A stretch of 64,000 nucleotides of DNA from Candidatus Doudnabacteria bacterium RIFCSPHIGHO2_12_FULL_48_16 (GTDB lineage Bacteria > Patescibacteriota > Doudnabacteria > UBA920 > O2-02-FULL-48-8): positions 331,146-395,145 of the forward strand of contig MFEY01000007.1 of assembly GCA_001780035.1 (NCBI GenBank). Reading direction: 5' to 3'. The notes beneath the pieces are model-generated. The model searched no databases and had not been told where the DNA came from. It saw only the letters and a program-made list of their open reading frames with translations. A program made the position numbers and the translations under genes. Position 1 is the stretch's first letter. Every line of letters begins with the position of its first letter. Positions 1-64,000 of this stretch are shown piece by piece.

Positions 1-56
1 GCTTGGGCCAGACGCTGGATCAGGGTTTGTAAAATATTATTCGACGGGTTATTCAT
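1..56 (-). CDS. N-terminal fragment of a gene that runs off the left edge (hypothetical)
   Basis: Reverse complement of 1-56 reads ATG AAT AAC CCG..., translating to MNNPSNNILQTLIQRLAQA with no stop before the window edge. Only 18 codons are visible. Confidence 0.25.
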   Translation of the reverse strand, partial: MNNPSNNILQTLIQRLAQ

Positions 57-121
57 ATTTGAAATAATCATAGTAATATAGTAGATTTTACTTCTTAAGT
101 CAACCTCGTTAAAATGACTCT

Positions 122-541
122 ATGGCCAGTTACAAAAACCTCGACCTAAAACAGCTCCACCGCCTGGCGGCCGCCCTGGCTCTAACGCTTAAGGGCCGTG
201 GCGCCACCATCGGCCTAACCGGAACCTTGGGCGCGGGCAAAACAACCTTTGTCCAAGGCTTTGCCAAAGCTCTGGGGATCAAAAAAATTTCCAGCCCGAC
301 ATTTGTGATTCGGCACGATCACCGGGCCAGACGATCCAATCTTTATCATCTGGATTTTTACCGGCTGACCAAAGCCAGCCAGCTTAAAAATTTGGGACTC
401 ATGGAACTGTTGGGCCGGAACAATTTGATTCTGATTGAGTGGGTGGAAAAATTTTCGAAAATTGAAAAGCTCTGCGACATTGTTGTTACGTTTAAGATTA
501 AACCCGGAAACGTCCGTGACATTACCATCAAAGCTAATTAA
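122..541 (+). CDS. tsaE: tRNA threonylcarbamoyladenosine biosynthesis protein TsaE (YjeE-type P-loop ATPase)
   Basis: 139-aa ORF with the Walker A motif GLTGTLGAGKTTFVQGFAKALG, which is typical of TsaE/YjeE. Confidence 0.85.
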   Translation: MASYKNLDLKQLHRLAAALALTLKGRGATIGLTGTLGAGKTTFVQGFAKALGIKKISSPTFVIRHDHRARRSNLYHLDFYRLTKASQLKNLGLMELLGRNNLILIEWVEKFSKIEKLCDIVVTFKIKPGNVRDITIKAN

Positions 542-578
542 AGCCTGTTTGATCGCCGCACCCCTGTTTTTGGCGCCG

Positions 579-1664
579 ATGTTTGCCCATGCCGCAACTT
601 TTGCCTTCAACAATCAAACCTGGGAGATTGCGGTCCAGGTCGACAACTACACGCCACAGCTTTTGACCCGCAATGACGGGGATCTGGCAATTTTGGCGCG
701 GGCCGTTTTGTTTGGGCAGACCAATTTGCCAACAGCCGGTCTATTTGCCCCCACCACCATTAAGGAAGTCATGAAACTCCCTGCCCAAATCAACCAGCAG
801 TCGGCCGGGGCCGAGCTGACGATTGAAAATAAACGGGCCACGCACTTTATCCCCGGACAAAACGGACAAGCGCTCGATCTCTATGCTCTGCGCCAGCAAC
901 TGCTCGCCGACGGGTCCCAGCCGCTGCCGGTCCTGATTTCGGAGCCAACTGTTAAGCTTGCCAGCACCAATATCCTTGGAATTAATGAACTCGTGGCGAT
1001 CGGCGAATCAAACTTCAGCGGCTCACCCAGAAACCGTATCCACAATATCGCCGTGGGCGCAGACAAATTTGACGGTTTGATTGTGGCGCCGGGGCAAGAA
1101 TTCTCATTCAATAAATATCTGGGCGACGTCGACGCGGAACACGGGTTCCTGCCGGAGCTGGTGATTAAACCGGGAGGGGTGACGCCGGAATTCGGCGGCG
1201 GGCTGTGCCAGGTCTCTTCCACCACCTTCCGCGCGGCCATGAATGCCGGCCTGCCGATCACCGCTAGGCGCAATCATTCATTCGCCGTCCAATACTATGC
1301 GCCCCAAGGCACCGATGCCACAATTTACCCCGGCTCGGCGGACTTAAAATTCATCAATGACCTGCCCACTAGCCTGCTGATCCACACCAAAATTGTAGGC
1401 CGCAAACTTTATTTTGAATTTTATGGTACCAAGGACAGCCGGACCATAACCTTTGACGGCCCCACACAATATGACAAAAAACCTGACGGCTCCATGAAAG
1501 CAACCTGGACCAAACATGTCACCAAAAACGGCCAGCTCGTCACCCAAGTCTTCAAAAGCACCTATCTGCCGCCTGCGCTGTTCCACCGTGACGCAGTCGA
1601 ACAACCCTCCACCCCCAACCCGGAAACGCCGACCACCCCTATCACCCCACCATTAACCCAATAA
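579..1664 (+). CDS. VanW-family protein
   Basis: Contains the conserved VanW core GQEFSFNKYLGDVDAEHGFLPELVIKPGGVTPEFGGGLCQVSSTTFRAAMNAGLPI. The start was moved to the in-frame ATG at 579 so that it does not overlap tsaE. Confidence 0.7.
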   Translation: MFAHAATFAFNNQTWEIAVQVDNYTPQLLTRNDGDLAILARAVLFGQTNLPTAGLFAPTTIKEVMKLPAQINQQSAGAELTIENKRATHFIPGQNGQALDLYALRQQLLADGSQPLPVLISEPTVKLASTNILGINELVAIGESNFSGSPRNRIHNIAVGADKFDGLIVAPGQEFSFNKYLGDVDAEHGFLPELVIKPGGVTPEFGGGLCQVSSTTFRAAMNAGLPITARRNHSFAVQYYAPQGTDATIYPGSADLKFINDLPTSLLIHTKIVGRKLYFEFYGTKDSRTITFDGPTQYDKKPDGSMKATWTKHVTKNGQLVTQVFKSTYLPPALFHRDAVEQPSTPNPETPTTPITPPLTQ

Positions 1665-1666
1665 CC

Positions 1667-2908
1667 ATGTTTACTTTTCACCCCGATCAAAAAATACTCA
1701 ACCGCTACGCGCAAGTTCTCGTCCGGTTTGCCCTCGGTGGCGGGAAGGGCATCAAACGCGGAGAAGTCGTCCGCGTCAGCGCCAACGAATCAGCCCGGCC
1801 GCTATTTTTGGCTGTGTGCAACGCTGTCGTCGACGCGGGTGGCCATGTCATCTCCCACTACGCGCCGGATGATGAACAAGGCGACAAGCGCCGCAATGAA
1901 AGCTATACCCGATATTTTTATGAACAAGCGGAACAGCATCAATTGGATTTTTTTCCGGACAAATATCTTAAAGGTTTGATGAACCAGATGGATCACTCAA
2001 TCTTCCTGCTCTCAACCAATGATCCCCATGCCCTCCGGGGAGTGGACCCGAAAAAAATTATGCGTCGTGGCGTCGCCCTCAAACCGTTTATGGATTGGCG
2101 AAATGAAAAAGAGTGGGCCGGGAAATTTACTTGGACCATTGCCTTGTATGGCACGGCCGCCATGGCCGCCGAAGCCGGGCTGTCAGAAAAAGCATATTGG
2201 AATCAAATCATCAAGGCGTGCTTCCTGGATCACCCCAATCCGGTCGCGAAATGGAAACAAATTTACCGCGAATTAGAAAAATATCGAACCAAGCTCAACA
2301 AGCTCGCACCCCAGACCGAATCGCTCCACGCGGTGGGGCCAGATATGGATTTATGGGTCAAGCTGGGCGAGAAACGCCAGTGGCTCGGCGGCAGCGGGCG
2401 CAATATTCCCAGTTTTGAGCTCTTTACTTCGCCGGATTGGCGCGGCACCGAGGGCTGGATTCGCTTCAACCAACCCCTCTATCGCTATAGCAATAAAATT
2501 ACCGGCATCCAACTGTGGTTTAAAAACGGCCGGGTGGTGAAAAGCTCCGCCAAGTCGAATGAAAAATTGTTAAAACAAATGATCGCGACTCCGGGCGCAG
2601 ACCGGATTGGTGAATACTCTTTGACTGACCGGCGGTTTTCCCGCATCACCAAATTTATGGCGGAAACCCTCTTCGATGAAAATATGGGCGGTCCTCAAGG
2701 CAACACCCACCTCGCTCTCGGCATGTCCTATCGGGACACCTATGCCGGCGACGCCGCGAAGCTGACCAAAAAACAAGCTCTGGCGCTGGGATTTAACGAC
2801 TCCTCGGTGCATACGGATATCATCTCCACCACCCCTCGTGTTGTCACCGCGCACCTCAAAAACGGCTCCCGCAAAATTATTTACGCCAATGGCCAATTTG
2901 TCTTGTAA
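1667..2908 (+). CDS. Aminopeptidase, M29 (AmpS/PepS) family
   Basis: 413-aa ORF whose N-terminus MFTFHPDQKILNRYAQVLVRFALGGGKGIKRGEVVRVSA matches thermophilic-metalloprotease (M29) aminopeptidases. Confidence 0.65.
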   Translation: MFTFHPDQKILNRYAQVLVRFALGGGKGIKRGEVVRVSANESARPLFLAVCNAVVDAGGHVISHYAPDDEQGDKRRNESYTRYFYEQAEQHQLDFFPDKYLKGLMNQMDHSIFLLSTNDPHALRGVDPKKIMRRGVALKPFMDWRNEKEWAGKFTWTIALYGTAAMAAEAGLSEKAYWNQIIKACFLDHPNPVAKWKQIYRELEKYRTKLNKLAPQTESLHAVGPDMDLWVKLGEKRQWLGGSGRNIPSFELFTSPDWRGTEGWIRFNQPLYRYSNKITGIQLWFKNGRVVKSSAKSNEKLLKQMIATPGADRIGEYSLTDRRFSRITKFMAETLFDENMGGPQGNTHLALGMSYRDTYAGDAAKLTKKQALALGFNDSSVHTDIISTTPRVVTAHLKNGSRKIIYANGQFVL

Positions 2909-2943
2909 TTACCAGGCACGAGGACTAGTGCTATACTTAAATC

Positions 2944-3981
2944 ATGATTGAAACCAACGAAATAGAAACTGATATTATAAATCCCGTCTCAATGCCTGAC
3001 GAGAGCTTGTTTGAGGCAACTCTACGGCCCCAGAAACTCGCCGAATATGTGGGCCAGGAAAAAATCAAGGAAAATCTAAAAATTTTGATTGACGCTGCCC
3101 GCGGTCGCAAAGAAACTCTAGAGCATATTTTATTCTACGGCCCCCCAGGCTTGGGCAAAACCACGCTGGCCCACATCATCGGCCGGGAAGTCGGCGTCAA
3201 TGTCAAAGTCACCTCCGGCCCGGCCATCGAAAAAGCCGGAGATCTGGCCTCAATCCTGACCAATTTGGCGGAAAATGATATTTTGTTCATCGACGAAATC
3301 CACCGCCTGAACAAAACCGTGGAAGAAATTTTGTATCCCGCCATGGAAGATTATTGCCTCGACATTGTCCTCGGTAAGGGCGCGGGGGCGAAAGCAGTTC
3401 GCCTCGACATGCCCAAATTTACCCTGATTGGGGCGACCACCCGGATCGGCCTGCTGACCGGCCCGTTCCGCGACCGGTTCGGCATGACTTACCGCCTGGA
3501 TTATTACGAGGAACCGGAGATCGAGAGAATTATCGGCCGGGCCGCCAAAATTTTAAATATCGGCATTGATGACCCCGGCAAAAAAGAAATCGCCAAGCGC
3601 TCCCGCCGCACGCCGCGCATCGCCAACCGGCTGCTGAAGCGCGTGCGGGATTTTGCCCAGGTCAAAGCCGCAGGCAAGATTACCGAAGACATCGCCCATC
3701 AAGCCCTGTCCATGATGGAAGTGGATGAATTGGGTCTGGATCAAAACGACCGGCGGATTTTGGAAGCCTTGATCGAAAAATTCGGCGGCGGCCCCACCGG
3801 CATCTCATCCATCGCCGCGGCCACGTCGGAAGACCAAGGCACGATCGAAGATATTTACGAACCCTACCTACTCCGCTTGGGCCTGATTGAGCGCACCCCC
3901 AAGGGCCGGGTCGCCACCCCTGCCGCTTACGATCATCTCAAAAAACCGGTCAAGAAACCGGCCGGGCAAACTCTTTTATAA
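2944..3981 (+). CDS. ruvB: Holliday junction branch-migration helicase RuvB
   Basis: 345 aa with the AAA+ Walker A motif [14 protein letters not shown], the sensor region and the RuvB C-terminal winged helix. Confidence 0.95.
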
Positions 3982-3988
3982 ATTTCTT

Positions 3989-4216
3989 ATGACTCCTGAC
4001 ATTTACCAACCCACCACTCTCGGCCATACGATTTTGGCTTTGGCGTTTTACGTTTTGATGGCTGGGTTTGTGATTTACAGCCTCGTGGCGCTTTATTCGC
4101 TGCTGCGGTTTGGTCGCTCCATGATTCTTGCCATTATCGTCGCGCTGCTCTACCTAATTATCTCGGCCAGCCTCTACGCGGCGGCCGTCGGCAATCTTAA
4201 CGGCATTAAGTTTTAG
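3989..4216 (+). CDS. Small hydrophobic membrane protein (hypothetical)
   Basis: In-frame ATG 8 nt after the ruvB stop. 75 aa with two predicted transmembrane helices (MTPDIYQPTTLGHTILALAFYVLMAGFVIYSLV...). Confidence 0.4.
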   Translation: MTPDIYQPTTLGHTILALAFYVLMAGFVIYSLVALYSLLRFGRSMILAIIVALLYLIISASLYAAAVGNLNGIKF

Positions 4217-4222
4217 AATCCT

Positions 4223-4792
4223 ATGTATTGGCCGAAGTTCAAACGAACCATTATGTTTCCGGGGCAGCAAGCCGACGAAGAAGTGCTGCTCGTGGTACGC
4301 GAGCACTGGCTGGTTTTTCTAACCAAGCTGCTGGCTTGGCTGATGTTCGCCGCTTTTTTAATGCTCGGTGATTGGGCGATCAATGTTTACGCCCCGGTCC
4401 TTAATACCGCCCCTTATCTTGGCTACGTCAATCTGCTTAAAAGCATCTACTTGATGTTTCTCGTACTCGGCCTGCTAATCCTCTGGGTCATGTATTATCT
4501 CAATATTCAGATTGTGACCAACCAGCGAATCGTGGATATTACCCAGCGCTCGCTCATCCACCATACGATTTCGGAATTGCATCTGAGCCGGATCGAGGAT
4601 GTGACGGCGGAAGTTTCCGGCATCTTTGGCACCTTCCTCGACTACGGCAACGTCTACATCCAGACCGCGGGCGAAACCGAACGGTTTACCTTTAACAAAG
4701 TCCCCAACCCGCAGCGGATCGAAAAAATGATCCTCGATCTTTACGAACAGCTGCCGGAAGACCTCAGGGGCCACCCCCACGAAAAAAAATAA
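4223..4792 (+). CDS. Membrane protein with bacterial PH (bPH_2 / YdbS-like, DUF304) domain
   Basis: N-terminal transmembrane hairpin followed by ...GTFLDYGNVYIQTAGETERFTFNKVPNPQRIEKMI, a typical bPH_2 fold signature. Confidence 0.55.
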   Translation: MYWPKFKRTIMFPGQQADEEVLLVVREHWLVFLTKLLAWLMFAAFLMLGDWAINVYAPVLNTAPYLGYVNLLKSIYLMFLVLGLLILWVMYYLNIQIVTNQRIVDITQRSLIHHTISELHLSRIEDVTAEVSGIFGTFLDYGNVYIQTAGETERFTFNKVPNPQRIEKMILDLYEQLPEDLRGHPHEKK

Positions 4793-4797
4793 AAAAC

Positions 4798-4826
4798 AAA
4801 CCGCCTCAACGGCGGTTTTATTTTAG
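4798..4826. terminator. Bidirectional intrinsic terminator between the bPH gene and recF
   Basis: AAACCGCC-tcaac-GGCGGTTT hairpin flanked by A-run and T-run. Confidence 0.6.
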
Positions 4827-5882
4827 CTGGTTATTTTCAACCTTAAAGATCTGCACATCCTTGGCGAGTTTTGGCAAATGATGTTCTTCCGTAGTTGTGA
4901 TAAAAATTTGATGGCCGGTTAACGTTTCCAGCAATTTCGTCCGGCGAATTTCATCGAGTTCGGAAAACACATCGTCCAGTAGGATGACCGGCTTACTCTC
5001 ACCATTCGTTAAATATTCGGCCTGCAGTAACTTGAGTGCCAAAATCTGGGCGCGCAATTCGCCGCGGGAGGAATTATAAATATTCAGTTCCCCATTTTTT
5101 TTGATCAAAAAATCATCCCGATGCGGGCCCAGCAAATTTTTACCAGCCCGGATTTCCGCCGGCTCCAACCGGCCCAGTTCCGCCAAAAATTCATTCTCGT
5201 TCGCGAACCGGTTAGCGCTTACAAATTCAATCTGATATATATGATCAAAGTTGGTGAGGTCACGGTTGACCTGATTAAAGCGGCGGTTCAAAAACCCGAT
5301 CAGTTCTGTGCGCTTGACCCAAATAGTTAGGGCTGTTTTGGCCAATTCCAGGTTCCAATAATCAAGCTCGCTCCTTTGACCCTCCCCGCGCCCCAGCAGC
5401 TGCAGGAGCGCTCCACGCTGCTTCAAGACATGCTCTAGCGAAGACAGACTCAGCACATACAGGGAGTCCCGCTGGCCGAGCACCTCGTCCAGATATTTGC
5501 GGCGGAAGACGGGACCCAAAATGAACAAATTCAAATCATTGGGGACGAACAGCACGGTAGCGAAAGTTTGCCACAAGCTCCGTTTCGTTTTTTGGCCATC
5601 GAGTTTAAATGAGCGCTTAACCAAACCGGACTTTTGGACCACGGTTTCCATCTGCCGGTTGCCCGCTCGGCCCTGGAGAGCAAAATAATCTTCCCGGTGG
5701 TTGATCAGCAGCTCATCCGGAGCGCGGAATGACCTGAGGCGCGACAAAAAATAAATGCTTTCGAGCAGGTTGGTCTTGCCGGACGCATTGGCTCCCAATA
5801 TCAAAACGAGGTCAGAGTTGAAACTGACCTCAAGGTTTTGATAGTTACGGAAATTTTTTAAAACCAGATTGGTTAATCTCAT
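4818..5882 (-). CDS. recF: DNA replication and repair protein RecF
   Basis: N-terminus MRLTNLVLKNFRNYQNLEVSF...ILGANASGKTNLLESIYFLS (Walker A). It sits in the classic dnaA-dnaN-recF arrangement. Confidence 0.9.
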   Translation of the reverse strand: MRLTNLVLKNFRNYQNLEVSFNSDLVLILGANASGKTNLLESIYFLSRLRSFRAPDELLINHREDYFALQGRAGNRQMETVVQKSGLVKRSFKLDGQKTKRSLWQTFATVLFVPNDLNLFILGPVFRRKYLDEVLGQRDSLYVLSLSSLEHVLKQRGALLQLLGRGEGQRSELDYWNLELAKTALTIWVKRTELIGFLNRRFNQVNRDLTNFDHIYQIEFVSANRFANENEFLAELGRLEPAEIRAGKNLLGPHRDDFLIKKNGELNIYNSSRGELRAQILALKLLQAEYLTNGESKPVILLDDVFSELDEIRRTKLLETLTGHQIFITTTEEHHLPKLAKDVQIFKVENNQLK

Positions 5883-6983
5883 TTACAGTTTAATCGGCAT
5901 CACGATATACAAATAATTATCGCGCTTAATCGGCACAATCGCCGCCGGCGAGGAATCATTAATCATTTTGAAAATCACACCTTCCTCGGACAGGTTATTA
6001 AGACAATCCAGCAGATAGCGGAAATTAAAAACAGCGGAGTTGTCGCCCCCGGTAACTTTGGCCTTAACCTGCGTGGTATTTTCGCCGGCGGCCATGGAGG
6101 AGGCGGTGACGGTCAGACCGCTGTCCGGCCGAACTTCGATCGTGATGTTGTTCGAGTCCGGAGCAAACAAGGCTGTGGCTTTTAACGCATGTAGCAGGTC
6201 TTCGCGGGGGACTTCCACCATGGTTTTAAATTCTTTGGGAATAATCTGCCGGTAATCCGGGTATTGGCCGTCGATCAGGCGCGAGATTAGTTCAGTATCA
6301 TCAAATTTGAATAGGACTTGGGATTCGGAAAAATAAATTTCCACCACGCCTTTGCCTAGCCCCAAAATCTTATATAGCTCGCCAACCGTGCGGGCCGGGA
6401 TGATAACCTCTTTCTGGCTGCGGGCCGGCTCCAGGAGAGTTGCGGTACGCTCAGCCAACCGATACCGGTCAGTGGTCGCAATCCGGACGCGATCATTCTC
6501 AAAAGCCATGAATACGCCGGAAATTTCCGGTTGGGTTTCGTTGGCGGCAGCAGCCCAGGCGGTTTCGGACAAGGCGTTTTTGAGCTCCTGACTGTCGATT
6601 TTGGCCAACGGCTCTTCGGTCACCTGCGGGATCAGCGGAAAATCTTCAGATGAAAGGCCTTTGATACTGGTGTGGTAGTTCTCCGATTCCAGCTTCAGGG
6701 TATTGTTTTCTGTCGTTTCGATCTCAACTTTCTCGGTCGGCAGGTTATTAATATATTCATTAATAATCCGGGCTGGCACGGTGATCGCGCCCTCTTCTTC
6801 AATTTTGCCGCCGACCCAAGTGTTAACCCCAATTTCCAGATTGGTCGAAGACAGTTTAACCCGGCCCTCATCTGTTTTTATTAAAATATTATTCAAAACC
6901 TGAAGCGGATTACCAGATCCGACAATCCGGCTAACCGCAAATAAACCTTTCTTTAAATTATCCCGCGTGCAAGTTATTTTCAT
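5883..6983 (-). CDS. dnaN: DNA polymerase III beta sliding clamp DnaN
   Basis: MKITCTRDNLKKGLFAVSRIV... has the three-domain clamp architecture. The start was moved to the ATG at 6983, because the annotated ORF carries a 42-aa AT-rich N-terminal extension that is unlikely to be translated. Confidence 0.85.
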   Translation of the reverse strand: MKITCTRDNLKKGLFAVSRIVGSGNPLQVLNNILIKTDEGRVKLSSTNLEIGVNTWVGGKIEEEGAITVPARIINEYINNLPTEKVEIETTENNTLKLESENYHTSIKGLSSEDFPLIPQVTEEPLAKIDSQELKNALSETAWAAAANETQPEISGVFMAFENDRVRIATTDRYRLAERTATLLEPARSQKEVIIPARTVGELYKILGLGKGVVEIYFSESQVLFKFDDTELISRLIDGQYPDYRQIIPKEFKTMVEVPREDLLHALKATALFAPDSNNITIEVRPDSGLTVTASSMAAGENTTQVKAKVTGGDNSAVFNFRYLLDCLNNLSEEGVIFKMINDSSPAAIVPIKRDNYLYIVMPIKL

Positions 6984-7199
6984 AAAGAGTTTATAAAAAC
7001 AATAATGATAATAGAAGTTGTGGTTTTGTGTAAAAGATTTATTTATCCGATTTTTGTTCGAGGTATTTGGTTTAAAAAATTTAACGAACTGTCTGTAAGC
7101 TGTGAACAAGATTCTGACAAGTTTTGTTTTTGGAAACTAAATATTTTTTTATTCAATTTCCTCCACAGCTTATTTGTTCTTACCCACAACATTTGAACA

Positions 7200-8537
7200 T
7201 CATATCAGATACAACCGGTCGCGGATTAAATCAATTTCCTGTTTGGTTGAACTTTTTTCTTTAATGATCCTCTCAATTTTATCAATCGCATGGATAACCG
7301 TGGTGTGGTCGCGCCCGCCAAACAAATCGCCGATCGACGGCAGGGAGGTTTCCAGTTCCTTGCGGATAATATACATGGCAATCTGGCGCGGGTTGACGTA
7401 TTCTTTCTTGCGGGATTGTTTGACCATATCATCGGTGGTGACGTTGTAAAAATCCGCCACCGCCTCAATGATTTTTTTGGCGGAAACCCCGCGTTTTTTG
7501 GGCGGGGTGATGACATTGACCAAAACACCCTTGACTTGATCGAGCGTTGGTTTGGTGTTGTTGAGCTGGCAATAAACCATCAGGCGGTTAAGCGCCCCTT
7601 CCAGTTCGCGGATATTGCTTTGGATGTTTTCGGCAATGTAATTGAGCACATCCGGATCGATATTGTAGTTTTTCTCCCGGGCTTTGGTTTTCAAAATCGC
7701 CAACCGGGTTTCCAGATCCGGTGATTGGATATCTGCAATCATCCCCCACTCAAACCGCGAGACCAGCCGCTCTTCGATGGCTGGAATTTCCTTGGGCAGC
7801 CGGTCGGAAGTCATGACCACCTGCTTGTTGTTCTGGTGCAGGGCATTGAAGGTATGAAAAAACTCTTCCTGGGTCCCTTCCCGGCCGGCCAGAAACTGAA
7901 TATCGTCCACCAGCAAGACGTCCACGTTGCGATAAGTGGACTTGAACTGGTCGGCGCGCCCTTGGGACAGGGCGGTCACAAAGTCGTTAGTGAATCGCTC
8001 AGAGGTAACATATAAGATTTTGGCTTCCGGCTCGCGCTTTAACACTTCTGCCCCAACCGCTTGCATCAAATGGGTTTTGCCCAGGCCGACGCCGCCGTAA
8101 ATGAAAAGCGGATTATAGACTGAGCCCGGTTTTTTGCTGACGGCCAGGCTGGCCGCGTGCGCGAGTTGGTTGTGGGACCCAACGATAAAGGTATTAAAGA
8201 CGTATTTGGGGTTGAGAGTTTGATTTTCGGCCCGTCGGGGAGCCACACGCGATGCTTCCCGGGACATGGATGGAGTAGTGGGGGCCGGGAAATTGTTGGC
8301 GATCTGGTATTTAATTTCTTTGATTTCCGGCAGGAGGGTTTTGGCGGCCCTGAGGATTTCGGGATTATATTTGTTCTGCAGCCATTCCTTGGTGAAGGCA
8401 TTGGGAACGCCAACAATCAGGCTGGAGTCTGCTTTTTCGGTGATGGTGGTGTTCTTGAACCAGGTGGTGAAGTTGGCTTTTGAAAGGGTTAATTCGAGAT
8501 TTCCGAGAATGGCTTGCCAGAGCTGTTGATTAGTCAT
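7200..8537 (-). CDS. dnaA: Chromosomal replication initiator DnaA
   Basis: 445 aa with N-terminal MTNQQLWQAILGNLELTL, the AAA+ motif GGVGLGKTHL and the C-terminal DnaA-box-binding domain. Confidence 0.95.
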   Translation of the reverse strand: MTNQQLWQAILGNLELTLSKANFTTWFKNTTITEKADSSLIVGVPNAFTKEWLQNKYNPEILRAAKTLLPEIKEIKYQIANNFPAPTTPSMSREASRVAPRRAENQTLNPKYVFNTFIVGSHNQLAHAASLAVSKKPGSVYNPLFIYGGVGLGKTHLMQAVGAEVLKREPEAKILYVTSERFTNDFVTALSQGRADQFKSTYRNVDVLLVDDIQFLAGREGTQEEFFHTFNALHQNNKQVVMTSDRLPKEIPAIEERLVSRFEWGMIADIQSPDLETRLAILKTKAREKNYNIDPDVLNYIAENIQSNIRELEGALNRLMVYCQLNNTKPTLDQVKGVLVNVITPPKKRGVSAKKIIEAVADFYNVTTDDMVKQSRKKEYVNPRQIAMYIIRKELETSLPSIGDLFGGRDHTTVIHAIDKIERIIKEKSSTKQEIDLIRDRLYLI

Positions 8538-8749
8538 AAAGGGGATTCTGAATAGGGGCTAAAAGTAAATCTTTACCCATTTTAACAGATAAGTTATCCC
8601 CACGTCCATTGAAATTTTTTGGCTAACTTAAGCTAAAAATATAAGCCATTGTTTATAATATGTGGATTACCGGTGTATTAGTCTCACCTACTCGTCCATT
8701 CGTGACAAAAATTGGAAATTATATTATAATCATGGGGTCATTTTAATGT
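8538..8749. promoter_or_regulatory. Candidate oriC region: the AT-rich dnaA/rpmH divergent intergenic region
   Basis: Position between divergent dnaA and rpmH. DnaA-box-like 9-mers with one mismatch: TTATCCCCA at 8593 and TGTGGATTA at 8660. Further near-matches lie in the dnaA-dnaN spacer (TTACCCACA near 7170). Confidence 0.4.
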
Positions 8750-8884
8750 ATGCAACCAACTTATAACCCCAAAAAGCTCCATCGCAAACGGGTCCATGGC
8801 TTCCGCAAACGGATGCGCACCGGCAACGGCCGGGCTGTGCTGTCCCGCCGCCGGGCCAAGGGCCGCAAACGCCTGACGGTTTAA
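8750..8884 (+). CDS. rpmH: 50S ribosomal protein L34
   Basis: [44 protein letters not shown]. It is 44 aa, so it falls below the ORF-track length cutoff. Confidence 0.85.
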
Positions 8885-9222
8885 TGCCGAAGTTAACTCT
8901 TCTTAAAACTGAAAAAGATTTTTCAGCTTTTCGCAAAAGCCAATCCTATCACTCAAAGCTCCTAACGCTTCGTGTTCACTTTGCGGCAAACCAAAACTTT
9001 CCACGTTTTGGTTTTATTGTCCCCAAAAAGGTTCTGGCCAAAGCCACGGCGCGCAATTTGGTCAAACGCCGGATCAAAAACCTGCTGGTTAAGGTCCAGC
9101 CCCGGCTCAAACCGGCCGACCTGCTGTTCTTCCCGAAAGCCGGCCTGGTCAAGATCAAATTCGGAGAGCTGGAAGAGATCGTGAATAAATTATTTACCGA
9201 CGCGCGATTATGGAAATCCTAA
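8884..9222 (+). CDS. rnpA: RNase P protein component RnpA
   Basis: Start overlaps the rpmH stop (TAATG). Conserved RnpA core FGFIVPKKVLAKATARNLVKRRIK. Confidence 0.85.
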   Translation: MPKLTLLKTEKDFSAFRKSQSYHSKLLTLRVHFAANQNFPRFGFIVPKKVLAKATARNLVKRRIKNLLVKVQPRLKPADLLFFPKAGLVKIKFGELEEIVNKLFTDARLWKS

Positions 9223-9437
9223 AATCTGTCAGCAAATTTTTGGCCCTGCCGCTGGTCGGCCTGGTCGTGGTTTATCAGAAAACACTTTCACCCGACCATG
9301 GACCGCAGCAAATTTTGTATCCGTATGGCTACTGTCAGTTTTATCCGTCCTGTTCGGAGTTTGCCCGGTTAAGTTTATTAAACGACGGCTTGCTGTCCCT
9401 GCCGCAAATAATTAACCGGCTCATTCGCTGCCGCTAA
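9210..9437 (+). CDS. yidD: Membrane protein insertion efficiency factor YidD
   Basis: 75 aa with the YidD signature ...YQKTLSPDHGPQ...CQFYPSCSEFA. Confidence 0.8.
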   Translation: MEILKSVSKFLALPLVGLVVVYQKTLSPDHGPQQILYPYGYCQFYPSCSEFARLSLLNDGLLSLPQIINRLIRCR

Positions 9438-9441
9438 ATTT

Positions 9442-10140
9442 ATGTCATATTGGTTTAATTTAATTTTAGTTTATCCCCTGCTCAATCTGTTGGTCTTTTT
9501 TTATCACTATATTCCGGACATCGGGGTGGTGATTATTATTTTGACGGTGCTGACGCGGCTGTTGCTCCTGCCATCGTTTCACAAGCAGCTCAAAAGCCAG
9601 AAAGTCATGAATGAGCTGCAGCCAAGAATGACTGCTCTCAAAGAAAAACATAAGGACGACAAAGAAGCGCACGCTAAGGCCATGATGGAGCTTTACAAGG
9701 AACATAAAGTAAACCCCCTAAGCGCCTGCCTGCCGTTGCTTATTCAGCTGCCGATTTTAATTGCCCTCTACCAGGTCTTTATCCAGAGCCTCAATGGCAC
9801 CCAACTGCACGGTCTGTATTCCTTCATTGCCGATCCGGGCCAAATTAATCCCATGTTTTTGCACTGGATTAACCTCGGGGGCCGCAATGTCGCCATGGCG
9901 ATCGTTGCCGGTTTGCTCCAGTATTTTCAAAGCCGGCTGATGCTGCCCAAGCAGCAGAGCGCCGATACCACGACCAAGATGATGCAATACCAGACGCTCT
10001 ATTTCCTGCCAGCCGTGACGGTTTTTATCGGCATGCGGTTTCCGGCCGGTTTGACCCTCTACTGGATTGTTACCACCCTGTTTGGCATTGCCCAGCAATA
10101 TTATATTTTAAGAAGAGAAGTGCAACCGGTTAAGGTATGA
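9442..10140 (+). CDS. yidC: Membrane protein insertase YidC/Oxa1 family (short form)
   Basis: 232 aa, polytopic, with the conserved 60-kDa inner-membrane insertase C-terminal region. Canonical position after rnpA-yidD. Confidence 0.85.
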   Translation: MSYWFNLILVYPLLNLLVFFYHYIPDIGVVIIILTVLTRLLLLPSFHKQLKSQKVMNELQPRMTALKEKHKDDKEAHAKAMMELYKEHKVNPLSACLPLLIQLPILIALYQVFIQSLNGTQLHGLYSFIADPGQINPMFLHWINLGGRNVAMAIVAGLLQYFQSRLMLPKQQSADTTTKMMQYQTLYFLPAVTVFIGMRFPAGLTLYWIVTTLFGIAQQYYILRREVQPVKV

Positions 10141-10244
10141 ATCCCGTTATAAATTTTGCGTGGTTAACTACTGGCAAAAGCTATATTTTACGGGTTGATA
10201 ATAAAAATTATATATTATATTAACTAATCACTATTTCTAACGGG

Positions 10245-10763
10245 ATGAACGAGATACTTAAAAAAATTATTTTAGACTTACTGCGGCAGATGGGTTTTGA
10301 GGCCGAAGTTTATGAGCGGATGGAAGAAGACCGCACGGTTTTTAATGTCAAAACTAGAGACGCTCAGCTGTTGATCGGCAAGCAGGGTGCGAATCTGCAG
10401 GCTCTGCAGCATCTGATCCGAATTTTGTTTCGCAAGCAAACCAATGATGACCCGTCTCGCCCGGCGCGAGCCGAGGCGGACCGGTTTCCGTTTGCCGTCG
10501 ATATCGATGACTACAAAGACCAGCGCAGTTTGTATCTGAAGGAGTTGGCGCGCAAGGCCGCCCACCACGTGCGCCAAACCCGTAAGCCGGTGTCACTCGA
10601 ACCTATGCCGGCGCATGAGCGCCGGGTGGTCCATTCTTATCTTTCACTTTATAATGATATCGGTTCCGAAAGTGTGGGGGTGGAACCGAATCGCAAATTG
10701 ATTATCAAGCCCAAACAAAAACCCAAGGACAAGGATGGGTTTAATTTCGTCGAAAATAGTTAA
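10245..10763 (+). CDS. jag: RNA-binding protein Jag/KhpB (KH + R3H domains)
   Basis: Canonical position after yidC. The R3H-like C-terminus ends ...IIKPKQKPKDKDGFNFVENS. Confidence 0.75.
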   Translation: MNEILKKIILDLLRQMGFEAEVYERMEEDRTVFNVKTRDAQLLIGKQGANLQALQHLIRILFRKQTNDDPSRPARAEADRFPFAVDIDDYKDQRSLYLKELARKAAHHVRQTRKPVSLEPMPAHERRVVHSYLSLYNDIGSESVGVEPNRKLIIKPKQKPKDKDGFNFVENS

Positions 10764-11545
10764 GCCCGGATCTTTAGTGGTTTAGAAATTTGCCAGATCA
10801 ATTCAAATTGGCCCTTTAGCATTTCAGCCAATTCTTCACTTTCAATCAAAAACCCGAAATTTTCCCGTGAGGATGAGATAAACCTCACGGTATTTTTGTA
10901 TATGGCGTACCCCAGGGAAAAATTAATGTTTGTTTGCGCGATTCGGACTTCCCTTTTGAATTCTGGGCCGAAAGCTAAGAATTTATGAACTTTGATAGAC
11001 GGGATTTGGTTTTGTGGCCAAATCACCTTGATTTTGATGTTGTTGGCTAATCTTTTTTTGTTGAATTCTTCTATAAAGTCAGGACCCAAAGTCTCCAACA
11101 CGTTCAGTATCGGCCAATAAGCCAAGAGGGTTATGTTTTCGTAGAGCAATAAATCCTTCATCATTTGCCGAAGTTCTTCCTGAGTTTCGAATAGCTGCAC
11201 CCGGGGCTGAAACAATTTACCATTCTTAGTATGTATACTTTTTAATTCATTCAAGGCTTGGCGGGCTTCAATAAGTTTATTCTCTTTTTCTTGGATTAAG
11301 AGATTGATTTTTTCGTATGGTGAAATAGCGAATAGTTTAATTCCATTTTTGAGAGTCTCAAAGACCAGACCCAGTTTAGTCATCTGGTCTAAAGAATTAT
11401 ATACTGTCGTCCGATTGGACTTTATTTGCTTAGCCAGAGAACTGGCTTTTTGAGGGCCGGTTAGAAGCAGGACCTCAAAAATTTGTATCTGAGAAGGATC
11501 CAAAGCAAATACTGAATAGATTGATTTTAAGTTCATTGTTGTCAA
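10760..11545 (-). CDS. TrmB-like HTH transcriptional regulator (paralog 1 of 5)
   Basis: N-terminal winged HTH (IQIFEVLLLTGPQKASSLAKQIKSNRTTVYNSLDQMTKLGLV) plus a ~170-aa C-terminal domain shared with 13630, 21130, 42443 and 55485. Confidence 0.6.
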   Translation of the reverse strand: MTTMNLKSIYSVFALDPSQIQIFEVLLLTGPQKASSLAKQIKSNRTTVYNSLDQMTKLGLVFETLKNGIKLFAISPYEKINLLIQEKENKLIEARQALNELKSIHTKNGKLFQPRVQLFETQEELRQMMKDLLLYENITLLAYWPILNVLETLGPDFIEEFNKKRLANNIKIKVIWPQNQIPSIKVHKFLAFGPEFKREVRIAQTNINFSLGYAIYKNTVRFISSSRENFGFLIESEELAEMLKGQFELIWQISKPLKIRA

Positions 11546-11600
11546 ATTGTCTCAACAGTCTTTACAATATATTATATTATTTGCATAATGTCAAATCAAC

Positions 11601-12263
11601 TTGATGGAGGACAACATGAAAAAACGATTGTTGGTAGTCGATCTGGGTTACACGCAGGGCCAATCGGTTATCGGCCAATTCCCCGAGTCTACGGAATTGA
11701 AGGTCGTGTATACATTGGAAGAGGCACATGAGGAAGTTCGGCCCAAATATGGTCATACGTGGGAAGAACTGTGGGCGCAGTATAGGCCGAACCATGCAGG
11801 AGGCAATACTCAATGGTGGCATCATTTCAAAATAAGACGTGAGAAGTTACTCCAATCGCGCCTGCCATACTGGGACGCAGTGTTGACTGACTTGTGGGAG
11901 AACGACACAGATCAGATTCCCGTAGGGTTTGGAATAGCCACGATCGCTGTATTCTCCGGGGCCAAATACGTAGGGATTATGCAAAGGCGTAGTCGCAAAG
12001 ACTCCATCTTTCATTGGCTGCCAGGTTTAGGTTTTGATAACCCATCATGGTTGCAGATCGAAGAAAGAAAAGTTATCGTGTCTAACGACCAACCATATGG
12101 GAAGGGGTGGTGTGAGCAGTGGAACGATCTTTTGAGAACATCGGTGGTCTCCAATGAATTCCCCACGGATAGTTACACGAACCAGCGGGTAAAGATGGAG
12201 GAAATGGGCGGCTATGAGGCAGCTGTAAACCACTACTGGCCAGATCTCATCAAACCTAAATAA
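11601..12263 (+). CDS. Hypothetical Trp/His-rich protein (ORFan)
   Basis: 220-aa ORF with good coding periodicity, divergent from TrmB paralog 1 and followed by an intrinsic terminator. I recognise no domain. Confidence 0.45.
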   Translation: MMEDNMKKRLLVVDLGYTQGQSVIGQFPESTELKVVYTLEEAHEEVRPKYGHTWEELWAQYRPNHAGGNTQWWHHFKIRREKLLQSRLPYWDAVLTDLWENDTDQIPVGFGIATIAVFSGAKYVGIMQRRSRKDSIFHWLPGLGFDNPSWLQIEERKVIVSNDQPYGKGWCEQWNDLLRTSVVSNEFPTDSYTNQRVKMEEMGGYEAAVNHYWPDLIKPK

Positions 12264-12278
12264 AGCCTAAATAAAAGC

Positions 12279-12316
12279 ATGGCTCAGTCGCTGACTGAGC
12301 CATGCTAGTTTTTATA
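12279..12316 (+). terminator. Intrinsic terminator (21-bp perfect palindrome GGCTCAGTCGCTGACTGAGCC followed by a T-run)
   Basis: GCATGGCTCAGTCGCTGACTGAGCCATGC followed by TAGTTTTTA. The same palindrome recurs at 13173. Confidence 0.6.
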
Positions 12317-12392
12317 TAGCGTTGGCGATAAAGATTTAATCTTGGATATAGAACAGACTGATCATGAACCAAAATAAGATCGCCAGATCGTT

Positions 12393-12431
12393 TTTGAAGT
12401 AAGGGACATCGACCAAGTCGTGCAGAATCAG
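12393..12431. pseudogene. Remnant of the 3' end of the O-antigen-ligase-like gene (copy of 14436-14474)
   Basis: TTTGAAGTAAGGGACATCGACCAAGTCGTGCAGAATCAG versus CTTGAAATAAGGGACATCGACCAAGCCGTGCAAAATCAC at 14436, about 34/39 identical. There is no intact reading frame. Confidence 0.45.
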
Positions 12432-12450
12432 TTGGTCATGAACCCGCCCG

Positions 12451-12520
12451 CAAATTGGTGATCCGGCCCAAACAAAAACCCAAAGATAAAGATGGGTTTA
12501 ACTTTGTGGAAAACAGCTAG
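12451..12520 (+). pseudogene. Remnant of the jag 3' end (copy of 10694-10763)
   Basis: Encodes PKQKPKDKDGFNFVENS* in frame, identical in protein to the Jag C-terminus, at about 85% nucleotide identity. It has no start or upstream ORF. Confidence 0.5.
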
Positions 12521-12527
12521 AAATTAA

Positions 12528-12556
12528 ATCGTCCCGATTAATCGGGACGATTTTAC
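12528..12556. terminator. Hairpin terminator (24-bp perfect palindrome ATCGTCCCGATTAATCGGGACGAT followed by a T-run)
   Basis: Lies immediately after the jag remnant and immediately 3' of brnA on the other strand. Confidence 0.5.
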
Positions 12557-12832
12557 TTAATCGCGCTTTGGCTGACCGTTTGAATATTGGTGGATCAGCG
12601 AAGCCATCAGAGTTTGATACGGAATACCTTTTTGTAGAGCCATCGCTTTTATCTTCAACAAGTCGCTTTCCGATAGGCGAATGTTAACATTTCTTGTTTT
12701 ATCTAAAGCAGCCTTCGCGTATGCTTGGTAACGCAATTTCTCAATTTTTTGATTAGAGACAGGCTTAACTTTACCCTTTTCATAGGATTTTATTATCTCT
12801 TTTTCGTAATCATCGAGTTCTAAATATTGCAT
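12557..12832 (-). CDS. brnA: BrnA-like (CopG/RHH-type) antitoxin
   Basis: 91 aa. ...NVNIRLSESDLLKIKAMALQKGIPYQTLMASLIHQY matches the BrnA antitoxin signature (xRLxxxxLxxxKxxAxxxGxxYQTxIxxxLxxY). It follows the brnT-like gene with a 3-nt gap. Confidence 0.65.
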   Translation of the reverse strand: MQYLELDDYEKEIIKSYEKGKVKPVSNQKIEKLRYQAYAKAALDKTRNVNIRLSESDLLKIKAMALQKGIPYQTLMASLIHQYSNGQPKRD

Positions 12833-12835
12833 AGT

Positions 12836-13111
12836 TTATTTATTAATTAAGTATTTCTTAGTCGCCTTACGGCTCGGGATAATAGTTTTTAAAAAGATTT
12901 TTTTATCATCTTCCACAAAAGGAACCAAGTAAGCGTAATGATTGATTTCAACCACAAAGATTTTTTGGTTGAGGTATTTTTTTGAGTTCGGGTGTTCTAG
13001 GATGTCGAGTAACCGACCCTCATTTAAGGCTATAATGATATACTCAAATCCTATACCGCGGCTATCTATTAGCTGAATATTTTTATCAACACTCCAGTCA
13101 AAATACTTCAT
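12836..13111 (-). CDS. brnT: BrnT-like toxin (DUF497 ribonuclease)
   Basis: 91 aa: MKYFDWSVDKNIQ...ILEHPNSKKYLNQKIFVVEINHYAYLVPFVEDDKKIFLKTIIPSRKATKKY. The pattern FxWDxxKNxxNxxKHGIxF ... ISARKATKKE is the BrnT hallmark. Toxin-first gene order is typical of BrnTA. Confidence 0.65.
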   Translation of the reverse strand: MKYFDWSVDKNIQLIDSRGIGFEYIIIALNEGRLLDILEHPNSKKYLNQKIFVVEINHYAYLVPFVEDDKKIFLKTIIPSRKATKKYLINK

Positions 13112-13171
13112 AAATATAGTTTATGACAAAGCATACTATTTGTCAATATATAGGTTCAAATAAAAAGGAAC

Positions 13172-13206
13172 GGCTCAGTCGCTGACTGAGCCGTGCCGCC
13201 GACTTT
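13172..13206 (-). terminator. Terminator for the 13207-13563 gene (second copy of the GGCTCAGTCGCTGACTGAGCC palindrome plus a GCCGCC hairpin)
   Basis: ACGGCTCAGTCGCTGACTGAGCCGT followed on the minus strand by TTCCTTTTTATTTG. Confidence 0.55.
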
Positions 13207-13563
13207 TTAAGTTGGCGGCATTCGGAACGAATCCAAGAGCGCGGCAAGAAGCTTCGATTTACCCAATTTCTTGATAGGCCCACTTGCTGTAAAGCGTGTT
13301 CCTGTCCAACGCACTATTTTGTGTGCGATCCGGCCGATTACGATGCCCATTGGCAGAGATATCGCGAAGGACACGTACCACGCATGTAGCCATCTCGCAA
13401 CAAAATCGTCAACGAAACCCAAGTTCCGCCAGGTCGCCACGCCGGTCACGAGTAGGCTCATGAACAGCATCCGGAGCACTTGCTCTGCGTACCAGACCAT
13501 TATTCCTCCTTTGTGTTGCCAGAGTGCAACGATATAGATTATCAGTTCTAGGAATATATACAA
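13207..13563 (-). CDS. Hypothetical small membrane protein
   Basis: 118 aa with 2-3 predicted transmembrane helices. The true start may be the internal Met (MVWYAEQVL...). Confidence 0.4.
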   Translation of the reverse strand: MYIFLELIIYIVALWQHKGGIMVWYAEQVLRMLFMSLLVTGVATWRNLGFVDDFVARWLHAWYVSFAISLPMGIVIGRIAHKIVRWTGTRFTASGPIKKLGKSKLLAALLDSFRMPPT

Positions 13564-13629
13564 TAATTTGGGCAGTTATTTCGAGATATTGACAAAAAGC
13601 CAATAAATAAGGCATTATATAGGCAATTA

Positions 13630-14388
13630 ATGCCGCCAGTTTTTATGGCAGAATCCCAATTAGAGCGCATTCTTATCGAATATGGGCTTAGACAAAAACA
13701 AGCCAAGGTTTACTTGGCGTGTTTGGAAGTGGGTTCAGGCACCGTGCTGAAGATCGCCCAAGCCGCTGGCATGCCCCGTTCCACTACGGAACTGGAACTG
13801 AACCACTTGTTGGACAGCGGTCTGGTCTCCATGTATAAAAAGAAAAGCGTGAAGTATTTTAGTGCCGATGACCCTCATTCGCTTTTGAATTTACTGGAAG
13901 AAAAATCCGAACTAATCCAAAGAGCGCTGCCAAAATTTGTTTCTTTATATGGCAGCAATAAAACCAGGCCCTCAGTGCGATTTTACGAAGGCCGTCAGGG
14001 GTTGAAGCTAGTCTTAGGTGAAATACTTGTGGAAGCCAAGGAATTAATTTCACTTGGTTCAGCAGAGGATTTATTTAAAGTTTTGGAAGACTTTCCGGAA
14101 TTCGTAATGAAAAGAGTGGAACGTAAAATTCCTGTTAAAGTTATTCTTATAGATTCTCCGAAGGCCAGAGAGAGAAAGCTTCTGGGACCACAACAGCTTC
14201 GGCAGGTAAGACTGATACCGGAAACTTACAGTTATCACGGTCAATACAATGTTTGGAACAACAAGATCGCGATGTTTTCCTTTGGCCGTAATTTGTCAGC
14301 TGTGGTAATAGAAAGCCTAGAACTGGCGCAAATGCAAAAGGCTGCCTTTAATTTTATGTGGGACAGCCTGGAGGTCAAGAGAAATTAA
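13630..14388 (+). CDS. TrmB-like HTH transcriptional regulator (paralog 2 of 5)
   Basis: N-terminal HTH ILIEYGLRQKQAKVYLACLEVGSGTVLKIAQAAGMPRSTTELELNHLLDSGLV and the conserved C-terminal domain. Confidence 0.6.
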   Translation: MPPVFMAESQLERILIEYGLRQKQAKVYLACLEVGSGTVLKIAQAAGMPRSTTELELNHLLDSGLVSMYKKKSVKYFSADDPHSLLNLLEEKSELIQRALPKFVSLYGSNKTRPSVRFYEGRQGLKLVLGEILVEAKELISLGSAEDLFKVLEDFPEFVMKRVERKIPVKVILIDSPKARERKLLGPQQLRQVRLIPETYSYHGQYNVWNNKIAMFSFGRNLSAVVIESLELAQMQKAAFNFMWDSLEVKRN

Positions 14389-15587
14389 TTGTCTAAGTAA
14401 AATAGTGAAATCGCAAACCAAAACAGCACGGCTAAATCATTCTTGAAATAAGGGACATCGACCAAGCCGTGCAAAATCACAATCAGCAGGAATGCCGCGG
14501 CCGCCAGGCCCCACACCGTGGGGTGTTTTTTTTGCCGCTCGCCGACGGCACCTATGATCAGACCAAATGCCAGCAGCCCAAGCAAGCCGGTTTCGAGCCA
14601 GAAGTTCAGAAAAATATTGTGCGGATAATTGAGAATCTCTCCTTGAAAGTCGGCCGCGCTCAGAGTCGTGCGAAAACCGTGCAGTCCGTTGCCCAAAAAT
14701 GGTTCGTCTTGGATTTTTTGGATGCCAAGCCGCATGAGCTCCAGCCGGGCGTCACTGGAAGCATCGGAGACGGCGGAGACGAGCCGTTGCCGGATCGGAG
14801 CCACTCCCACTCCCAATGATCCGAGCAATACCAGGGTGACGATGGTCAGTACAGCCCGGCCGCTGTGGTTTTTGATCAGGAACAGAGTCAGGGTAATTGC
14901 AACCGCGAGCCAGGCGCCCCGGGAAAAGGTGAGAATCAAGGCCGCGGCCATGAGCAGGAGCCCCAGAATTTCCAGCCATTCGCGTTCAAATAACCGATAT
15001 TTTTTGTAAATTAAAATCGCAAACAGACCAAACAACGGCGCCAGGAACAAGGCCAGGGCATTCGGATAATCGAAAACCGAAGTTATGCGCTCCGGTTCTA
15101 TCCCCGTGCCCCAAAATCGGATTGGCAAGCCGGACAGGGTAAAATATTGGACGACGCCGAACAGCGAGATTAATCCGGAGCTCACAAACAATCCCTGCAG
15201 CGCCAATCTGATATTTGATTTTTCTTCCCATAGCAACACTAGCGCGTAAAATACCAAGACTGGTTCGATAAAGAAAGCCTTCAGTTCTCCCAGGGCCTTA
15301 AGTTTTTCCGGCGAGAGATAGGCGGCCACAGACGCGGCCAGTAAAAATAACCCGATGATCCAATTGAGCCGGCCGAGTTTGCGAAGCGGCCGGAAGTCCG
15401 GCTGTTGGGCCAGCAATCCGACAAGAAAAGCCAGGATTAAAACTTCAAGCAGAGTGGTTGGCAATCCCAGCAGCGTGAATCGGACTTGATAAGCCGGCAG
15501 CAAAAACAGCAGGACGGCCAAAGCCCAGCCAGGTTTTTTGAAAGCCAGATATAAGAAACAGACACTGATGACAAAAATGATCGTCAT
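14385..15587 (-). CDS. O-antigen ligase / Wzy-like polytopic membrane protein
   Basis: 400 aa with about 10 transmembrane helices and the Wzy_C-like motif ...LTFSRGAWLAVAITLTLFLI. Confidence 0.55.
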   Translation of the reverse strand: MTIIFVISVCFLYLAFKKPGWALAVLLFLLPAYQVRFTLLGLPTTLLEVLILAFLVGLLAQQPDFRPLRKLGRLNWIIGLFLLAASVAAYLSPEKLKALGELKAFFIEPVLVFYALVLLWEEKSNIRLALQGLFVSSGLISLFGVVQYFTLSGLPIRFWGTGIEPERITSVFDYPNALALFLAPLFGLFAILIYKKYRLFEREWLEILGLLLMAAALILTFSRGAWLAVAITLTLFLIKNHSGRAVLTIVTLVLLGSLGVGVAPIRQRLVSAVSDASSDARLELMRLGIQKIQDEPFLGNGLHGFRTTLSAADFQGEILNYPHNIFLNFWLETGLLGLLAFGLIIGAVGERQKKHPTVWGLAAAAFLLIVILHGLVDVPYFKNDLAVLFWFAISLFYLDN

Positions 15588-15590
15588 TTA

Positions 15591-18170
15591 TTATTTGGCG
15601 ACATTGATTGATATGCTGTTTTGAATTGTCCCCTGGCCGGGCACATGGGCAAATGCCGAGAGCCGGTGGGCACCGTTATCAATATGCGGAATGGTGAAAC
15701 TAAAGGGCGAATTATTTTTGGTTCCAATCTGCTGATCATCCAGATAAAGTTCGACTGACGTCGGTACGAACCCCGTAACGTCAACCTGCACGGTCAGCGG
15801 CAGCTTATTGATGATCTGATTATTGACCGGCGCGACAAAGCTCACCAGCTTGTCATTGCTGCCCGGCGTTCCATCCAAGCCGCCGCTCCCGGCTGACCCA
15901 TCATCCTCTTCAGTCGGCGGGTAGGCAAAGCCGGCGGCCAGGGCCCAAGCCCGAACCGGGTTTTCCCAGTTGGGATTATTGGGCATTTCCGAATGCAGCA
16001 CGGTGTAGACCCGGTTTTCCAGCGCATCCGGCGGGGTCAGGCTGGAGGCTTTTAAGCCGTTGTATTTGTTGATGGCCACGGAGATGTGGACGTCGTCGAA
16101 ATCTTTGGGCAGGGCGAAGCTGGCAAAAACTTCGCTCTTGGTCGACGGGGTCAATTCGGTCGGCAATTTACCGGAAATAGCATCCACCACCACGCGCTGG
16201 ATGCCCGGCGGCTCAGCAAAGGTTTCCGCCGGCGTTCCTTTGAGCGCATTGAGCATAAACTGACGCCAGATCGGAGCGGCCACGATGACGCCGTCCGCAC
16301 CGCGGCGCATGACGGAAGAATCGTTGTTGCCCACCCAGACGCCGGCTACCAGCGAGGGAGTAAAGCCCAGGGCCCAGCCGTCCTTCCATTCTTGGGTCGT
16401 GCCGGTTTTGGCGGCCACCACCCGACCGGGCAAAGTTAACGGCGAGTTGGGCCCGAAGACAAATGCGCGCGCGTCGTTGTCAGTCATGACGCTGTCAACT
16501 TCGTAGGCGACTTGGGGGTCAATCACTTCGCGGCCCTCGCCCGGCTTGTATTCTTCCAAGACGTTGCCCTGGCCGTCCTCCACTTTCAGAATCGGTGTTG
16601 CCTCGTGCCGGATTCCCATATTGGCAAAGACCCCCATGGCTGAGACGTGGTCCAACAGTTTAAGTTCACAGCCGCCCAAAACCAGGGCCAAGCCACAGCG
16701 ATCGGCGCTGATGTCCGAGGTAATGCCCATGTCTTTGGCCGTATCAATGGCATTTTGGACGCCGACCAGGGCCAGGGTTTTAACCGCCGGGATGTTTAAC
16801 GATCCGGCAAACCCTTTGCGGATATTCACGATCCCGTGGTTGGCGCCGTCATAATTGCCCGGGGCGTATTCCTTGCCGCCGTAGGTGCCAAACACGGTTC
16901 GCACATCCACCAGCATCGTAGCCGGGCTCAATCCCTGTTTGAAGGCGGTGGCGTAAATGTAAGGTTTGATTGAGGATCCGGGCTGGCGTTCGCGCAGGGC
17001 GACATTGACCTGGCCGTCGTGTTCATCGTCAAAATAATTGCGTGAGCCGACCATGGCCAGAATCTCGCCGGTCTTTGGATCAATTGCAACCAGCGAGGCA
17101 TTGGAGGCGTTGTTTCGTTTTTCATTGATGGTCACACCATCGGTAACCGCTTTTTCCGCTATTTGCTGCAGGTTCCAGTCCAGCGAGGTCGTAACTTTGA
17201 GGCCGCCCACTTCCAAAGTTTGTTCGCCGTATTTTTCCGCCAGCAAGCTTTCCACGTAGAGCACGAAGTGCGGGGCCAGGATCGCGTCGCGGACTTTGTT
17301 GAAGGTCACTTTTTCCGCCTTGGCGGTCTCTGCCTGATCATGAGTGATGTATCCTTGCTCGGCCATTTGATCGAGCACGTAATTTTTTCGGCCATCGAGC
17401 CGGTCGCGGTTCGGCCCGCTCGGGTTATAAAAACTTGGCGCCTGGGGCAGGGCCGCGACATAAGCGGATTCGGCCAGGGTCAGATCGTGGGCGTGTTTGT
17501 CGAAGTAAGTCTGTGCGGCCGCTTCGATCCCGTAGGCATTCTGGCCGTAAGGAATTTCGTTTAAATAAAAACCGAGAATCTGGTCTTTGGAATAGCGCTG
17601 ATCCAGTTCGACGGCCAATACAATCTCTTTGATTTTCCTGACCCAGGTTTTTTCCCGCGTCAGAATGGCGTTGCGCACAAATTGCTGGGTGATGGTGGAG
17701 CCGCCCTGGCTGAGACTGCCGGAGGTTAAATCCACCCAAATCGAACGAAGAATTCCGGTCCAGCTGACCCCGGAGTTTTTATAAAAATTTTTATCCTCGA
17801 TTGCGATCGCGGCCTGCTTGGCATAATCGGGAATCTCGCTTAAGTCAATCAAAGTCCGCTTGGCCTCGCCATGAACTTCATACAACAGCGTCGTGCCGTC
17901 GCGGGCGTAAATTTTGGTCGATTGGGGAATCAGCCGCGTATCCAGTTTGGCCGGGTCAGGCAGGGTCAGGGCGATGACGGTAAACGAGACGCTGACAAAG
18001 AGCAGGCAGAACCCGCCGAAGTAAAGGACGAACCGGGTGATTTTTTGGCGATAAGCCTTGTCGCTGCGGAATCGTTCCACGAACCGGCGCGGCCAGGCGG
18101 TGGCCAAACCCCAGATTTTTTTGATCGAAAATTTGCGGTGTTTGTTCCAATTGGATTGGATGTAAGCCAT
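15591..18170 (-). CDS. mrcA: Bifunctional class A penicillin-binding protein (PBP1A: transglycosylase + transpeptidase) with C-terminal Ig-like extension
   Basis: 859 aa with an N-terminal transmembrane segment, GT51 motifs (EDKNFYKNSGVS...GGSTITQQ) and transpeptidase motifs SIKP and KTGT. Confidence 0.9.
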   Translation of the reverse strand: MAYIQSNWNKHRKFSIKKIWGLATAWPRRFVERFRSDKAYRQKITRFVLYFGGFCLLFVSVSFTVIALTLPDPAKLDTRLIPQSTKIYARDGTTLLYEVHGEAKRTLIDLSEIPDYAKQAAIAIEDKNFYKNSGVSWTGILRSIWVDLTSGSLSQGGSTITQQFVRNAILTREKTWVRKIKEIVLAVELDQRYSKDQILGFYLNEIPYGQNAYGIEAAAQTYFDKHAHDLTLAESAYVAALPQAPSFYNPSGPNRDRLDGRKNYVLDQMAEQGYITHDQAETAKAEKVTFNKVRDAILAPHFVLYVESLLAEKYGEQTLEVGGLKVTTSLDWNLQQIAEKAVTDGVTINEKRNNASNASLVAIDPKTGEILAMVGSRNYFDDEHDGQVNVALRERQPGSSIKPYIYATAFKQGLSPATMLVDVRTVFGTYGGKEYAPGNYDGANHGIVNIRKGFAGSLNIPAVKTLALVGVQNAIDTAKDMGITSDISADRCGLALVLGGCELKLLDHVSAMGVFANMGIRHEATPILKVEDGQGNVLEEYKPGEGREVIDPQVAYEVDSVMTDNDARAFVFGPNSPLTLPGRVVAAKTGTTQEWKDGWALGFTPSLVAGVWVGNNDSSVMRRGADGVIVAAPIWRQFMLNALKGTPAETFAEPPGIQRVVVDAISGKLPTELTPSTKSEVFASFALPKDFDDVHISVAINKYNGLKASSLTPPDALENRVYTVLHSEMPNNPNWENPVRAWALAAGFAYPPTEEDDGSAGSGGLDGTPGSNDKLVSFVAPVNNQIINKLPLTVQVDVTGFVPTSVELYLDDQQIGTKNNSPFSFTIPHIDNGAHRLSAFAHVPGQGTIQNSISINVAK

Positions 18171-18210
18171 GTTTTTAATTGTATCAAAAAATTGCTATAA
18201 TGTCTTTACT

Positions 18211-19362
18211 ATGAATGAATTACTCACCCGCTCGATTTCCGAAATTATTGACCGGAAGCATTTGGAAGATAATTTGAATTCCGGCCAAAAACTCCGGGTA
18301 AAATTGGGCATTGATCCCACGGCCGCCAAGCTTCATTTGGGTCACGCCGTCGTGCTGCGGATTTTGCGGCGTTTTCAAGACGAAGGACACACGGCGGTCT
18401 TAATCATTGGCGACACCACCGCGTCCATCGGTGACCCCTCGGGGAAAAACGAAACGCGGCCGGCGCTTACTGCCGAACAAATTGCCAAAAATTTTGCTAC
18501 GTATGAAAAACAAGCCTTGAGGATTTTGGACAAGTCTCGGCTGGAAGTCCGCTGGCAATCCGAGTGGTTCAAAAATTTCAATCTTAGCGATGTGATCAGG
18601 GAAGCAGCCCAACTTTCCGCCGGTTGGATTCTTTCCCACGAAACTTTCCGCAATCGTTTGCAGCACGGTCAGCCCTTGGCTTTTCATGAATTATTGTATC
18701 CGTTGGTCCAGGCCTATGACTCGGTGGCGGTGCAGGCGAATGTCGAACTGGGCGGGCCGGATCAAAAATTTAATTTGTTAACCGGTCGGGAGCTGATGCG
18801 GTCACACAAAATGGAGCCCCAAGACATTGTCTTGGGGAAATATTTGATCGGTACCGATGGTCAGAAGATGGGGAAAACCACCGGTAATTTTATCGCTCTG
18901 GAAGAAGAGCCATTTGAAATGTTTGGTAAAGTTATGGCCTTGGTGGACGAGGTTGTGATTGATTATTTTGAGAACGCGACCACTGTGCCGGTGGATGAAA
19001 TTAAAACAATTGAAAAAGAACTGAAAAAAGGGACCAATCCCCGTGACATTAAAAAACGGCTGGCGGCGGAGATTGTTACTTTGTATCATGGCGAGCAGGC
19101 CGCCAGTGTAGCCTCGGATGAATGGCAGAAAGTTTTTAGCAACAAAGAAAAACCCACGGAGATTGAAGAGGTCAAGGTGAAATCAGAAAATATAGTTGAT
19201 GTTCTTGTTGAAACAAAACTAGCCTCAAGCAAAAGCGAGGCCAAGAGATTGATTGAGCAGGATGGTGTAAGGATTGATGATCAGATTGCTTCCGAGGAAT
19301 CAGACACAAGTTCTGGTAATTTAATTCAAGTTGGAAAAAGAAGGTTTATAAAAATTAAGTAA
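18211..19362 (+). CDS. tyrS: Tyrosine--tRNA ligase
   Basis: HIGH-type motif LHLGHAVVL, KMSKS-type motif KMGKT and a C-terminal S4 domain. The start was moved to MNELLTRS (ATG 18211). Confidence 0.9.
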   Translation: MNELLTRSISEIIDRKHLEDNLNSGQKLRVKLGIDPTAAKLHLGHAVVLRILRRFQDEGHTAVLIIGDTTASIGDPSGKNETRPALTAEQIAKNFATYEKQALRILDKSRLEVRWQSEWFKNFNLSDVIREAAQLSAGWILSHETFRNRLQHGQPLAFHELLYPLVQAYDSVAVQANVELGGPDQKFNLLTGRELMRSHKMEPQDIVLGKYLIGTDGQKMGKTTGNFIALEEEPFEMFGKVMALVDEVVIDYFENATTVPVDEIKTIEKELKKGTNPRDIKKRLAAEIVTLYHGEQAASVASDEWQKVFSNKEKPTEIEEVKVKSENIVDVLVETKLASSKSEAKRLIEQDGVRIDDQIASEESDTSSGNLIQVGKRRFIKIK

Positions 19363-19392
19363 TTACTCCCCCGTTGACTCTCTTCTGACGCA

Positions 19393-19420
19393 CCCCCTCT
19401 TATATTAAGAGGGGGTTTTA
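19393..19420 (+). terminator. tyrS intrinsic terminator (CCCCCTCTTA-tat-TAAGAGGGGG + TTTTA), followed by a second similar hairpin at 19437-19457
   Basis: 10-bp GC-rich stem with a T-run, 31 nt after the tyrS stop. Confidence 0.6.
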
Positions 19421-19471
19421 GATTGCTTATTTACTCCTCCCCTTAGAATAAGGGGAGGGTGGGAGGGGTTA

Positions 19472-19500
19472 TTGACCTTGGGTCTTAAAACTGCTATCTT
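19472..19500 (+). promoter_or_regulatory. Sigma-70-like promoter candidate (TTGACC-17-TATCTT) driving the GC-rich island
   Basis: TTGACC at 19472, a 17-nt spacer, then TATCTT at 19495. Confidence 0.4.
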
Positions 19501-19561
19501 AATGAGCTTACTTGACCGGGCGAATCCGGTCCGTATGGCGACGAAAGGCAGCAGGGGGAAA

Positions 19562-19826
19562 AATGAAGAACGCAGGAGCAAAGCGACAGACCGGTGGCGA
19601 GAGCGGAACCGATCGGCCATCGCGTCGCCGCACGCCGACCGAGCGCATGCCGACGCGGGAGCCGGGCACGGGCGGCGACGCGGATGACCAGGGCGGTCAG
19701 TCCGATCGCCCGGCGTGGGACACGCCGACCGACCGCTTGCCCACGAGCGACCCGCCGCCGGCCGATGAAGCGGATACGGCCGACGCGGCGCCCGATCGCG
19801 GACAGGCCACCACGGCGATCGCGTAG
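19562..19826 (+). CDS. Hypothetical intrinsically disordered, Pro/Asp/Arg/Thr-rich small protein inside a ~70% GC island
   Basis: 87-aa ORF MKNAGAKRQTGGESGTDRPSRRRTPTERMPTREPG...PTDRLPTSDPPPADEADTADAAPDRGQATTAIA. It has a GGGGG Shine-Dalgarno 5 nt upstream, its own promoter and its own terminator. Coding status is uncertain, because all three forward frames are open. Confidence 0.3.
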
Positions 19827-19917
19827 AACGCGACGCGGACAACCAGATGGACCGGGTGTGCAGTGACAGTGCACATCCCGGTCTTTTTTTATTCCGACCT
19901 CGACAAAGTCGAGCGTC

Positions 19918-19950
19918 GGAACTCCGACCGAAGCGTCGGAGTTTTCTTAT
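19918..19950 (+). terminator. Intrinsic terminator closing the GC-rich island (AACTCCGAC-cgaagc-GTCGGAGTT + TTTCTT)
   Basis: 9-bp stem with a T-rich tail on the plus strand only. It overlaps the ruvC stop. Confidence 0.45.
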
Positions 19951-20411
19951 CGTCCGATTCCAGACCAGGCGATCGCGCACGCATCTGCGGCATCATCGGG
20001 TTTGGGAATTTTTTTCAGTTTCAAAAGTTTGACGATCATGGTCTGCACTTGTTTTTTGTCCGCCTTGCCATAGCCGGTCGTGGACATTTTGACTTGCAAC
20101 GGCGTGACTTCAATCATTTTGAGTCCGGCTTCAGCCAAAGTTACCATGACCATGCCCCGCGCCTGCCCGACGGTCATCGCGGTTTTGACATTGGTTTCGA
20201 AAAACAACGATTCGATGCAGGCGCTGTCCGGTTTTAATTTTTTGATTAAGGTGGTTAAATCTTTTTTGATTTCCAAAAGCCGGGCCGGCTCGGCCGTCCC
20301 CGCCTTGGTCGTGATACAGCCGCATTCCAGCAAAGAAGTTTCCTTGCCAGTATGTTTGAGGAATGCATAGCCGGTGCGCGCTATCCCTGGATCAATTCCT
20401 AGTATGATCAT
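19947..20411 (-). CDS. ruvC: Crossover junction endodeoxyribonuclease RuvC
   Basis: MIILGIDPGIARTGYAFL... with the RNase H-like catalytic acidic residues. Confidence 0.9.
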   Translation of the reverse strand: MIILGIDPGIARTGYAFLKHTGKETSLLECGCITTKAGTAEPARLLEIKKDLTTLIKKLKPDSACIESLFFETNVKTAMTVGQARGMVMVTLAEAGLKMIEVTPLQVKMSTTGYGKADKKQVQTMIVKLLKLKKIPKPDDAADACAIAWSGIGR

Positions 20412-21124
20412 AAATTTACGTTACTATGAACCGCCACGACATCATCGTCTTCATTCAGCGCATCGAGTAGAGTTTGAATTTTGATAGCATCATCCAGAGC
20501 GACTTCCACTGATTGCTGCGGGCGCATAATAAGCTCGCTCGAAAGCGTTTTTATCCCCTTGGCCTCGATAAACTTTTTGGTTTTTTCCAGGTCCATCGGC
20601 AGAGTGTAAATTTCCAATCCTTCTGGCGTTTCTTTCACGTCTTCGACTCCTTGGTCAATCAATTCCAGAGGTAAATCCTCGGCGCCCTTCTGCTTCTCCA
20701 CCAGGATCTGGCCTTTGGACTCAAACATCCAAGCGACGCTGCCCTGCTCCCCCAGGCGGCCGTTATTTTTCGTAAAGATGTTGCGAACGCTTTGGAGTGT
20801 GCGATTGGTGTTATCAGTCACGGTTTCTACAATCAGGGCCGAGCCGGCGGGTCCATATCCTTCATAGGTAGCTTGCTGGATGCTTTCTTTGCCTTCGCCT
20901 TTGCCGCGCGCAATCGCGCGTTCCACATTTTCCTTGGGCATGCCGACTTCCTTGGCTTTATCCATGGCCATACGCAACTGAAAATTAAACGTCGGGTCAG
21001 CCCCGCCTCCGGTGCGCACCGCCACCGTGATGTTTTTGGCAATTTTAGTAAAAGCCTTGCCCTTGCGAGCATCCGTGATTGTCTTGGCCCGTTTGATTGT
21101 ATTCCATTTACTGTGTCCACTCAT
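20408..21124 (-). CDS. yebC: YebC/PmpR family DNA-binding transcriptional regulator
   Basis: MSGHSKWNTIKRAKTITDARKGKAFTKIAKNITVAVRTGG is the canonical YebC N-terminus. Confidence 0.9.
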   Translation of the reverse strand: MSGHSKWNTIKRAKTITDARKGKAFTKIAKNITVAVRTGGGADPTFNFQLRMAMDKAKEVGMPKENVERAIARGKGEGKESIQQATYEGYGPAGSALIVETVTDNTNRTLQSVRNIFTKNNGRLGEQGSVAWMFESKGQILVEKQKGAEDLPLELIDQGVEDVKETPEGLEIYTLPMDLEKTKKFIEAKGIKTLSSELIMRPQQSVEVALDDAIKIQTLLDALNEDDDVVAVHSNVNL

Positions 21125-21129
21125 AAAAA

Positions 21130-21876
21130 TTATTTTATAATCTTATCATACGGCTCCGCTTGTTTCCAAGCAAACTCAAATAATGTCCGAAGCGACTGAT
21201 GAATGGTTTTGCTTTGAATTAATACAGCAAAAATATGCGGTTGATAGGAAAAAAACACCACGTTGCCATCGAATAAGCAATTATCTGTGAGAAATTCTTC
21301 TCCGGGTTTGGTAAATCGTTGTTGGTAATATTCAGTATGAGTTACATTTTCCGCGAATTTGAGGTCCGCGGGATTTTGAGTCAAAATCTCCAAGACTTTA
21401 GTTTTTTTGGCCAGTGTGTTGGCAACTAACTTTTTTTCATAATCCGGATAGATGGTGACAAAATCTCGGATAGTGCCGAAAAAAATAACCTCTTTGGCAT
21501 TTAAAATTTTATCATATAAATCTTTTATCGCTTCTTTGCCTTCAAACAATAAAACCTGTGGTTTATTTTTTGGTTCATTATAGACGGCCAGTAGGTTAGG
21601 CATGAACCTTTTGACTAGCTCTTGTTTGCGATTCAGATCCGAGAGGATTTTGTCCGGCGACTCTGGCATGTATAAAATCTTCTTCGCTCGCGGTACTAGA
21701 GCGGCCAATCCCTTCTTCTGTAGCTCGTCGAGGATCAGATAAGTCGTGGGGCGCTTAGTCCCCGCTTTCTTGGCGATCCCTTCAACTGAAGAGGTACCCA
21801 ATTCCAATAAAGCCATATAGACCATGGCTTCTTTTTGGTTTAATCCGATTTTCTCCAGTATTTCTGCGATTTCCAT
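21130..21876 (-). CDS. TrmB-like HTH transcriptional regulator (paralog 3 of 5)
   Basis: EAMVYMALLELGTSSVEGIAKKAGTKRPTTYLILDELQKKGL HTH plus the conserved C-terminal domain. Confidence 0.6.
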   Translation of the reverse strand: MEIAEILEKIGLNQKEAMVYMALLELGTSSVEGIAKKAGTKRPTTYLILDELQKKGLAALVPRAKKILYMPESPDKILSDLNRKQELVKRFMPNLLAVYNEPKNKPQVLLFEGKEAIKDLYDKILNAKEVIFFGTIRDFVTIYPDYEKKLVANTLAKKTKVLEILTQNPADLKFAENVTHTEYYQQRFTKPGEEFLTDNCLFDGNVVFFSYQPHIFAVLIQSKTIHQSLRTLFEFAWKQAEPYDKIIK

Positions 21877-21899
21877 TTGGTTCTCTTCAGATTAGATCT

Positions 21900-21940
21900 C
21901 CCCTCTCCTGACTAGGAGAGGGGCCGGGGGTGAGGTTAGC
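21900..21940. repeat. Copy A of a ~40-nt palindromic repeat (CCCCTCTCCT-gact-AGGAGAGGGG + CCGGGGGTGAGGT)
   Basis: Inverted-orientation copy of the element at 56381-56416: the 10-bp stem sequence is identical and the flank is about 90% identical. Confidence 0.45.
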
Positions 21941-22113
21941 CCAGTCAACTTATCAGCATTTTGCTCTTTTGTCAATAATTCTGACAACATAACAACTAAA
22001 GATAAAAAAAGCTTTATATAAGCTATTATTTGACTATTATATAAGTCAGAATTATTGACCTAAGGATTAATAAATGGTATTATTACCCGTTAAAACAGTA
22101 TTAATCATTATTT

Positions 22114-23097
22114 ATGAAAAAACTATATGCGGGGTTTGGGGTTGTGGTATTGCTTGTTGTTTTAATCATGGGATTGAAAGGTTTAAACCATTCTCAGGAC
22201 AGTAAGTCAGCCACTCTAAAGATCGGACTTAATCCGTGGATCGGCAATGGGCTGTATTTTATCGCTCAGGAAAAAGGATTCTTCGAGGCAAATAATATCA
22301 ACGTTAAGCTCGAGAGCTTTGACGATGGCGCAATCGGCAAGCAATTGTTAAATAGTGGGAAAGTGGATGTGCTTCCTATTACGCCTGAAACCGTAGTGAT
22401 AATTAAAGATTCGGGTCTGGGCATTAAAATTATTGGAATGACGGTTGCCAGTAAAGGCGCTGATGGCATAATTGCGACTAGAGATGTTCAGAATCTTACC
22501 GATCTTCGCGGTAAAAAAGTTGCATTCGAAGTTGGCTCCCCTTCTCATTTCCTGCTGTCTTATTTTTTAGATCAGCAGAATTTAGATACCAGTATTTTGG
22601 ATGTGGTTAATACCACAGCCCCTGATGCCGGAGCTGCTTTCGTGGCGGGTCAGGTGGACGCCGCTGTAACTTGGGAGCCGTGGCTGTCCAAAGCAAGCGA
22701 ACGACCAGGTGGGCATGTCTTGCTGAGTTCTAAAACCATGGAATTATTTCCTGACATGATGATTATCAGGAACGATGTACTCGAAAGCAACCCAGAAGCA
22801 GCCGCGGCTCTATTGCGCTCTTTGTTTGCTGCGATTGATTGGATAAATGCCAACAATGACGAAGCGGCTGAAATTATCGGGAAAAATTTTCAAATCTCCC
22901 CGGAAGAAGTTAAGGCACAGCTTGCGACCATCCAGTGGTTAACTTATGACGATAACATTGTCAGCTTCAAATCTGGCCAGCCTCAGGACTTGCTGCAAAA
23001 AGCCGGGGATCTCTGGCTTAGACTGGATTTGATCCGGAATCCTATTAGTGGCACTAATTTGGTTGATGACTCTATATTAATTAATCTCTATAAATGA
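22114..23097 (+). CDS. ABC transporter substrate-binding protein, NMT1/SsuA/TauA-like (NitT/TauT family)
   Basis: 327 aa with an N-terminal signal/anchor and a type-2 periplasmic-binding fold of the sulfonate/nitrate/taurine family. Confidence 0.7.
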   Translation: MKKLYAGFGVVVLLVVLIMGLKGLNHSQDSKSATLKIGLNPWIGNGLYFIAQEKGFFEANNINVKLESFDDGAIGKQLLNSGKVDVLPITPETVVIIKDSGLGIKIIGMTVASKGADGIIATRDVQNLTDLRGKKVAFEVGSPSHFLLSYFLDQQNLDTSILDVVNTTAPDAGAAFVAGQVDAAVTWEPWLSKASERPGGHVLLSSKTMELFPDMMIIRNDVLESNPEAAAALLRSLFAAIDWINANNDEAAEIIGKNFQISPEEVKAQLATIQWLTYDDNIVSFKSGQPQDLLQKAGDLWLRLDLIRNPISGTNLVDDSILINLYK

Positions 23098-23876
23098 AAT
23101 TAGAAAGGAAAATCAGCAGGAATAAATATATACTCTTCGGATCCGCAGGATTGCTGGTTTTCCTTTCTGTTTGGTCGTTACTGACGTATACAGGATTAGT
23201 GCCAGCGTTCTTTCTACCGCCACCGAGCAAGGTATTATCGGCTATTGCAGATTTGCTAATCAAAGGGAATTTGTTGGGCGATATCTTCGCCAGCTCTTCC
23301 AGGATTTTTTTTGGTTTCCTTTTGTCTCTAGTGGTAGCTTTGCCTATTGGAATTGCCCTCGGTATATCACGGAAGTTTGAGGCGTTCATAGAACCCATTA
23401 TCGCCTTTATTCGATATATTCCGCCCTCTGCATTTATACCATTAGCAATCATTTGGTTTGGGATTGGGGAGCTTGAAAAAGTCACGATATTGTTTATGGG
23501 GATAGCGCCTTACTTGACATTATTGATCGCTGACGTTGTCATAAACAGCCGTAGGGATTTGGTTGAGGCTGCCTTAACTCTCGGAGCTGATCATCAAAGC
23601 GTGATCCTTAAAGTCATACTGCCAAACTGTTTTCCTGGGATTTGGGACTCGTTACGGATCATGATGGGGGCAGCTTGGACTTTTGTGATTATCGCAGAAA
23701 TTGTCGGAGCAAGTGCCGGCTTGGGACATTTGATGATTGAATCGCAGAGATTTTTAAGAACTGACAATATTTTTGGCGGGATTGTTGTGATTGGGTTTTT
23801 GGGACTGACTACGGATTATTTTTTTAAAGTAACTTACAAGTCGTTATTTAAGTGGACCGAGAAATCCAATGCTTGA
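23094..23876 (+). CDS. ABC transporter permease (SsuC/TauC-like)
   Basis: Six transmembrane helices and the EAA-like loop LTLGADHQSVILKVILP. Translationally coupled by a 4-nt overlap. Confidence 0.75.
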   Translation: MKLERKISRNKYILFGSAGLLVFLSVWSLLTYTGLVPAFFLPPPSKVLSAIADLLIKGNLLGDIFASSSRIFFGFLLSLVVALPIGIALGISRKFEAFIEPIIAFIRYIPPSAFIPLAIIWFGIGELEKVTILFMGIAPYLTLLIADVVINSRRDLVEAALTLGADHQSVILKVILPNCFPGIWDSLRIMMGAAWTFVIIAEIVGASAGLGHLMIESQRFLRTDNIFGGIVVIGFLGLTTDYFFKVTYKSLFKWTEKSNA

Positions 23877-24615
23877 AATATCAAATATTTCTAAATTATA
23901 TAAACATAACGACCAGTGGTCGGAAGTTATCAAAGATGTCACCTTGCCGATTGCAGACCGGGAGTTCATTGCGATTGTAGGACCGAGCGGTTGCGGTAAA
24001 ACAACACTACTCAAGATTCTTGCGGGGTTGCTGGAACCTTCAAGCGGCAAAATTTTACTGGACGGCAAAGAGATCACCGCACCGGGAAAGGACTTGGGGT
24101 TGGTGTTCCAGGGCTTCACGCTTTTCCCCTGGTTGAACGTCTGGGAAAACATTGCCTTCGGATTAAATATAAGAAACTTGAAGCAAGAAGAAGTGGTAAA
24201 GACCGTGAATCATTATTTAACCGTAACTGGCCTAAAAGACTTTGCTGAATATTTTCCCAAGGATTTGTCCGGAGGCATGCAGCAAAGGGTTGCCATTGCG
24301 CGTACTTTGGCCAATAATCCCAAGATATTGTTGATGGATGAGCCGTTTGGCGCTCTCGACTCCCAGACCCGTTCGCAGATGCAGGAGTTCTTGACCCGTC
24401 TATGGGAAGCAGAACATAAAACAGTTGTTTTTGTTACTCACGATGTAAATGAAGCGGTTTTTTTGGCTGATAAGGTCTATGTTTTTAGCCCCCAACCCAC
24501 TGAGATAAAAAAAGTTTTTAACGTGCCTTTCCCCCGCCCACGTACTCACGCGCTTAAACGTACTAAGGAATTTTTTGACTTCAGTAATCAAGTCGCACAC
24601 GAGTTCGAGCAATAG
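23869..24615 (+). CDS. ABC transporter ATP-binding protein (SsuB/TauB-like)
   Basis: Walker A GPSGCGKTT, signature LSGGMQQRVAIARTL and Walker B ILLMDEPF. Confidence 0.85.
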   Translation: MLEISNISKLYKHNDQWSEVIKDVTLPIADREFIAIVGPSGCGKTTLLKILAGLLEPSSGKILLDGKEITAPGKDLGLVFQGFTLFPWLNVWENIAFGLNIRNLKQEEVVKTVNHYLTVTGLKDFAEYFPKDLSGGMQQRVAIARTLANNPKILLMDEPFGALDSQTRSQMQEFLTRLWEAEHKTVVFVTHDVNEAVFLADKVYVFSPQPTEIKKVFNVPFPRPRTHALKRTKEFFDFSNQVAHEFEQ

Positions 24616-24626
24616 AAATTAATTTG

Positions 24627-24655
24627 TTGAACAGAGTTAAATTAAGGTATAAATA
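24627..24655 (+). promoter_or_regulatory. Promoter candidate P1 (TTGAAC-17-TAAATA), near-duplicate of the one at 25584
   Basis: GTTGAACAGAGTTAAATTAAGGTATAAATAATA versus GTTGAAAAGAATTAAATTAGGTATATAATAAGG at 25583-25614 (about 27 of 32-33 aligned positions, one 1-nt indel). Confidence 0.45.
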
Positions 24656-24688
24656 ATACAAGTATTAATACACCGAAAGGAAGATTAT

Positions 24689-25420
24689 ATGGGCAGAGGA
24701 GATACTACTAACAGGCCATCCGATCCAAGCAATCCAGAGGCGCAATCAAGTTCGCTGGAAATCTTACAAAGGAGAATGGCACAATTACAAGAACAGACAG
24801 CTTCTGCGCAGAGAGAGAAAGAGGCAGCCGTAGGCAGAAAACAGGCAGATTTGGCTAGGACTCTAACTGCACACCAAGGTGCCCAATTGGAAAAGCAAAG
24901 AGTGGCTGCTGGGATAGAACAGACTAAAGCAGAATTAATACAGTTTGAGGCGGTAAAGCAACAAGCCAAAGCCGCAGGGATTGCAGTAGAGGACGACGAA
25001 GGATTTACGGCTGCTTTTCAGGCAGAAAAGAATAGGTTGGCAGAATTAGAACAAAGTCAAAGGGAATTAACAATAAGGATCAATGTTCTGGCAAGTGATC
25101 CTGAAGCTGTGGCAGGAATAAAGACTGAAATCGAGGCAAATAACAAGAAAGAATTGGAAGAAACAGAAACAGATATGCGCATGGCTTTACTTGAATTCGC
25201 ACTTAATTTACGGAATAGATTTATTGATTCTGATCATAGACCAGGCGACGTAGCAGAAGAAATGAGGCAAGCACTCGAATCCTCTGAAACACTCGACTCC
25301 CTTACTGCTCAGGGTGAAGTTTTTAGGCAGCATGAATATAATATCGGGCAAGATCGAGTTGCAATAAGATATCTTGAACTTAAGGCAAAAGCACAAAGTC
25401 TTAGGGAATCAGGGAAGTAA
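24689..25420 (+). CDS. Hypothetical acidic coiled-coil protein (ORFan A)
   Basis: 243 aa with no signal peptide, long heptad-like Gln/Glu/Ala-rich helices, its own promoter and a terminator at 25444-25468. Confidence 0.5.
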   Translation: MGRGDTTNRPSDPSNPEAQSSSLEILQRRMAQLQEQTASAQREKEAAVGRKQADLARTLTAHQGAQLEKQRVAAGIEQTKAELIQFEAVKQQAKAAGIAVEDDEGFTAAFQAEKNRLAELEQSQRELTIRINVLASDPEAVAGIKTEIEANNKKELEETETDMRMALLEFALNLRNRFIDSDHRPGDVAEEMRQALESSETLDSLTAQGEVFRQHEYNIGQDRVAIRYLELKAKAQSLRESGK

Positions 25421-25443
25421 AAGAATTTACCGGTTAAAGAAAA

Positions 25444-25468
25444 CTGCCTCGAATTGAGGCGGTTTTGA
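25444..25468 (+). terminator. Intrinsic terminator (CTGCCTC-gaatt-GAGGCGG + TTTT)
   Basis: Hairpin with a T-run 24 nt after ORFan A. Confidence 0.6.
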
Positions 25469-25583
25469 AATTTATTTATACAAATTGCTGTGCGTGTGGG
25501 TTAAAATTAACTCCCCCGCAACCCCTCCCTGTCGGGTTAGAATAGACAGGAGTTTTTTCCAGCAGATTTAATAAGTTAGTCTG

Positions 25584-25611
25584 TTGAAAAGAATTAAATT
25601 AGGTATATAAT
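25584..25611 (+). promoter_or_regulatory. Promoter candidate P2 (TTGAAA-16-TATAAT)
   Basis: See P1. Consensus-like -35 and -10 elements. Confidence 0.5.
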
Positions 25612-25658
25612 AAGGTTAGAAAAAGTAACTAGCTTTGTTGTAAAAAGAAAGGAAAAAT

Positions 25659-26312
25659 ATGGGGACAGAAACTGAAGATGATGAGCAGGCAAAAGCAAAT
25701 TTTAAATTTCCTGAAAATCGTGTAGAAGATCCTAGCCCAGTAGCCGTTGAATCCAGAGACAGTCAAGCCGAAAAAGCAGAAGCAAAAATAGAGCAGAGTC
25801 TGACCGAGTGCCTGAATTTGGCACAAAACGATACTGACAGAGAAGATGTAAAGTATCTTTTCAGACAATTTTTAACAGGGTCTAGTTCGGTAGATAAGAC
25901 AGAAAGGTTACGAGGACTAACCCCTGACAACATACAGATTCTGGAAGCGAGAATAAACCGGGTTAGTGAATACGCAAAACTTCACATGGCGGTTTCGCAT
26001 ACAGGTGAAGCTTGGCAAGAAGCGAAAGGTAAATTTACTGAAGATTCAAAAGAATATCAAGCCGCACAAAAAGCTTATAAAGATACCCTTGAATCATACA
26101 ATGTTGCCAGAGCAATGGTCGCCGCTTCCGATGTTGAAGTTATTAAATACAATGATCCGAATCTTGAAGACGACGAAAACTTGCGAAGAACAGCATTTGA
26201 ACTTGATACCGCCACAAAGTATACGGATTCAGTGGATAGCCTGCCTTATTCCCAGCAGGAAATTAGGGCTATCCGGGCCAGAAGTGAAGCCAAGAATAAA
26301 TTAAGTTCTTAA
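25659..26312 (+). CDS. Hypothetical acidic coiled-coil protein (ORFan B)
   Basis: 217 aa with a Glu/Asp-rich N-terminus, helical, followed by a terminator at 26332. The promoter is paralogous to that of ORFan A. Confidence 0.5.
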   Translation: MGTETEDDEQAKANFKFPENRVEDPSPVAVESRDSQAEKAEAKIEQSLTECLNLAQNDTDREDVKYLFRQFLTGSSSVDKTERLRGLTPDNIQILEARINRVSEYAKLHMAVSHTGEAWQEAKGKFTEDSKEYQAAQKAYKDTLESYNVARAMVAASDVEVIKYNDPNLEDDENLRRTAFELDTATKYTDSVDSLPYSQQEIRAIRARSEAKNKLSS

Positions 26313-26331
26313 ATCTAAATCGAGATAACTA

Positions 26332-26362
26332 AAACCCGCCAGGCTTGGGCGGGTTTTTTATT
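26332..26362. terminator. Bidirectional terminator between ORFan B and gyrA (CCCGCC-aggcttg-GGCGGG + T-run)
   Basis: AAAACCCGCCAGGCTTGGGCGGGTTTTTTATTTT. Confidence 0.65.
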
Positions 26363-28822
26363 TTATATCAATGCGGTGGAGGCAACTTTGTCGCCGGCAT
26401 CCAGAGTCATAATTTTGACGCCCTGGGTGGCGCGGCCGAGGGTGGAGATCTTACCCACCGGCGTGCGCAGCGCCTGGCCGAGTTTGGACAGCACCACCAG
26501 GTCATGCTCTTCGGATTTGTCGATCACATGCAGGCTGACAATTTTGCCGGTCTTAGGGGTGACTTTCAGCGTCTTGATGCCGGAGCCGCCGCGGTGTTGT
26601 TTTTTGTAGAATTTCAAGTCGGTTTTTTTGCCCAGGCCGTTTTCCGTCACAATCAGCAGCTGGATGTTGTCGAGGCTTTCTTTCTTGCTGACTAGGTCCA
26701 TGCTGATCACGACGTCGTCCTTTTTAAGGCGCATGCCTTTGACCCCGGAGGCGGTGCGGCCCATGGGCCGGGCATCTTTTTCGTCGAAGCGGATGGCCTG
26801 GCCGTTGGCCGTGGTGAAAATCACGTCATCTGTGCCGGCGGAAGATTTGACCCAGCGCAGCTCGTCGCCGGGTTTGATTTTGATGGCAATCAGGCCGCTG
26901 CGGCGGACTTTGACGAACTCCTCAATTGGCGTTTTTTTGATCAAGCCTTTTTTCGTGGCCAGGACCAGGAATTTGGCCGCGGTTTTTTTGGAAATCGTCA
27001 GTACGGCCGAGACCAGCTCGTCGCTGGGCAGATCGAGGAAATTGACCAAAGCCTGGCCGCGCGCGGTGCGCGAGGCTTCTGGCAGCTCATATACTTTGGT
27101 GGCAAAAACTCGGCCCTTGGTTGTAAAGAACAGGATGTCGTCGTGGGTGTTGGTGGTCTTGAGCCATTCAACCACGTCCTCTTCTTTGGTCGCCATGCCG
27201 ATCACGCCCTTGCCGCCGCGGCCCTGGGATTTGTAAGTATCCGTCGGCAGGCGCTTGACATAGCCGGATTTAGTGATAATCACAATCGCCTGCTCTTCCG
27301 GAATCAGGTCTTCCGCCTTGAATTCGCCGATCGGCTGTTTGACCAAGACGGTCTTGCGCGGGTTGCCATATTTGTCCTTCAGTTCCAGCAGTTCGGTTTT
27401 GACCACGCCGCGGATCTTTTTCTCGCTTTTGAGCAGCGTTTCCAGCTCTTCGATCAGCTTCATTTTTTCTTTCAGTTCGTCATCAACTTTTTTGCGCTCC
27501 AGACCCGCTAACGCGCGCAGCTGCATTTGTAAAATTGCCGTCGCCTGTTTGTCCGACAGCTTGAATTTGCTCATCAGGCTGGCGTGGGCCTCTTCGGTCG
27601 TGTCGGATTTGCGGATGGTGGCAATGACGGCGTCGATATGGTCGAGGGCTTTTTTCAACCCCTCCAGAATATGCGCCCGGTCTTTGGCCTTGTTCAGATC
27701 GAACACGGTCCGGCGCGTAATAATCTGGATCCGATGTTTAATGTAATATTCCAAAGTGTTCTTCAGATTCAAAACCTGGGGCTCAATGCCATCCACCAGG
27801 GCCAGCATGTTGACGTGGAATGTTTCCTGCAGCTGGGAGAATTTAAACAGTTGGTTGAGAATTTTGTTCGGCAGGGCTTCTTTTTTCATTTCGACCACGA
27901 TCCGGACGCCGTCCTTGTCGGATTCGTCGCGCAGGTCCCGGATACCTTCGATTTTTTTGTCCTTGACCAGTTCGGCGAATTTTTCCAGCAGCGTGGCTTT
28001 GTTGACCTGGTAAGGAATTTCAGTAATTAAAATTTTGTGCATCCCCTTTTCTTCCACGATTTCGGTTTTGGCCCGCATGACGATCGGCCCCTTGCCCGTG
28101 GCATAGACTTGCTTGATCGTATTCCAGTCATAGATAAAGCCGCCGGTTGGGAAATCCGGGCCCTTTACAAATTCCAGCAATTCTTCGGTGGTGGTCGCCG
28201 GCTCTTCGATCAGTTTGACGGTGGCATCCACGATTTCACCTAAATTGTGCGGCGGGATATTGGTGGCCATGCCGACCGCGATCCCCAGGGTGCCGTTAAG
28301 CAGCAAGTTTGGGGCTTTGGCCGGCAGCACGCGCGGCTCCTGCCTGGTAGCGTCATAGTTTTCCATCCAGTCCACGGTGTCTTTGTCGAGGTCGGAGAGC
28401 ATCTCTTCGGCCAGGGCCATCATCCGCGCTTCGGTGTAACGCATGGCTGCGGGCGCGTCGCCATCCATGGAGCCGAAGTTGCCTTGGCCGTCGATCAGCG
28501 GATAGCGCATGGCAAACTCTTGGGCGAGGCGCACCAAAGAATCATATACGGCCACGTCGCCGTGCGGATGGTATTTGGCCAGCACTTCGCCAACAACTGC
28601 CGCGGATTTGCGGAATTTGGCGTTGTTGCGCAGGCCTAGCTCGTTCATGGCATAGAGAATCCGCCGGTGCACCGGCTTTAACCCATCCCGGACATCGGGC
28701 AGGGCGCGGGAAACGATCACGCTCATCGCGTAATCGAGATAAGATTCTTCCATTTCGCGTTCGATAGAGCGCGAGTTGACAGAGCCGATATTGGTGTTGG
28801 CCGCGGTTTTAATTTCGGACAT
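26363..28822 (-). CDS. gyrA: DNA gyrase subunit A
   Basis: [59 protein letters not shown], including the active-site Tyr region and the C-terminal beta-pinwheel repeats. The ATG at 28822 is preferred over the TTG at 28846. Confidence 0.95.
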
Positions 28823-29357
28823 TGGGGGATTGGTTAAGTTTGTCAAAATCCAAATCTAATTCCTGCCTGAAAATTTTATCAGGATTTTTTTCCAAAAATA
28901 GATTGTCAAAACTGAGCACCCCGGTTTTGTCGTTGGTGGCTTTGAAATTCATGATCCCGAAAATCTGGGTGTGGGACAGGACTTTTTGGGCCAGAGGCTG
29001 GCCTTGCCGGTCCAGCAAGCTGCCGGGATGCAGGCTGCCTTCGTCAACCGTCAAAGAGATGTCATCTGTTTTGGAAACGTTCAGGATATCATTGGTCTCA
29101 TTTTTGAGGGTAAAGTAGATTTTTAAGCTGCCCGCGATGCGCTCGACCCGCTCCACTCCCAAAAACTGATTGGTCAGTTCGCTGCTCGCCGGCTCCTGGG
29201 GCGGTGCGCTTTGGCCGTCGCTGTTTTTAATCGTTGATTTGAGGTTTACTGTCCAGATGATGAGCAGGCCTATGGCGATGACCACGGTGGTTATCCAGAG
29301 AATTTTAACCCGGGTCTCGTATGGTTGGTTTTGGAGGCGTTCAAGCAAGCGGCGCAT
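28809..29357 (-). CDS. Hypothetical membrane-anchored protein
   Basis: 182 aa with one N-terminal transmembrane segment ([21 protein letters not shown]) and an extracytoplasmic domain. It overlaps the gyrA start by 14 nt. Confidence 0.45.
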
Positions 29358-29360
29358 AAT

Positions 29361-29990
29361 TTACCTTTGCGGAGTTAGGACGACCAGGGATGTCGCCTCG
29401 CCGACCAAATCTTTTTTCTTAAGGCTGAGCTTTTCCTCTTCGGTGTGTTTGCCGCCCATTTCCTGTAAAAACTTATCCAGCTTATCCAGGTTAAGAGCCA
29501 GGCCGGAGGTTTTGTAGCTATGCGGCACGATAATGAAGGGTTCCAGCTGCGTGGCGATTTTGGCGCCGACCTCAAAGTCCAAAATTTGCCGGCCGCCGAC
29601 CGGCACCAAGGCGATGTCGGATCCTTCCAGCACTTCCTTCTGTTCATCGGTTAGCTGCGCTTGTTTGATTGGGCCCAAAAAAGCAATCCGGATCCCTTCT
29701 AGCTCAATGCTGTAAATCGTGGTGGCGCCCAGCTCCTTGTTTTCGGCGCCCGTTCCGATGATAAAGGCTTCTTTGATGTCGTATTCGCCTGGGCCCGTGA
29801 TTATAAACGGCGCGCCAGAGATGGACGAAAAATTATTGCACCAATCCAAGGCGGGATTGGAACAAACAACGACGTCAGCGCCGCCCCGCACCGCGGTTAA
29901 TCCGCTGCTGGAGCCAAACGGGTCGGTAATGATGGTGATGTCTTTGCCGGTAATTTTAAAGCTGCTGAGTCCGAACCAGGAAATAGTCAT
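29361..29990 (-). CDS. MBL-fold metal-dependent hydrolase (UPF0173-like)
   Basis: 209 aa, MTISWFGLSSFKITGKDITIITDPFG...ADVVVCSN, characteristic of the small beta-lactamase-fold hydrolases. Confidence 0.55.
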   Translation of the reverse strand: MTISWFGLSSFKITGKDITIITDPFGSSSGLTAVRGGADVVVCSNPALDWCNNFSSISGAPFIITGPGEYDIKEAFIIGTGAENKELGATTIYSIELEGIRIAFLGPIKQAQLTDEQKEVLEGSDIALVPVGGRQILDFEVGAKIATQLEPFIIVPHSYKTSGLALNLDKLDKFLQEMGGKHTEEEKLSLKKKDLVGEATSLVVLTPQR

Positions 29991-30063
29991 TTGGGGATAA
30001 GATTATGAAATTCTGCCTTTGTATTTTAGCAAATTTCGGGCAATTTTGGAAGTCCAGCAGCCC

Positions 30064-30092
30064 TTGATTTTTCTGCCCCAAAAGCGTATAAT
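30064..30092 (+). promoter_or_regulatory. rpsA promoter candidate (TTGATT-17-TATAAT)
   Basis: Consensus spacing and a perfect -10 element, 65 nt upstream of the rpsA ATG. Confidence 0.5.
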
Positions 30093-30156
30093 TCTCACAG
30101 TTATAGAAGGGGTTTGGATCATCGCAGCGTCGAATGGCCAGACCCAAATTTAAGCA

Positions 30157-31278
30157 ATGAGCAACACAGCAACCATGGACGCCAAAACCATGCAAGAGCT
30201 TTTGGCAGCCGACGGCGGGGAAATCAAAGTCCCCAAAGCCGGCGATGTGATTGAAGGCACGGTTTTAACCGTCGCCAAGAATGAAGTTTATGTCGACATC
30301 GAAGGCATCGGCCTGGGTGTGGTGCGGGGCCGCGAACTTTATGACGAATCCGTGCGTCTCGGGCAACTGAAAGCCGGCGATACGGTTTTGGCCCAGGTCC
30401 TTGAGCCGGAAAACAAGGACGGCAACATCGAATTGTCGTTCCGGGCCGCCGGCCAGGAACGCGTTTGGCAAACTCTGGCCGAACGGCTCAAAGCCAAGGA
30501 AATTATCCAGACCAAAATCATCGAAGCCAATAAGGGCGGGCTCATGGTCGAACTCAACGGCGTGGTTGGATTTTTACCGGTGTCGCAGTTAGCGACTGAG
30601 CATTATCCACGCGTGGAAGAGGGTGACAAAAACAAGATTTTGGAAATTCTCAAAAGCTATGTCGGCCAAACTTTTGACGTACAGATCATTACCGCCGATC
30701 CCCAGGAAGAAAAATTGATCGTCTCCGAAAAAGCTGTCGGCGAGGGCGCCCTCCGCGAAAAGATGGGCAAGCTGCATATCGGTGACGTGGTCGAAGGTGA
30801 AGTTTCTGGCATTGTTGACTTTGGTATCTTCATGAAATTTGGCGAAGGCCTGGAAGGTCTGGTCCATATTTCAGAATTGGCCTGGTCGCGGATTGAACAC
30901 CCCAAAGACCTCTATAAGGTCAGCCAAAAAGTCCAGGCCCAGATTATTTCGATTGACCGGGACCGCATTTCGCTGTCAATCAAGCGCTTGCTGGCTGACC
31001 CGTGGCTCGAATCAATCAAGAAATACCAGGTTGGGCAGATCGTGACCGGCAAAATCACAAAAGTCACGCCTTACGGCGCTTTTGTGGAACTGGATCCGGA
31101 AATTTCCGGGTTGGTACACTCCGTGGAATTATCAGCCGAAGAAGGCAAAGAGCCCGGCGAAATTGTCGCCGTGGGTGATGAGAAACAATTCAAAATCATT
31201 TCCATCGATCCAGCCGATCACCGCTTGGGATTATCTCTTCGAGCCGTGATCGCATCAGCTCCAGCCGAAGCCAAATAA
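30157..31278 (+). CDS. rpsA: 30S ribosomal protein S1 (four S1 domains)
   Basis: Repeated S1 OB-fold modules (GDVIEGTV..., GDTVLAQV..., GDVVEGEVSGIVDFGIFMKF..., GQIVTGKITKVTPYGAFVEL). Confidence 0.75.
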   Translation: MSNTATMDAKTMQELLAADGGEIKVPKAGDVIEGTVLTVAKNEVYVDIEGIGLGVVRGRELYDESVRLGQLKAGDTVLAQVLEPENKDGNIELSFRAAGQERVWQTLAERLKAKEIIQTKIIEANKGGLMVELNGVVGFLPVSQLATEHYPRVEEGDKNKILEILKSYVGQTFDVQIITADPQEEKLIVSEKAVGEGALREKMGKLHIGDVVEGEVSGIVDFGIFMKFGEGLEGLVHISELAWSRIEHPKDLYKVSQKVQAQIISIDRDRISLSIKRLLADPWLESIKKYQVGQIVTGKITKVTPYGAFVELDPEISGLVHSVELSAEEGKEPGEIVAVGDEKQFKIISIDPADHRLGLSLRAVIASAPAEAK

Positions 31279-31287
31279 TTCTCAATA

Positions 31288-31322
31288 AAAAAACTCTCCC
31301 GGTATGCCGGGAGAGTTTTTTG
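31288..31322. terminator. Bidirectional terminator (CTCTCCCGG-tatg-CCGGGAGAG flanked by A-run and T-run)
   Basis: AAAAAAACTCTCCCGGTATGCCGGGAGAGTTTTTTG. Confidence 0.7.
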
Positions 31323-32006
31323 TTATTCAATGCTACTTTCGATGGCGACCAGATCGTTGTAAACGGATTTGTTATTGTTAACCCAATGATCACCCGGCGG
31401 TTGCTTGTAGAGCCCATTCATGCGTTCAAAACTCATTTGGGAATATTTGACCGTAGACCGCAGTGGATATTTGTTTAAGAACCGATTCATGGCGATGACG
31501 CCTTCGCCCAAGTTGTCGCCCATGTCCCAGAGGTCTGAGCCCCCCACCCCCCAGCAATTGGCTTTGTCCAAAGGGTAGCGCCGACAGAGCGTGCTTTCGG
31601 CATTGGCCAGAGCGGTGATTTTTTTCCAGTTGCGCAGGCTGACCAAAGTCGAAGCATAAGGCGCGAGTGGCGAGCGCTGGGAGGCCAGGTAAGCGCCGAC
31701 TGCCGTAGCGAGCTTCTGCTGCCGGATCGCCTGCTGCACCGCCTGCCGCTGATAATACTCGTCGGTTAAGTCTTGGTTTAGCTGGGAGAGGTAATCTTCA
31801 TAGTCGGAAATCCCGGATTCAAAAACCAGGGCCGGACCCAATTCGGGCGCTAGCAACGGCGGCTGGGCATAAGTGACATGCGGCACCAGCGTTGCCAAAA
31901 GCCCCAGCAAAAAGAGGGTAAGTGAAAACTTATGGCGCAGGGCCAGTGTGTTAAAGCTGGCTTTCAGCGGATAATTTTTTATTTTACGAACAATGTCTAT
32001 GTCCAT
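31323..32006 (-). CDS. Hypothetical secreted protein
   Basis: 227 aa with an N-terminal hydrophobic signal-like segment (FSLTLFLLGLLATLVPHVTYAQPP). I recognise no domain. Confidence 0.45.
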   Translation of the reverse strand: MDIDIVRKIKNYPLKASFNTLALRHKFSLTLFLLGLLATLVPHVTYAQPPLLAPELGPALVFESGISDYEDYLSQLNQDLTDEYYQRQAVQQAIRQQKLATAVGAYLASQRSPLAPYASTLVSLRNWKKITALANAESTLCRRYPLDKANCWGVGGSDLWDMGDNLGEGVIAMNRFLNKYPLRSTVKYSQMSFERMNGLYKQPPGDHWVNNNKSVYNDLVAIESSIE

Positions 32007-32131
32007 TTAGGATTTGTGGGGGTAATCTCAGCAGAACCGTATCAAATTTAAACTGTCGGGTCAATGCTAACATGTGGATTGTCTGTGCAGAATAAGATAT
32101 AATATTTGGAGTTTGCGGTTCAATATGGGAT

Positions 32132-32161
32132 GGCGTCATGGCCGAGCGGTTAGGCAGAGGT
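32132..32161 (+). other. 5' half of a second tRNA-Cys-like gene (acceptor GGCGTCA + D-arm), separated from its 3' half
   Basis: GGCGTCATGGCCGAGCGGTTAGGCAGAGGT: the D-arm and anticodon-stem 5' strand are identical to tRNA-Cys at 32213. The acceptor strand pairs perfectly with TGACGCC at 32334. Confidence 0.4.
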
Positions 32162-32212
32162 TAAGTCTGCCCCGACGCTTCGGCCGGGGTTCCGACCCAA
32201 AATTTTGGACTT

Positions 32213-32286
32213 GGTCTGGTGGCCGAGCGGTTAGGCAGAGGTCTGCAAAACCTCGTACACCGGTTCAACTCCGGTCCAGACCTCCA
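32213..32286 (+). tRNA. tRNA-Cys (GCA), CCA-encoded
   Basis: Manual cloverleaf: acceptor GGTCTGG/CCAGACC, anticodon arm GAGGT-CTGCAAA-ACCTC, T-arm ACCGG-TTCAACT-CCGGT, discriminator U73 and CCA. Confidence 0.8.
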
Positions 32287-32307
32287 AAATTTTGGCGTCG
32301 GAACAAA

Positions 32308-32344
32308 ACCTCGTACACCGGTTCAACTCCGGTTGACGCCTCCA
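32308..32344 (+). other. 3' half of the second tRNA-Cys-like gene (anticodon-stem 3' strand, T-arm, acceptor TGACGCC, U73, CCA)
   Basis: ACCTCGTACACCGGTTCAACTCCGGTTGACGCCTCCA is identical to tRNA-Cys positions 39-65, followed by an acceptor strand complementary to 32132-32138. Confidence 0.4.
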
Positions 32345-32416
32345 GAATAATAAAATGTAGGTAAACGTAGGAGGATAGAGATTGTCTTTGTCTTTACCAT
32401 CAGATATACTTTTGTT

Positions 32417-32899
32417 ATGAGTAAAGACAGAAAAAAGAAGTGGACAGGAGACCAGTTAAAGAAAGCGGCACAGGAATCCTTTAGTATACGACAGGTAATC
32501 TTTAAGCTGGGTTTAATTCCTGCTGGAGGCAATTATGTTCAAATTCAAAATTATTTAAGGTCGCTTCATATTGATACATCTCATTTTAAAGGGAAGAGTT
32601 GGAATAAAGGGCTAACGGGATTAGTGCGAGCGAGTATGCCCATAGAGCAGATTCTTGTTAAAGAAAGTTATTATCAGAGTTATAAACTAAAAAAGCGTTT
32701 GTTTTCCCTCGGATTGAAGGCCAGGAAATGCGAAGAATGCGGTTGGGCAAAAACTACACCAGAAGGTCGGCTGCCACTAGAGCTAGATCATATTAATGGT
32801 AACCGTAACGACAATAGGTTAGAGAACCTAAGAGTTCTTTGTCCCAACTGCCATAGCTTGCAACCAACTCATAGAGCTAGGAACAAGAAGAAAAAATAG
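32417..32899 (+). CDS. HNH endonuclease (free-standing, homing-endonuclease-like)
   Basis: 160 aa. C-terminal zinc-ribbon HNH motif CEECGW...ELDHINGNRNDNRLENLRVLCPNCHS. Located between the tRNA-Cys locus and tRNA-Leu. Confidence 0.75.
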   Translation: MSKDRKKKWTGDQLKKAAQESFSIRQVIFKLGLIPAGGNYVQIQNYLRSLHIDTSHFKGKSWNKGLTGLVRASMPIEQILVKESYYQSYKLKKRLFSLGLKARKCEECGWAKTTPEGRLPLELDHINGNRNDNRLENLRVLCPNCHSLQPTHRARNKKKK

Positions 32900-32907
32900 T
32901 TTTATTT

Positions 32908-32993
32908 GCCCGGGTGGTGGAATGGTATACACGCAGCACTTAAAATGCTGTGGGCGTAAGCTCTTGAGAGTTCGAATCTCTCCCCGGGCACCA
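32908..32993 (+). tRNA. tRNA-Leu (TAA), type II, CCA-encoded
   Basis: Acceptor GCCCGGG/CCCGGGC, anticodon loop CTTAAAA, long variable arm and T-loop TTCGAAT. The anticodon loop is intact, so there is no intron. Confidence 0.85.
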
Positions 32994-33071
32994 GAAAGGA
33001 AAAGTCAAAGAGTTTTGGGGGAAGAAATTTTTTTAATCACAAAGTCGAAAAAATAATTTACGAATAACCAT

Positions 33072-33695
33072 ATGAATCAAAAAGGATTTGCAAATATAGT
33101 TTTGATAGTAGTAATTATTGCCATTGTCGCTGTTGGTGGATATTTTGTTTTTTCCAAAAAATCAAATCAATTTAGTAAAAGTCCGATACCTACCTCGACT
33201 CAAAATTTCGGTCCAATCGCAGATTGGGAAACATACACCTTGCCGACTACGGACGAATTTTTAAGTCCAGCCCCAGCACTTGGTTTTAGTTTTCGCTACC
33301 CTAGTATTTTTCGGGCTCCAATACTTAGTTTTAATCGGGTTACGCCAGGGGATTCGCCGCGTCGTCAGATTAATATTTCTACGGGTAGCGGGTCATTTCT
33401 AGTAGATATTACCGTTAACGCTCGTAGTTACGGTGGAACAATAGTTCCTGAGTTAAAAAATACTTCGTCAGGTACTGTTGTATCCGGAGATAATCGTACA
33501 CTTACTTACCAGACTGGCCGATTCACTCCTCTAGGAGGTCCTGTGAGGATGTGGTATGTTGGCACTAGAGTTAATGAGGACGCTTACTTCATGATTAACG
33601 GAGATGTCTATTCCATTAGATTCTCGGCCAATGACGATAGTGATCAAACACAACTTGTCCGCCAGATCCTCTCTACAATCAAATTTACGAATTAG
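33072..33695 (+). CDS. Hypothetical membrane-anchored protein (pilin-like N-terminal TM)
   Basis: 207 aa. MNQKGFANIVLIVVIIAIVAVGGYF transmembrane anchor followed by a Ser/Thr-rich extracellular domain. Confidence 0.45.
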   Translation: MNQKGFANIVLIVVIIAIVAVGGYFVFSKKSNQFSKSPIPTSTQNFGPIADWETYTLPTTDEFLSPAPALGFSFRYPSIFRAPILSFNRVTPGDSPRRQINISTGSGSFLVDITVNARSYGGTIVPELKNTSSGTVVSGDNRTLTYQTGRFTPLGGPVRMWYVGTRVNEDAYFMINGDVYSIRFSANDDSDQTQLVRQILSTIKFTN

Positions 33696-33895
33696 TTTTC
33701 AAAGAATTTGCCGCTAAAGAAAAACTTGCCTGTCCGCCGAAACTTTAGTGCAGGCGAAAAATTGTCAGCGGTGCGGCTCCGCCGCCTTTCCGAATTTTCG
33801 CGGGGTGAATTCCCCGCCGCCGCAGGCGGCGAAATGCGTTCGGACTAATTCAAGAATACTGCACCATAATTTATAGAAGAGTTATTGGAAATAAA

Positions 33896-33921
33896 TAAGC
33901 GGGTAAAACCGCTTATTTTTC
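33896..33921 (+). terminator. Intrinsic terminator (TAAGCGG-gtaaaa-CCGCTTA + TTTTT) ending an ORF-free structured region
   Basis: Hairpin with a T-run, about 200 nt downstream of 33695 with no intervening ORF. Confidence 0.6.
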
Positions 33922-33992
33922 AATATGAGCCCTGTAACATTTAACCTGCTTGGGGCATTATATTACTGTGATCACATTATTAACTTCACGAT

Positions 33993-34511
33993 ATGAACTC
34001 GGCGGATGAGCGGTTGTTAGTGGTTAAAGCACAAGGAGGCGACCGCGAAGCCATAGGGCAGCTTTGGGATCTTTTGACCCCCAAGCTTTACGGATATTTG
34101 TTAAACACCCTACGCCACCGTCCCCTCGCTGAAGATATTTTACAGTCGACCTGGCTAAAAGCGATCGAGGCACTCCCCAAATTTCAGCAGAAACATATCC
34201 GTGTCGGCTCTTGGCTGTTTGCGATTGCCCGGAATGAATGCCGGCAACATTGGCGTAAATCAAACCGAGAGGTTGGGTTGAATGCGTCCCTAAACGAATT
34301 GCCAAGCAATACCTATATCGATTCAGAGAATCAAATTTTAGTTGAACAAATGCTGGCCCCTTTATCTGAAGATGATCGGGAATTGATTCGTCTTCGATAC
34401 ATTGCCGATTTGCCCTTGAATGAAATAGCCAAAATTTTGAATCTTAATTTTGTGGCCGTCCGAGTCCGCCTCCACCGAGCTCTCACTCGGGCCAAAAGTA
34501 GCCTTAACTAA
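33993..34511 (+). CDS. ECF-type RNA polymerase sigma factor (sigma-70 regions 2 and 4)
   Basis: 172 aa. Region 2 ...DILQSTWLKAIEALPKF... and the region 4 HTH LNEIAKILNLNFVAVRVRLHRALTRAK. Confidence 0.8.
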   Translation: MNSADERLLVVKAQGGDREAIGQLWDLLTPKLYGYLLNTLRHRPLAEDILQSTWLKAIEALPKFQQKHIRVGSWLFAIARNECRQHWRKSNREVGLNASLNELPSNTYIDSENQILVEQMLAPLSEDDRELIRLRYIADLPLNEIAKILNLNFVAVRVRLHRALTRAKSSLN

Positions 34512-34516
34512 TACGT

Positions 34517-35632
34517 ATGAATAACCAGCACGATATAGAAGATGTTTTAACTTCCTGGGGTAAAAATTCCCGGCAGGAGCCGGTCAATAATCAGATTTTA
34601 AAATCTGAAATTTTATCGAAAGAATTTGCGACCGCGAAAAAGATTGCTCCGACCAGGGCTTGGCCATTGTGGTTTTCTCTGAGCCTTACTGGTGTTGCCG
34701 TAATTCTATTTTTCGTTAATTTGTTTCCTACGGTTAATTTTTCCTCTCCTAAATTATGGGCACCGTCCGAGAGCAGTCCTACTGCCGGTGTGAGCGCTCC
34801 CCAAAATAGCATCATTGCTCCAGATTATTATCCCAGAGATGTCACGCCTGTTTCCGACAACCGCGAGTTCTTGAAAAAAGATTACAATGCCACTCTTCGC
34901 TCCCGTGACGTTTCAGAATTAGTAGATCGAATTCAAATTACGGTCCGTGGGTTCAATGGCCGCGTAGATGGTTCGAGTGGCTCTGTCAAAAATGGATATG
35001 TTAGCTTTGTAATACCGGCGAGTTCATTGGAGACTTTCCGAGCTCAGATTAAGACATTGGTTCCTGGCAAATTTTATGCAGAGCAAATTTATACGCAAAA
35101 TCTTCTGCCCCAAAAACAATCAATCGAACAAAGCCGAACGGAAGCCGAAAAAACTCTGGCCCAGCTTCAGGCCAGCCGCCAACAGTTAATCACTGCGCAT
35201 TCGTCAGCTGTTAATTCCCTGCAGCAGCGGCTGAATGCTGTGGCCAAAGAACAGACGGCTCTACAGTCGGAAGTAACGTTTGACCCAGCCCGGCAAGCTC
35301 AAATCAACGCTCGCCTGGACCAGCTGGCCAAGCAGAAAATAAGCCTGCAGAGTCAGCTGGTCAGCGAAAACAATTCATACAGCCAGAAACTTGGCTCTTG
35401 GGACAGCCAAATCTCCTATACTCAGACTAACCTGGAAAACATTCAGAAACAGGATCAGAGCCTGGTGGATAATGTTGCCACAGTTCAAGGCTACATTGCC
35501 ATCAATTGGATTAGTCTTTGGGAAGCGGCAGACCTATACATGTCTGGACCGTTAGTCGCTTGGTTATTTTTAGCTGCTGCGCTTGCCGTGTATTTATGGC
35601 AGCGTCGAACGCCAGAAATTTTACTGCCGTAA
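34517..35632 (+). CDS. Putative anti-sigma factor / DUF4349-like membrane protein
   Basis: Directly downstream of the ECF sigma gene. It has an N-terminal transmembrane segment, an extracytoplasmic coiled coil (QLQASRQQLITAHSSAVNSLQQRL...) and a C-terminal transmembrane segment (GPLVAWLFLAAALAVYLWQRR). Confidence 0.45.
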   Translation: MNNQHDIEDVLTSWGKNSRQEPVNNQILKSEILSKEFATAKKIAPTRAWPLWFSLSLTGVAVILFFVNLFPTVNFSSPKLWAPSESSPTAGVSAPQNSIIAPDYYPRDVTPVSDNREFLKKDYNATLRSRDVSELVDRIQITVRGFNGRVDGSSGSVKNGYVSFVIPASSLETFRAQIKTLVPGKFYAEQIYTQNLLPQKQSIEQSRTEAEKTLAQLQASRQQLITAHSSAVNSLQQRLNAVAKEQTALQSEVTFDPARQAQINARLDQLAKQKISLQSQLVSENNSYSQKLGSWDSQISYTQTNLENIQKQDQSLVDNVATVQGYIAINWISLWEAADLYMSGPLVAWLFLAAALAVYLWQRRTPEILLP

Positions 35633-35640
35633 GAATTTTA

Positions 35641-35671
35641 AAAGCCCCCGATATTCGGGGGCTTTATTTTT
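35641..35671. terminator. Bidirectional terminator (AAGCCCCCG-atatt-CGGGGGCTT + T-run)
   Basis: AAAAGCCCCCGATATTCGGGGGCTTTATTTTTT. Confidence 0.7.
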
Positions 35672-36399
35672 TATTCGATTGTTTTAGCCACTGGAGCCAC
35701 AGCCACGGGTTTCAAAAACTTTTTGTAAGTACCTTTGGTGTAAGCATACCAGGGTTGGAATCCGCGAGCCTTATATTTGAGCAAGGCAATGTCGAGGTTG
35801 AATTTGCAATCCCGCAATTGCTCAACGCTGTAAGGCGGGTGGTATTTGGGATTCCAGTTGATCTGAGCCAATCCGACGTCGAGCGAACCATTGCGGTTCA
35901 CGCCGCGGTTGTCGCGGGTACATTCATGGGTCCCATTTTCACCCTTTAGCACTGCGATAAAGATTTCACACTGGGCCAGACCCATCTTCGGACAGACATA
36001 AGCGCGGATTTCTGGCTCATGCATGTAAACTCGGTCATCGCCCAAAATCTTGGGCGGGAAGGAGTAAGAAGATTTGGTGACCGCAATTGTTTTCTTCGGT
36101 GCAATCACAACTGGAGCGGGCGCGGGATCAACGATCGGTTCCGGTTCAGCCACAGTTTCATCATTATCATTGTTATCAATGAAGTCAGAAATCTGTTGGA
36201 TGTTGGGAATTGTAATTGTTTGAAAGTTTTTTATTTCAAGGACTTGTCGTGTTTTGTTTTCCGCCTTCGCTAAAGCTATGGCGGACAAGTCAGTTGAGGC
36301 CATCGCTGCCTGGGGTAACAACAGGGTTGGCAGGATGGTTAGCAAACTGATCAAGATGATCCGGTTTGCTAAGGTCAACCGTTCAAAACGGCTAGTCAT
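35671..36399 (-). CDS. Lytic transglycosylase, SLT (GH23) domain, secreted
   Basis: N-terminal signal peptide. C-terminal ...GENGTHECTRDNRGVNRNGSLDVGLAQINW resembles the SLT catalytic region (E...S...GLMQIN). Confidence 0.55.
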   Translation of the reverse strand: MTSRFERLTLANRIILISLLTILPTLLLPQAAMASTDLSAIALAKAENKTRQVLEIKNFQTITIPNIQQISDFIDNNDNDETVAEPEPIVDPAPAPVVIAPKKTIAVTKSSYSFPPKILGDDRVYMHEPEIRAYVCPKMGLAQCEIFIAVLKGENGTHECTRDNRGVNRNGSLDVGLAQINWNPKYHPPYSVEQLRDCKFNLDIALLKYKARGFQPWYAYTKGTYKKFLKPVAVAPVAKTIE

Positions 36400-36664
36400 G
36401 AAATATGTCCTTGCCGATTATGAACCTGGAACCTGAGACCGCCGGCCGAGGTTGAAATTCGGCCAGACTCCATTCAAGGAAGATCAGGTAAGGACCATAA
36501 AACGGTTTGGTTGAGACCTTATAAAAGAGCTTTGATTGCGTGGTAACATAGGGGTTCCTATGTTGCCTGCCCCCGCCTGGCACAAGGCCAGGACGGGGTA
36601 CGCAACTATCAATATTAGCATAAAACCGGGGTTTTGTCAAGGGTTAAGTCAAAGTGTGCTAGAA

Positions 36665-36693
36665 TTGACCTAGAGGCGATTTTGGCCTATAAT
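36665..36693 (+). promoter_or_regulatory. Consensus sigma-70 promoter of the tRNA cluster (TTGACC-17-TATAAT)
   Basis: Perfect -10 element and a near-perfect -35 element, 18 nt upstream of tRNA-Leu(GAG). Confidence 0.6.
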
Positions 36694-36710
36694 TGATAGG
36701 ATTTTTGTTG

Positions 36711-36796
36711 GCGCGGGTGGCGAAATGGCAGACGCACTACCTTGAGGTGGTAGCGCCCGCAAGGGCATGGAGGTTCGACTCCTCTCCCGCGCACCA
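36711..36796 (+). tRNA. tRNA-Leu (GAG), type II, CCA-encoded
   Basis: Acceptor GCGCGGG/CCCGCGC, anticodon arm CTACC-TTGAGGT-GGTAG and a long variable arm. Confidence 0.85.
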
Positions 36797-36798
36797 GA

Positions 36799-36875
36799 GG
36801 ACGCTTAGCTCAGTTGGTTAGAGCGTCTCGTTTACACCGAGAAGGTCGAAGGTTCGAATCCTTCAGCGTCCACCA
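36799..36875 (+). tRNA. tRNA-Val (TAC), CCA-encoded
   Basis: Acceptor GGACGCT/AGCGTCC, anticodon arm TCTCG-TTTACAC-CGAGA and T-loop TTCGAAT. Confidence 0.85.
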
Positions 36876-36903
36876 GAAAAATTGCTATAATAAGAATCCG
36901 CGA

Positions 36904-36978
36904 GCCTCGGTAGCTCAGTGGTAGAGCGCAGCCCTGAAGAGGCTGGCGTCGTCAGTTCGATTCTGACCCGAGGCACCA
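36904..36978 (+). tRNA. tRNA-Phe (GAA), CCA-encoded
   Basis: Acceptor GCCTCGG/CCGAGGC and anticodon arm CAGCC-CTGAAGA-GGCTG. Extended -10 element TGcTATAAT upstream. Confidence 0.85.
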
Positions 36979-36987
36979 AAATAACGA

Positions 36988-37061
36988 GCAGGTATGGTTT
37001 AATGGTAGAACGCTTCCTTGCCAAGGAAGGGGTGGGGGTTCGATTCCCCCTACCTGCTCCA
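36988..37061 (+). tRNA. tRNA-Gly (GCC), CCA-encoded
   Basis: Acceptor GCAGGTA/TACCTGC and anticodon arm CTTCC-TTGCCAA-GGAAG. Confidence 0.85.
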
Positions 37062-37063
37062 AG

Positions 37064-37096
37064 AAAACACCCGATTATTCGGGTGTTTTCTTTTGA
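37064..37096 (+). terminator. Terminator of the tRNA operon (AACACCCG-attatt-CGGGTGTT + TTTCTTTT)
   Basis: Hairpin with a T-run directly after tRNA-Gly. Confidence 0.6.
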
Positions 37097-37159
37097 AAAG
37101 ATAAATTTAAGGTTACCGGAACGTGGAATAGAATTCTAAATGCAGCAAAAGCTTAAGCT

Positions 37160-37519
37160 CTAGTGTCTATAGTTGGAGTAAATAAGACTAACAATTTTGA
37201 CCAAGTTAATTGCAATTAACCCTGCAAGCAACCAGTAGTCTAAAGCGTGATTAAACAACTGCACCAACACGCCGATTGATAGAATAACGGTTCCAGCGAT
37301 TAATGCTAACCGGTTGGATGTATATCTGTGCTGCATATCTCTTTCATCTATGATCTTACCTTCACCAACCAAAGATATAGCGACCACATAAACCCCTAAT
37401 AATAATGAAACCGAAATTATTTGCTCCATGCTCATTGAATCAGGGGTTCCTTGCACCAAAAATCCTGTAAGTAAAGCTATTAAAATTAACAGTACCAGGT
37501 AATATATAATAATCTTCAT
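37160..37519 (-). CDS. Hypothetical membrane protein (partner of XRE regulator)
   Basis: 119 aa with three or four transmembrane helices. Co-directional, 4 nt downstream of the XRE gene. Confidence 0.45.
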   Translation of the reverse strand: MKIIIYYLVLLILIALLTGFLVQGTPDSMSMEQIISVSLLLGVYVVAISLVGEGKIIDERDMQHRYTSNRLALIAGTVILSIGVLVQLFNHALDYWLLAGLIAINLVKIVSLIYSNYRH

Positions 37520-37523
37520 ATAG

Positions 37524-37721
37524 TTATTTTACGCTAAAAAGTTTTTCTACGGAAACATCAAAAAAACTAGCAAGATTTATAGCCAGTAAAAGCGATGGGG
37601 TATAGTTGCCTTTTTCAATGGCGACTATCGTTTGTCTCGATACTCCCACGGCTTCTGACAATTGCTCTTGGGTCACGTTTTTTTTGATTCTTAATTCTTT
37701 AATATTGTTTTGAATTGTCAT
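37524..37721 (-). CDS. XRE-family (Cro/C1-type) HTH transcriptional regulator
   Basis: 65 aa: LRIKKNVTQEQLSEAVGVSRQTIVAIEKGNYTPSLLLAINLASFFDVSVEKLF. Confidence 0.75.
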   Translation of the reverse strand: MTIQNNIKELRIKKNVTQEQLSEAVGVSRQTIVAIEKGNYTPSLLLAINLASFFDVSVEKLFSVK

Positions 37722-37726
37722 TAATA

Positions 37727-38767
37727 TTATCCGAAGGTGAAGGTAAAGGCTTCAAAACCAGCCCCTTCAATTTGCAACTCTAAAATCCGCTGTTTGGAAT
37801 CCGTACCTTCAACAAGAGTATAAAGGCTGGAATCTTGAATCTTTGTTGTTTTAATTAGCTTGCCATCAATTAATACTTTAACGTTAATTTCACTATCGCC
37901 CTTGGCTACTATATGAACATCTTTGGAATAAAAATTAAGCCTGATTTTGCCCGAAGTGCCGACAAGTTTGACGCCTTCATCATTAAATGACCACTGGCCT
38001 TCCAGAGCAAAATTATTCAAAGGAAGCTCAGAAGGAAAATTATATTGTTGATTCGCTTCTGATGGTTTCTGGTTTTTTGAAAGCAGCTCCAGACGCTTTA
38101 ATCCAAAATATATTTCGGGAGTCTCAACCACTTTCTGGATATTTTCTTCCGCCATCTCATTTTCATCACCAAGTCCAATCAGCTGCTGAATGGCTTGTTC
38201 GGTTTCTTGATATTTTCCTTCGCCAAAATGGGTATAAACAATCTTTCCAGATTGATCTATCAAATAATGTGCTGGCCAGTAGCGATTGCTATAGGCTTGC
38301 CAAGTGCCATAGTCATTATCTTGGGCTACAGGATAATTTATCCCATGTCTTTTCAAAGCGGTTTGAACGTTTGATGTGTCTTTTTCAAACGCAAATTCCG
38401 GCGTATGGACGCCGACGACCACAAAACCTTTGTCTTTATATTTCTCATACCATCCTGTGACATAAGGCAGCGTCCTGATACAGTTGATGCATGAGTATGT
38501 CCAAAAATCGATCAACACAACTTTGCCGCGTAATTGCTGCATGGTTAATGGATCTGAACCTGCCTGACCGGCAGGCAGGTTAAGCCAATTTGCAATACCG
38601 GTAAATTCGGGCGCTACGCCATAATTTTCTAATTTAACATCATCCATGGAATCATTTTTAAATAAGGACAAGCTAGTATCAGACCCATCTTTGGTTCTAT
38701 CCAGATAAAATCCGCCAACAACTAGAAAAATTGCGACTATTAAAATGTAGAGATAAGTTTTTTTCAT
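37727..38767 (-). CDS. TlpA/ResA-like thiol:disulfide oxidoreductase (thioredoxin fold, CxxC) with extra C-terminal domain
   Basis: N-terminal transmembrane segment. KVVLIDFWTYSCINCIRTLPYVTGWYEKYKDKGFVVVGVHTPEF, plus about 150 extra aa at the C-terminus. Confidence 0.7.
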   Translation of the reverse strand: MKKTYLYILIVAIFLVVGGFYLDRTKDGSDTSLSLFKNDSMDDVKLENYGVAPEFTGIANWLNLPAGQAGSDPLTMQQLRGKVVLIDFWTYSCINCIRTLPYVTGWYEKYKDKGFVVVGVHTPEFAFEKDTSNVQTALKRHGINYPVAQDNDYGTWQAYSNRYWPAHYLIDQSGKIVYTHFGEGKYQETEQAIQQLIGLGDENEMAEENIQKVVETPEIYFGLKRLELLSKNQKPSEANQQYNFPSELPLNNFALEGQWSFNDEGVKLVGTSGKIRLNFYSKDVHIVAKGDSEINVKVLIDGKLIKTTKIQDSSLYTLVEGTDSKQRILELQIEGAGFEAFTFTFG

Positions 38768-38769
38768 GT

Positions 38770-39471
38770 CTAGAACTTTGGGTTTAATGCCGGGATAAAT
38801 TCCAAAAGTTTGGCTTGGAGCAAGGTATCATATTGAAAATATATGGCTACAGCCAGAAGTAAAATAATAATACCGAATACCTGCTGTAATCTGTGGGCAT
38901 AGGGTGCAATACCTTTGACTTTAGTAGTCAACGCTTGGCCGCCATAGGCAATGGCCAGCATTGGAAGCCCTGCCCCTACCGCATAGGCAATAAGTAATAT
39001 TCCGGCTCTGGTTATATCCTGCTGCTGTGCGACTAAAGTTAAAATTGAACCAAGAATTGGGCCAGCGCAAGGAGCCCAGACAATTCCAATCACCACTCCG
39101 ATTATGAACCCTCCCAAATTTCCCTTGCCCGCACTTCGGCCGGTTTGACTGGCTTTGTTAATCAACCCAGACAAGTGCATTGTCATCCTCTCAAATGGAG
39201 TCGGCCAGATCATGAACAAGGCAAAAATTGCCAGGACAATAGCCGCGCTATTTCTTAAGGCATTTGGGGACAACCCCAAATTTTGGATTATGAAGTTAAG
39301 GGTCAATCCTAGAACCGCAAAGGTCAGAACAAATCCTAATGTTATAAATATCGGTCGGGTTTTGCTTTGCTGGCCTACGGAACTGCCTAAAATAATCGGC
39401 AACGGCAAAAGAATACAAGGAGCGGCAATAGTTAAAATTCCAGCTAAAATTGCAAGTAATACTTCAATCAT
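38770..39471 (-). CDS. ccdA: Cytochrome c-type biogenesis / disulfide-reductant transporter CcdA (DsbD_2 family)
   Basis: Six transmembrane helices with conserved Cys pairs (IAAPCILLPL...WAPCAGPILGSILTL). Confidence 0.75.
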   Translation of the reverse strand: MIEVLLAILAGILTIAAPCILLPLPIILGSSVGQQSKTRPIFITLGFVLTFAVLGLTLNFIIQNLGLSPNALRNSAAIVLAIFALFMIWPTPFERMTMHLSGLINKASQTGRSAGKGNLGGFIIGVVIGIVWAPCAGPILGSILTLVAQQQDITRAGILLIAYAVGAGLPMLAIAYGGQALTTKVKGIAPYAHRLQQVFGIIILLLAVAIYFQYDTLLQAKLLEFIPALNPKF

Positions 39472-39472
39472 T

Positions 39473-39991
39473 TTATTTTAAATATTTCTTGAGATTATCT
39501 ATGTCGCCACCATTCCATTTGCTGACTTGATTTTCATTATTGTCGATCTGAACGAAAGTGTGCTGATAAGTAACTCCATATTTTTGTTTCAATTCTGTAT
39601 TGGAATCATAATTGGTTTTAAGTACAGTTACACCAGCTGGAATTTCATTGGCGCGGGATATAAATTCAGCATTAGCGGCTTTGCAGAAAGGACACCATGG
39701 AGCGTGGAAAAACAACACGACCTTGTTTCCAGCTTTCTGTTCAGCCTCAACCGTAGCAATAGAATAATCCTTATACGATCCAGCTTTTTGCATCATAGTA
39801 TCGGAATCATCCATCATTTTATCATCTTTCATGATACTCTCGTCAGATTTATCCTCCATCATTGCGTTTTCAGATTTATTATTATTTTGAACTAAAGCCC
39901 AAACTAGCCCAACGCCGATCAATAGAATCACAACAATTGATATTACCAAGGTTTGTGAAAATCCTTTTTGTTTATTCATAAAATTGGACAT
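39473..39991 (-). CDS. Membrane-anchored thioredoxin-like protein (CPFC active site)
   Basis: N-terminal transmembrane segment. ...KVVLFFHAPWCPFCKAANAEF.... Confidence 0.7.
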   Translation of the reverse strand: MSNFMNKQKGFSQTLVISIVVILLIGVGLVWALVQNNNKSENAMMEDKSDESIMKDDKMMDDSDTMMQKAGSYKDYSIATVEAEQKAGNKVVLFFHAPWCPFCKAANAEFISRANEIPAGVTVLKTNYDSNTELKQKYGVTYQHTFVQIDNNENQVSKWNGGDIDNLKKYLK

Positions 39992-40028
39992 TACTTATAT
40001 ATTTTTTAGTTTACGCTTATAACAAATT

Positions 40029-40050
40029 AATGTCAAGTTGACTTGACATT
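40029..40050. promoter_or_regulatory. 22-bp perfect palindrome AATGTCAAGT-tg-ACTTGACATT upstream of the trx-ccdA-tlpA operon (candidate operator)
   Basis: 10-bp inverted-repeat arms with a 2-nt spacer, about 40 nt upstream of the thioredoxin-like gene start. Confidence 0.3.
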
Positions 40051-40113
40051 AAGCAAAAATATTAGAGTCAATATTTATAATTGCGACACGGTCGGGTTTT
40101 TTCTTAGAAGTAT

Positions 40114-40959
40114 TTAGAATTTACGATCGCGACCGACAATGATTTTGAGCGCCTGGGGCAGGACGGAAATCTGCGCCGGGGTGCGGGCTACGATTTTGCC
40201 GTCCACCCGCAGGGGTAGGCCGGCCGGCGTCGTGATTTCCATTTGCCGCACATGGATCAGGGAGCTGCCGGGGATGGCTTCAAAACGGCCGGTGAGAATT
40301 TCGCGACGGTAGCGGAAGGTGCGAAATCGGTTTAGCTTTGGCAACAGCACGACATCGAGCACGCCGTCGGTCGGATTGAACATTTGGGACGATTCCGAGC
40401 CAGTGGCCCGGCTGTTGACCACAATCCCGCCCACGGCGCTGAGCGTGGCGCTAAAGTCATTGTTGTCCGCCGTGAATTTAATCTGAAACGTGGGCATGCC
40501 GAATAAATTTTTCAGGGTTTTGTAGCCCAATCCGCTCAACGGTCCGGCCGGTAGCGCGCCAAAGGTCAGGTTCGACAAAAAAAAGTTACTGTTCACTTGC
40601 GCCAGATCCAGTTCCGCCACGCGGCGCAGGCCGATGGTTTTGGCCGAGTGCTCGATATCGCCCAGCCCCAATATTTCCCCCAGCTCGGTGCGCAGGAGCG
40701 GGATAAAGCCGATAATCACCTCTCGGCCTTTGACCGCGTTGATAACTTCGTGCAAAGTTTCATCCGTGCCGACCGCGACCAGGGTTTTGACCCCGCGCGC
40801 AAGCGCCGTTTCGACCAGCTGGTTGATGGTGCGCAGGCCGGTGACCCGGGCGGTTTCGCCGCTGATCCGATACTCAGACACAGACGAGTACAAAATATTT
40901 TGTACTTGGTCGAAATGCCGTTGTGAAATTTTTTGGGGATCGACGATGTAGTAATACAT
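40114..40959 (-). CDS. Diacylglycerol kinase catalytic-domain lipid kinase (YegS/DgkA-like)
   Basis: 281 aa. DAGK_cat region ...TALARGVKTLVAVGTDETLHEVINAV.... Confidence 0.7.
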   Translation of the reverse strand: MYYYIVDPQKISQRHFDQVQNILYSSVSEYRISGETARVTGLRTINQLVETALARGVKTLVAVGTDETLHEVINAVKGREVIIGFIPLLRTELGEILGLGDIEHSAKTIGLRRVAELDLAQVNSNFFLSNLTFGALPAGPLSGLGYKTLKNLFGMPTFQIKFTADNNDFSATLSAVGGIVVNSRATGSESSQMFNPTDGVLDVVLLPKLNRFRTFRYRREILTGRFEAIPGSSLIHVRQMEITTPAGLPLRVDGKIVARTPAQISVLPQALKIIVGRDRKF

Positions 40960-41027
40960 GGGGAGGAAGAACGAATAATGAATTAGGAATTAGGGGAAAC
41001 GCGGCCGTAATTCATAATTCTTAATTC

Positions 41028-41393
41028 CTAATTCGACTCGGAAGCGTTTATCGGGCTCTTGGGTTCGGCCATCTTACAGGCGCCGGAAAAGTAAGCGCCT
41101 TCGCGTATGCCTAAGGAAGCGCAGCTGACATTGCCGACAATTTTGCCGGTTTCCAAAATTACCAGCGCGCCTTTGACCATGACGTTGCCTTTGACTGCGC
41201 CAGCCACGGTGGCATTGCCCGCAATCAAATCGGCATCAATCTGGGCGTTGGGGCCGATGATCAGATCCTGCGCGGTCTGGACTTTGCCGTTGACGATCCC
41301 GTCGATTTTGATATTGCCGGCGCTTTTGAGTTCCCCCTCGATCCGCATGGAGGAGGAAACAATGGTCTCGGCGAATTCTTGTATCTTGGCCAT
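41028..41393 (-). CDS. Bactofilin (polymer-forming cytoskeletal protein)
   Basis: 121 aa of beta-helical bactofilin repeats: IEGELKSAGNIKIDGIVNGKVQTAQDLIIGPNAQIDADLIAGNATVAGAVKGNV. Confidence 0.75.
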   Translation of the reverse strand: MAKIQEFAETIVSSSMRIEGELKSAGNIKIDGIVNGKVQTAQDLIIGPNAQIDADLIAGNATVAGAVKGNVMVKGALVILETGKIVGNVSCASLGIREGAYFSGACKMAEPKSPINASESN

Positions 41394-41428
41394 TTTAATT
41401 TATAATTTATAATCTAAAATTTATAATT

Positions 41429-41893
41429 CTATTTGGCGTCCTTTATTGCCTGCATTTCTTCTTCCGTCAGCTGGGTTTCGCTGCGGCCGGCCTTAACGGC
41501 CTTGGCATAAACGCGCGTCCCGTCCCGCCCATGGAGCGAGGACATGACAACGCCTTCATCCTTGGCATTCAGGAGCGCGAGCGTAAAACTGATATTGCCA
41601 CCGGCATCGTCAAACGGGTTGAATCGTACAAAGCCGACTTTCTGGATGTTATTCCGGTTACCGGTAAAAATTGTATCCAGGCTTTCGTCAATCTCTTTGA
41701 TTTGCTGGGTAATTTTGCTGATTGAGCGGTTCTGATCGATCAGGATTTGTTCCAGATCTTTTTTGAGGCCGGAAGAGAAAAATTCCCGCCGCATCCGATC
41801 CAGCCGGTGGAGCTTTAACGCCTGCCAAAAGACGATAATCAAAAGAGCTACGCTTAAAATAGTGCTGATTAAAGCTAAATATTGAGAATCCAT
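41429..41893 (-). CDS. DUF4446-like membrane-anchored protein
   Basis: N-terminal transmembrane segment. ...KVGFVRFNPFDDAGGNISFTLALLNAKDEGVVMSSLHGRDGTRVYAKAV... is typical of DUF4446. The start was moved to MDSQYL to clear the tRNA. Confidence 0.5.
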   Translation of the reverse strand: MDSQYLALISTILSVALLIIVFWQALKLHRLDRMRREFFSSGLKKDLEQILIDQNRSISKITQQIKEIDESLDTIFTGNRNNIQKVGFVRFNPFDDAGGNISFTLALLNAKDEGVVMSSLHGRDGTRVYAKAVKAGRSETQLTEEEMQAIKDAK

Positions 41894-41904
41894 AAAAATT
41901 TCCA

Positions 41905-41978
41905 TGGTGGACCCGGGGAGAATCGAACTCCCGCCTCAGCAATGCGAATGCCGCGTAATACCACTTTACTACGGGCCC
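41905..41978 (-). tRNA. tRNA-Ala (CGC), CCA-encoded
   Basis: The reverse complement folds as acceptor GGGCCCG/CGGGTCC (one G-U pair), anticodon arm CGGCA-TTCGCAT-TGCTG and T-arm GGGAG-TTCGATT-CTCCC. Confidence 0.75.
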
Positions 41979-41988
41979 ACGTCAACCT

Positions 41989-42171
41989 TTAAAATTTCAG
42001 TAGGTGAGCAAAGAAGGCATCAACCTGGCCCGTAGCGTGGTTGAAAAAATATAGTCCAATCAATGCGGCGAAAAAAACGACATTGAGTGTGACCACAAAA
42101 ATCAAATCTCGGCGGACTTGGGCGGTTTCTTCTTGCTCGTTGCGGATTAAAACAGGGTTATTTTTTATCAT
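41989..42171 (-). CDS. Hypothetical small membrane protein
   Basis: 60 aa with one transmembrane helix (LIFVVTLNVVFFAALIGLYFF). Confidence 0.3.
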   Translation of the reverse strand: MIKNNPVLIRNEQEETAQVRRDLIFVVTLNVVFFAALIGLYFFNHATGQVDAFFAHLLKF

Positions 42172-42204
42172 AAGTAGCTTGATTATAAAGATAAATTGGT
42201 TTTT

Positions 42205-42432
42205 TTACAAACCGTTGATGGTTTCGTCGATCCGGGTTTGCACGCGCCGCAGCTCGTCGCGGATAAAGCCGCGCTCTTCCCGTTCGTAAATGTTGTCGGC
42301 GGGCACCCGCTCATAGTAGCGGTTAATGATGGCTCTAATTTCGTTGTAGACATCCGAGCGCAGCGTTTCCAGCCGGCCCATGGTTTCATAATGTCGGTCT
42401 TTGGCTTGTTGCTGTTCTTGTTCATCGGCCAT
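42205..42432 (-). CDS. Hypothetical small helical protein
   Basis: 75 aa, charged and helical (MADEQEQQQAKDRHYETMGRLETLRSDVYNEIRAIINRYYERV...). Confidence 0.35.
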   Translation of the reverse strand: MADEQEQQQAKDRHYETMGRLETLRSDVYNEIRAIINRYYERVPADNIYEREERGFIRDELRRVQTRIDETINGL

Positions 42433-42442
42433 ATATTTTGGA

Positions 42443-43192
42443 TTAATTCACTCTTTTCCCTATTTTACCAACTTCCCAGGTAATCTCAAAGAAATTATTT
42501 AAAGTCTGAAACAAATCTTCGGATTCGATAATGATGCCGAAGTTTTCTTTTTTCGTGCCAATGATCGAAACCTTGCGATCATACAAATAAATGGTCATGG
42601 GGAAAATCATTTTTTGCGGCGCGTAGCGCAACTCGCGGAACTCTTTTTGGCTGCTCGGCCAGGTTTCTTCCACCTCTTTGATCTCGGAGCGGATGACCCG
42701 CAGCTTGATCTGGGCCGCAATCCGCTTGGCAACGTATTCGTCCATAAATTGTTTCCCGGGGGTTTTGTATAAGTCCTCCATGGATAGAATGCCGCGTAGC
42801 GTTTTGTTGTTCACGGTCAGAGTGTCTTTGAAAACTTCTTTCATACCCTCGACGCCCTCATAAAATTTAATCCGGGGCCGAAAACCGGCCGAATTAAACA
42901 ACAACTTTAGTTCGGGCAACGCCTCGTCGAGCTTGTGTTCCTGCTCTTTAAGCAACAATTTGAGCTGGATGGGGGGTTCGGCCTCGAAGATCAAGGTCCG
43001 GCCGCGTTGGATTTTCCGGATCAATCCCCGATGGGCCAAGTGTTCCAAGATTTCATTGGCCGTGGTGCGCGGAACCCCGGCTTTATCCGCAATGGTCCGA
43101 ACTTTGGCGCGGCCCAATTCCAAGGCCGCCAGATAAACCTCGGCTTTGGTTTTATGGATTCCTAATTCCCCCAGAACCAGTTTAATATCCAT
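42443..43192 (-). CDS. TrmB-like HTH transcriptional regulator (paralog 4 of 5)
   Basis: KAEVYLAALELGRAKVRTIADKAGVPRTTANEILEHLAHRGLI HTH plus the conserved C-terminal domain. Confidence 0.6.
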   Translation of the reverse strand: MDIKLVLGELGIHKTKAEVYLAALELGRAKVRTIADKAGVPRTTANEILEHLAHRGLIRKIQRGRTLIFEAEPPIQLKLLLKEQEHKLDEALPELKLLFNSAGFRPRIKFYEGVEGMKEVFKDTLTVNNKTLRGILSMEDLYKTPGKQFMDEYVAKRIAAQIKLRVIRSEIKEVEETWPSSQKEFRELRYAPQKMIFPMTIYLYDRKVSIIGTKKENFGIIIESEDLFQTLNNFFEITWEVGKIGKRVN

Positions 43193-43356
43193 TTTGTCGG
43201 AAAATTACGACGACAATAATTAGTTAATTTTGGCTTAGCAAAAGCAAAATTTAAATCTAGATCAATGTGTATATACAACTATTATAGACCAAATATCCAA
43301 ATTCGTCTAAGCTTACCGGTCAACCTTAATTTCGGGTTGATCAGCAGGAGGAAACA

Positions 43357-43551
43357 ATGAAAGCCAGATTTTTCTTCGTCAGATCCGCGACCAGGCCGGA
43401 TCGCCTCAACAAGTTCCTGGCCTCGGTCAAAGTCACCCAGGTTCTTCAGAGTTCGGCCGCGCATACCAATTTCAATTTGGCGTCCGCGGTAATTCCCAAC
43501 CCCTTGGACATGTTGACTCAGATCACGGTTCTTTACGAACCAAAGGAGTAG
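43357..43551 (+). CDS. Hypothetical small protein with S4-like RNA-binding motif (RPDRLNKFLA)
   Basis: 64 aa with an AGGAGG Shine-Dalgarno 7 nt upstream. It is the first gene of a compact three-ORF module. Confidence 0.4.
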   Translation: MKARFFFVRSATRPDRLNKFLASVKVTQVLQSSAAHTNFNLASAVIPNPLDMLTQITVLYEPKE

Positions 43552-43553
43552 TT

Positions 43554-43682
43554 GTGCAGAACAAGCAAATTGCGGCGAGAGTGCGGCGTGAACTGCGGAT
43601 CTGGTGGCTGCAGCAGTCCATTGAGGACTTGTTGTCCGGCCGCCGCCCGGTCAGCTTCCAGAAGTTCCTGGGAGGTGCGTAA
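43554..43682 (+). CDS. Hypothetical 42-aa protein (GTG start), translationally coupled
   Basis: AAGGAG Shine-Dalgarno 6 nt before the GTG. Its stop overlaps the next ATG (TAATG). Confidence 0.25.
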   Translation: MQNKQIAARVRRELRIWWLQQSIEDLLSGRRPVSFQKFLGGA

Positions 43683-44008
43683 TGGATCCCGGAATTACGC
43701 AGGCATTGCTCAGGCGGCATTTGCGCCTGAACGTTCCGCAGCAGCAGGTCAGCTATCACATCGAAGAGCAGATCCGAAATACTGCCGCTGACATTCCGGT
43801 GATGATTTTTACCGATGGCATCTTGATCCGTGTTGATAAGGCCGACCACCAGATCCGCGAAGCGAGGGTTTCGTTCCAGAGCCTGATTGAGGCCCTGGTG
43901 AAGGACGGCGCGGCGGTTAAGCAGCACGCCAAGTTTCACGGGATGGAGATCGACGAGATCTGCCACATCGTCATCGACGGCGAGGAGGTGCAGCTCTGGC
44001 TCACCTGA
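43682..44008 (+). CDS. Hypothetical 108-aa protein
   Basis: GGAGGTG Shine-Dalgarno. MDPGITQALLRRHLRLNVPQQQVSYHIEEQIRN.... It is followed by a strong terminator. Confidence 0.45.
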   Translation: MDPGITQALLRRHLRLNVPQQQVSYHIEEQIRNTAADIPVMIFTDGILIRVDKADHQIREARVSFQSLIEALVKDGAAVKQHAKFHGMEIDEICHIVIDGEEVQLWLT

Positions 44009-44020
44009 ACACAAAACTAA

Positions 44021-44075
44021 ACCGGCTGATAGCTTTGACGAACGTCATAGCAATCAGCCGGTCGTTTATTTTTGC
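44021..44075. terminator. Bidirectional terminator (ACCGGCTGAT ... ATCAGCCGGT with inner hairpin, + TTTATTTTTG)
   Basis: 10-bp outer stem enclosing TGACG-aa-CGTCA. Confidence 0.6.
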
Positions 44076-45385
44076 AAAATCTTTTTGAGTTCTTCTCTGG
44101 CCACAGTCCGGTCATCCCACGGGATATAACCGCCCCGGACTGCCATTTTTTGTTCCGCGCCTTTGCCGGTGATCAGAATTAAATCATTGGCTTGCGCCAG
44201 GGCGAAAGCTTTGGCCATGGCTGCGCGCCGGTCCGGAATTTTATATAAATTTTGATTGAGGAGTTTGCCCTGTGCCATGCTGCCTGCCGCCATCTCATCC
44301 ATAATTGTTTGCGGGTCGTCGTCATACGGATCGTCGGTCGTCAGAATCACCACGTTCGCATTTTCTGCCGCGAGTCTTCCCAGCACCGGCCGGCGCGCCT
44401 GATCGCGGCCCCCGCCGGTTGACCCGAGGATTTGAATAATATTTTTTTCGCTCCAATTTTTGATTGTGGCGTAAACTTGCTTCAGGGCTGCGGGTTCGTA
44501 GGCATAGTCAACCAGGACTTGGAATGCCTGGCCCTCATCAACGAGCTCCATCCGGCCCGGGACATTGGGAATTTTTTCCAAGGCGTGCCTGGCCAGGCTC
44601 AGATCAATCCCTAAGCGCGAGGTTATGGCAATCGCAGCTAGGGCATTGTAAAGATCAAAAATTCCTTTTAAATTCAGGCTAAAATCCACGTCGGCCACGC
44701 GGAACGCCACTCCCCGTTCGCTGGCTTTCAAATCCATGCCGCGGATGTTGGCGACTTCTGCTTGGCCGTAAGTTATTTTTTGATCCACGCTGAAGTTCAA
44801 AAATTCCGCGGCCGCACGATCGTCAATGTTAGCCGCAATTATTTTGGGCACGCGCTGCTTGGCGATCGTCTTGTGCGGCAGATTTTGCAAAGTTTCAAAA
44901 TACTTTAATTTTGATTGTTTGTAATTTTTAAATCCCCCGTGCGCTTCCAGATGCTCCGGCGTTAAGTTAGTAAAGACCAGGCAATCATAATGAAGGCCAA
45001 CCTGGCGGTGCTGCAGGATTCCTTCTGAGGACGATTCAATCACAGCAAAGCCGGCGCCGTTTCGCACTCCCTGCGCCAGCAGGCGCTGCAGGAAGAATCG
45101 TCCCGGCATGGTCATCTTTAGATTATTGAGCCATTCGTTTTTGCCGTCGCTGAAACTGACGGTCGACGAGACCACGACTTTGTGCCGGGCCTCGCGTAAA
45201 ATTTCCGCGATCAAATTAACGGTCGTAGATTTGCCGTTGGTGCCAGTCACTCCGATCACGATCAGATTTTCCGACGGCCGGCCATAAATAAAATTGGCTA
45301 AGTGAGCCAGCATTAAATGATACCAGCCAAGCAAGAATTTCGGAATAAATTTTTTAATAAAGTTTTTCAATTTATAATTTATCAT
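44066..45385 (-). CDS. Mur ligase family protein (MurE-like UDP-N-acetylmuramoyl-tripeptide synthetase)
   Basis: 439 aa with the Mur ligase P-loop IGVTGTNGKSTT and the central and C-terminal Mur ligase domains. Confidence 0.6.
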   Translation of the reverse strand: MINYKLKNFIKKFIPKFLLGWYHLMLAHLANFIYGRPSENLIVIGVTGTNGKSTTVNLIAEILREARHKVVVSSTVSFSDGKNEWLNNLKMTMPGRFFLQRLLAQGVRNGAGFAVIESSSEGILQHRQVGLHYDCLVFTNLTPEHLEAHGGFKNYKQSKLKYFETLQNLPHKTIAKQRVPKIIAANIDDRAAAEFLNFSVDQKITYGQAEVANIRGMDLKASERGVAFRVADVDFSLNLKGIFDLYNALAAIAITSRLGIDLSLARHALEKIPNVPGRMELVDEGQAFQVLVDYAYEPAALKQVYATIKNWSEKNIIQILGSTGGGRDQARRPVLGRLAAENANVVILTTDDPYDDDPQTIMDEMAAGSMAQGKLLNQNLYKIPDRRAAMAKAFALAQANDLILITGKGAEQKMAVRGGYIPWDDRTVAREELKKILQK

Positions 45386-46847
45386 TTAAAATTTCATGCT
45401 GTAGGTTTGGCAAAGCCGCGAGTAATCCCAGCACGACAAACAGCATGAGTCTCCCCTGCTGAATTGTAACAAAATAATGATCAAACTGTCCCAGGATCAA
45501 AAAAATCAATCCTAGAAAGATCAGGGAAAATTTAAGCGGCCCAACTGGGCCATGCCGCGCGCCGCGGAAAATTTGGATGATGATCAGGACAAAAATAGCC
45601 AAAGCTCCGACACCGGATTCCGCCGCAATGAAAATAAAAATATTATGGGCCGGTTGGTATTGCCAGGCCTTCAAAGCATACAGATCCCGCAGTGCCGGCA
45701 CGTAGTTCCCTACCCCTACCCCCAGCCAGGGATGTTGGGCCACCAAGTTTAACCCTAGGTCATTGAAGAATCCACGGTCTGTAATGGAGGTTTGATTCTG
45801 ATCCAAAACCCGGGTTTTGAGTAGCTCAAAATAAGTTCCATCCGCCTTCGTTAAAACTCCGGCGGACAGGCATGAAACAATGCCAATAATGGCTAAGATA
45901 AGCGATTTTTTCCATTGTTTGTGCCAGAGCCAATAGATGCCAAAGCCCAAATATCCGATGGCCGTGGCCAACCAGGCTAGCCGGGAAAAAGTCACAAAGA
46001 TTCCGAGCGTGATTAAGATCGTTCCACATGAAACCAAGAATAGCCTTAGTTTTGTTTCACGCCTGCCCGCCGAAGCCTCGGCGAAGGCGGATGAAACCAA
46101 AAAAAAGCCCATAAATAAGGCAAAAATCAGGAAAGACGCTAAAACATTGGGGTGTGGGAATGTTCCGTAAGCCCGAATAACCTTCCCTCCCAGAGTATCG
46201 ATCGTGGCTAATCCCGTCGTTCCCAGCGGCGGGATATATTCCCCAAGGAATTTCAGGCCAAGCATATGTTGCACGTGAAACTGCCAGAGAGCCAAAATCG
46301 CCTGGGTAACCCCTAATATAAATAGTATAGTGGCTGAAAGCCGGAACTGAATTGTTTCACGGAATGTTTCACGGAGGTAAATTAGCAGTAATAATAGCTC
46401 AAACCATTTAAAAACCCCGTAAATCCCCAGTTTTATTTGTTTCACGTGGAACACCGAGACTACAACCCAGAGAAATAACCCCAATAATAGCCAGAGTTTG
46501 CTGGTCAGGCTAATTCGAGGGCGCTCAAAAACCAGCCAGCTTAAGAAACACAAAATTAAGATTAAATCAGTCAGATAAACAAAGATGGCCAGGTGGTAAT
46601 TGAAATACCAGGAGATATATGATTGGGCCGGATTATAAAGCATCCGGGTTTGAATGGGCAGCAATAATAGGAATAAATAAAAGAAAACTTCATGAAACCG
46701 AAGTTTCATAAGCCAAGCTGATAAATGTTTCACGCCTGCCCGCCACGCCGCATTTTCTAGAAAATTTAAAAATTGTTTCACGTGAAACATAAATTTTTGG
46801 CTAATATTATTGATAAAAGGCAAGGCAGGCGGGTGAAACATTGACAT
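45372..46847 (-). CDS. O-antigen ligase / Wzy-like polytopic membrane protein (paralog of 14385-15587). 5' third is motif-laden.
   Basis: 491 aa with 10-12 transmembrane helices and the motif ...TFSRLAWLATAIGYLGFGIYWLW. The extent of the true coding 5' end is uncertain; see findings. Confidence 0.5.
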   Translation of the reverse strand: MSMFHPPALPFINNISQKFMFHVKQFLNFLENAAWRAGVKHLSAWLMKLRFHEVFFYLFLLLLPIQTRMLYNPAQSYISWYFNYHLAIFVYLTDLILILCFLSWLVFERPRISLTSKLWLLLGLFLWVVVSVFHVKQIKLGIYGVFKWFELLLLLIYLRETFRETIQFRLSATILFILGVTQAILALWQFHVQHMLGLKFLGEYIPPLGTTGLATIDTLGGKVIRAYGTFPHPNVLASFLIFALFMGFFLVSSAFAEASAGRRETKLRLFLVSCGTILITLGIFVTFSRLAWLATAIGYLGFGIYWLWHKQWKKSLILAIIGIVSCLSAGVLTKADGTYFELLKTRVLDQNQTSITDRGFFNDLGLNLVAQHPWLGVGVGNYVPALRDLYALKAWQYQPAHNIFIFIAAESGVGALAIFVLIIIQIFRGARHGPVGPLKFSLIFLGLIFLILGQFDHYFVTIQQGRLMLFVVLGLLAALPNLQHEILNDKL

Positions 46848-46938
46848 ATTGAATAATTTATTTTTTAATAAAAATATGAATTTACATTTTGAGTTTCTGC
46901 TTTTTCAAGATATCATGGAACGTAAGAGGAGGTAACCC

Positions 46939-47187
46939 ATGACGCCAAGAATCGTCGTGGCCAAGGGAGCGGGGTTGATCCGGCAATACGCGCAGCTGCG
47001 TTCCCGCTGGGATCGTGAAGCCTGGCTTGCCAAGGCTGAGCGGGCCGTCAGCTTGTGCACAAGAGATGAAGAAGAAAGGCTCCTGGCCATGATCCGTCTC
47101 ACGCAATATGCGCTGGGACAGGGGAGCCCTTACCCGGATAATAAAGAAGGAGGAGACCATGGGACGAAGGGAGGAGGTTCTCGCTGA
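46939..47187 (+). CDS. Hypothetical 82-aa protein in a GC-rich patch
   Basis: Strong AGGAGGT Shine-Dalgarno 6 nt upstream: MTPRIVVAKGAGLIRQYAQLRSRWDREAWLAKAER.... Confidence 0.4.
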   Translation: MTPRIVVAKGAGLIRQYAQLRSRWDREAWLAKAERAVSLCTRDEEERLLAMIRLTQYALGQGSPYPDNKEGGDHGTKGGGSR

Positions 47188-47413
47188 TGCAATTGCGGCG
47201 CTTAATCGAGCCGCCTGGGCTCTGAATGAGCCTTGGTCAGAGCAGAGTGCGCGCCGCAATCAGGACACTCTCGCCGCCATTTGTCGCGCCTTGCCGTATT
47301 GTCAAGGGCAGTGGTCGAGCCGCTTGCCTGGCCATTTCCAGGCCGCGGCCGAGGCTATGAAACAAAAGCTTCTGGCGCGCTTGGCCCAGCCGGGGACACT
47401 CAAGGAGCGTTGA
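47159..47413 (+). CDS. Hypothetical 84-aa protein, overlapping the previous ORF out of frame
   Basis: AAGGAGGAG Shine-Dalgarno immediately before the ATG: MGRREEVLADAIAALNRAAWALNEPWSEQSARRNQDTLAAICRALPYC.... Confidence 0.4.
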   Translation: MGRREEVLADAIAALNRAAWALNEPWSEQSARRNQDTLAAICRALPYCQGQWSSRLPGHFQAAAEAMKQKLLARLAQPGTLKER

Positions 47414-47560
47414 ATGGTCCACCCAATCGTCGATTGAACGCCAGGTAGTCGGGCCGATAGCCAGATAATAAGGCTATCATCCAACACTGGCGTTCGTTCC
47501 TGCTCTAGAAAACATACGGAGATAAATGTATAATATATGAACTTGAAAATTGTTGAAATA

Positions 47561-47612
47561 CGGGGTGTCGTATACCGGTAGTATGCACGCCACGCCCCCC
47601 ACACCAGTTTTA
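47561..47612 (+). pseudogene. Truncated, divergent copy of the 5' part of tRNA-Pro
   Basis: CGGGGTGTCGTATACCGGTAGTATGCACGC aligns to CGGGATGTAGTATACCGGTAGTACACGCGC of tRNA-Pro(CGG). There is no T-arm or 3' acceptor. Confidence 0.35.
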
Positions 47613-47613
47613 T

Positions 47614-47687
47614 CGGGATGTAGTATACCGGTAGTACACGCGCTTCGGGTGCGTGAAGACCGGGTTCGATTCCCGGCATCCCGACCA
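47614..47687 (+). tRNA. tRNA-Pro (CGG), CCA-encoded
   Basis: Acceptor CGGGATG/CATCCCG, anticodon arm CGCGC-TTCGGGT-GCGTG and T-arm CCGGG-TTCGATT-CCCGG. Confidence 0.8.
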
Positions 47688-47816
47688 AAAGACGCTCGGA
47701 CCTTGCAAAATTACCGGTTGTCGAAATTTAATTAAATTTCGCAACCTGCGTTCTCGACCCGCTTAAAGCGGGTCTGCGAAGGCTAATTTTGCAAGGTCCT
47801 CGCTGAAAGCAATTAT

Positions 47817-48416
47817 ATGAAACCTTTAATACTCGGCATTAACGGCTCGCCGAACCAAAACGGCCGCGTGGAACAATATTTAAAACTGGTTTTGAAAGAG
47901 ATCGGCATAGCGGGCGGGACAACCCGGCTTTTAAATTTGCGGAAATACAAGATCTTGCCGCACCGGGGTGCGTTGAATGCCAAAAGTTATTTGGAAAAGA
48001 GCCAAGACGACATGGCTGAACTGGTAAAACAGATTTTAAGGGCCGACGGCGTCATTTTTGCCACTCCCACACACTGGTTCCATGTTTCATCGCTCATGAA
48101 ATTATTTATTGATCGACTGACTAGCCTGGAGCATTACAATTTTTTGTTGGAAGGCAAAACAGCCGGCGTGATCACTTACGGTCCGCAGGGCGGGGCGCTC
48201 AATAGCGCTATGAATCTGCTGATGATCCTGAATCAATGGGGCATGAGTGTCCCGCCATACGGAACGTTGTTTGATGAGGGCCGGCAGGACAAATGGTTTG
48301 CTAGGGACTTGAAGCTCCTAGCTAAAAACATTTTGACCCAAATAAAAATATCCCGGCAGACGAATTGGGGATACAAGGGGGCCAAGTATAAATACCGGCC
48401 GACCGAGCTGATATGA
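47817..48416 (+). CDS. NAD(P)H-dependent FMN reductase / flavodoxin-like fold oxidoreductase
   Basis: 199 aa: MKPLILGINGSPNQNGRVEQYLKLV...FATPTHWFHVSSLMKLFIDRLT. Confidence 0.6.
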   Translation: MKPLILGINGSPNQNGRVEQYLKLVLKEIGIAGGTTRLLNLRKYKILPHRGALNAKSYLEKSQDDMAELVKQILRADGVIFATPTHWFHVSSLMKLFIDRLTSLEHYNFLLEGKTAGVITYGPQGGALNSAMNLLMILNQWGMSVPPYGTLFDEGRQDKWFARDLKLLAKNILTQIKISRQTNWGYKGAKYKYRPTELI

Positions 48417-48507
48417 GCAGAATTTTTTTCGTAGAGCCGTTATAAGTATTTACAAATCCGCCAAAAATCTATAAAATAAAGTGCAAGTTCACTCGGTGAG
48501 GATTGTA

Positions 48508-48582
48508 GCCCTCGTAGCTCAACGGATAGAGCCGGCGCGTCCTAAGCGCACGATGGGGGTTCAATTCCCTCCGGGGGCACCA
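48508..48582 (+). tRNA. tRNA-Arg (CCT), CCA-encoded
   Basis: Acceptor GCCCTCG/CGGGGGC (one G-U pair), anticodon loop GTCCTAA and T-arm GGGGG-TTCAATT-CCCTC. Confidence 0.7.
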
Positions 48583-48601
48583 CAAGGAAAATATTATTTT
48601 A

Positions 48602-48677
48602 GGGCCCATAGCTCATTTGGTAGAGCGCTTCCATGGCATGGAAGAGGTGACCGGTTCGAGCCCGGTTGGGTCCACCA
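48602..48677 (+). tRNA. tRNA-Ala (GGC), CCA-encoded
   Basis: Acceptor GGGCCCA/TGGGTCC (G3-U70), anticodon arm CTTCC-ATGGCAT-GGAAG and T-arm ACCGG-TTCGAGC-CCGGT. Confidence 0.8.
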
Positions 48678-48698
48678 AAATAATAAGTTAACAAACTT

Positions 48699-48869
48699 AT
48701 GAAGAAGTTATTTTACGGTTCGATGTTCTTGACGATTGCGTCACTGGTTATTGGCATGTTTAGTTTCGATAACTTTCGGGATCGAGTATATTTAGCTGCG
48801 ATGTTGTTGGGTTTTATATCAATTTTTGCCGGGCTGGAATATTTAATCAGAAATGCAAATAAGAAATAG
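48699..48869 (+). CDS. Hypothetical 56-aa membrane protein
   Basis: MKKLFYGSMFLTIASLVIGMFSF...AAMLLGFISIFAGLEYLIRNANKK with two transmembrane helices. It falls below the ORF-track cutoff. Confidence 0.3.
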   Translation: MKKLFYGSMFLTIASLVIGMFSFDNFRDRVYLAAMLLGFISIFAGLEYLIRNANKK

Positions 48870-48922
48870 TCAGAGAAAAACAACCCAATTACGGGCTGTT
48901 TTTTAAATGCTAAAATAGTCAT

Positions 48923-49564
48923 ATGAAATTCCCGACGTTCGTTTATGAAACCAAAAAATATAAAGAGGGGCTTTTCTTTGTTGCCGGGTGCGATGAAGTC
49001 GGGCGGGGGCCATTAGCTGGACCAGTCGTGGCCGCGACCGTGATCCTGGATCCGCTCTCGATCGGCAAGCAGCGGTCCAAAACCAAATGGTGGTATCGGG
49101 TGCGCGATTCCAAGACCGTGAATGAGCGGGAGCGCAGCGAACTGGAGCGGTTTATCAAAGATCATTGTCTGGATTTTGCCATTGCCGAAGTCTCGCATGA
49201 AACAATTGATGAAATCAACATTCACCAGGCTGGGATGCTGGCCATGCGCAAATCGGTTGATGGCCTGAAACCAAAACCGGATTTTTTATTTCTCGACGGC
49301 CGGCATACGATCAGGGGTTTGGATATGAAACAGGAAGCAGTGATTCAGGGCGATACAAAAATTTTGTCGATCGCGGCCGCCTCGATAATCGCCAAAGTCG
49401 CCCGGGACAAAATTCTTGGACAGCTTCATGCGATTTACCCACAGTATGGTTTTGGCAAGCACAAAGGCTACCCGACGCGGCAACACCGCGAGGCGATTCT
49501 AAAATTTGGCGTCCTGCCCGTGCATCGCCGCAGCTTTGCCTTCGTGAAACAATGTTTGCGATGA
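48923..49564 (+). CDS. rnhB: Ribonuclease HII
   Basis: MKFPTFVYETKKYKEGLFFVAGCDEVGRGPLAGPVVAATVIL is the canonical RNase HII active-site region. Confidence 0.9.
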   Translation: MKFPTFVYETKKYKEGLFFVAGCDEVGRGPLAGPVVAATVILDPLSIGKQRSKTKWWYRVRDSKTVNERERSELERFIKDHCLDFAIAEVSHETIDEINIHQAGMLAMRKSVDGLKPKPDFLFLDGRHTIRGLDMKQEAVIQGDTKILSIAAASIIAKVARDKILGQLHAIYPQYGFGKHKGYPTRQHREAILKFGVLPVHRRSFAFVKQCLR

Positions 49565-49577
49565 AACTTGCCAATCA

Positions 49578-49606
49578 TTGAAACAAGAGCAATTTTCGGC
49601 TATCAT
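49578..49606 (+). promoter_or_regulatory. Promoter candidate (TTGAAA-17-TATCAT) preceding a GC-rich structured leader
   Basis: Consensus-like elements that begin 14 nt after the rnhB stop. Confidence 0.35.
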
Positions 49607-49743
49607 TTATGGGCTTGGAGAGGTCGCAGATGCCGCCTCCGGCGGCACCCCGCCTTCATTAGAATTAATCGAGGTGGCGGTGGGTGGCCACCGCATTATG
49701 CGGGGTCCCGCCTACGTCTAATAAATAGTAATGGCGGGATCGA

Positions 49744-49989
49744 ATGAGATTTTACGCATATATTCTCAAAAGCCAGAAGCACGGCAGATATTATGTTGGA
49801 TCAACAAATGATCTTCAAGATCGATTGAAAAGACATAACGCCGGTTATAATAAATCAACCAAGGATGGCGTTCCTTGGGAACTAGTCTATAGTGAAACTT
49901 TTTTGACGAAGCAAGAAGCATACAAAAGAGAATTAAAAATAAAAAGTTATAAGGGCGGTGAAGCCTTTAAGCGCTTGATAAATTTATAA
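49744..49989 (+). CDS. GIY-YIG nuclease family protein (single-domain, UPF0213-like)
   Basis: 81 aa: MRFYAYILKSQKHGRYYVGSTNDLQDRLKRHNAG...EAYKRELKIKSYK. Confidence 0.8.
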   Translation: MRFYAYILKSQKHGRYYVGSTNDLQDRLKRHNAGYNKSTKDGVPWELVYSETFLTKQEAYKRELKIKSYKGGEAFKRLINL

Positions 49990-49993
49990 ATAC

Positions 49994-50083
49994 GGAAGCG
50001 TGGCCGAGTGGTTGAAGGCACGGCTCTCGAAAAGCCGCAGAGGTGAAAGCCTCTCGTGAGTTCGAATCTCACCGCTTCCGCCA
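49994..50083 (+). tRNA. tRNA-Ser (CGA), type II, CCA-encoded
   Basis: Acceptor GGAAGCG/CGCTTCC, anticodon arm CGGCT-CTCGAAA-AGCCG, a long variable arm and T-loop TTCGAAT. Confidence 0.85.
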
Positions 50084-50100
50084 AGAAATCAAGCTAGTTC

Positions 50101-50140
50101 GTCCGGTCGAATGACCGGACGCCCGATCGGATGATCGGGC
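50101..50140. repeat. Twin 20-nt hairpins (GTCCGGTC-gaat-GACCGGAC / GCCCGATC-ggat-GATCGGGC) between direct repeats of the tRNA-Ser 3' end
   Basis: Two adjacent hairpins, each an 8-bp stem with a 4-nt loop, bracketed by the 13-nt direct repeat TCCGCCAAGAAAT at 50077 and 50154. Confidence 0.4.
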
Positions 50141-50168
50141 GACTCCCACCCTCTCCGCCAAGAAATTT

Positions 50169-50510
50169 ATGATTATTACTTACGAAGATTTTCAGAAAGT
50201 GGATATCAGACTCGGCAAAATTATTGACGTCCAAGATTTTCCGGAAGCGAAAAAACCGGCATTTAAGCTTCGGATAGATTTCGGGACTGATGTGGGCATC
50301 AAAAATTCCAGCGTCCAAGCCGTCGGCGCCCATACTAAAGAAGAGTTGTTGGGGATGCCAGTGATGTGCGTAGTTAACTTTCCTGTTAGAAAAATTGGCC
50401 CGTTTGAATCCGAAGTTTTAACTCTCGGTTTCAAAAATAATTCAGGAACTGGTTGGATCCTGGCAACTCCAGCCAAAAATTCAGTAAACATTGGTGATCG
50501 ACTGCAATAA
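50169..50510 (+). CDS. csaA: tRNA-binding protein (CsaA/Trbp111, EMAP-like OB fold)
   Basis: 113 aa: YEDFQKVDIRLGKIIDVQDFPEAKKPAFKLRIDFGTDVG...VMCVVNFPVRKIGPFESEVLTLG. Confidence 0.75.
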   Translation: MIITYEDFQKVDIRLGKIIDVQDFPEAKKPAFKLRIDFGTDVGIKNSSVQAVGAHTKEELLGMPVMCVVNFPVRKIGPFESEVLTLGFKNNSGTGWILATPAKNSVNIGDRLQ

Positions 50511-50512
50511 GT

Positions 50513-50968
50513 ATGGACAACGTGCAAGAGAAATTTATGCGGGTCGCTTTGGCAGAAGCCAAGGCTGCCCAAGCCGCGGGCGACTTGCCGTTTGGCGCAG
50601 TCATAGTTTGTGACGACAAAGTTGTTGGCGCAGGCCGTGCGCAAAATAACACGGTCGGCGATGTCACCGACCACGCAGAATTATTGGCCATTCGACAGGC
50701 CTGTCAGACTTTGAGTAAGAACAATTTGTCCGATTGTGTCATTTATTGCAGCAATGAACCGTGTATTATGTGTGCGGCCGGAATCTTTCAAGCCAACATA
50801 CCCAAAGTCGTGATCGGTGTTTCACGGGATGATCTGCCTAATTTTTTACGCCCGCGCCGGATAAAGATTGAACATCTGGCTGAAGATTCCAGTTATAAAA
50901 TTGAAATTATACGGGGTGTTTTGAAAGATCAAATTTTGTCATTGTTTGAAAATATTAAAAATAATTAA
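50513..50968 (+). CDS. tadA: CMP/dCMP-type zinc deaminase, tRNA adenosine deaminase TadA-like
   Basis: HAELLAIRQA (H-A-E zinc ligand) and PCIMCAGAI (C-x-x-C). 151 aa. Confidence 0.75.
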   Translation: MDNVQEKFMRVALAEAKAAQAAGDLPFGAVIVCDDKVVGAGRAQNNTVGDVTDHAELLAIRQACQTLSKNNLSDCVIYCSNEPCIMCAAGIFQANIPKVVIGVSRDDLPNFLRPRRIKIEHLAEDSSYKIEIIRGVLKDQILSLFENIKNN

Positions 50969-50977
50969 GCAAAATTT

Positions 50978-51136
50978 ATGGACAACATCAAAGTCAAAGT
51001 TGTCGAGCATGGGGCCAAGGGCGGGGTTTGGTTCATCGGCTGGTTATTTACCATCGGTTTCGTGCATCTCTCATTTGGGCAGGGGGTGCTGGCCATTATT
51101 ATCTGGCCCTACTATCTGGGCAACGCGCTTAGCTAA
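50978..51136 (+). CDS. Hypothetical 52-aa membrane protein
   Basis: MDNIKVKVVEHGAKGGVWFIGWLFTIGFVHLSFGQGVLAIIIWPYYLGNALS, followed by a terminator at 51143. Confidence 0.3.
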   Translation: MDNIKVKVVEHGAKGGVWFIGWLFTIGFVHLSFGQGVLAIIIWPYYLGNALS

Positions 51137-51142
51137 GTTCTC

Positions 51143-51170
51143 AAAAAGTCGCCTCGTCAGCGACTTTTTG
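51143..51170 (+). terminator. Intrinsic terminator (AGTCGC-ctcgtca-GCGACT + TTTTG)
   Basis: Hairpin with a T-run. Confidence 0.55.
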
Positions 51171-51197
51171 ATATGATTAAGCTAGAGAATTAAAGAA

Positions 51198-51575
51198 ATG
51201 AATATGGGAAGTTTTATTGAGCTCAATGATACGCTACAAATAACGAGAGACCAGGGATTTCCGAAGGAACTGGATCTGACTAGGCATATGAGTAAGCCCT
51301 TTCAAGCGGCAGATTTTGCGGGTCAGGTTTTTGAATTTCGTGATAAGAAAGATCCGCGGGTTTACCATATGCCGCCGGTCAGAGTTTTTTTTGCCGAGAA
51401 CATTGACGGCAAATGGCTTTACTGGGGCCACGCAGAAATTTTGGAAATTAATATCGATACGGTTAAACGCATGACCAGCGGTAAGTATCGAATTACTAAA
51501 ATATTTACTTTCGAAGAAATGAAATCCGCATTTAACTTTCTTGATAATAGATCAGAGATAGACTACTTAAAATAA
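51198..51575 (+). CDS. Hypothetical protein
   Basis: 125-aa ORF with coding-like composition, immediately upstream of the cyclase gene with a 0-nt gap. Confidence 0.45.
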   Translation: MNMGSFIELNDTLQITRDQGFPKELDLTRHMSKPFQAADFAGQVFEFRDKKDPRVYHMPPVRVFFAENIDGKWLYWGHAEILEINIDTVKRMTSGKYRITKIFTFEEMKSAFNFLDNRSEIDYLK

Positions 51576-52178
51576 ATGTATATTGACCTGACACAAACTT
51601 TTGGTCCAGTAATGCCAGTATATCCCGGTGATCCGGCTCCGGAATTGAAACAAATTACCACCATTGAAAAAGACGGTTTTACCGATCATCAGCTCAACAC
51701 AGCGATGCATGTGGGGACGCATATGGATGCGCCGTGGCACATGATTGCTGGCGGCAAACGGATTTCGGAAATTAGCCCTGAGAAATTTTTTGGCCGCGGA
51801 ATCCTGATCGACGTCCGCGGCCGGGACCAAATCGGCCCGGAACTTCTGGCCGGAGCGCAAGCCGGGGATATGGTTTTGGTACTGACCGGTTTTGGTGCGA
51901 AGTTCCACAAGGCGGATTATTATGACACCTATCCGGAACTCACTGTCGAGTTTGCGCAAAAAGCCGCGGAGCTCCAAGTGAACCTGATTGGTCTGGATAC
52001 GCCGAGCCCGGATCGCACGCCGTTTGCGGTCCATAAGATTTTACTGGGCGCGGGTATTTTAATTGTTGAAAATTTAACTAATTTAGAACAATTGTTAAAT
52101 CAAAAGTTTGAAGTCGTCGCCCTGCCGGCTAAGCTGGAAACCGATGCCGCCCCTACCAGAGTGATCGCCATGCTTTAA
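51576..52178 (+). CDS. Cyclase-family protein (kynurenine formamidase-like)
   Basis: 200 aa: ...DLTQTFGPVMPVYPGDPAPEL...TAMHVGTHMDAPWHM.... Confidence 0.65.
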   Translation: MYIDLTQTFGPVMPVYPGDPAPELKQITTIEKDGFTDHQLNTAMHVGTHMDAPWHMIAGGKRISEISPEKFFGRGILIDVRGRDQIGPELLAGAQAGDMVLVLTGFGAKFHKADYYDTYPELTVEFAQKAAELQVNLIGLDTPSPDRTPFAVHKILLGAGILIVENLTNLEQLLNQKFEVVALPAKLETDAAPTRVIAML

Positions 52179-52191
52179 GCTATTTGGCATA

Positions 52192-52767
52192 TTGACATAT
52201 ACTACCATATTAGCTATGATGATAGTAATTTGTCGTATATATACATATATAAACGTGAAGACTGTAAAAAATCGATTAACCAAACAGCAGCAAGAAGGGC
52301 TCTTGATCAAGCTGGCGCGGGCCGTGGCTTCAGTTAATCGTGCCGAGGAAGGCGCCAAATTCCTTAGGGATTTATTGTCTGAGCCCGAGGTATTTATGTT
52401 AGCTCGTCGGCTGCAAATTGCTGAATTGTTGATGGACGGTTTAACTTATGAACAGATTCGAGAAGAATTAAACGTAGGCTATAATACCATTGCTAAGGTT
52501 CAAACTTGGCTGGAGCTTTATGGCGACGGATATAGGACGGTGATTAACCGGACAATTAAGAATAAAGTAGAAAAAAATATTAATGAACCATTTACAAAGT
52601 TGAAGCGAAAATACCCGATATCGTTTTGGCCGCAGTTGTTGCTCGAAGAGATGATTAGAAACGCCAATCAACGGGAGAAACAAAGATTACGGAATGTGGT
52701 GGAAGGGTTACGGAACAAAACGCAACTCTCGCGTGAGCTAACAAAATTATTAGCTAAAATAAATTAA
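52192..52767 (+). CDS. TrpR-like/YerC-family HTH protein with C-terminal extension
   Basis: ...FLRDLLSEPEVFMLARRLQIAELLMDGLTYEQIREELNVGYNTIAKV resembles the YerC/YecD (Trp-repressor-like) fold. Confidence 0.5.
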   Translation: MTYTTILAMMIVICRIYTYINVKTVKNRLTKQQQEGLLIKLARAVASVNRAEEGAKFLRDLLSEPEVFMLARRLQIAELLMDGLTYEQIREELNVGYNTIAKVQTWLELYGDGYRTVINRTIKNKVEKNINEPFTKLKRKYPISFWPQLLLEEMIRNANQREKQRLRNVVEGLRNKTQLSRELTKLLAKIN

Positions 52768-53885
52768 TGAAAACCAAAATTTTGGTTTTATGCACCTCGG
52801 TGGGCGGTGGGATCAAATCCACGGCTGACAATGTCGCCGAGCAGCTCAATTTGTCCGGCCGTTATGAGACGCGGGTCGAAGACGTGGAAAAAGTTGAACG
52901 CGGAGTCGTCACTTCCATCATCCGCTCCGGCACGGTTGGCATGTTAAATCACATGCCTTGGCTGTGGGGATTTTTGTATGACGCCCAAATTATTCTGAGC
53001 CTGAGTCTGCCGCTGCGCAAAGTATTGGCTTCGTTTAAATCCAAGCACGTATTGGAGCTGCTGCGCTCCTGGCAGCCGGCAATCGTGATCTCCACCGGCG
53101 TCAACCCGTCCGCCATTATGGCGTATTTGAAATCCAAGGGTCTATATCGCGGCAAATTCGTGACTGTGTTTTCGGATTACCATGTCCAGAGGTTTTGGCT
53201 GCATCGCGAAACGGATTTGTTTGTCTGCAACGTCCCAGAGCAGATTTCCGAGCTAAAACGCTTGGGATATGGCGAAGTGCCAGCCGTCCTAACCGGCACC
53301 CTGATTGCCCAAAAGTTCCACCGGCCGCTTAGCCGGGATCTCGCCCGCGATCAACTGGGCCTGCTCAAGAGTATGCCCCTGGTCCTGGTCGGCGGAGCGG
53401 GCAAAACCCGATCCAGCATGCGAGAAGTGTTCCATCAGCTGCTGCGGAGCTCTCAATCGTTCCAGGTCGTAGCGCTGTGCGGCAGTAATCAGACGTTGAA
53501 GGAGGAGTTGGCCCAAATTTCCGCGCCGGATCGGCACCCGGTAAAAATTTTGGGCTTCATCGGTAACATGGATGTCTGGATGGCGGCCAGTGAAGTTTTG
53601 GTTTACAAAACCGGCGGGCCGAGCATGGCCGAAGCTGTGGCCAAAAAGCTGCCGATTGTTTTCGTCGATGTCCGGCCCGGCCACGAACAGAAAAATTTGG
53701 AATATTTGACAGACCATGGCATTGGGGTTTATGCTCGCAGCCCGCGGGAAGCCCAGCATTGGGTCGAGGAAATTTTGGCTCATCGGCTGAAATTTAACCA
53801 TGAAAAAAGTTTCCAGACCATTGTGCGGCCGCCCGGCGCGATTGCCTTAATCGAGGCGATTGACAGGTTGCATCCGAAAGATTAG
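52767..53885 (+). CDS. Glycosyltransferase family 28 (MGDG-synthase / MurG-like fold)
   Basis: 372 aa: MKTKILVLCTSVGGGIKSTADNVAEQL... with a C-terminal UDP-sugar-binding Rossmann half. Confidence 0.55.
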   Translation: MKTKILVLCTSVGGGIKSTADNVAEQLNLSGRYETRVEDVEKVERGVVTSIIRSGTVGMLNHMPWLWGFLYDAQIILSLSLPLRKVLASFKSKHVLELLRSWQPAIVISTGVNPSAIMAYLKSKGLYRGKFVTVFSDYHVQRFWLHRETDLFVCNVPEQISELKRLGYGEVPAVLTGTLIAQKFHRPLSRDLARDQLGLLKSMPLVLVGGAGKTRSSMREVFHQLLRSSQSFQVVALCGSNQTLKEELAQISAPDRHPVKILGFIGNMDVWMAASEVLVYKTGGPSMAEAVAKKLPIVFVDVRPGHEQKNLEYLTDHGIGVYARSPREAQHWVEEILAHRLKFNHEKSFQTIVRPPGAIALIEAIDRLHPKD

Positions 53886-53912
53886 TATTTAGATACTTAA
53901 TGAGTAATCACT

Positions 53913-54386
53913 ATGGCTAAAGAAAAACTTATCAACAAACTTATGGGTTCTCAAACCACCACGGAGGATAGTGACGACGAAATTGCAACCCCGGAAGAAA
54001 CCGAAACCGCAGCTGCCGCTCCGGCCTCTCAGGAAGATTGGCTGTCGGAATACGAAGGCCAATTAACGATTGATATGTATCAGACCAAGGACAACGTGAT
54101 TATCAAATCGACCATTGCCGGCGTGCGGCCGGAAGACATCGACGTCACGATCGCTAATGACATGGTGACGATCCGCGGCGAACGCAAGCGCGATTTTGAA
54201 GCCTCAAGTGAAGATTATTTTTATCAGGAATGTTACTGGGGTTCATTCTCCCGTTCCGTGGTTCTGCCGGTCGATGTCGACATCGAACAGGTCAACGCCG
54301 ATTTGAAGGATGGCATCCTGACCGTGATTCTGCCGAAAGCCGCCAAAGCCAAGGCCAAAAAAGTCAAAGTCGGCGCCAGAGTGTAA
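53913..54386 (+). CDS. Hsp20/alpha-crystallin family small heat-shock protein
   Basis: Alpha-crystallin domain ...LTIDMYQTKDNVIIKSTIAGVRPEDIDVTIANDMVTIRGERK.... Confidence 0.85.
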   Translation: MAKEKLINKLMGSQTTTEDSDDEIATPEETETAAAAPASQEDWLSEYEGQLTIDMYQTKDNVIIKSTIAGVRPEDIDVTIANDMVTIRGERKRDFEASSEDYFYQECYWGSFSRSVVLPVDVDIEQVNADLKDGILTVILPKAAKAKAKKVKVGARV

Positions 54387-54423
54387 GGCAGGTATCAGAT
54401 AATACTAAACAGATAACAAAGAG

Positions 54424-54458
54424 AAGAAGCAGGCCTGTTGCAGGTCTGCTTCTTTAGT
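54424..54458. terminator. Bidirectional terminator (AGAAGCAGGCC-tgttg-CAGGTCTGCTTCT + TTT)
   Basis: Long hairpin after hsp20. Confidence 0.6.
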
Positions 54459-54523
54459 TACGTAATTGCCACGCCACGGCCGGCGCAAATTTGAGCGGCC
54501 CGATGAGCCGGCGGGCCGGAAGG

Positions 54524-54808
54524 TCATTGCGACTTGCTTTGATAGAAGTTATCCACTATTTCGGCGGCGCCAAAAAGATCACCAATTAGAGATCTCACCT
54601 TATAGTCGTTAAGTTGTTGTCCTTCGAGGTCCATCTTCCGTAGAATCAATTGAACGTAGTCCAGCAGTTTTTCTCTTGCTTCGGGGCTGAGATTCCTAAT
54701 TGCCCAGCTCGGAATATCCTCGTCCGTAAGTGTAATTATTCTTTTCAATTGAACCTCCAAAAAAGATAGGGCAAGCCTTGCGACTCGCCCTGGTCCCCAT
54801 TCAATCAC
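54524..54808 (-). CDS. Hypothetical protein
   Basis: 94-aa ORF co-directional with the secreted protein upstream. The start is uncertain. Confidence 0.35.
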   Translation of the reverse strand: MIEWGPGRVARLALSFLEVQLKRIITLTDEDIPSWAIRNLSPEAREKLLDYVQLILRKMDLEGQQLNDYKVRSLIGDLFGAAEIVDNFYQSKSQ

Positions 54809-55398
54809 TTGCCGGGCTTATACACGACATAGGTCCGGACCACGACGTTGCCATGGATATTCTTGAAGGCCGTCGTGGCAATGTTCGTGCCCTTAAGCTT
54901 GGGAACTTTGACGCTGGCGCGCAGGCCGACCCCTGTAGTGGTTTTGGCCGGCTTGCCGTGAGCCTTGTCCTCAAACACCACGACCTGCTCGTATTCAACT
55001 CCGACGCGCCAGCCCAGGGTGTCCGAGGTTACTGGGACCGTCACGAACCCGCTCATCAGCGCTAGATTGCTCCGTAGCTGAAACTCGGTGTAGAGATCGG
55101 TGCGCCGGCTTTTGGCGTAAGACCGGAAGTTGGCCACGGGTTTGACCACACCGTCAGTGCCGATCACGGAGCCGAACATGACTTCTTTCCAGCCCCGGTC
55201 GTCGCGGGTAAGGTACCCCGCGACCAAAAGCAGTTGCCGCGGCGTGCGCGTGGCGTCAGGCACAATGACCCAGCCGGCCAAGTGGCCCGCCTGCCAGTGG
55301 AGCAGGGGTCGGAACTGATAATCATTCGGCGGCGTCTGCGCGGTAACAAGAGAGGGGAGAACGAGCACGGCACATGCGGCCAGAATCAGGTGCTTCAT
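54805..55398 (-). CDS. Hypothetical secreted protein (signal peptide MKHLILAACAVLVLPSLVTAQ)
   Basis: GC-rich. Signal peptide followed by a beta-rich domain. The start was trimmed to MKHLIL. Confidence 0.45.
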   Translation of the reverse strand: MKHLILAACAVLVLPSLVTAQTPPNDYQFRPLLHWQAGHLAGWVIVPDATRTPRQLLLVAGYLTRDDRGWKEVMFGSVIGTDGVVKPVANFRSYAKSRRTDLYTEFQLRSNLALMSGFVTVPVTSDTLGWRVGVEYEQVVVFEDKAHGKPAKTTTGVGLRASVKVPKLKGTNIATTAFKNIHGNVVVRTYVVYKPGK

Positions 55399-55484
55399 GG
55401 TTTCCTCCATGGAAATCATTAGGGCCGCAATTGGCCGCTAGTTAACAGGTCTTGCCTGTTAACGTCAAAGCATATATTATATAG

Positions 55485-56330
55485 TTGGAGTGGCCAATAC
55501 CACCACGAGGTGATAATTATCACCACAAAAATATGTATCAAGAAACTCTACAATCCTTGGGATTAAGCCCAAATGAGGCGAAAATTTATGAAACCCTGGT
55601 CGGGACTGGGGAGACGACTATTGGGGACATTGCCGTGGCCGCCAAAGTTCACCGGCGGAATGTTTATGATTCCGTTCAACGCTTGATTGAAAAAGGCCTG
55701 TGTTTTGAGGTTTTTTCGAGCGGCGGGAATTTATATAGCGCAGTCGATCCAGGTAAACTTTCCGAATTGGTGGCGGAAAAACAACAAAAATTAGAATTGA
55801 TTTTACCAGAATTGCAAAAGAAATTTCGGAAAGGAACTGAGAAGGAAGAAGCTTACATTTATAGAGGCTTTGAAGGTCAGAAAAATGTTTGGCGTGATAT
55901 ATTGCGAGTTGGTAAAGACAGTTATTTTATTGGAGCCAAAGGAGGTTGGTTTGATCCGCGGATTGATAAAACTGCCCGTGATGTTTTTTTCCGCGAAGCT
56001 AATCGAAAAAAAATAAAATTTACTCAACTATTTGATTATGAAGTTAAGGAGCAAATGCCGGACTTTCCGCGTTATTTTCCAGGAGACTTAAAATATCGCT
56101 TTCTCCCAAAAAAATATTCCACTACTTCCGGGGTTGGGATATTTGGGGATTATGTGATTACTTACACCGGGTTAGGGGTTATTGGCCGAATGGAGGAGAA
56201 TACTGTATTTTTTATTTTACACAGCAAAGATTTGGCAGAATCCTACCGGACTTGGTTTTGGTATATGTGGGAGCAGTCGGAGGAAGATAAAAAGCCACGT
56301 AGCGCGAATCACGAAACACGTAACAAATAA
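55485..56330 (+). CDS. TrmB-like HTH transcriptional regulator (paralog 5 of 5)
   Basis: EAKIYETLVGTGETTIGDIAVAAKVHRRNVYDSVQRLIEKGL HTH plus the conserved C-terminal domain. Confidence 0.55.
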   Translation: MEWPIPPRGDNYHHKNMYQETLQSLGLSPNEAKIYETLVGTGETTIGDIAVAAKVHRRNVYDSVQRLIEKGLCFEVFSSGGNLYSAVDPGKLSELVAEKQQKLELILPELQKKFRKGTEKEEAYIYRGFEGQKNVWRDILRVGKDSYFIGAKGGWFDPRIDKTARDVFFREANRKKIKFTQLFDYEVKEQMPDFPRYFPGDLKYRFLPKKYSTTSGVGIFGDYVITYTGLGVIGRMEENTVFFILHSKDLAESYRTWFWYMWEQSEEDKKPRSANHETRNK

Positions 56331-56380
56331 GCTTGATTTTTATCTGAAATTTTGTCATAATAGTTTGATTCTAGTGACGA

Positions 56381-56416
56381 CCTCACCCCTGGCCCCTCTC
56401 CTCGCCAGGAGAGGGG
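56381..56416. repeat. Copy B of the ~40-nt palindromic repeat (ACCTCACCCCTGG + CCCCTCTCCT-cgcc-AGGAGAGGGG)
   Basis: See 21900-21940. It lies in the spacer upstream of infB. Confidence 0.45.
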
Positions 56417-56437
56417 AATCTAAATTGAAATAAGTAA

Positions 56438-58360
56438 ATGGATATCTCAACTTTATCGAAGCAACTGAATATGTCCTCGCAGCAGCTGCGCTACAAGATC
56501 CGCGAAGCGGGATTTTTCGTCTCGCCCAAGGCCAACAAAATCGACAACCAGCTGGCGAAACAGATTTTGAATTCCTTAAGCCAGAAGAAGCCCGAAACCG
56601 GCGTTCCCGCTGAACCCAAGGACGTGTCCCTCCCTAAGGTCCTGTCAGTCAAAGAGCTGGCCGCCAAATTGGGACTCGACATTACGGTCGTGATCAAAAA
56701 ATTGATCCAAAACGGCGTCATGGCCACGATTAACGAAGAAATCGACTATGATACGGCCGCCATCGTGGCCGGGGATTTGGGATTCAATGTTTCGGAAGTG
56801 CAGGAAGCCACGACGCGGTTGGGGCTGGGCTATATTGCCGATGAAATGAAAAAAGAGCAGGCCGTCAATCCGGAAACTTTTATTGTCCGGCCGCCGATTG
56901 TAGCCATCATGGGCCACGTCGACCACGGTAAAACGACATTACTCGATACGATGCGCAACACCAAGGTGGTCGACACAGAAGCCGGCCGGATTACCCAGCA
57001 TATCGGTGCCTATCAAGTGGCGCACAACGGCAAGTTTGTCACCTTTTTGGATACGCCGGGCCATGAGGCTTTTTCCGCCATGCGCGCCCGCGGCGCCAAT
57101 GTCACGGACATGATAGTTTTGGTTGTGGCTGCGGATGACGGCGTCAAGCCGCAGACGATCGAAGTCATCAACCGGGCCAAATTGACCGCGACGCCCTTGA
57201 TCGTGGCAATTAACAAGATCGACAAGCCGGATGCCAATCTCGAGCGCGTCAAAAAAGAACTGGCGGACTTTGGTGTCTTGATTGAAGAATGGGGCGGCAC
57301 CACTCCGGTGGCCAAAATTTCCGCCCTAACCGGCCAAGGCGTGGATGATCTGTTGGATTTGATTTTGCTCCAGGCCGAAGTCATGGATTTGAAAGCCAAT
57401 CCAACGGGCCAAACTATGGGCACCGTGATCGAGGCGCATTTGTCCCGAACTTTGGGGCCGGTGGCCACCGTGATTGTCCAGAACGGGACTCTGAGCCTGT
57501 CCGATATTGTGGCGGCCGGCAAGGCCTTTGGGAAAATCCGATCAATGATCGACGCGCGGGGCGCTAAGCTCAAAACCGCGCCGCCGTCGCGCGCGCTGCG
57601 AATCAGCGGAATTTCCGACGTACCGCAGGCCGGTGACATTTTGAAGACTTACGCGACTTTGGATGAAGCCAAAATCCAGGCCACGGCCGTGGCCCGGGGC
57701 GAGCGCGCGAAAAAATTTGCGACCACGAAGCAGCTGGCCTTTGCCGGCAAGGATCTGAATTTGATTATCAAAGTCGACGTGCTCGGCAGCCTCGAGGCAA
57801 TCAATGATGCCTTATCCAAACTTAAAAATACGGAAGTCAAAATCAATGTTTTGGATGAAGGCGCCGGCGAAGTCAACGAAAACGACGTGTTGCGGGCCGA
57901 TTCGGCCAGCGGCGTGATCATCGGTTTCCATACCAAAGTCAGCAGCCAAGCGGCGAAACTCGCCCAGGCCAAAGGCGTGACAATTCAGACTTACGATGTG
58001 ATTTACGAACTGATTGAAGACATCACCCGCCAGGTCGTGGACATGCTGACGCCGGAAGTGTTGCGCACGGATCTGGGTCGGGCCAAAATTTTGGCCATTT
58101 TCCGCACGGAAAAAGACAGCATGATTATCGGCGGCAATGTCGCGGAAGGCAAAATCAAGGACGGGGCGGAATTTGAAATCAAACGCGGGGACGAAATCGT
58201 CGGCAAGGGTCTCGTCACCCAGCTGCAGCAAAATAAGATCAAAACCAAAGAAGTCCTCCATGGCTCGGAATTTGGCGCCAACGTCAAAACCGCGACCAAA
58301 ATCGAGGCCGGGGACGTGCTGGTATTGTTTGAGGAAAGCGTCCGCAAGAAAACTTTATAG
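56438..58360 (+). CDS. infB: Translation initiation factor IF-2
   Basis: G-domain motifs GHVDHGKTTLLD, DTPGH and NKID, plus the C-terminal beta-barrel domains. Confidence 0.95.
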   Translation: MDISTLSKQLNMSSQQLRYKIREAGFFVSPKANKIDNQLAKQILNSLSQKKPETGVPAEPKDVSLPKVLSVKELAAKLGLDITVVIKKLIQNGVMATINEEIDYDTAAIVAGDLGFNVSEVQEATTRLGLGYIADEMKKEQAVNPETFIVRPPIVAIMGHVDHGKTTLLDTMRNTKVVDTEAGRITQHIGAYQVAHNGKFVTFLDTPGHEAFSAMRARGANVTDMIVLVVAADDGVKPQTIEVINRAKLTATPLIVAINKIDKPDANLERVKKELADFGVLIEEWGGTTPVAKISALTGQGVDDLLDLILLQAEVMDLKANPTGQTMGTVIEAHLSRTLGPVATVIVQNGTLSLSDIVAAGKAFGKIRSMIDARGAKLKTAPPSRALRISGISDVPQAGDILKTYATLDEAKIQATAVARGERAKKFATTKQLAFAGKDLNLIIKVDVLGSLEAINDALSKLKNTEVKINVLDEGAGEVNENDVLRADSASGVIIGFHTKVSSQAAKLAQAKGVTIQTYDVIYELIEDITRQVVDMLTPEVLRTDLGRAKILAIFRTEKDSMIIGGNVAEGKIKDGAEFEIKRGDEIVGKGLVTQLQQNKIKTKEVLHGSEFGANVKTATKIEAGDVLVLFEESVRKKTL

Positions 58361-58362
58361 CC

Positions 58363-58698
58363 ATGAGCCGAAGAACCGAAAAAGTTGCTTCGTTGCTGCA
58401 CCATGAAGTGGGAGAGTATTTGCTTCATTTCGAGCTGCCGGCAATTACCACGATCAGCAAAGTGGAAGTGACGCCGGATCTTAAATGGTGCAAAATTTGG
58501 GTCACAATCCTCGGCGATGCCAGTAAGCAGCAGGCCGTGCTCGCTCAGATCAAAGAGAATTTGCCGGAAATGCAGCGCTCAATCAATCATAAAATGAGCA
58601 TGAAGATCGTGCCGCGGATTTCGTTCGTGATCGACCACGGGGAAGAATATGCTTCCCATATCAACGAGCTCTTAAAGAAAACCCACGATGAGTATTAA
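58363..58698 (+). CDS. rbfA: Ribosome-binding factor A
   Basis: MSRRTEKVASLLHHEVGEYLL.... Canonical position after infB. Confidence 0.85.
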   Translation: MSRRTEKVASLLHHEVGEYLLHFELPAITTISKVEVTPDLKWCKIWVTILGDASKQQAVLAQIKENLPEMQRSINHKMSMKIVPRISFVIDHGEEYASHINELLKKTHDEY

Positions 58699-59638
58699 AC
58701 TCCAGTTCAAAAAAGCCCAGGAATTGATTGACCAGTCCACGGTAATCTTTTTGACCACGCATGAGGGCACGGACGGCGACGATTTGGGCAGCTGCCTTGC
58801 CATCTATCAGTATCTAAAAAAGTTGGGCAAAACTCCCCTGATTGGAATTAAAGGAGGCGTGCCGACTAACTTGCTGTTTTTGCCGTTTGTGTCCGAAGTT
58901 GCCGGACCGTTTGAAACGACCGAGGCGGATTTGTTAATTACCTTTGGTTGCTCGCGGATCGAGCGCACCGGCCAGCGGCTGCTGCAAAGTTTCAAGGGGC
59001 CGATTATCAATTTTGACCACCATCCGGACAACACTAACTTTGGCACGGTCAATGTCGTCGACGAGAAACTGGCGGCGGTGGCGCAACTGATCTATTATTT
59101 TTTGCAGTATAAGGAAGCGGCGATTGATCAAAAAACCGCCAACTGTCTGCTGACCGGGCTGTTTACGGATACCGGGGGGTTTAAGCACGTCAACACGTCG
59201 GCCGAAGTGCTTGAGGTCGCGGCGGAACTTTTAAAGCGCGGCGGCCGGATCGATAAGATCGCGTTTGAGACCATGGGCAAGAAGCGGCCGCAGGCGCTTC
59301 GGGCCTGGTCCAAGGGCTTGGAGAATGCGCGGTTTGACGGCGACAAGCGGATGGTGTTTTCGGTGTTAACGGAAGAGGATCTGCGCGAAATCGGCGCCAG
59401 CGACGAAGATCTGGACGGTTTCGTGGAGCTGTTAAACAATTTGCCGCAAGCGAAATTCGCCTTGTTGTTGCGCCAGGACGGCGACGTGGTCCGGGGCAGT
59501 TTGCGATCCGAACCCGACAAGAAAGTGGATGTCTCCAAAATCGCCAAATCGTTCGGCGGCGGCGGCCATAAACTGGCAGCCGGATTCAAAGTCAAGGGTC
59601 GGCTCAAGCGCGCCGGCAGCGCATGGCAGATTGAATAA
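58688..59638 (+). CDS. nrnA: DHH-family phosphoesterase (NrnA-like oligoribonuclease/pAp phosphatase)
   Basis: DHH motif (NFDHHPDN) and DHHA1 GGGGH motif. Confidence 0.8.
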   Translation: MSIKLQFKKAQELIDQSTVIFLTTHEGTDGDDLGSCLAIYQYLKKLGKTPLIGIKGGVPTNLLFLPFVSEVAGPFETTEADLLITFGCSRIERTGQRLLQSFKGPIINFDHHPDNTNFGTVNVVDEKLAAVAQLIYYFLQYKEAAIDQKTANCLLTGLFTDTGGFKHVNTSAEVLEVAAELLKRGGRIDKIAFETMGKKRPQALRAWSKGLENARFDGDKRMVFSVLTEEDLREIGASDEDLDGFVELLNNLPQAKFALLLRQDGDVVRGSLRSEPDKKVDVSKIAKSFGGGGHKLAAGFKVKGRLKRAGSAWQIE

Positions 59639-59662
59639 GCTTTATGTTAAAATAAACCCATT

Positions 59663-61879
59663 ATGGCCCGCAAACGAAACCAAGATTCAAACGACTTTCC
59701 CTCATTCAAAAGACCGCAGCTCAATTTAAAGCACGAAACCCGCAAGGGCGTGCTGATTGTGCTGTTTTTGGTCTTGGCGATTGTGTTTGTGCTCAGTTTA
59801 GTTGGCCTCGCCGGCCCGTTTGGCAGCATCACCAACCGGGTTTTGAAGCTGGCGTTTGGATGGGTCGCCTATCTGGTGCCGCTGATTTTTATGTTTGTGG
59901 CCTTTGCGCTGTTTCGGCAGAAGAGCGAAGATGATGCGTCTTCGGTTTCAACCCATGCTTATGTCGGTGCCGTGCTGATTACCTTGACCTTGACCGGTTT
60001 TTTGCATCTGCTAATGCTGCGGTCGAATATTAACCGCGCGTTTGATTTGGTCAAAGAGGGGGCCGGCGGCGGTTATTTGGGAGTACTGACCAGCTATCCC
60101 TTGATGCACTTTATGGGATTCGTCGCCTCGCTGGTGATTTTGCTCGCCGGTATCATTGTTTCATTTCTCGTGACCTTCAATGTTTCCTTCTCCGATTTGT
60201 TTGGCGGCCCGGCCGACGCGCCAGCGCCAAAACCTCTAAATGGCAAGCTGAAAATCAATAATGCCGCCAATGCCGGTTTTACCAAAGAGCCGGTGGGTGA
60301 GCCGAACAGAGTTGCGCTGCGCGAAAAAGTGGAGTTTACGGTCAACGGTCTGGATGATCTGGACAAAGGGATTGCGAAAAAATCCAAAGCCGTGCTAGCC
60401 GCGGATAAAAATTGGAAATTTCCGCCGCTGGATTTGCTGGAGGAATCCAAGACCAAAGTTGATTCCGGCAATATCGAAGCCAACGTCGCGATCATCCAAA
60501 AAACTTTGAATGATTTTGGCATTGACGTCGAGATGGGCGAAGTCAACGTCGGCCCCACCGTCACCCAATATACTTTCCGGCCGGCCGTCGGGGTCAAACT
60601 GTCTCAAATTGCCGGTTTGCAAAATGACCTGGCCTTGTCCTTGGCGGCTTCATCGTTGCGTATGGAGCTGCCGATTCCCGGCAAGGCTCTGGTCGGCGTC
60701 GAAATTCCCAATAAATCTGCGGCATTGGTGCGCGTTAAGGACATTATTGGCAATGCCGCGTTAAGTGAAAATCCGTCGAAGGTGGCATTTGCCCTGGGTC
60801 GCGATGTGGCGGGCCATCCAATGGTCGCTGATTTGGCCAAGATGCCGCATTTACTGATTGCGGGCGCGACCGGCACTGGGAAATCGGTGGCGATCAATTC
60901 AATCCTGATCAGTTTTCTGTATCGGGCGACGCCCTCGGAAGTGAAATTTATTGTCATTGATCCCAAGCGGGTGGAGCTCAATCTTTACAACGATCTGCCG
61001 CATCTTCTGACTGGCGTGATCACTGATCACCAAAAAGCGGTCAATTCTTTAAAGTGGGCCGTGGCGGAAATGGACCGTCGGTATAAGTTGCTGTCCGAAG
61101 TGCATAAGCGCAACATCGGGGAATTTAATAACTCATCTTTGATCAAACTGCCCTACATCATAGTGGTGGTGGATGAGTTGGCTGATTTGATGAGTGTGGC
61201 CCAAAATGAAGTGGAAGCGACCATTGTGCGTTTGGCCCAAATGGCGCGCGCCGTGGGGATTCATTTGGTTTTGGCCACGCAACGGCCGTCAGTTGATGTC
61301 ATCACGGGATTGATCAAAGCCAATGTTACGGCCCGCATGGCGTTTGCGGTGGCTTCTCAGGTGGACTCGCGAACAATTTTGGATATGGCCGGGGCGGAAA
61401 AACTGTTAGGCTCCGGGGATATGCTTTACGTGACTTCGGATTTGCCTAAACCAAAACGCGTGCAGGGTGCCTATGTGAGCGAGAGGGAAATCAAAAAAGT
61501 CGTAGAATTTATCAAAGAGCAAGCCGGCAGCATTATTTATGACGAGCAGATTACAGAGAAGCCGCAGCGGGGTGTGAGCATTCCCGGGTTCGAAGGCGGC
61601 AACGATGATGAAGATGAATTGTTGAACGAAGCGATGGAAATTGTAAAAGCCGCGGGTAAAGCATCGGCGTCATTGTTGCAACGAAGGTTGCGCGTCGGTT
61701 ATGCGCGCGCTGCCCGTCTTTTGGACATTTTGGAAGACAAGGGAATCATCGGCCCCGGCGAAGGCGCCAAGCCGCGGGAAGTCTATATGTCAAATGATTC
61801 ACCGCGCGAACAAGGTTTTGGTGAGTCTGACGAAGCGGCCGAATTTGAAAAGTCTCAAAAGAGCGAAGAGGAAGAATAA
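59663..61879 (+). CDS. ftsK: DNA translocase FtsK/SpoIIIE
   Basis: N-terminal transmembrane segments, Walker A GATGTGKSVAINSI and the C-terminal gamma winged-helix domain. Confidence 0.9.
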   Translation: MARKRNQDSNDFPSFKRPQLNLKHETRKGVLIVLFLVLAIVFVLSLVGLAGPFGSITNRVLKLAFGWVAYLVPLIFMFVAFALFRQKSEDDASSVSTHAYVGAVLITLTLTGFLHLLMLRSNINRAFDLVKEGAGGGYLGVLTSYPLMHFMGFVASLVILLAGIIVSFLVTFNVSFSDLFGGPADAPAPKPLNGKLKINNAANAGFTKEPVGEPNRVALREKVEFTVNGLDDLDKGIAKKSKAVLAADKNWKFPPLDLLEESKTKVDSGNIEANVAIIQKTLNDFGIDVEMGEVNVGPTVTQYTFRPAVGVKLSQIAGLQNDLALSLAASSLRMELPIPGKALVGVEIPNKSAALVRVKDIIGNAALSENPSKVAFALGRDVAGHPMVADLAKMPHLLIAGATGTGKSVAINSILISFLYRATPSEVKFIVIDPKRVELNLYNDLPHLLTGVITDHQKAVNSLKWAVAEMDRRYKLLSEVHKRNIGEFNNSSLIKLPYIIVVVDELADLMSVAQNEVEATIVRLAQMARAVGIHLVLATQRPSVDVITGLIKANVTARMAFAVASQVDSRTILDMAGAEKLLGSGDMLYVTSDLPKPKRVQGAYVSEREIKKVVEFIKEQAGSIIYDEQITEKPQRGVSIPGFEGGNDDEDELLNEAMEIVKAAGKASASLLQRRLRVGYARAARLLDILEDKGIIGPGEGAKPREVYMSNDSPREQGFGESDEAAEFEKSQKSEEEE

Positions 61880-61961
61880 TAATAGTTGTAATAGTAAGTT
61901 GAAACTCGCAAATTTGCGTGTCGGAATAAATTATTCTATAATAGTATAAATTACCTAAAAT

Positions 61962-62519
61962 ATGATCGAACTCAGAGATAAATCTAGGTTTGACGCTTCA
62001 AAATATGACTCTAGTGAAAAGGCTGACAAAGCCTTTGAAAGGTTGTCATTAGACGAAATTGAACGCCAAAAAGCCGAGCATAGATTTTTAGACGAGAGGC
62101 AGCATGAGCTATATAAGTTTCAGACTGGAATTGGTACAGACATTAGACTTATTAGCCACGAACTTCAATCCAATAGTCCACCAACAGAAATTTCTCGACA
62201 ACGATTGGATGAGTTACAACGTCAATTTAATGGGCTTAAGATAAAAGCTGAAAGATTTTTTCAAGACCAAAAGGAAAAATTTAGAGGAGGTGTGTATCCT
62301 CTGAAAACTGATTTTAGTGTAGTGACTAAAGGGACTGATGTAGGTCATCACTACGATACTGCTTTACATGCAGAACGAGCATCTTTAATAGAACAATACC
62401 AAATTTTAATAATGGCTATTGGTAATTATCAAATAGTTCTTGAGGATCTGGATATACCCAGTATTCAGAGGAGACTGAATGAACGAAAGCAAGCAGGAGC
62501 TGCTAAGGAAGCAAAATAA
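61962..62519 (+). CDS. Hypothetical coiled-coil protein
   Basis: 185-aa ORF, charged and helical. I recognise no domain. Confidence 0.45.
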   Translation: MIELRDKSRFDASKYDSSEKADKAFERLSLDEIERQKAEHRFLDERQHELYKFQTGIGTDIRLISHELQSNSPPTEISRQRLDELQRQFNGLKIKAERFFQDQKEKFRGGVYPLKTDFSVVTKGTDVGHHYDTALHAERASLIEQYQILIMAIGNYQIVLEDLDIPSIQRRLNERKQAGAAKEAK

Positions 62520-62575
62520 TTTAAGTGGGCTTAAGACAAGATTCAAAATGAAATTGCAGAACAAGATTAATTAGT

Positions 62576-62604
62576 TTGACAAAATAATTTAGCGGGAGCA
62601 TAAT
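62576..62604 (+). promoter_or_regulatory. Promoter candidate (TTGACA-17-CATAAT) for an ~100-nt structured transcript
   Basis: Perfect -35 element, 17-nt spacer and a near-consensus -10 element. Confidence 0.45.
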
Positions 62605-62610
62605 TTATTT

Positions 62611-62720
62611 ATTAGAGCGGCCATAGTCCGTCAGAAGTCCGATGCGTTCTCGCATCGGCAGTCGCCAAAAGGCGACTTACTTCTAACGGGCTGAAGAGCC
62701 GTTTTTGTTTTTTGTGATAT
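62611..62720 (+). ncRNA. Candidate small RNA (three consecutive hairpins ending in an intrinsic terminator)
   Basis: Hairpins CCGATGCG-ttct-CGCATCGG and GTCGCC-aaaa-GGCGAC, then GGCT-gaag-AGCC followed by TTTTTGTTTTTTG. It contains no ORF and has its own promoter. Confidence 0.3.
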
Positions 62721-62809
62721 CATTTAGGCATTAATTGAATTGTTGCATTTTTTGCAACAGCTGAACTTACCGGAATTTCCGGGCAGTTGGGCGGTTTAGG
62801 AGGTATTTT

Positions 62810-63799
62810 ATGGAAATTCAGGAAAATAAGGGCGAAATTATCATTTATAAGGCTGAATCAGGCCCAGAACTTCAAGTTAAACTTGAAGACGAAACTATTT
62901 GGCTTAATCAAGCCGAAATTGCCAGCCTTTTTGACACTGACCGTAGTTCTATAGCAAAACACATAAAAAATCTAATAAAATCAGGGGAATTAGAAGAAAA
63001 AAGCAATGTGCAAAATTTGCACATTGCAAATTCAGACAAACCGGTTAAGTTTTATAATCTAGATTTTATCTTATCCGTTGGTTATCGAGTAAATTCAAAG
63101 AGAGCTACCCAATTCCGTATTTGGGCCACTAAACACCTTCGGGATTATCTTTTGAAAGGCTATCTTGTCAATGAAAAGCGGCTAAAAGAGAATGAGGAAA
63201 TTAAGCTCAAGGAACTCCAGGCGGCTGTGGGACTCATGCAGCAGGCGCTGGAAGTCAAAAGACTTGAAGGTTATGAGAAAGAATTACTCAATATCATTAC
63301 GGATTATGCCAATACCTGGCTGACGTTTTATCAATTTGATGCCGGTCAGTTGCCGCTTCAGGGCAGCAAGAAGTCGGCAAAGTATTTGGAATACGATCAA
63401 ATCAAAAAAGCGATTATACGATTCAAACAACGGTTGCTGAAAAACGAAGAGGCCAGCGAATTGTTTGCTCAGGAAGTTTCGGAAAAATTGCTTTCACTGC
63501 TCGGTAATATCAAGCAGAGCTTGGGCGGGCAGGATGTTTATCCGACGCTGGAAGAAAAAGCCGCCCATCTGTTATACTTCGCGGTCAAAAATCATCCGTT
63601 CGTGGACGGCAACAAGCGGATCGGAGCGCTGCTGTTTATCTTGTTTCTGGTCGAGAATAATTATCTGCACAACAAAAAAGGCGAACGCAAGATCAATGAC
63701 GCGGCGCTGACTGCCGTTACTTTGTTGGTGGCGGAATCCAAACCGCAGCAGAAAGAGGTTATGATCAAGCTGATCGTTAACTTGATCAATAAAAAATAA
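62810..63799 (+). CDS. Fic-domain protein of the RhuM family
   Basis: RhuM-like N-terminus (...ATQFRIWATKHLRDYLLKGYLVNEKRLK...) and a C-terminal Fic motif HPFVDGNKRIGALLF. Confidence 0.8.
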   Translation: MEIQENKGEIIIYKAESGPELQVKLEDETIWLNQAEIASLFDTDRSSIAKHIKNLIKSGELEEKSNVQNLHIANSDKPVKFYNLDFILSVGYRVNSKRATQFRIWATKHLRDYLLKGYLVNEKRLKENEEIKLKELQAAVGLMQQALEVKRLEGYEKELLNIITDYANTWLTFYQFDAGQLPLQGSKKSAKYLEYDQIKKAIIRFKQRLLKNEEASELFAQEVSEKLLSLLGNIKQSLGGQDVYPTLEEKAAHLLYFAVKNHPFVDGNKRIGALLFILFLVENNYLHNKKGERKINDAALTAVTLLVAESKPQQKEVMIKLIVNLINKK

Positions 63800-64000
63800 T
63801 GCCGACCCCGTTATTTAAAACCAAGACAGTAAAGATCGATACGCTCGGAGAATATTTGGCTTCTGTTCGCAACCAGTTTAATTTCGATATTAAAACTGTC
63901 AGCACCCTAACTCAGATCAAGCCGGCATACCTGGAGCATTTGGAAGCCGGAAGGTTCGCCGCTCTGCCGGCCGATGTTTACGTCCGGGGGTTTTTGAAGA
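63799..64000 (+). CDS. RodZ-like HTH (HTH_25) protein, 5' part (runs off window)
   Basis: TLGEYLASVRNQFNFDIKTVSTLTQIKPAYLEHLEAGRFAALPADVYVRGFLK matches the RodZ N-terminal HTH consensus (...RYLEALE.G.F..LP...YVRGFLR). The ATG overlaps the fic stop. Confidence 0.55.
   Translation, partial: MPTPLFKTKTVKIDTLGEYLASVRNQFNFDIKTVSTLTQIKPAYLEHLEAGRFAALPADVYVRGFLK

What the first reader, a model, noticed from the sequence alone, without database searches (positions are those of the whole stretch)
32132..32344. Nested / split tRNA-Cys locus: a complete tRNA-Cys(GCA) sits between the two halves of a second tRNA-Cys-like gene
What the sequence shows:
- A canonical tRNA-Cys(GCA) lies at 32213-32286.
- 32132-32161 (GGCGTCA-TG-GCCGAGCGGTTAGGC-A-GAGGT) reproduces the 5' half of that tRNA with a different acceptor strand.
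- 32308-32344 (ACCTC-GTAC-ACCGGTTCAACTCCGGT-TGACGCC-T-CCA) reproduces its 3' half, with the complementary acceptor strand, U73 and CCA.
- GGCGTCA pairs perfectly with TGACGCC, so the two halves would together form a second tRNA-Cys body. They are separated by about 146 nt that contain the intact tRNA.

The intervening flanks can also pair: CCGACGC at 32172 with GCGTCGG at 32295, and GTTCCGAC at 32189 with GTCGGAAC at 32297. The inner tRNA is bracketed by a 12-nt palindromic direct repeat CCAAAATTTTGG at 32197 and 32284, and the second copy overlaps the tRNA CCA end.

This looks like either a split or intron-containing (permuted) tRNA whose intron has captured a tRNA, or a tRNA gene disrupted by insertion of a tRNA-sized mobile unit with a 12-bp target duplication. 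A free-standing HNH endonuclease gene lies 70 nt downstream. I am not aware of an equivalent arrangement described in bacteria.
Basis: seen in the sequence. Interest (0 to 1): 0.7.

Follow-up and report, generated by a model that had tools for sequence, protein, structure and literature searches.

The report
tRNA-Cys gene nested within tRNA-Cys
In this groundwater bacterium (Candidatus Doudnabacteria) the original cysteine-tRNA gene has been cut in two, in the middle of its anticodon, by a 134-base insert that carries its own complete cysteine-tRNA gene; the same insert sits at the same spot in three separate branches of the group, so it behaves like a small self-replacing mobile cassette, not like a split or spliced tRNA.

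Summary
Window 32132-32344 holds the two halves of a tRNA-Cys(GCA) gene. They are separated by 5 extra bases and a 134-nt insert (32170-32303) that contains a full tRNA-Cys(GCA) with a different acceptor stem. Joining the halves gives, 74/74, the uninterrupted tRNA-Cys of the closest sampled relative. So the outer gene is the resident one and the inner gene is the incomer.

The same nested allele occurs in two other Doudnabacteria, and each has closer relatives with an intact gene. The 5' junction differs between carriers. One carrier has lost 21 nt of the outer 5' half. No intron family or bulge-helix-bulge motif is found. The outer gene is therefore most likely dead and the inner one is the working tRNA, transcribed from the host promoter.

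The insert's non-tRNA flanks are a hairpin and a 19-bp leader-trailer helix. They are 86-100% conserved, with compensatory changes, and are better conserved than the neighbouring tRNA-Leu. The 12-nt palindromes are the arms of that helix, not a target duplication. The HNH gene is an independent presence/absence insertion.

Mobility is inferred from the distribution. The mechanism is unknown.

The parts
32098..32103 (+). TATAAT, the likely -10 box of the resident tRNA-Cys promoter. The insert has no promoter-like box of its own upstream of the inner tRNA.
   Evidence: Read from the sequence. A TATAAT sits 13-28 nt upstream of the outer or intact gene in L115, L116, L120 and L027. The consensus scan did not flag it because the -35 is weak. 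This is an inference.
32132..32161 (+). Outer (resident, type A) tRNA-Cys 5' part: acceptor strand GGCGTCA, D arm, and anticodon-stem 5' strand GAGGT.
   Evidence: Identical to nt 1-30 of the intact tRNA-Cys genes of L008, L012, L116, L120 and L121.
32162..32166 (+). Five extra bases (TAAGT) that are absent from intact genes. The matching position holds different extra bases in L115 (TGAGTGAGT-like) and L027 (TGGTTTC-like).
   Evidence: Alignment A2 and comparison with the intact genes.
32167..32169 (+). CTG: positions 32-34 of the outer anticodon loop, the last bases of the 5' piece.
32170..32303 (+). The 134-nt insert: hairpin, leader strand, inner tRNA-Cys and trailer strand.
   Evidence: Absent from intact alleles. 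Present at 86-100% identity per segment in L115 and L027.
32170..32189 (+). 5' hairpin CCCCG-AC-GC-UUCG-GC-CGGGG.
   Evidence: Pairs are kept in all three carriers. The closing pair is C-G in the window and U-A in L115 and L027, and one pair changes from G-C to G-U (helix 5).
32190..32208 (+). Leader strand of the long helix (TTCCGAC + CCAAAATTTTGG). It is followed by the unpaired ACTT (32209-32212).
   Evidence: RNAfold and RNAalifold. All 19 pairs are 100% paired in the three carriers, with one compensatory change, U-A to C-G (helix 6).
32213..32286 (+). Inner (type B) tRNA-Cys(GCA): acceptor stem GGTCTGG/CCAGACC, U73, encoded CCA. This is the presumed working tRNA-Cys.
   Evidence: ARAGORN. 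Rfam RF00005 60.8 bits against a gathering score of 29. Compensatory changes in the anticodon and T stems between carriers (helices 9 and 10).
32284..32303 (+). Trailer strand of the long helix (CCAAAATTTTGG C GTCGGAA). Its first three bases are the CCA end of the inner tRNA.
32294..32300 (+). GGCGTCG in the trailer. It is an alternative 5' partner for the outer 3' acceptor strand TGACGCC.
   Evidence: The isolated trailer + outer 3' half folds as a 7-bp acceptor-like stem stacked on the T arm. This is the MFE structure in all three carriers, z = -2.1 to -2.4.
32304..32344 (+). Outer tRNA-Cys 3' part: CAAA of the anticodon loop, ACCTC, GTAC, T arm, TGACGCC, U73, CCA.
   Evidence: Identical to nt 35-74 of the L116 intact gene, including the clade-specific ACCTC GTAC. 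95% identical between carriers, with the last 28 nt invariant.
32417..32899 (+). Neighbour, not part of the cassette: a free-standing HNH endonuclease gene between tRNA-Cys and tRNA-Leu(UAA).
   Evidence: Pfam HNH_3 and HNH. It shows presence/absence polymorphism among relatives, independent of nesting.
32908..32993 (+). Neighbour: tRNA-Leu(UAA). It follows tRNA-Cys in all Doudnabacteria loci examined that extend far enough to show it.
19892..19941 (-). Second copy of the cassette's 'frame' elsewhere in the window. It has the same hairpin (CUCCGACGCUUCGGUCGGAG) followed by the same UUCCGAC...GUCGGAA helix. Here the helix encloses only a 16-nt hairpin, and the element lies directly after the ruvC stop codon.
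   Evidence: blastn 23/25. The degenerate 25-mer pattern gives 2 matches against 0 in shuffles. Also.

Best explanation
Shown: the resident tRNA-Cys(GCA) gene of this Candidatus Doudnabacteria species (type A, acceptor stem GGCGUCA/UGACGCC) is interrupted between anticodon bases G34 and C35. The interruption is a 134-nt promoter-less cassette with four parts:
- a 20-nt hairpin;
- a 19-bp leader-trailer helix;
- inside that helix, a complete tRNA-Cys(GCA) gene with another acceptor stem (type B, GGUCUGG/CCAGACC);
- U73 and an encoded CCA on that inner gene.

Inferred function: the whole unit is transcribed from the resident tRNA promoter. The inner tRNA is released by ordinary tRNA processing: RNase P at 32213, and probably RNase III in the long helix. 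It serves as the cell's tRNA-Cys. The outer gene no longer makes a tRNA. Its 5' half is just leader. Its 3' half can fold with the trailer's GGCGUCG into a tRNA-like acceptor/T-arm minihelix 7 nt after the inner CCA. I propose, as an inference only, that this minihelix acts as an RNase P-type cutting signal that defines the inner tRNA's 3' side.

Inferred history: the cassette allele arose once, because all carriers share the same 3' junction and related 5' junctions. It then spread between Doudnabacteria lineages into their own type-A genes. This resembles homing or gene conversion with short conversion tracts, or a site-specific insertion. It disrupts an essential single-copy gene while supplying its own replacement. 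With time the outer halves decay (L027) and may disappear, leaving a type-B gene (L074).
For: 1. Resident versus incomer. The joined outer halves equal the intact gene of L116, 74/74. Type-A intact genes occupy the orthologous locus in L008, L012, L116, L120, L121 and L123.

2. The inner gene is a good tRNA, and its stems co-vary between carriers.

3. The outer gene is not maintained as a tRNA.
- Extra bases at the 5' junction differ between carriers.
- L115's 'spliced' product is not called a tRNA-Cys by ARAGORN.
- L027 lacks 21 nt of the 5' half. The deletion lies between GTTA(A)GGC repeats, and the promoter and leader match those of its relative L120.

4. Patchy distribution. In S1 and p227 trees the three carriers fall in three clades, each with a nearer un-nested relative: window with L116 and L118 (S1 89-90%); L027 with L120 (84%); L115 far from both (p227 36%).

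5. The outer 3' halves of the window and L115 carry their own clade's polymorphisms (ACCTC GTAC versus ACCTT TTAC).

6. The cassette is more conserved than its surroundings: leader 86-91%, trailer 94-100%, against 73-87% for the adjacent tRNA-Leu, about 50% for the outside flanks, and about 70% nt for neighbouring genes.

7. Every substitution in the hairpin and helix keeps pairing. There are two compensatory pairs and one G-C to G-U change, which is compatible only with this strand as RNA.

8. The minihelix is the MFE fold of the trailer + 3' half in all three carriers.

9. L074 has a lone type-B gene with a recognisably related trailer (AAATTTAGCGTCGGGA) but no complementary leader.
Against: - Only three carriers are known, so covariation rests on four pairs (7/500 shuffles reach the observed value).
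- No transcript data exist, so every processing step is inferred.
- No mobility machinery is identified. The insert encodes no protein, and the adjacent HNH gene is neither necessary (absent in L115) nor specific (it also sits next to intact genes).
- The trees are single-gene neighbour-joining trees without support values, and L115 is placed from 124 residues only.
- High conservation of the outer halves could mean that they still have a role I have not recognised.
- In the full-length transcript the trailer is predicted to pair with the leader, not to form the minihelix. The minihelix would therefore need prior cleavage or strand exchange.
- In the window the inner body is 100% identical to the outer body. 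This needs an extra assumption: local gene conversion.
Confidence: 0.6

Rival explanations
1. Vertical relic without mobility. A single ancient rearrangement created the nesting in a common ancestor, for example a tandem A-B-A tRNA-Cys array followed by internal deletions, or one illegitimate insertion. Un-nested lineages later regained an intact gene, or the single-gene trees mislead.
For: - All carriers share the same 3' junction (GTCGGAR|CAAAACC) and related 5' junctions, which points to one founding event.
- The trailer begins with GGCGTC, like the 5' end of a type-A gene.
- Partial tRNA copies next to tRNA genes are common in these genomes (L121, L123, window 47561). So local duplication and deletion is clearly active.
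Against: - Intact type-A genes occur in the nearest relatives of two carriers, the window and L027. Precise restoration of a 74-nt gene from a nested allele, several times over, is unlikely without recombination with an intact allele, which is itself horizontal exchange.
- The outer halves carry clade-specific polymorphisms.
- The cassette is 86-100% identical between genomes whose p227 proteins are 36-53% identical.
Confidence: 0.15
2. The outer gene is a working interrupted tRNA. The inner tRNA and its flanks act as an intervening sequence that RNase P, RNase Z or RNase III removes. The two outer pieces are then ligated, or they function as a non-covalent two-piece tRNA.
For: - In the window and L115 both outer halves are intact and can form the acceptor stem, D arm and T arm.
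- The long helix would hold the pieces together.
- The outer halves are highly conserved.
- Patescibacteria do carry introns at anticodon position 35/36 of other tRNAs (PMC13011429).
Against: - The break lies inside the anticodon (G34|C35), so an unligated pair cannot decode.
- The extra 5-9 nt before CUG would remain. They differ between carriers and abolish the anticodon stem in L115.
- L027 lacks the 5' acceptor and D-arm strand altogether.
- There is no group I intron signal in Rfam even at E<=10.
- The insert ends in A or C, not G, and the 5' piece ends in G or C, not U.
- There is no bulge-helix-bulge motif.
- The cell already gets a complete tRNA-Cys from the same transcript.
Confidence: 0.05
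3. A REP- or MITE-like structured repeat carrying a tRNA. The hairpin + TTCCGAC/GTCGGAA 'frame' is a dispersed intergenic element of these genomes, moved in trans, for example by an IS200/IS605- or RAYT-type single-strand transposase. One copy captured a type-B tRNA-Cys in its second loop and landed in the anticodon loop of the resident gene.
For: - A second copy of the same frame, with a 16-nt hairpin instead of the tRNA, lies after ruvC at 19892-19941.
- The frame consists of strand-specific hairpins, as such elements do.
- There is no target duplication, as in IS200/IS605 insertions.
Against: - Only two copies were seen in 64 kb, and none in about 100 kb of other Doudnabacteria loci apart from the nested ones.
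- No transposase was identified.
- The bases 5' of the two copies share no target motif.
- The frame could equally be a shared RNA-processing or stability signal.
Confidence: 0.15
4. Scar of an integrase-type element. A phage or island integrated into the anticodon-loop att site of tRNA-Cys, carrying tRNA sequence to repair it, and was later almost entirely deleted.
For: tRNA anticodon loops are classical attachment sites (established knowledge). Short direct repeats of tRNA ends flanking 110-130-nt inserts are seen at L121 and L123.
Against: - Integration would give A5'-B3' ... B5'-A3' hybrids, or a duplicated core at both junctions. Here a whole B gene lies between the A halves, and the anticodon stem-loop core is not duplicated at the junctions.
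- No integrase is present in the insert or among the neighbouring genes listed with Pfam hits.
- Three lineages share the identical small structure, and its non-tRNA flanks show structural covariation.
Confidence: 0.04

Closest known systems
Group I introns in the anticodon loop of Patescibacteria tRNA genes (position 35/36 of tRNA-Asn and tRNA-Asp; Nakagawa et al. 2026, PMC13011429)
   Same: Same phylum. Same kind of target: the anticodon loop of a tRNA gene, one base away or at the same position. It is promoter-less, is transcribed with the host gene, and has a patchy distribution.
   Different: - There is no ribozyme: no Rfam Intron_gpI signal.
- It is only 134 nt long, of which 74 are a tRNA.
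- The splice-site nucleotides are wrong for a group I intron.
- The host gene is not restored at the RNA level. Function is rescued by a second gene copy carried in the insert.
Integrative elements that insert into tRNA genes and carry a tRNA fragment that repairs the gene
   Same: A tRNA gene is the target, and the incoming DNA supplies what the insertion destroys.
   Different: - It carries a whole tRNA gene, not a 3' fragment.
- It has no integrase.
- It has no duplicated att core.
- It is a few hundred times smaller than such elements.
Free-standing homing endonucleases in tRNA gene clusters (phage T4 SegB, PMC2330249)
   Same: An endonuclease gene (HNH) sits between two tRNA genes and shows presence/absence polymorphism. 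Allele replacement occurs in the adjacent tRNA region, with short conversion tracts.
   Different: - The nested cassette occurs without the HNH gene (L115), and the HNH gene occurs next to intact genes.
- The window and L027 HNH proteins are no closer to each other than to those of other relatives.
- No cleavage data exist.
Plant mitochondrial t-elements and other tRNA-like processing signals (Forner et al. 2007, PMC1920247)
   Same: An acceptor-stem/T-arm mimic without a functional anticodon arm lies next to another RNA. RNase P or RNase Z could cut it to define that RNA's end. Here the mimic is the outer 3' half paired with the trailer's GGCGUCG.
   Different: - It is bacterial.
- It derives from a disrupted resident tRNA gene.
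- Cleavage is not shown.
- In the full transcript a competing helix is predicted.
Archaeal split, permuted and intron-containing tRNAs (Nanoarchaeum, Caldivirga, Cyanidioschyzon; own knowledge)
   Same: tRNA halves are separated at or near the anticodon loop and flanked by complementary sequences.
   Different: - There is no bulge-helix-bulge motif.
- No splicing endonuclease is known in this phylum.
- One carrier lacks the 5' half.
- The junctions are not conserved.
- A complete tRNA of the same identity lies between the halves.
rRNA leader-trailer processing stalks and intervening sequences cut by RNase III (own knowledge)
   Same: A stable RNA is embedded in a long perfect helix formed by its own leader and trailer.
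   Different: The embedded RNA is a tRNA, and the stalk emerges from the anticodon loop of a second, disabled tRNA gene. RNase III cleavage is not tested.

Membership tests
Functional bacterial tRNA (inner gene 32213-32286) | Cloverleaf scoring above the Rfam tRNA gathering threshold, with anticodon GCA, U73 and a 3' CCA | tested here: met
   Rfam RF00005 60.8 bits against a gathering score of 29. ARAGORN calls tRNA-Cys(gca).
Functional bacterial tRNA (inner gene 32213-32286) | Stems maintained by compensatory substitutions between species | tested here: met
   One compensatory pair in the anticodon stem and one in the T stem. All inner-tRNA cells are paired. Only three sequences were available.
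Functional tRNA (outer gene, after removal of the insert) | Both halves present, and a regular anticodon stem-loop after excision, in all carriers | tested here: not met
   - The window keeps 5 extra nt. ARAGORN calls it only as a tRNA with a 5-nt 'intron'.
- The L115 product is tRNA-??? with no GCA anticodon.
- L027 lacks 21 nt of the 5' half.
Group I intron in a tRNA anticodon loop | Match to the group I intron covariance model / catalytic core P3-P9 | tested here: not met
   cmscan of 31900-33100 at E<=10 lists no intron family. Only 60 nt of the insert are not tRNA.
Group I intron in a tRNA anticodon loop | 5' exon ending in U (U-G pair in P1) and intron ending in G | tested here: not met
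   The 5' piece ends in ...CUG (or CUGC). The insert ends in ...GGAA (or GGAAC).
Archaeal-type tRNA intron / split tRNA | Bulge-helix-bulge motif at the exon-insert junctions | tested here: not met
   MFE and consensus folds show a multi-nucleotide asymmetric internal loop and a 19-bp helix. They do not show two 3-nt bulges around a 4-bp helix.
Archaeal-type tRNA intron / split tRNA | Splicing endonuclease and RNA ligase encoded by the organism | not testable with these tools
   Only a 64-kb window and 5-12-kb loci were available. No whole-genome gene list could be obtained.
Integrase-mediated insertion at a tRNA att site | Direct repeat of the att core at both junctions, and a recombinase gene in the element | tested here: not met
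   The anticodon stem-loop core is not duplicated at the junctions. The insert has no ORF. No integrase Pfam family appears among the genes listed around the locus.
Homing-type mobile insertion (intron-like population behaviour) | Presence/absence at exactly the same site of a conserved gene in related genomes, discordant with phylogeny | tested here: met
   There are three carriers, and six relatives with an intact type-A gene at the same locus. The carriers fall in three clades of the S1 and p227 NJ trees. The trees have no support values.
Homing-type mobile insertion (intron-like population behaviour) | A site-specific endonuclease that cuts the empty site | tested here: inconclusive
   An HNH gene lies 72 nt downstream in the window and in L027 (where it is frameshifted). 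It is absent from carrier L115 and present beside intact genes in L008 and L012. Cleavage specificity cannot be tested here.
REP/MITE-like dispersed structured repeat | Multiple dispersed copies of the same structured unit in one genome | tested here: inconclusive
   The window has two copies of the hairpin + TTCCGAC/GTCGGAA frame (32170-32303 and 19892-19941). Whole genomes could not be scanned.
tRNA-like processing signal (t-element-like minihelix) | Acceptor-like stem coaxial with a T arm, followed by NCCA | tested here: met
   The trailer + outer 3' half folds as a 7-bp stem directly abutting the 5-bp T stem, followed by U-CCA. This holds in all three carriers.
tRNA-like processing signal (t-element-like minihelix) | Cleavage by RNase P or RNase Z at the mimic | not testable with these tools
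   This needs transcript-end mapping or an in vitro assay.

The most novel reading that the evidence does not exclude
This is a previously undescribed type of selfish element: a protein-less, promoter-less cassette of about 134 nt. It invades the anticodon of an essential single-copy tRNA gene and avoids killing the host by carrying a complete replacement tRNA of the same identity with a different acceptor stem, rather than by splicing. It borrows the host promoter and ordinary tRNA and helix processing, and it spreads between lineages by homing-like conversion. Successive invasion and decay would explain three observations: Doudnabacteria with about 90% identical S1 proteins carry three different tRNA-Cys alleles at one locus; relics of tRNA halves lie beside several tRNA genes; and a type-B-only state exists (L074).
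Probability: 0.35. Interest if true: 0.85.

Novelty: new variant of a known kind. Interest (0 to 1): 0.66.

Why it matters
Insertions into bacterial tRNA genes are known in two forms. Self-splicing introns repair the RNA. Integrative elements repair the DNA with a tRNA fragment. Here the disrupted gene is not repaired at all: the insert brings a whole second gene.

If the horizontal spread is confirmed, this would be a third strategy for living inside an essential gene, and the smallest one. It would also give a concrete route for tRNA gene replacement and acceptor-stem turnover in the reduced genomes of Patescibacteria.

There is a practical consequence too. tRNA finders report only the inner gene, so such loci are invisible in annotation. 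Half-tRNA relics next to tRNA genes may mark past replacement events.

If it proves to be a purely vertical scar, it is still a clear, datable example of tRNA gene death and replacement in place.

Tried and rejected
- ARAGORN intron modes on 32051-32420 report only the inner gene.
- Rfam at gathering and at E<=10 gives only tRNA hits and chance-level matches.
- I checked whether the palindrome CCAAAATTTTGG marks a repeat family. The other exact copies (52774, 58083) lie in unrelated contexts: one terminator-like, one coding. Rejected.
- Assembly artefact: rejected by seven identical independent assemblies.
- HNH as driver: homologues are extremely common in Patescibacteria (7004 hits). The gene sits between tRNA-Cys and tRNA-Leu both with and without nesting. 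There is no support for a specific link.
- Viral origin: six scans of the viral contig collection were run, with the type-B acceptor pattern, the trailer, the leader, the outer 3' end, the junction and the outer 5' half. They gave no cassette. The hits are unrelated type-B tRNA-Cys genes, and those are chance matches.
- The metagenome scan with the trailer pattern gave a single locus (L115). The genome scan was anchored on the type-B acceptor stem, so nested loci with other inner tRNAs would have been missed. The window's own species did not appear among its 92 hits, for reasons I could not determine.
- Integrase-type integration and the bulge-helix-bulge intron were considered and rejected on junction anatomy (see the membership tests).
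Full report
**What is there.**

Reading 32132-32344 gives this order:
- GGCGTCA-TG-GCCGAGCGGTTAGGC-A-GAGGT, the acceptor strand, D arm and anticodon-stem strand of a tRNA;
- five extra bases, TAAGT;
- CTG;
- a hairpin, CCCCGACGCTTCGGCCGGGG;
- TTCCGAC-CCAAAATTTTGG-ACTT;
- a complete tRNA-Cys(GCA) at 32213-32286 with acceptor stem GGTCTGG/CCAGACC, U73 and CCA;
- AAATTTTGG-C-GTCGGAA;
- CAAA-ACCTC-GTAC-ACCGG-TTCAACT-CCGGT-TGACGCC-T-CCA.

ARAGORN and Rfam call only the inner gene. The two outer pieces are exact copies of the inner body, 23 and 30 nt. Their acceptor strands pair perfectly with each other. The whole unit folds at -108 kcal/mol, z = -7.35. In that fold the leader and trailer of the inner tRNA form a long helix that rises from the outer anticodon stem.

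**It is real and it is bacterial.**

The neighbouring genes are gyrA, an MBL-fold hydrolase gene, the ribosomal protein S1 gene and a sigma factor gene. The proteins are named Candidatus Doudnabacteria (Patescibacteria) from Rifle groundwater. Seven assemblies from different samples are identical over the 410-nt intergenic region.

**Which gene is the resident.**

I reached orthologous loci in other Doudnabacteria through homologues of the HNH protein and of the upstream 227-aa protein (p227). These loci have one uninterrupted tRNA-Cys followed by tRNA-Leu(UAA). In L008, L012, L116, L120, L121 and L123 that gene carries the outer acceptor stem GGCGTCA/TGACGCC.

Joining the window's outer pieces, without TAAGT and without 32170-32303, reproduces the gene of L116 at 74/74. 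L116 is the closest relative sampled (S1 89%, p227 73%). So the outer gene (type A) is the ancestral resident, and the 134-nt segment with the type-B tRNA is an insertion.

The palindromes CCAAAATTTTGG are absent from intact genes. They are therefore part of the insert, not a target duplication.

**The same allele elsewhere.**

I scanned one genome per species for the type-B acceptor stem and scanned metagenome contigs for the trailer. These gave two more carriers.

- L115 has both outer halves, the hairpin, the helix, a diverged inner tRNA, and then tRNA-Leu after 11 nt. It has no HNH gene.
- L027 is syntenic with the window. It has lost 21 nt of the outer 5' half, between two GTTA(A)GGC repeats. 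Its promoter and leader match those of its intact-gene relative L120.
- L074 has a lone type-B gene with a related trailer (AAATTTAGCGTCGGGA), no complementary leader and no outer halves. It is a plausible end state of the replacement.

**Is the outer gene still a tRNA?**

Probably not, for four reasons.
- The break lies between G34 and C35, inside the anticodon.
- The bases between GGCAGAG and (G/T)TCTG differ in every carrier (GTTAA, TGAGTGAGT, TGGTTTC). They would remain after any excision. They leave the window with a 12-nt loop and leave L115 without an anticodon stem. ARAGORN on in-silico 'spliced' products gives tRNA-??? for L115.
- L027 has no 5' acceptor strand.
- No intron family matches even at E<=10. 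The junction nucleotides do not fit a group I intron, and there is no bulge-helix-bulge motif.

Patescibacteria do have group I introns at 35/36 of tRNA-Asn and tRNA-Asp (PMC13011429). That paper reports nothing for tRNA-Cys and nothing nested.

**Is the insert under selection?**

Identities between carriers:

| Segment | Identity |
|---|---|
| 43-nt leader | 86-91% |
| 17-nt trailer | 94-100% |
| Inner tRNA | 86-91% |
| Outer 3' part | 95% |
| Adjacent tRNA-Leu(UAA) | 73-87% |
| 60 nt outside the unit | about 50% |

Neighbouring genes are about 70% identical at the nucleotide level.

On a structure written from the window sequence, 98% of cells pair. Four pairs change on both sides: the hairpin closing pair, the outermost helix pair, one inner anticodon-stem pair and one inner T-stem pair. 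Seven of 500 shuffles reach this, and slid controls give 32-58% pairing. One G-C to G-U change fits only the + strand as RNA. With three sequences this is suggestive, not conclusive.

**Distribution.**

In neighbour-joining trees of S1 and p227:
- the window groups with L116 (intact type A) and L118 (a third tRNA-Cys type, GGCCACG);
- L027 groups with L120 (intact type A);
- L115 is distant from both (p227 36%) and nearest to the L008/L121 group (intact type A).

The outer 3' halves of the window and L115 carry the polymorphisms of their own clades (ACCTC GTAC versus ACCTT TTAC). The three share one 3' junction and related 5' junctions.

The simplest reading is a single origin of the allele, followed by transfer into the type-A genes of other lineages with very short conversion tracts. 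That is intron-like homing behaviour. The trees lack support values and L115 is placed from 124 residues, so vertical descent with repeated restoration is not excluded (rival, 0.15).

**How it probably works (inferred).**

- A TATAAT box lies 13-28 nt upstream of the outer or intact gene in every locus, and none lies upstream of the inner gene. The cassette therefore uses the host promoter, and the outer 5' half is leader.
- RNase P would cut at 32213.
- The 19-bp perfect leader-trailer helix, which also sequesters the CCA, resembles an RNase III stalk.
- Once freed from the leader, the trailer and outer 3' half fold into a 7-bp acceptor-like stem (GGCGUCG/UGACGCC) stacked on the T arm and followed by U-CCA. 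This is the MFE in all three carriers. The structure is a tRNA-like minihelix 7 nt after the inner CCA, comparable to plant mitochondrial t-elements (PMC1920247).
- This could explain why the last 28 nt of the outer 3' half are invariant even in L027. None of these cleavages is shown.

**A related element.**

The hairpin + TTCCGAC...GTCGGAA frame occurs a second time in the window, at 19892-19941 on the minus strand, directly after ruvC. There it encloses a 16-nt hairpin instead of a tRNA. Either the frame is a shared RNA-processing or stability signal, or it is a REP/MITE-like repeat that has captured a tRNA (rival, 0.15).

**The HNH gene.**

It is a member of a very large Patescibacteria family and has a promoter-like site of its own. 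It lies between tRNA-Cys and tRNA-Leu in the window, L008, L012, L015, L017 and L027, where it is frameshifted. It is absent in L074, L115-L118, L120 and L123, where the two tRNAs are 4-117 nt apart. It behaves as an independent free-standing homing endonuclease gene, like T4 SegB in a tRNA cluster (PMC2330249). It may stimulate recombination here, but it is not tied to the nesting.

**Verdict.**

- The 'split/intron tRNA' reading is not supported.
- The 'insertion of a tRNA-sized unit' reading is supported and extended: it is a conserved, structured, promoter-less cassette that replaces the gene it destroys.
- I found no description of such an arrangement.
- I rate it a new variant of known insertion strategies in tRNA genes. 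There is a substantial chance (0.35) that it is a new kind of mobile element.

Noticed in passing
window 32417-32899; loci L008, L012, L015, L017, L027 versus L074, L115-L118, L120, L123: The 160-aa HNH endonuclease gene sits exactly in the short spacer between tRNA-Cys and tRNA-Leu(UAA) in some Doudnabacteria. It is absent in others, where the spacer is 4-22 nt (117 nt in L117). In L027 it is frameshifted. The family has about 7000 homologues, at 52-76% identity among the 119 best listed, from many Patescibacteria lineages. It looks like a free-standing homing endonuclease that targets the tRNA-Cys/tRNA-Leu junction.
   Followed up: partly
window 19892-19941 (minus strand), directly after the ruvC stop codon at 19947: A second copy of the cassette's hairpin + TTCCGAC/GTCGGAA helix, here enclosing a 16-nt hairpin and followed by a third strong hairpin. 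The 116 nt fold at -56 kcal/mol, z = -6.3. It may be a REP-like repeat or a shared RNA-processing signal.
   Followed up: partly
window 47561-47583, upstream of tRNA-Pro(CGG) at 47614-47687: A 23-nt copy (91%) of the 5' end of tRNA-Pro lies 53 nt upstream of the gene. Its acceptor strand differs slightly (CGGGGTG versus CGGGATG). It looks like another relic of a tRNA 5' half beside a working tRNA gene.
   Followed up: no
L121 about 166-290 (minus strand): Upstream of an intact type-A tRNA-Cys lies a 15-nt copy of its 5' end (GGCGTCATGGCCGAG). It is followed by an insert of about 110 nt, rich in hairpins, that includes a near-inverted copy of the same tRNA 5' region (CCGCTCGGTCATAC).
   Followed up: no
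L123 about 2244-2400 (plus strand): The last ~20 nt of tRNA-Leu(UAA) (GATTCCCTCCCCAGGCACCA) are repeated about 130 nt downstream of the complete gene, with a structured insert between the two copies. This is the pattern of a small insertion that regenerates the tRNA end it displaces.
   Followed up: no
window versus L116 and L118 (S1 89-90% identical): Three closely related species carry three different tRNA-Cys alleles at one locus: nested B-in-A, intact type A, and a GGCCACG-type gene. The tRNA-Cys/tRNA-Leu block is also inverted relative to the p227 gene in L116 and L118 (as in L012, L074 and L123). The breakpoint lies just after a conserved motif, GGTCAAT...ATGTGGATTG. The locus is a recombination hot spot.
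   Followed up: partly
L117 about 1430-1546 (minus strand): The 117-nt spacer between the GGCCACG-type tRNA-Cys and tRNA-Leu contains GGTTAGGCAGCTGCGACG. This resembles the D-arm region of a type-A tRNA-Cys plus the leader motif CTGCGACG seen upstream of type-A genes in L008 and L123. It may be a relic of an earlier replacement.
   Followed up: no
window 32213-32286 versus 32139-32161 and 32304-32333: In the window species alone, the inner tRNA body is 100% identical to the resident type-A body, and only the acceptor stem differs. In L115 and L027 the inner and outer bodies differ at several positions. This suggests local gene conversion between the nested copies in this lineage.
   Followed up: partly
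window 32719-32772 (minus strand), inside the HNH ORF: A weak Rfam match to COG2908 RNA (20.1 bits against a gathering score of 58.7, E = 0.022). It is most likely chance.
   Followed up: no

What the first reader, a model, noticed from the sequence alone, without database searches (positions are those of the whole stretch)
46050..46850. Dense cluster of TGTTTCACG motifs, palindromes and exact 19-bp direct repeats inside the 5' third of a membrane-protein ORF
The 9-mer TGTTTCACG occurs at 46053, 46363, 46375 (a tandem pair 12 nt apart), 46438, 46726 and 46774. A near-copy in reverse orientation occurs at 46832. About 0.5 occurrences would be expected by chance in the whole 64-kb window; the only other copies are at 50818 and 49543.

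At 46774-46789 the motif forms the perfect 16-bp palindrome TGTTTCACGTGAAACA. A second hairpin, ATGAAAC-cgaa-GTTTCAT, lies at 46692. The 19-mer TGTTTCACGCCTGCCCGCC is repeated exactly at 46053 and 46726, and the two copies are translated in different reading frames of the same ORF (ASAGRRETK versus AAWRAGVKH). That argues the conservation is at the DNA/RNA level, not the protein level.

The region may be a regulatory or recognition-site platform such as transcription-factor half-sites, uptake or restriction-like sites, or small inserted repeats. The true start of the Wzy-like gene may lie downstream, or the gene may tolerate in-frame repeat insertions such as the tandem RETF-RET.
Basis: seen in the sequence. 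Interest (0 to 1): 0.55.

Follow-up and report, generated by a model that had tools for sequence, protein, structure and literature searches.

The report
Gene-embedded parS centromere split by mini-palindromes
The repeated motif is the chromosome's centromere-like ParB-binding site (parS), clustered inside a membrane-protein gene near the replication origin of a Candidatus Doudnabacteria genome, and several copies have been cut exactly in the middle by a tiny mobile palindromic repeat, which had not been described in the literature I could search.

Summary
In detail: 9 copies of TGTTTCACG against 0.49 expected, with two coordinates off by 10.

**What it is.** The 16-bp palindrome at 46774 is the canonical parS (TGTTTCACGTGAAACA), the ParB/Spo0J loading site. 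The only three sites in the 64 kb with 3 or fewer mismatches lie in this Wzy/O-antigen-ligase-like gene, about 38 kb from dnaA.

**Conservation.** Homologous genes across CPR/Patescibacteria carry parS clusters:
- 52 perfect 16-mers in 523 kb, against 0.0001 expected.
- Sites are 8.6-fold denser in the gene than in its flanks.
- They are read as FHVK or VSRET with near-invariant synonymous codons (Val GTG 44/44 against 18% background; Arg CGT 25/25 against 15%). Selection therefore acts on the DNA.

**The 19-mer.** The exact 19-mer is a half-parS fused to the end of a GC-rich palindromic mini-element inserted at the parS dyad. The window has three: two 30-bp inserts and one 99-bp element that carries its own intact parS. 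Close relatives have seamless empty sites with intact parS. The element family is dispersed across CPR genomes.

**Limits.** No ParB gene was found in the about 84 kb visible, so binding is inferred. The element's transposition mechanism is unknown.

**Verdict.** A known kind of site (parS), in a new gene-embedded, element-targeted variant.

The parts
45372..46847 (-). Wzy_C / O-antigen-ligase-family membrane-protein ORF that hosts the sites. It is 491 aa from the first ATG; the public annotation, 489 aa, starts at 46841 with MFHPPA.
   Evidence: Pfam PF04932 E=7e-19. P0001 is 100% identical and named Candidatus Doudnabacteria. Homologs are mostly 436-448 aa.
46774..46789 (.). Perfect canonical parS, TGTTTCACGTGAAACA. 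On the coding strand it reads MFHVKQ. It lies inside the 99-bp nested element.
   Evidence: 0 mismatches. The same 16-mer is used as parS in ParB studies.
46438..46453 (.). parS with one mismatch (TGTTCCACGTGAAACA on the - strand). It encodes FHVKQ, residues 133-137.
   Evidence: This variant is the parS used in B. subtilis and H. pylori ParB work. F133, V135 and K136 are invariant or nearly so in homologs. Codons are constrained.
46267..46282 (.). parS-like site with two mismatches (AGTTTCACGTGCAACA on the - strand). It encodes QFHVQH, residues 189-194.
   Evidence: The same 16-mer is conserved in 14 or more homologous loci. Val is GTG and Gln is CAA in all cases.
46053..46098 (.). Split parS, site 4. 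Left half 46053-46060, 30-bp GC-rich palindromic insert 46061-46090, right half 46091-46098. It reads VS|SAFAEASAGR|RET.
   Evidence: excision leaves TGTTTCACGTGAAACC. Empty-site orthologs carry an intact GTTTCACGTGAAAC. It folds as an extended hairpin, z=-4.6.
45834..45879 (.). Split parS-like site 5. Half-site 45834-45841, 30-bp insert 45842-45871 in the opposite orientation to site 4, half-site 45872-45879. It reads VSC|LSAGVLTKAD|GT.
   Evidence: (pair I1). Excision gives TGTTTCATGTGGAACT, one base from the sequence orthologs carry intact, TGTTTCATGTGGAACA.
46726..46840 (.). Nested unit. Left half-parS 46726-46733, 99-bp element 46734-46832 (GCCTGCCCGCC ... intact parS 46774-46789 ... GGCAGGCGG), right half-parS 46833-46840. 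It contains the second 19-mer and splits the start-codon parS.
   Evidence: Excision restores a perfect parS. The closest relative, P0002, has ATGTCAATGTTTCACGTGAAACAT uninterrupted. The same architecture occurs in L134, L056 (three times), L007 and L208. It folds as a long hairpin, z=-4.5.
46353..46373 (.). Tandem pair of right half-sites 12 nt apart. The coding strand reads CGTGAAACATTCCGTGAAACA, which is RETFRET.
   Evidence: The same tandem occurs in P0002, L001, L004 and L010.
46020..46035 (.). Degenerate parS-like site, CGTTCCACATGAAACC. It encodes VSCGT.
   Evidence: VSCGT with TGTTTCATGTGGAACA is conserved in orthologs.
46692..46709 (.). ATGAAAC-cgaa-GTTTCAT: two half-site-like heptamers facing outwards. 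It encodes MKLRFH. Its relation to ParB is uncertain.
   Evidence: H52 is invariant in homologs, so protein constraint alone may explain it.
33728..33757 (+). Dispersed copy of the 30-mer element outside any parS, in an intergenic region.
   Evidence: nhmmer E=6e-6.
36261..36290 (-). Dispersed copy of the 30-mer element outside any parS. It is in frame in an ORF and reads DLSAIALAKAE.
   Evidence: E=5e-7.
7200..8537 (-). dnaA, with dnaN and recF alongside. It marks the replication origin about 38 kb from the parS cluster. Context only.
   Evidence: Pfam. rpmH-rnpA-yidC-jag lie next to it. Cumulative GC skew is lowest at about 4-8 kb.
49543..49551 (-). Isolated 9-mer in the RNase HII gene with no partner half-site. 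Probably chance or a solitary half-site.
   Evidence: Two outliers against 0.49 expected is not significant (my estimate, p about 0.09).
50818..50826 (+). Isolated 9-mer in the deaminase gene with no partner half-site. Probably chance or a solitary half-site.

Best explanation
The motif cluster is the origin-proximal centromere of this Candidatus Doudnabacteria chromosome. It is a set of ParB-binding parS sites written into the coding sequence of a Wzy/O-antigen-ligase-like gene.

Shown:
- The palindrome is identical to the canonical parS.
- All near-consensus sites in 64 kb (84 kb with extensions) lie in this gene, about 38 kb from dnaA.
- The same gene family carries parS clusters across CPR lineages.
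- The sites are read only in the two stop-free frames (FHVK or VSRET), with synonymous codons frozen to the parS sequence.

Inferred from established ParABS biology:
- ParB dimers nucleate at the full sites: 46774 perfect, 46438 with one mismatch, 46267 weaker.
- They close as CTP-dependent clamps, spread over neighbouring DNA, and organise or segregate the origin region.
- Orphan half-sites give weak binding without spreading.

The exact 19-mer and the 46-nt inverted repeat have a second cause. A small GC-rich palindromic repeat, 30 bp in its short form, is inserted at the dyad of three parS sites in this gene. A 50-100-bp long form has ends of the type CCGCCTGCC...GGCGGGCAGGC. The insertion has no target duplication beyond one ambiguous G and always falls in frame. 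The long form carries its own intact parS, so the start-codon site it splits is replaced. Close relatives have seamless empty sites, so the element inserts or excises precisely.

How it moves is not shown. A structure- or sequence-directed single-strand (HUH/Y1-type) mechanism acting at the hairpin apex of parS is my best guess.
For: Identity with parS:
- One search finds 0-, 1- and 2-mismatch sites, the only three in the window with 3 or fewer mismatches.
- Searches show the same 16-mers used as parS in ParB studies.

Origin proximity:
-.
- No other parS within 10 kb of either window edge.

Conservation:
- 52 perfect 16-mers in 20 of 81 loci over 523 kb, against 0.0001 expected. 28 of 81 genes have at least two sites with 2 or fewer mismatches.
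- Density is 0.42 per kb in the gene against 0.049 per kb in the flanks.

DNA-level selection:
- FHV[KQ]: Val GTG 44/44 (18% background), Lys AAA 30/30, Gln CAA 14/14, His CAC 75% against 34%.
- VSRET: TCA 25/25 (23%), CGT 25/25 (15%), GAA 25/25, GTT 24/25.
- FHVK is seen 30 times against 0.22 expected, and VSRET 25 times against 0.007.

Insertion at the dyad:
- In-silico excision restores a perfect parS in the window's nested unit, L006, L185 and L056a.
- Orthologous empty sites are intact parS.
- P0003 and P0009 are 82% identical, and their only internal indel is exactly these 30 bp.
- The window and its closest relative P0002 differ by precise inserts at sites 1, 4 and 5.
- Carriers are scattered on the gene tree.
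- The window and P0003 inserts are 27/30 identical against 66% gene-wide identity, p=0.0025.
- In L208 the same element ends split two different parS sites of one gene.

Dispersed family:
- About 30 copies in 1.33 Mb, most of them not at parS.
- The same split architecture occurs in a YraN/UPF0102 gene (L185) and in a folD-mnmE intergenic region (L134).

Other:
- Half-site binding by ParB in vivo has precedent: PMC5961200.
- Y1_Tnp (IS200-like) ORFs sit right after the parS-bearing gene in L030 and L034.
Against: - No ParB or ParA gene was found in the window, in 10 kb beyond each edge, or in any fetched neighbourhood. Only about 84 kb of this genome is visible, so the reader protein is assumed, not seen.
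- Binding is not tested.
- FHVK and QFHVQH are also conserved peptides, so some protein-level constraint coexists.
- For the element, no transposase is linked to it in this window.
- Copies outside parS share no obvious target sequence.
- Two of the parS-inserted examples (L185, L133) came from a search that required the junction, so they do not count towards enrichment.
- The tree used for homoplasy is a simple NJ tree of one gene, and recombination between orthologs could mimic gain or loss.
Confidence: 0.8

Rival explanations
1. The split sites are not selfish insertions but selected composite sites. The GC-rich palindrome between the two half-sites would let the DNA extrude a cruciform (or a hairpin on single strands) that brings the halves together. 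That would make ParB loading depend on supercoiling or replication. The nested unit (half, full parS, half) would be a designed high-avidity loading platform.
For: All split sites keep dyad symmetry and fold with the half-sites as the basal stem, z from -4.3 to -6.0. The nested architecture recurs in unrelated genomes with invariant half-sites and an invariant inner parS. The shared insert is more conserved than the surrounding gene.
Against: The same 30-mer family is mostly found away from parS. Some inserts decay to AT-rich sequence (L017, L011, L007), which suggests no constraint. Many orthologs do well with intact sites. Cruciform extrusion of stems this short is not established.
Confidence: 0.12
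2. The palindromes are operators of a local transcription factor that regulates the Wzy-like gene or its divergent neighbour. The factor would recognise an E-box-like CACGTG core.
For: The perfect palindrome and two half-sites lie at the 5' end of the gene, next to weak promoter-like matches. TrmB-type regulators are encoded nearby.
Against: The 16-mer is base-for-base the pan-bacterial parS. Most sites are deep inside coding sequence, at different positions in different clades, and also downstream of the gene. The sites are conserved between genes that share only 27-35% protein identity with the window's. The location is origin-proximal. The promoter matches are no better than in shuffled sequence.
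Confidence: 0.04
3. The repeats reflect protein-level repeats or motifs (FHVK, VSRET, RETF) that the membrane protein needs, and the DNA similarity is a by-product.
For: F133, V135, K136 and QFHVQH are invariant or nearly so in the protein alignment.
Against: Synonymous codons are frozen to the parS sequence far beyond codon bias. The same DNA is used in two different frames. Perfect sites also occur in intergenic flanks. The 19-mer is read in two frames.
Confidence: 0.02
4. The 46-nt inverted repeats (45835-45880 and 46052-46097) and the 19-mer direct repeats are recombination sites of a phase-variation or shufflon-like system that inverts or deletes part of the gene.
For: Inverted and direct repeats lie inside one ORF.
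Against: No recombinase gene is nearby. Each repeat is fully explained as an independent insert in a separate parS site, with an orthologous empty site. Inverting the 171-bp segment would scramble a polytopic membrane protein. The arms are only 80% complementary.
Confidence: 0.02

Closest known systems
Chromosomal parS / ParABS centromere (B. subtilis Spo0J-parS, Caulobacter ParB-parS)
   Same: The 16-bp palindrome is identical (TGTTTCACGTGAAACA; the 1-mismatch variant is TGTTCCACGTGAAACA). Several copies are clustered near oriC. Sites often lie inside coding sequence. My own recollection is that the first B. subtilis parS lies inside spo0J.
   Different: The cluster is embedded in one particular membrane-protein gene family across a whole superphylum. 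The start codon itself lies inside a parS, and two reading frames are used (FHVK and VSRET). Several sites are split at the dyad. No parAB genes are adjacent.
[quoted passage not shown]
   Same: The heptamers GTTTCAC, GTTCCAC, GTTTCAT and GTTCCAT, the same variants that are enriched about 20-fold in this ORF, are bound by ParB in vivo without spreading.
   Different: There the half-sites are scattered genome-wide. Here they are concentrated in 1.5 kb, and many were generated by splitting full sites.
Rickettsia palindromic elements (RPEs; reviewed in PMC10969869)
   Same: Small palindromic repeats inserted in frame into unrelated protein-coding genes. They add a peptide without destroying the ORF.
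   Different: RPEs are about 100-150 bp, are specific to Rickettsia, and have no known preference for a protein-binding site. The element here is 21-30 bp (short form) or about 50-100 bp (long form), and it recurrently sits at the dyad of parS.
REP elements and their RAYT (Y1/HUH) transposases; IS200/IS605 single-strand 'peel and paste' elements (PMC3733652, PMC6006769)
   Same: A GC-rich imperfect palindrome of 20-40 bp, multi-copy and dispersed. There is no target-site duplication and the empty sites are seamless. Y1_Tnp genes exist in related CPR loci (L030, L034).
   Different: The element lacks the terminal GTAG or CGTC tag. It is often intragenic. No RAYT is seen in the window. No constant target tetranucleotide is seen at copies outside parS.
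IS1397 / ISKpn1 insertion into the loop of REP palindromes (own knowledge, not checked here)
   Same: A mobile element that targets the centre of another palindrome, giving nested palindromes.
   Different: Those are full-size IS3-family insertion sequences that target REPs, not a miniature repeat that targets a centromere site.

Membership tests
Chromosomal parS (ParABS centromere site) | 16-bp inverted repeat matching TGTTNCACGTGAAACA | tested here: met
   46774-46789 has 0 mismatches, 46438-46453 has 1, and 46267-46282 has 2. The sequences equal the parS duplexes used in the literature.
Chromosomal parS (ParABS centromere site) | Origin-proximal location, usually several clustered copies | tested here: met
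   dnaA, dnaN and recF lie at 4.8-8.5 kb, so the cluster is about 38 kb away. All sites in 64 kb with 3 or fewer mismatches are in this gene. There are none in the two 10-kb extensions.
Chromosomal parS (ParABS centromere site) | Conservation of the DNA site itself across related genomes | tested here: met
   52 perfect sites in 20 of 81 homologous loci. Synonymous codons are frozen.
Chromosomal parS (ParABS centromere site) | A cognate ParB (HTH plus CTPase) encoded in the genome | tested here: inconclusive
No ParBc Pfam domain appears in the neighbourhoods. Only about 84 kb of the genome could be seen.
Chromosomal parS (ParABS centromere site) | ParB binding, CTP-dependent loading and spreading at the site | not testable with these tools
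   Needs ChIP-seq or in vitro assays.
REP / RAYT-mobilised palindromes | 20-40-bp GC-rich imperfect palindrome in many dispersed copies | tested here: met
   30-mer family with about 30 copies in 1.33 Mb. Hairpin folds.
REP / RAYT-mobilised palindromes | Conserved terminal GTAG or CGTC tetranucleotide | tested here: not met
   None of the four window copies contains GTAG, CTAC, CGTC or GACG anywhere. In some homologous copies a GTAG occurs internally, not at the end.
REP / RAYT-mobilised palindromes | Extragenic location | tested here: not met
   Three of the four short copies in the window, and the 99-bp element, lie in ORFs and are in frame.
REP / RAYT-mobilised palindromes | Associated Y1 (RAYT) transposase gene in the genome | tested here: inconclusive
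   Y1_Tnp ORFs occur in L030 and L034 next to the parS-bearing gene. None is found in the window.
MITE | Terminal inverted repeats flanked by a target-site duplication | tested here: not met
   The ends are imperfectly inverted (GCCTGCCCGCC / GGCAGGCGG). No duplication is seen beyond one ambiguous G.
Rickettsia palindromic elements (RPE-like in-frame repeats) | Palindromic repeat inserted in frame in unrelated protein genes without disrupting them | tested here: met
   The Wzy-like gene (three times), the ORF at 35671-36399, and the YraN gene in L185.
Rickettsia palindromic elements (RPE-like in-frame repeats) | Element about 100-150 bp belonging to the described RPE sequence families | tested here: not met
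   Lengths here are 21, 30, 51 and about 99-108 bp, in a CPR host. I did not compare the sequence against the RPE families directly.

The most novel reading that the evidence does not exclude
CPR bacteria harbour a family of miniature palindromic mobile elements that home into, and seamlessly leave, the exact dyad of ParB-binding parS sites. The long form carries its own intact parS, so it replaces the centromere site it destroys. That would make it a self-compensating selfish element that lives in the chromosome's centromere, and that may multiply, move or tune ParB loading sites. The Wzy-like gene would then be a conserved 'centromere host gene' whose amino-acid sequence is partly dictated by the centromere.
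Probability: 0.3. Interest if true: 0.8.

Novelty: new variant of a known kind. Interest (0 to 1): 0.6.

Why it matters
parS is one of the most conserved cis-acting DNA sites in bacteria, yet I found nothing published on it for the CPR/Patescibacteria, a large and mostly uncultured part of bacterial diversity.

- **Annotation.** The canonical site is used in CPR, and it is kept inside one membrane-protein gene family. The centromere fixes both the peptide motifs (FHVK, VSRET) and the codons of that gene. This gives a simple marker for origin regions in CPR assemblies. It also explains odd features of annotation: MFHVK starts, in-frame low-complexity inserts and over-long ORFs.
- **Evolution.** Small palindromic repeats recurrently and precisely interrupt the parS dyad, sometimes bringing a replacement parS. 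If confirmed, this would be a new target specificity for a mobile element. It would also be a natural experiment on how many parS sites a chromosome needs and how intact they must be.
- **Biochemistry.** The natural split sites, with spacers of 21, 30, 51 and 99 bp, are ready-made substrates for testing half-site recognition and clamp loading by ParB.

Tried and rejected
- **CRISPR-repeat-like reading (GTTTCA...TGAAAC).** Dropped once the 16-mer was recognised as parS.
- **Local transcription-factor operator.** Rejected: the sites are deep in coding sequence, conserved across phyla and identical to parS. The promoter scan was no better than shuffles.
- **Protein-level repeat.** Rejected by the codon tests.
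- **Known structured RNA.** Rfam finds nothing at E up to 1 over 45300-47100.
- **MITE with half-parS terminal repeats and a target duplication.** Rejected: there is no duplication, and orthologous empty sites are intact parS, not absent parS.
- **Invertible or deletable segment (shufflon-like).** No recombinase is present, and every repeat is explained by an insert.
- **Search for ParA/ParB.** Negative in the window, in both 10-kb extensions and in all loci. The literature gave no statement on ParB in CPR.
- **Metagenome scan for the half-site/GC-block junction.** Most of the 120 hits were chance matches in high-GC genomes. Only L098, L133, L134 and L185 were informative, and because the junction was required they cannot be used for enrichment statistics.
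- **DUF4446.** No literature, and the homolog search returned only close relatives, so a link to ParB could not be tested.
- **Site-4 carriers.** My first automatic scoring of site-4 insert carriers was wrong. The states were re-read from the alignment and from DNA.
- **L134 excision.** The L134 coordinate was off by one and I did not rerun it. The sequence appears to give a perfect site on excision.
Full report
**1. Observation.**

The 9-mer TGTTTCACG occurs 9 times in the window against 0.49 expected, and no shuffle reaches 9. Seven of the copies lie between 46053 and 46789. The 16-bp palindrome at 46774-46789, the hairpin at 46692-46709, the reverse near-copy ending at 46840 and the exact 19-mer at 46053 and 46726 are all present.

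- Two further near-palindromes, at 46438 (1 mismatch) and 46267 (2 mismatches). Together with 46774 these are the only three sites in 64 kb with 3 or fewer mismatches.
- A 46-nt, 80% complementary inverted copy of the 46052-46097 segment at 45835-45880.
- A degenerate site at 46020-46035.

**2. Setting.**

The ORF 45372-46847 (- strand) is a Wzy_C/O-antigen-ligase-family membrane protein. It is 100% identical to a Candidatus Doudnabacteria (CPR/Patescibacteria) protein. The window contains recF-dnaN-dnaA at 4.8-8.5 kb, followed by rpmH-rnpA-yidC-jag, and the cumulative GC skew is lowest there. The motif cluster is therefore about 38 kb from the replication origin.

**3. Identity of the palindrome.**

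TGTTTCACGTGAAACA is the canonical chromosomal parS. The 15 papers listed of the 27 that contain it are about ParB-parS or origin finding, and it is the parS duplex in eLife 2020, PMC7053999. The 1-mismatch variant at 46438 (TGTTCCACGTGAAACA on the other strand) is the parS used in B. subtilis and H. pylori ParB studies. Rfam finds no RNA family in the region.

**4. Conservation in the gene family.**

I fetched 80 loci of homologous genes, one genome per species.
- They hold 52 perfect 16-mers in 20 of the 81 loci (523 kb, window locus included), against a chance expectation of 0.0001.
- 19 of 81 genes have at least one perfect site, and 28 of 81 have at least two sites with 2 or fewer mismatches.
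- Sites with 1 or fewer mismatches are 8.6 times denser in the gene (0.42 per kb) than in its 3-kb flanks (0.049 per kb).
- The Doudnabacteria clade shares sites at the start codon (MFHVK[HQ]), at LFHVK, at QFHVQH, at VSRET and at VSC[GA]T.
- A distant clade, with genes sharing 27-35% protein identity with the window's (records labelled Moraniibacteriota, Paceibacterota, Parcubacteria and others), has three other positions, nearly all in the VSRET frame.
- The third frame of parS contains TGA, so only these two frames are usable.

**5. DNA or protein?**

The peptides are conserved, and so are their synonymous positions.

| Motif | Residue and codon | At the motif | Elsewhere in the same genes |
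|---|---|---|---|
| FHV[KQ] | Val GTG | 44/44 | 18% |
| FHV[KQ] | Lys AAA | 30/30 | 76% |
| FHV[KQ] | Gln CAA | 14/14 | 65% |
| FHV[KQ] | His CAC | 75% | 34% |
| VSRET | Ser TCA | 25/25 | 23% |
| VSRET | Arg CGT | 25/25 | 15% |
| VSRET | Glu GAA | 25/25 | 69% |
| VSRET | Val GTT | 24/25 | 46% |
| VSRET | Thr ACA | 23/25 | 33% |

The FHV[KQ] rows come and the VSRET rows. FHVK occurs 30 times against 0.22 expected from amino-acid composition, and VSRET 25 times against 0.007. Perfect sites also occur in the non-coding flanks. So the DNA site is what is selected, and the peptides follow from it.

**6. The 19-mer and the inverted repeat.**

Each is a parS half-site fused to a GC-rich palindromic insert that sits at the dyad.

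| Site | Window layout | Peptide |
|---|---|---|
| Site 4 | TGTTTCAC \| 30 bp, 46061-46090 \| ATGAAACC | VS\|SAFAEASAGR\|RET |
| Site 5, opposite orientation | AGTTCCAT \| 30 bp, 45842-45871 \| ATGAAACA | VSC\|LSAGVLTKAD\|GT |
| Site 1, start codon | TGTTTCAC \| 99 bp, 46734-46832 \| GTGAAACA | in frame; the 99 bp contain the perfect parS at 46774 |

- **Excision.** Removing the insert in silico restores a perfect parS in the window's nested unit, L006, L185 and L056a. It leaves one mismatch at site 4. At site 5 it gives TGTTTCATGTGGAACT, one base from the orthologs' intact sequence.
- **Junction.** The junction is ambiguous by one G (TGTTTCAC[G]CCTG...GGCGG[G]TGAAACA).
- **Folding.** The split sites fold as extended hairpins with the half-sites as the basal stem, z from -4.3 to -6.0.

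**7. Evidence that these are insertions.**

- At site 4, orthologs L012, L015, L016, L018 and L019 carry an intact GTTTCACGTGAAAC. L006 carries a different 21-bp hairpin in the same place, and L017 a 30-bp AT-decayed insert.
- The closest relative, P0002 (63% identity), has the identical flank ATGTCAATGTTTCAC running straight into GTGAAACAT at the start codon. It also has intact sites 4 and 5.
- P0003 carries the site-4 30-mer. P0009, which is 82% identical to P0003, lacks exactly these 30 bp, and this is the only internal indel between them.
- On an NJ tree the topology is ((P0003,P0009,P0011),(P0002,window)). That requires at least two gains at the same nucleotide or at least two seamless losses. 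The nested start-codon insert has 6 carriers and needs at least 5 changes.
- The window and P0003 inserts are 27/30 identical while the genes are 66% identical in DNA, p=0.0025.
- In L208 (P0008) the same element ends, CCGCCTGCCACGCC...GGCATGGCGGGCAGG, split both the start-codon site and the LFHVK site.
- The only 1-3-nt dyad insertions seen in 699 kb are a single G (TGTTTCACGGTGAAACA, read as MFHGET), in L001 and in L002/L203. This could be a footprint at the ambiguous G, which is inference only.

**8. The element family.**

A profile of the 30-mer finds about 30 copies in the 1.33 Mb fetched. The consensus is about GCYTGYCCGCCGAAGCTTTAGCGAAGGCGG, and most copies are not next to parS halves.
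- The window has four short copies. Two are in parS, one is intergenic (33728) and one is in frame in another ORF (36261-36290, DLSAIALAKAE).
- The split-parS architecture also occurs outside the Wzy family. It is found in a UPF0102/YraN gene (L185, VSR|LPAKALASAG|ET) and in a folD-mnmE intergenic region next to DnaA-box-like sequences (L134, nested form).
- The nested units of the window, L134, L056 (three times) and L007 align, with invariant half-sites and an invariant inner parS.
- Random placement of about 30 copies onto about 70 parS dyads in 1.3 Mb predicts about 0.002 events (my estimate). Unbiased examples exist (L006, L010, L056).
- The family lacks the GTAG/CGTC tag of classical REPs (PMC3733652) and shows no target duplication. 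So it is not a member of REPs or MITEs as those are defined.
- It behaves like Rickettsia RPEs in tolerating in-frame residence (PMC10969869).
- IS200-like Y1_Tnp ORFs lie directly after the parS-bearing gene in L030 and L034. That is a lead towards a single-strand HUH mechanism (PMC6006769), not proof.

**9. Mechanism (inferred).**

- ParB dimers nucleate at the intact sites (46774, 46438, perhaps 46267). They close as CTP-dependent clamps and spread over the origin-proximal region.
- Orphan and split half-sites may add weak binding without spreading, as shown for GTTTCAC, GTTCCAC, GTTTCAT and GTTCCAT in P. aeruginosa (PMC5961200).
- Insertions inactivate or weaken individual sites. Redundancy within the cluster, and in the long form the element's own parS, would buffer the loss.
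- The main gap is that no parA or parB gene was found in the about 84 kb visible or in any neighbourhood.

**10. Verdict.**

Three things were not described in the literature I could search:
- the conserved embedding of the parS cluster in one gene family across CPR;
- the codon-level imprint on that gene;
- the recurrent, precise interruption of parS dyads by a miniature palindromic repeat, including a form that carries a replacement parS.

Noticed in passing
window 41028-41905 (- strand); also L203, L204 and L205: DUF4446 (41429-41905, E=4e-42) and a bactofilin gene (41028-41393, E=4e-25) lie about 3.5-4.3 kb beyond the 3' end of the Wzy-like gene. The order Wzy - Mur ligase - DUF4446 - bactofilin - DAGK-like is conserved in three relatives. 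Bactofilins position ParB-parS complexes in Myxococcus (PMC5703909), so this could be a segregation-related neighbourhood.
   Followed up: partly
L030 1849-2451 and L034 about 3403-3904: An IS200-like Y1_Tnp (HUH) ORF lies immediately downstream of the parS-bearing Wzy-like gene in two loci. A perfect parS sits at its 3' end in L030. The ORF itself carries a GC-rich hairpin insert (GADLRVCP...GRTHRSAPT).
   Followed up: partly
L002 site 4, L208 site 4, and proteins P0021 and P0029: A second hairpin repeat family (CCCCGCGAAAGCGGGG, read as HPRESGD) is inserted directly after site 4 in several homologs. This parS position therefore attracts more than one kind of palindromic repeat.
   Followed up: no
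L001 2975, L002 2969 and L203 10002; proteins P0004, P0012, P0016 and P0021: The start-codon parS carries one extra central G (TGTTTCACGGTGAAACA). This switches the reading from MFHVK to MFHGET, using both parS frames in one site. G is the only 1-3-nt dyad insertion seen in 699 kb.
   Followed up: partly
window 14385-15587 (- strand): A second Wzy_C paralog in the same window has no parS-like site. The centromere association is therefore specific to one orthologous group.
   Followed up: partly
window 33720-33840: An intergenic stretch holds several GC-rich palindromes (for example CGCCGCC-GCA-GGCGGCG at 33815-33831) next to the dispersed 30-mer copy at 33728. It may be a small repeat landing pad.
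   Followed up: no
window 47546-47800: Around tRNA-Pro (47614-47687), a 30-nt segment 83% identical to the 5' part of the tRNA lies just upstream (47561-47590). A perfect 16-nt inverted repeat (47698-47713 / 47784-47799) flanks 70 nt just downstream.
   Followed up: no
window 49744-50170: A small GIY-YIG ORF (49744-49989) abuts tRNA-Ser (49994-50083). The 3' end of the tRNA is repeated 77 nt downstream (50063-50089 and 50140-50166, 81% identical), with two hairpins in between. This could be the scar of an integrated element.
   Followed up: no
L018 4267-5365: A non-coding stretch of about 1.1 kb downstream of the Wzy-like gene holds three more parS sites, two of them perfect. In some genomes the cluster therefore extends beyond the gene.
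   Followed up: no
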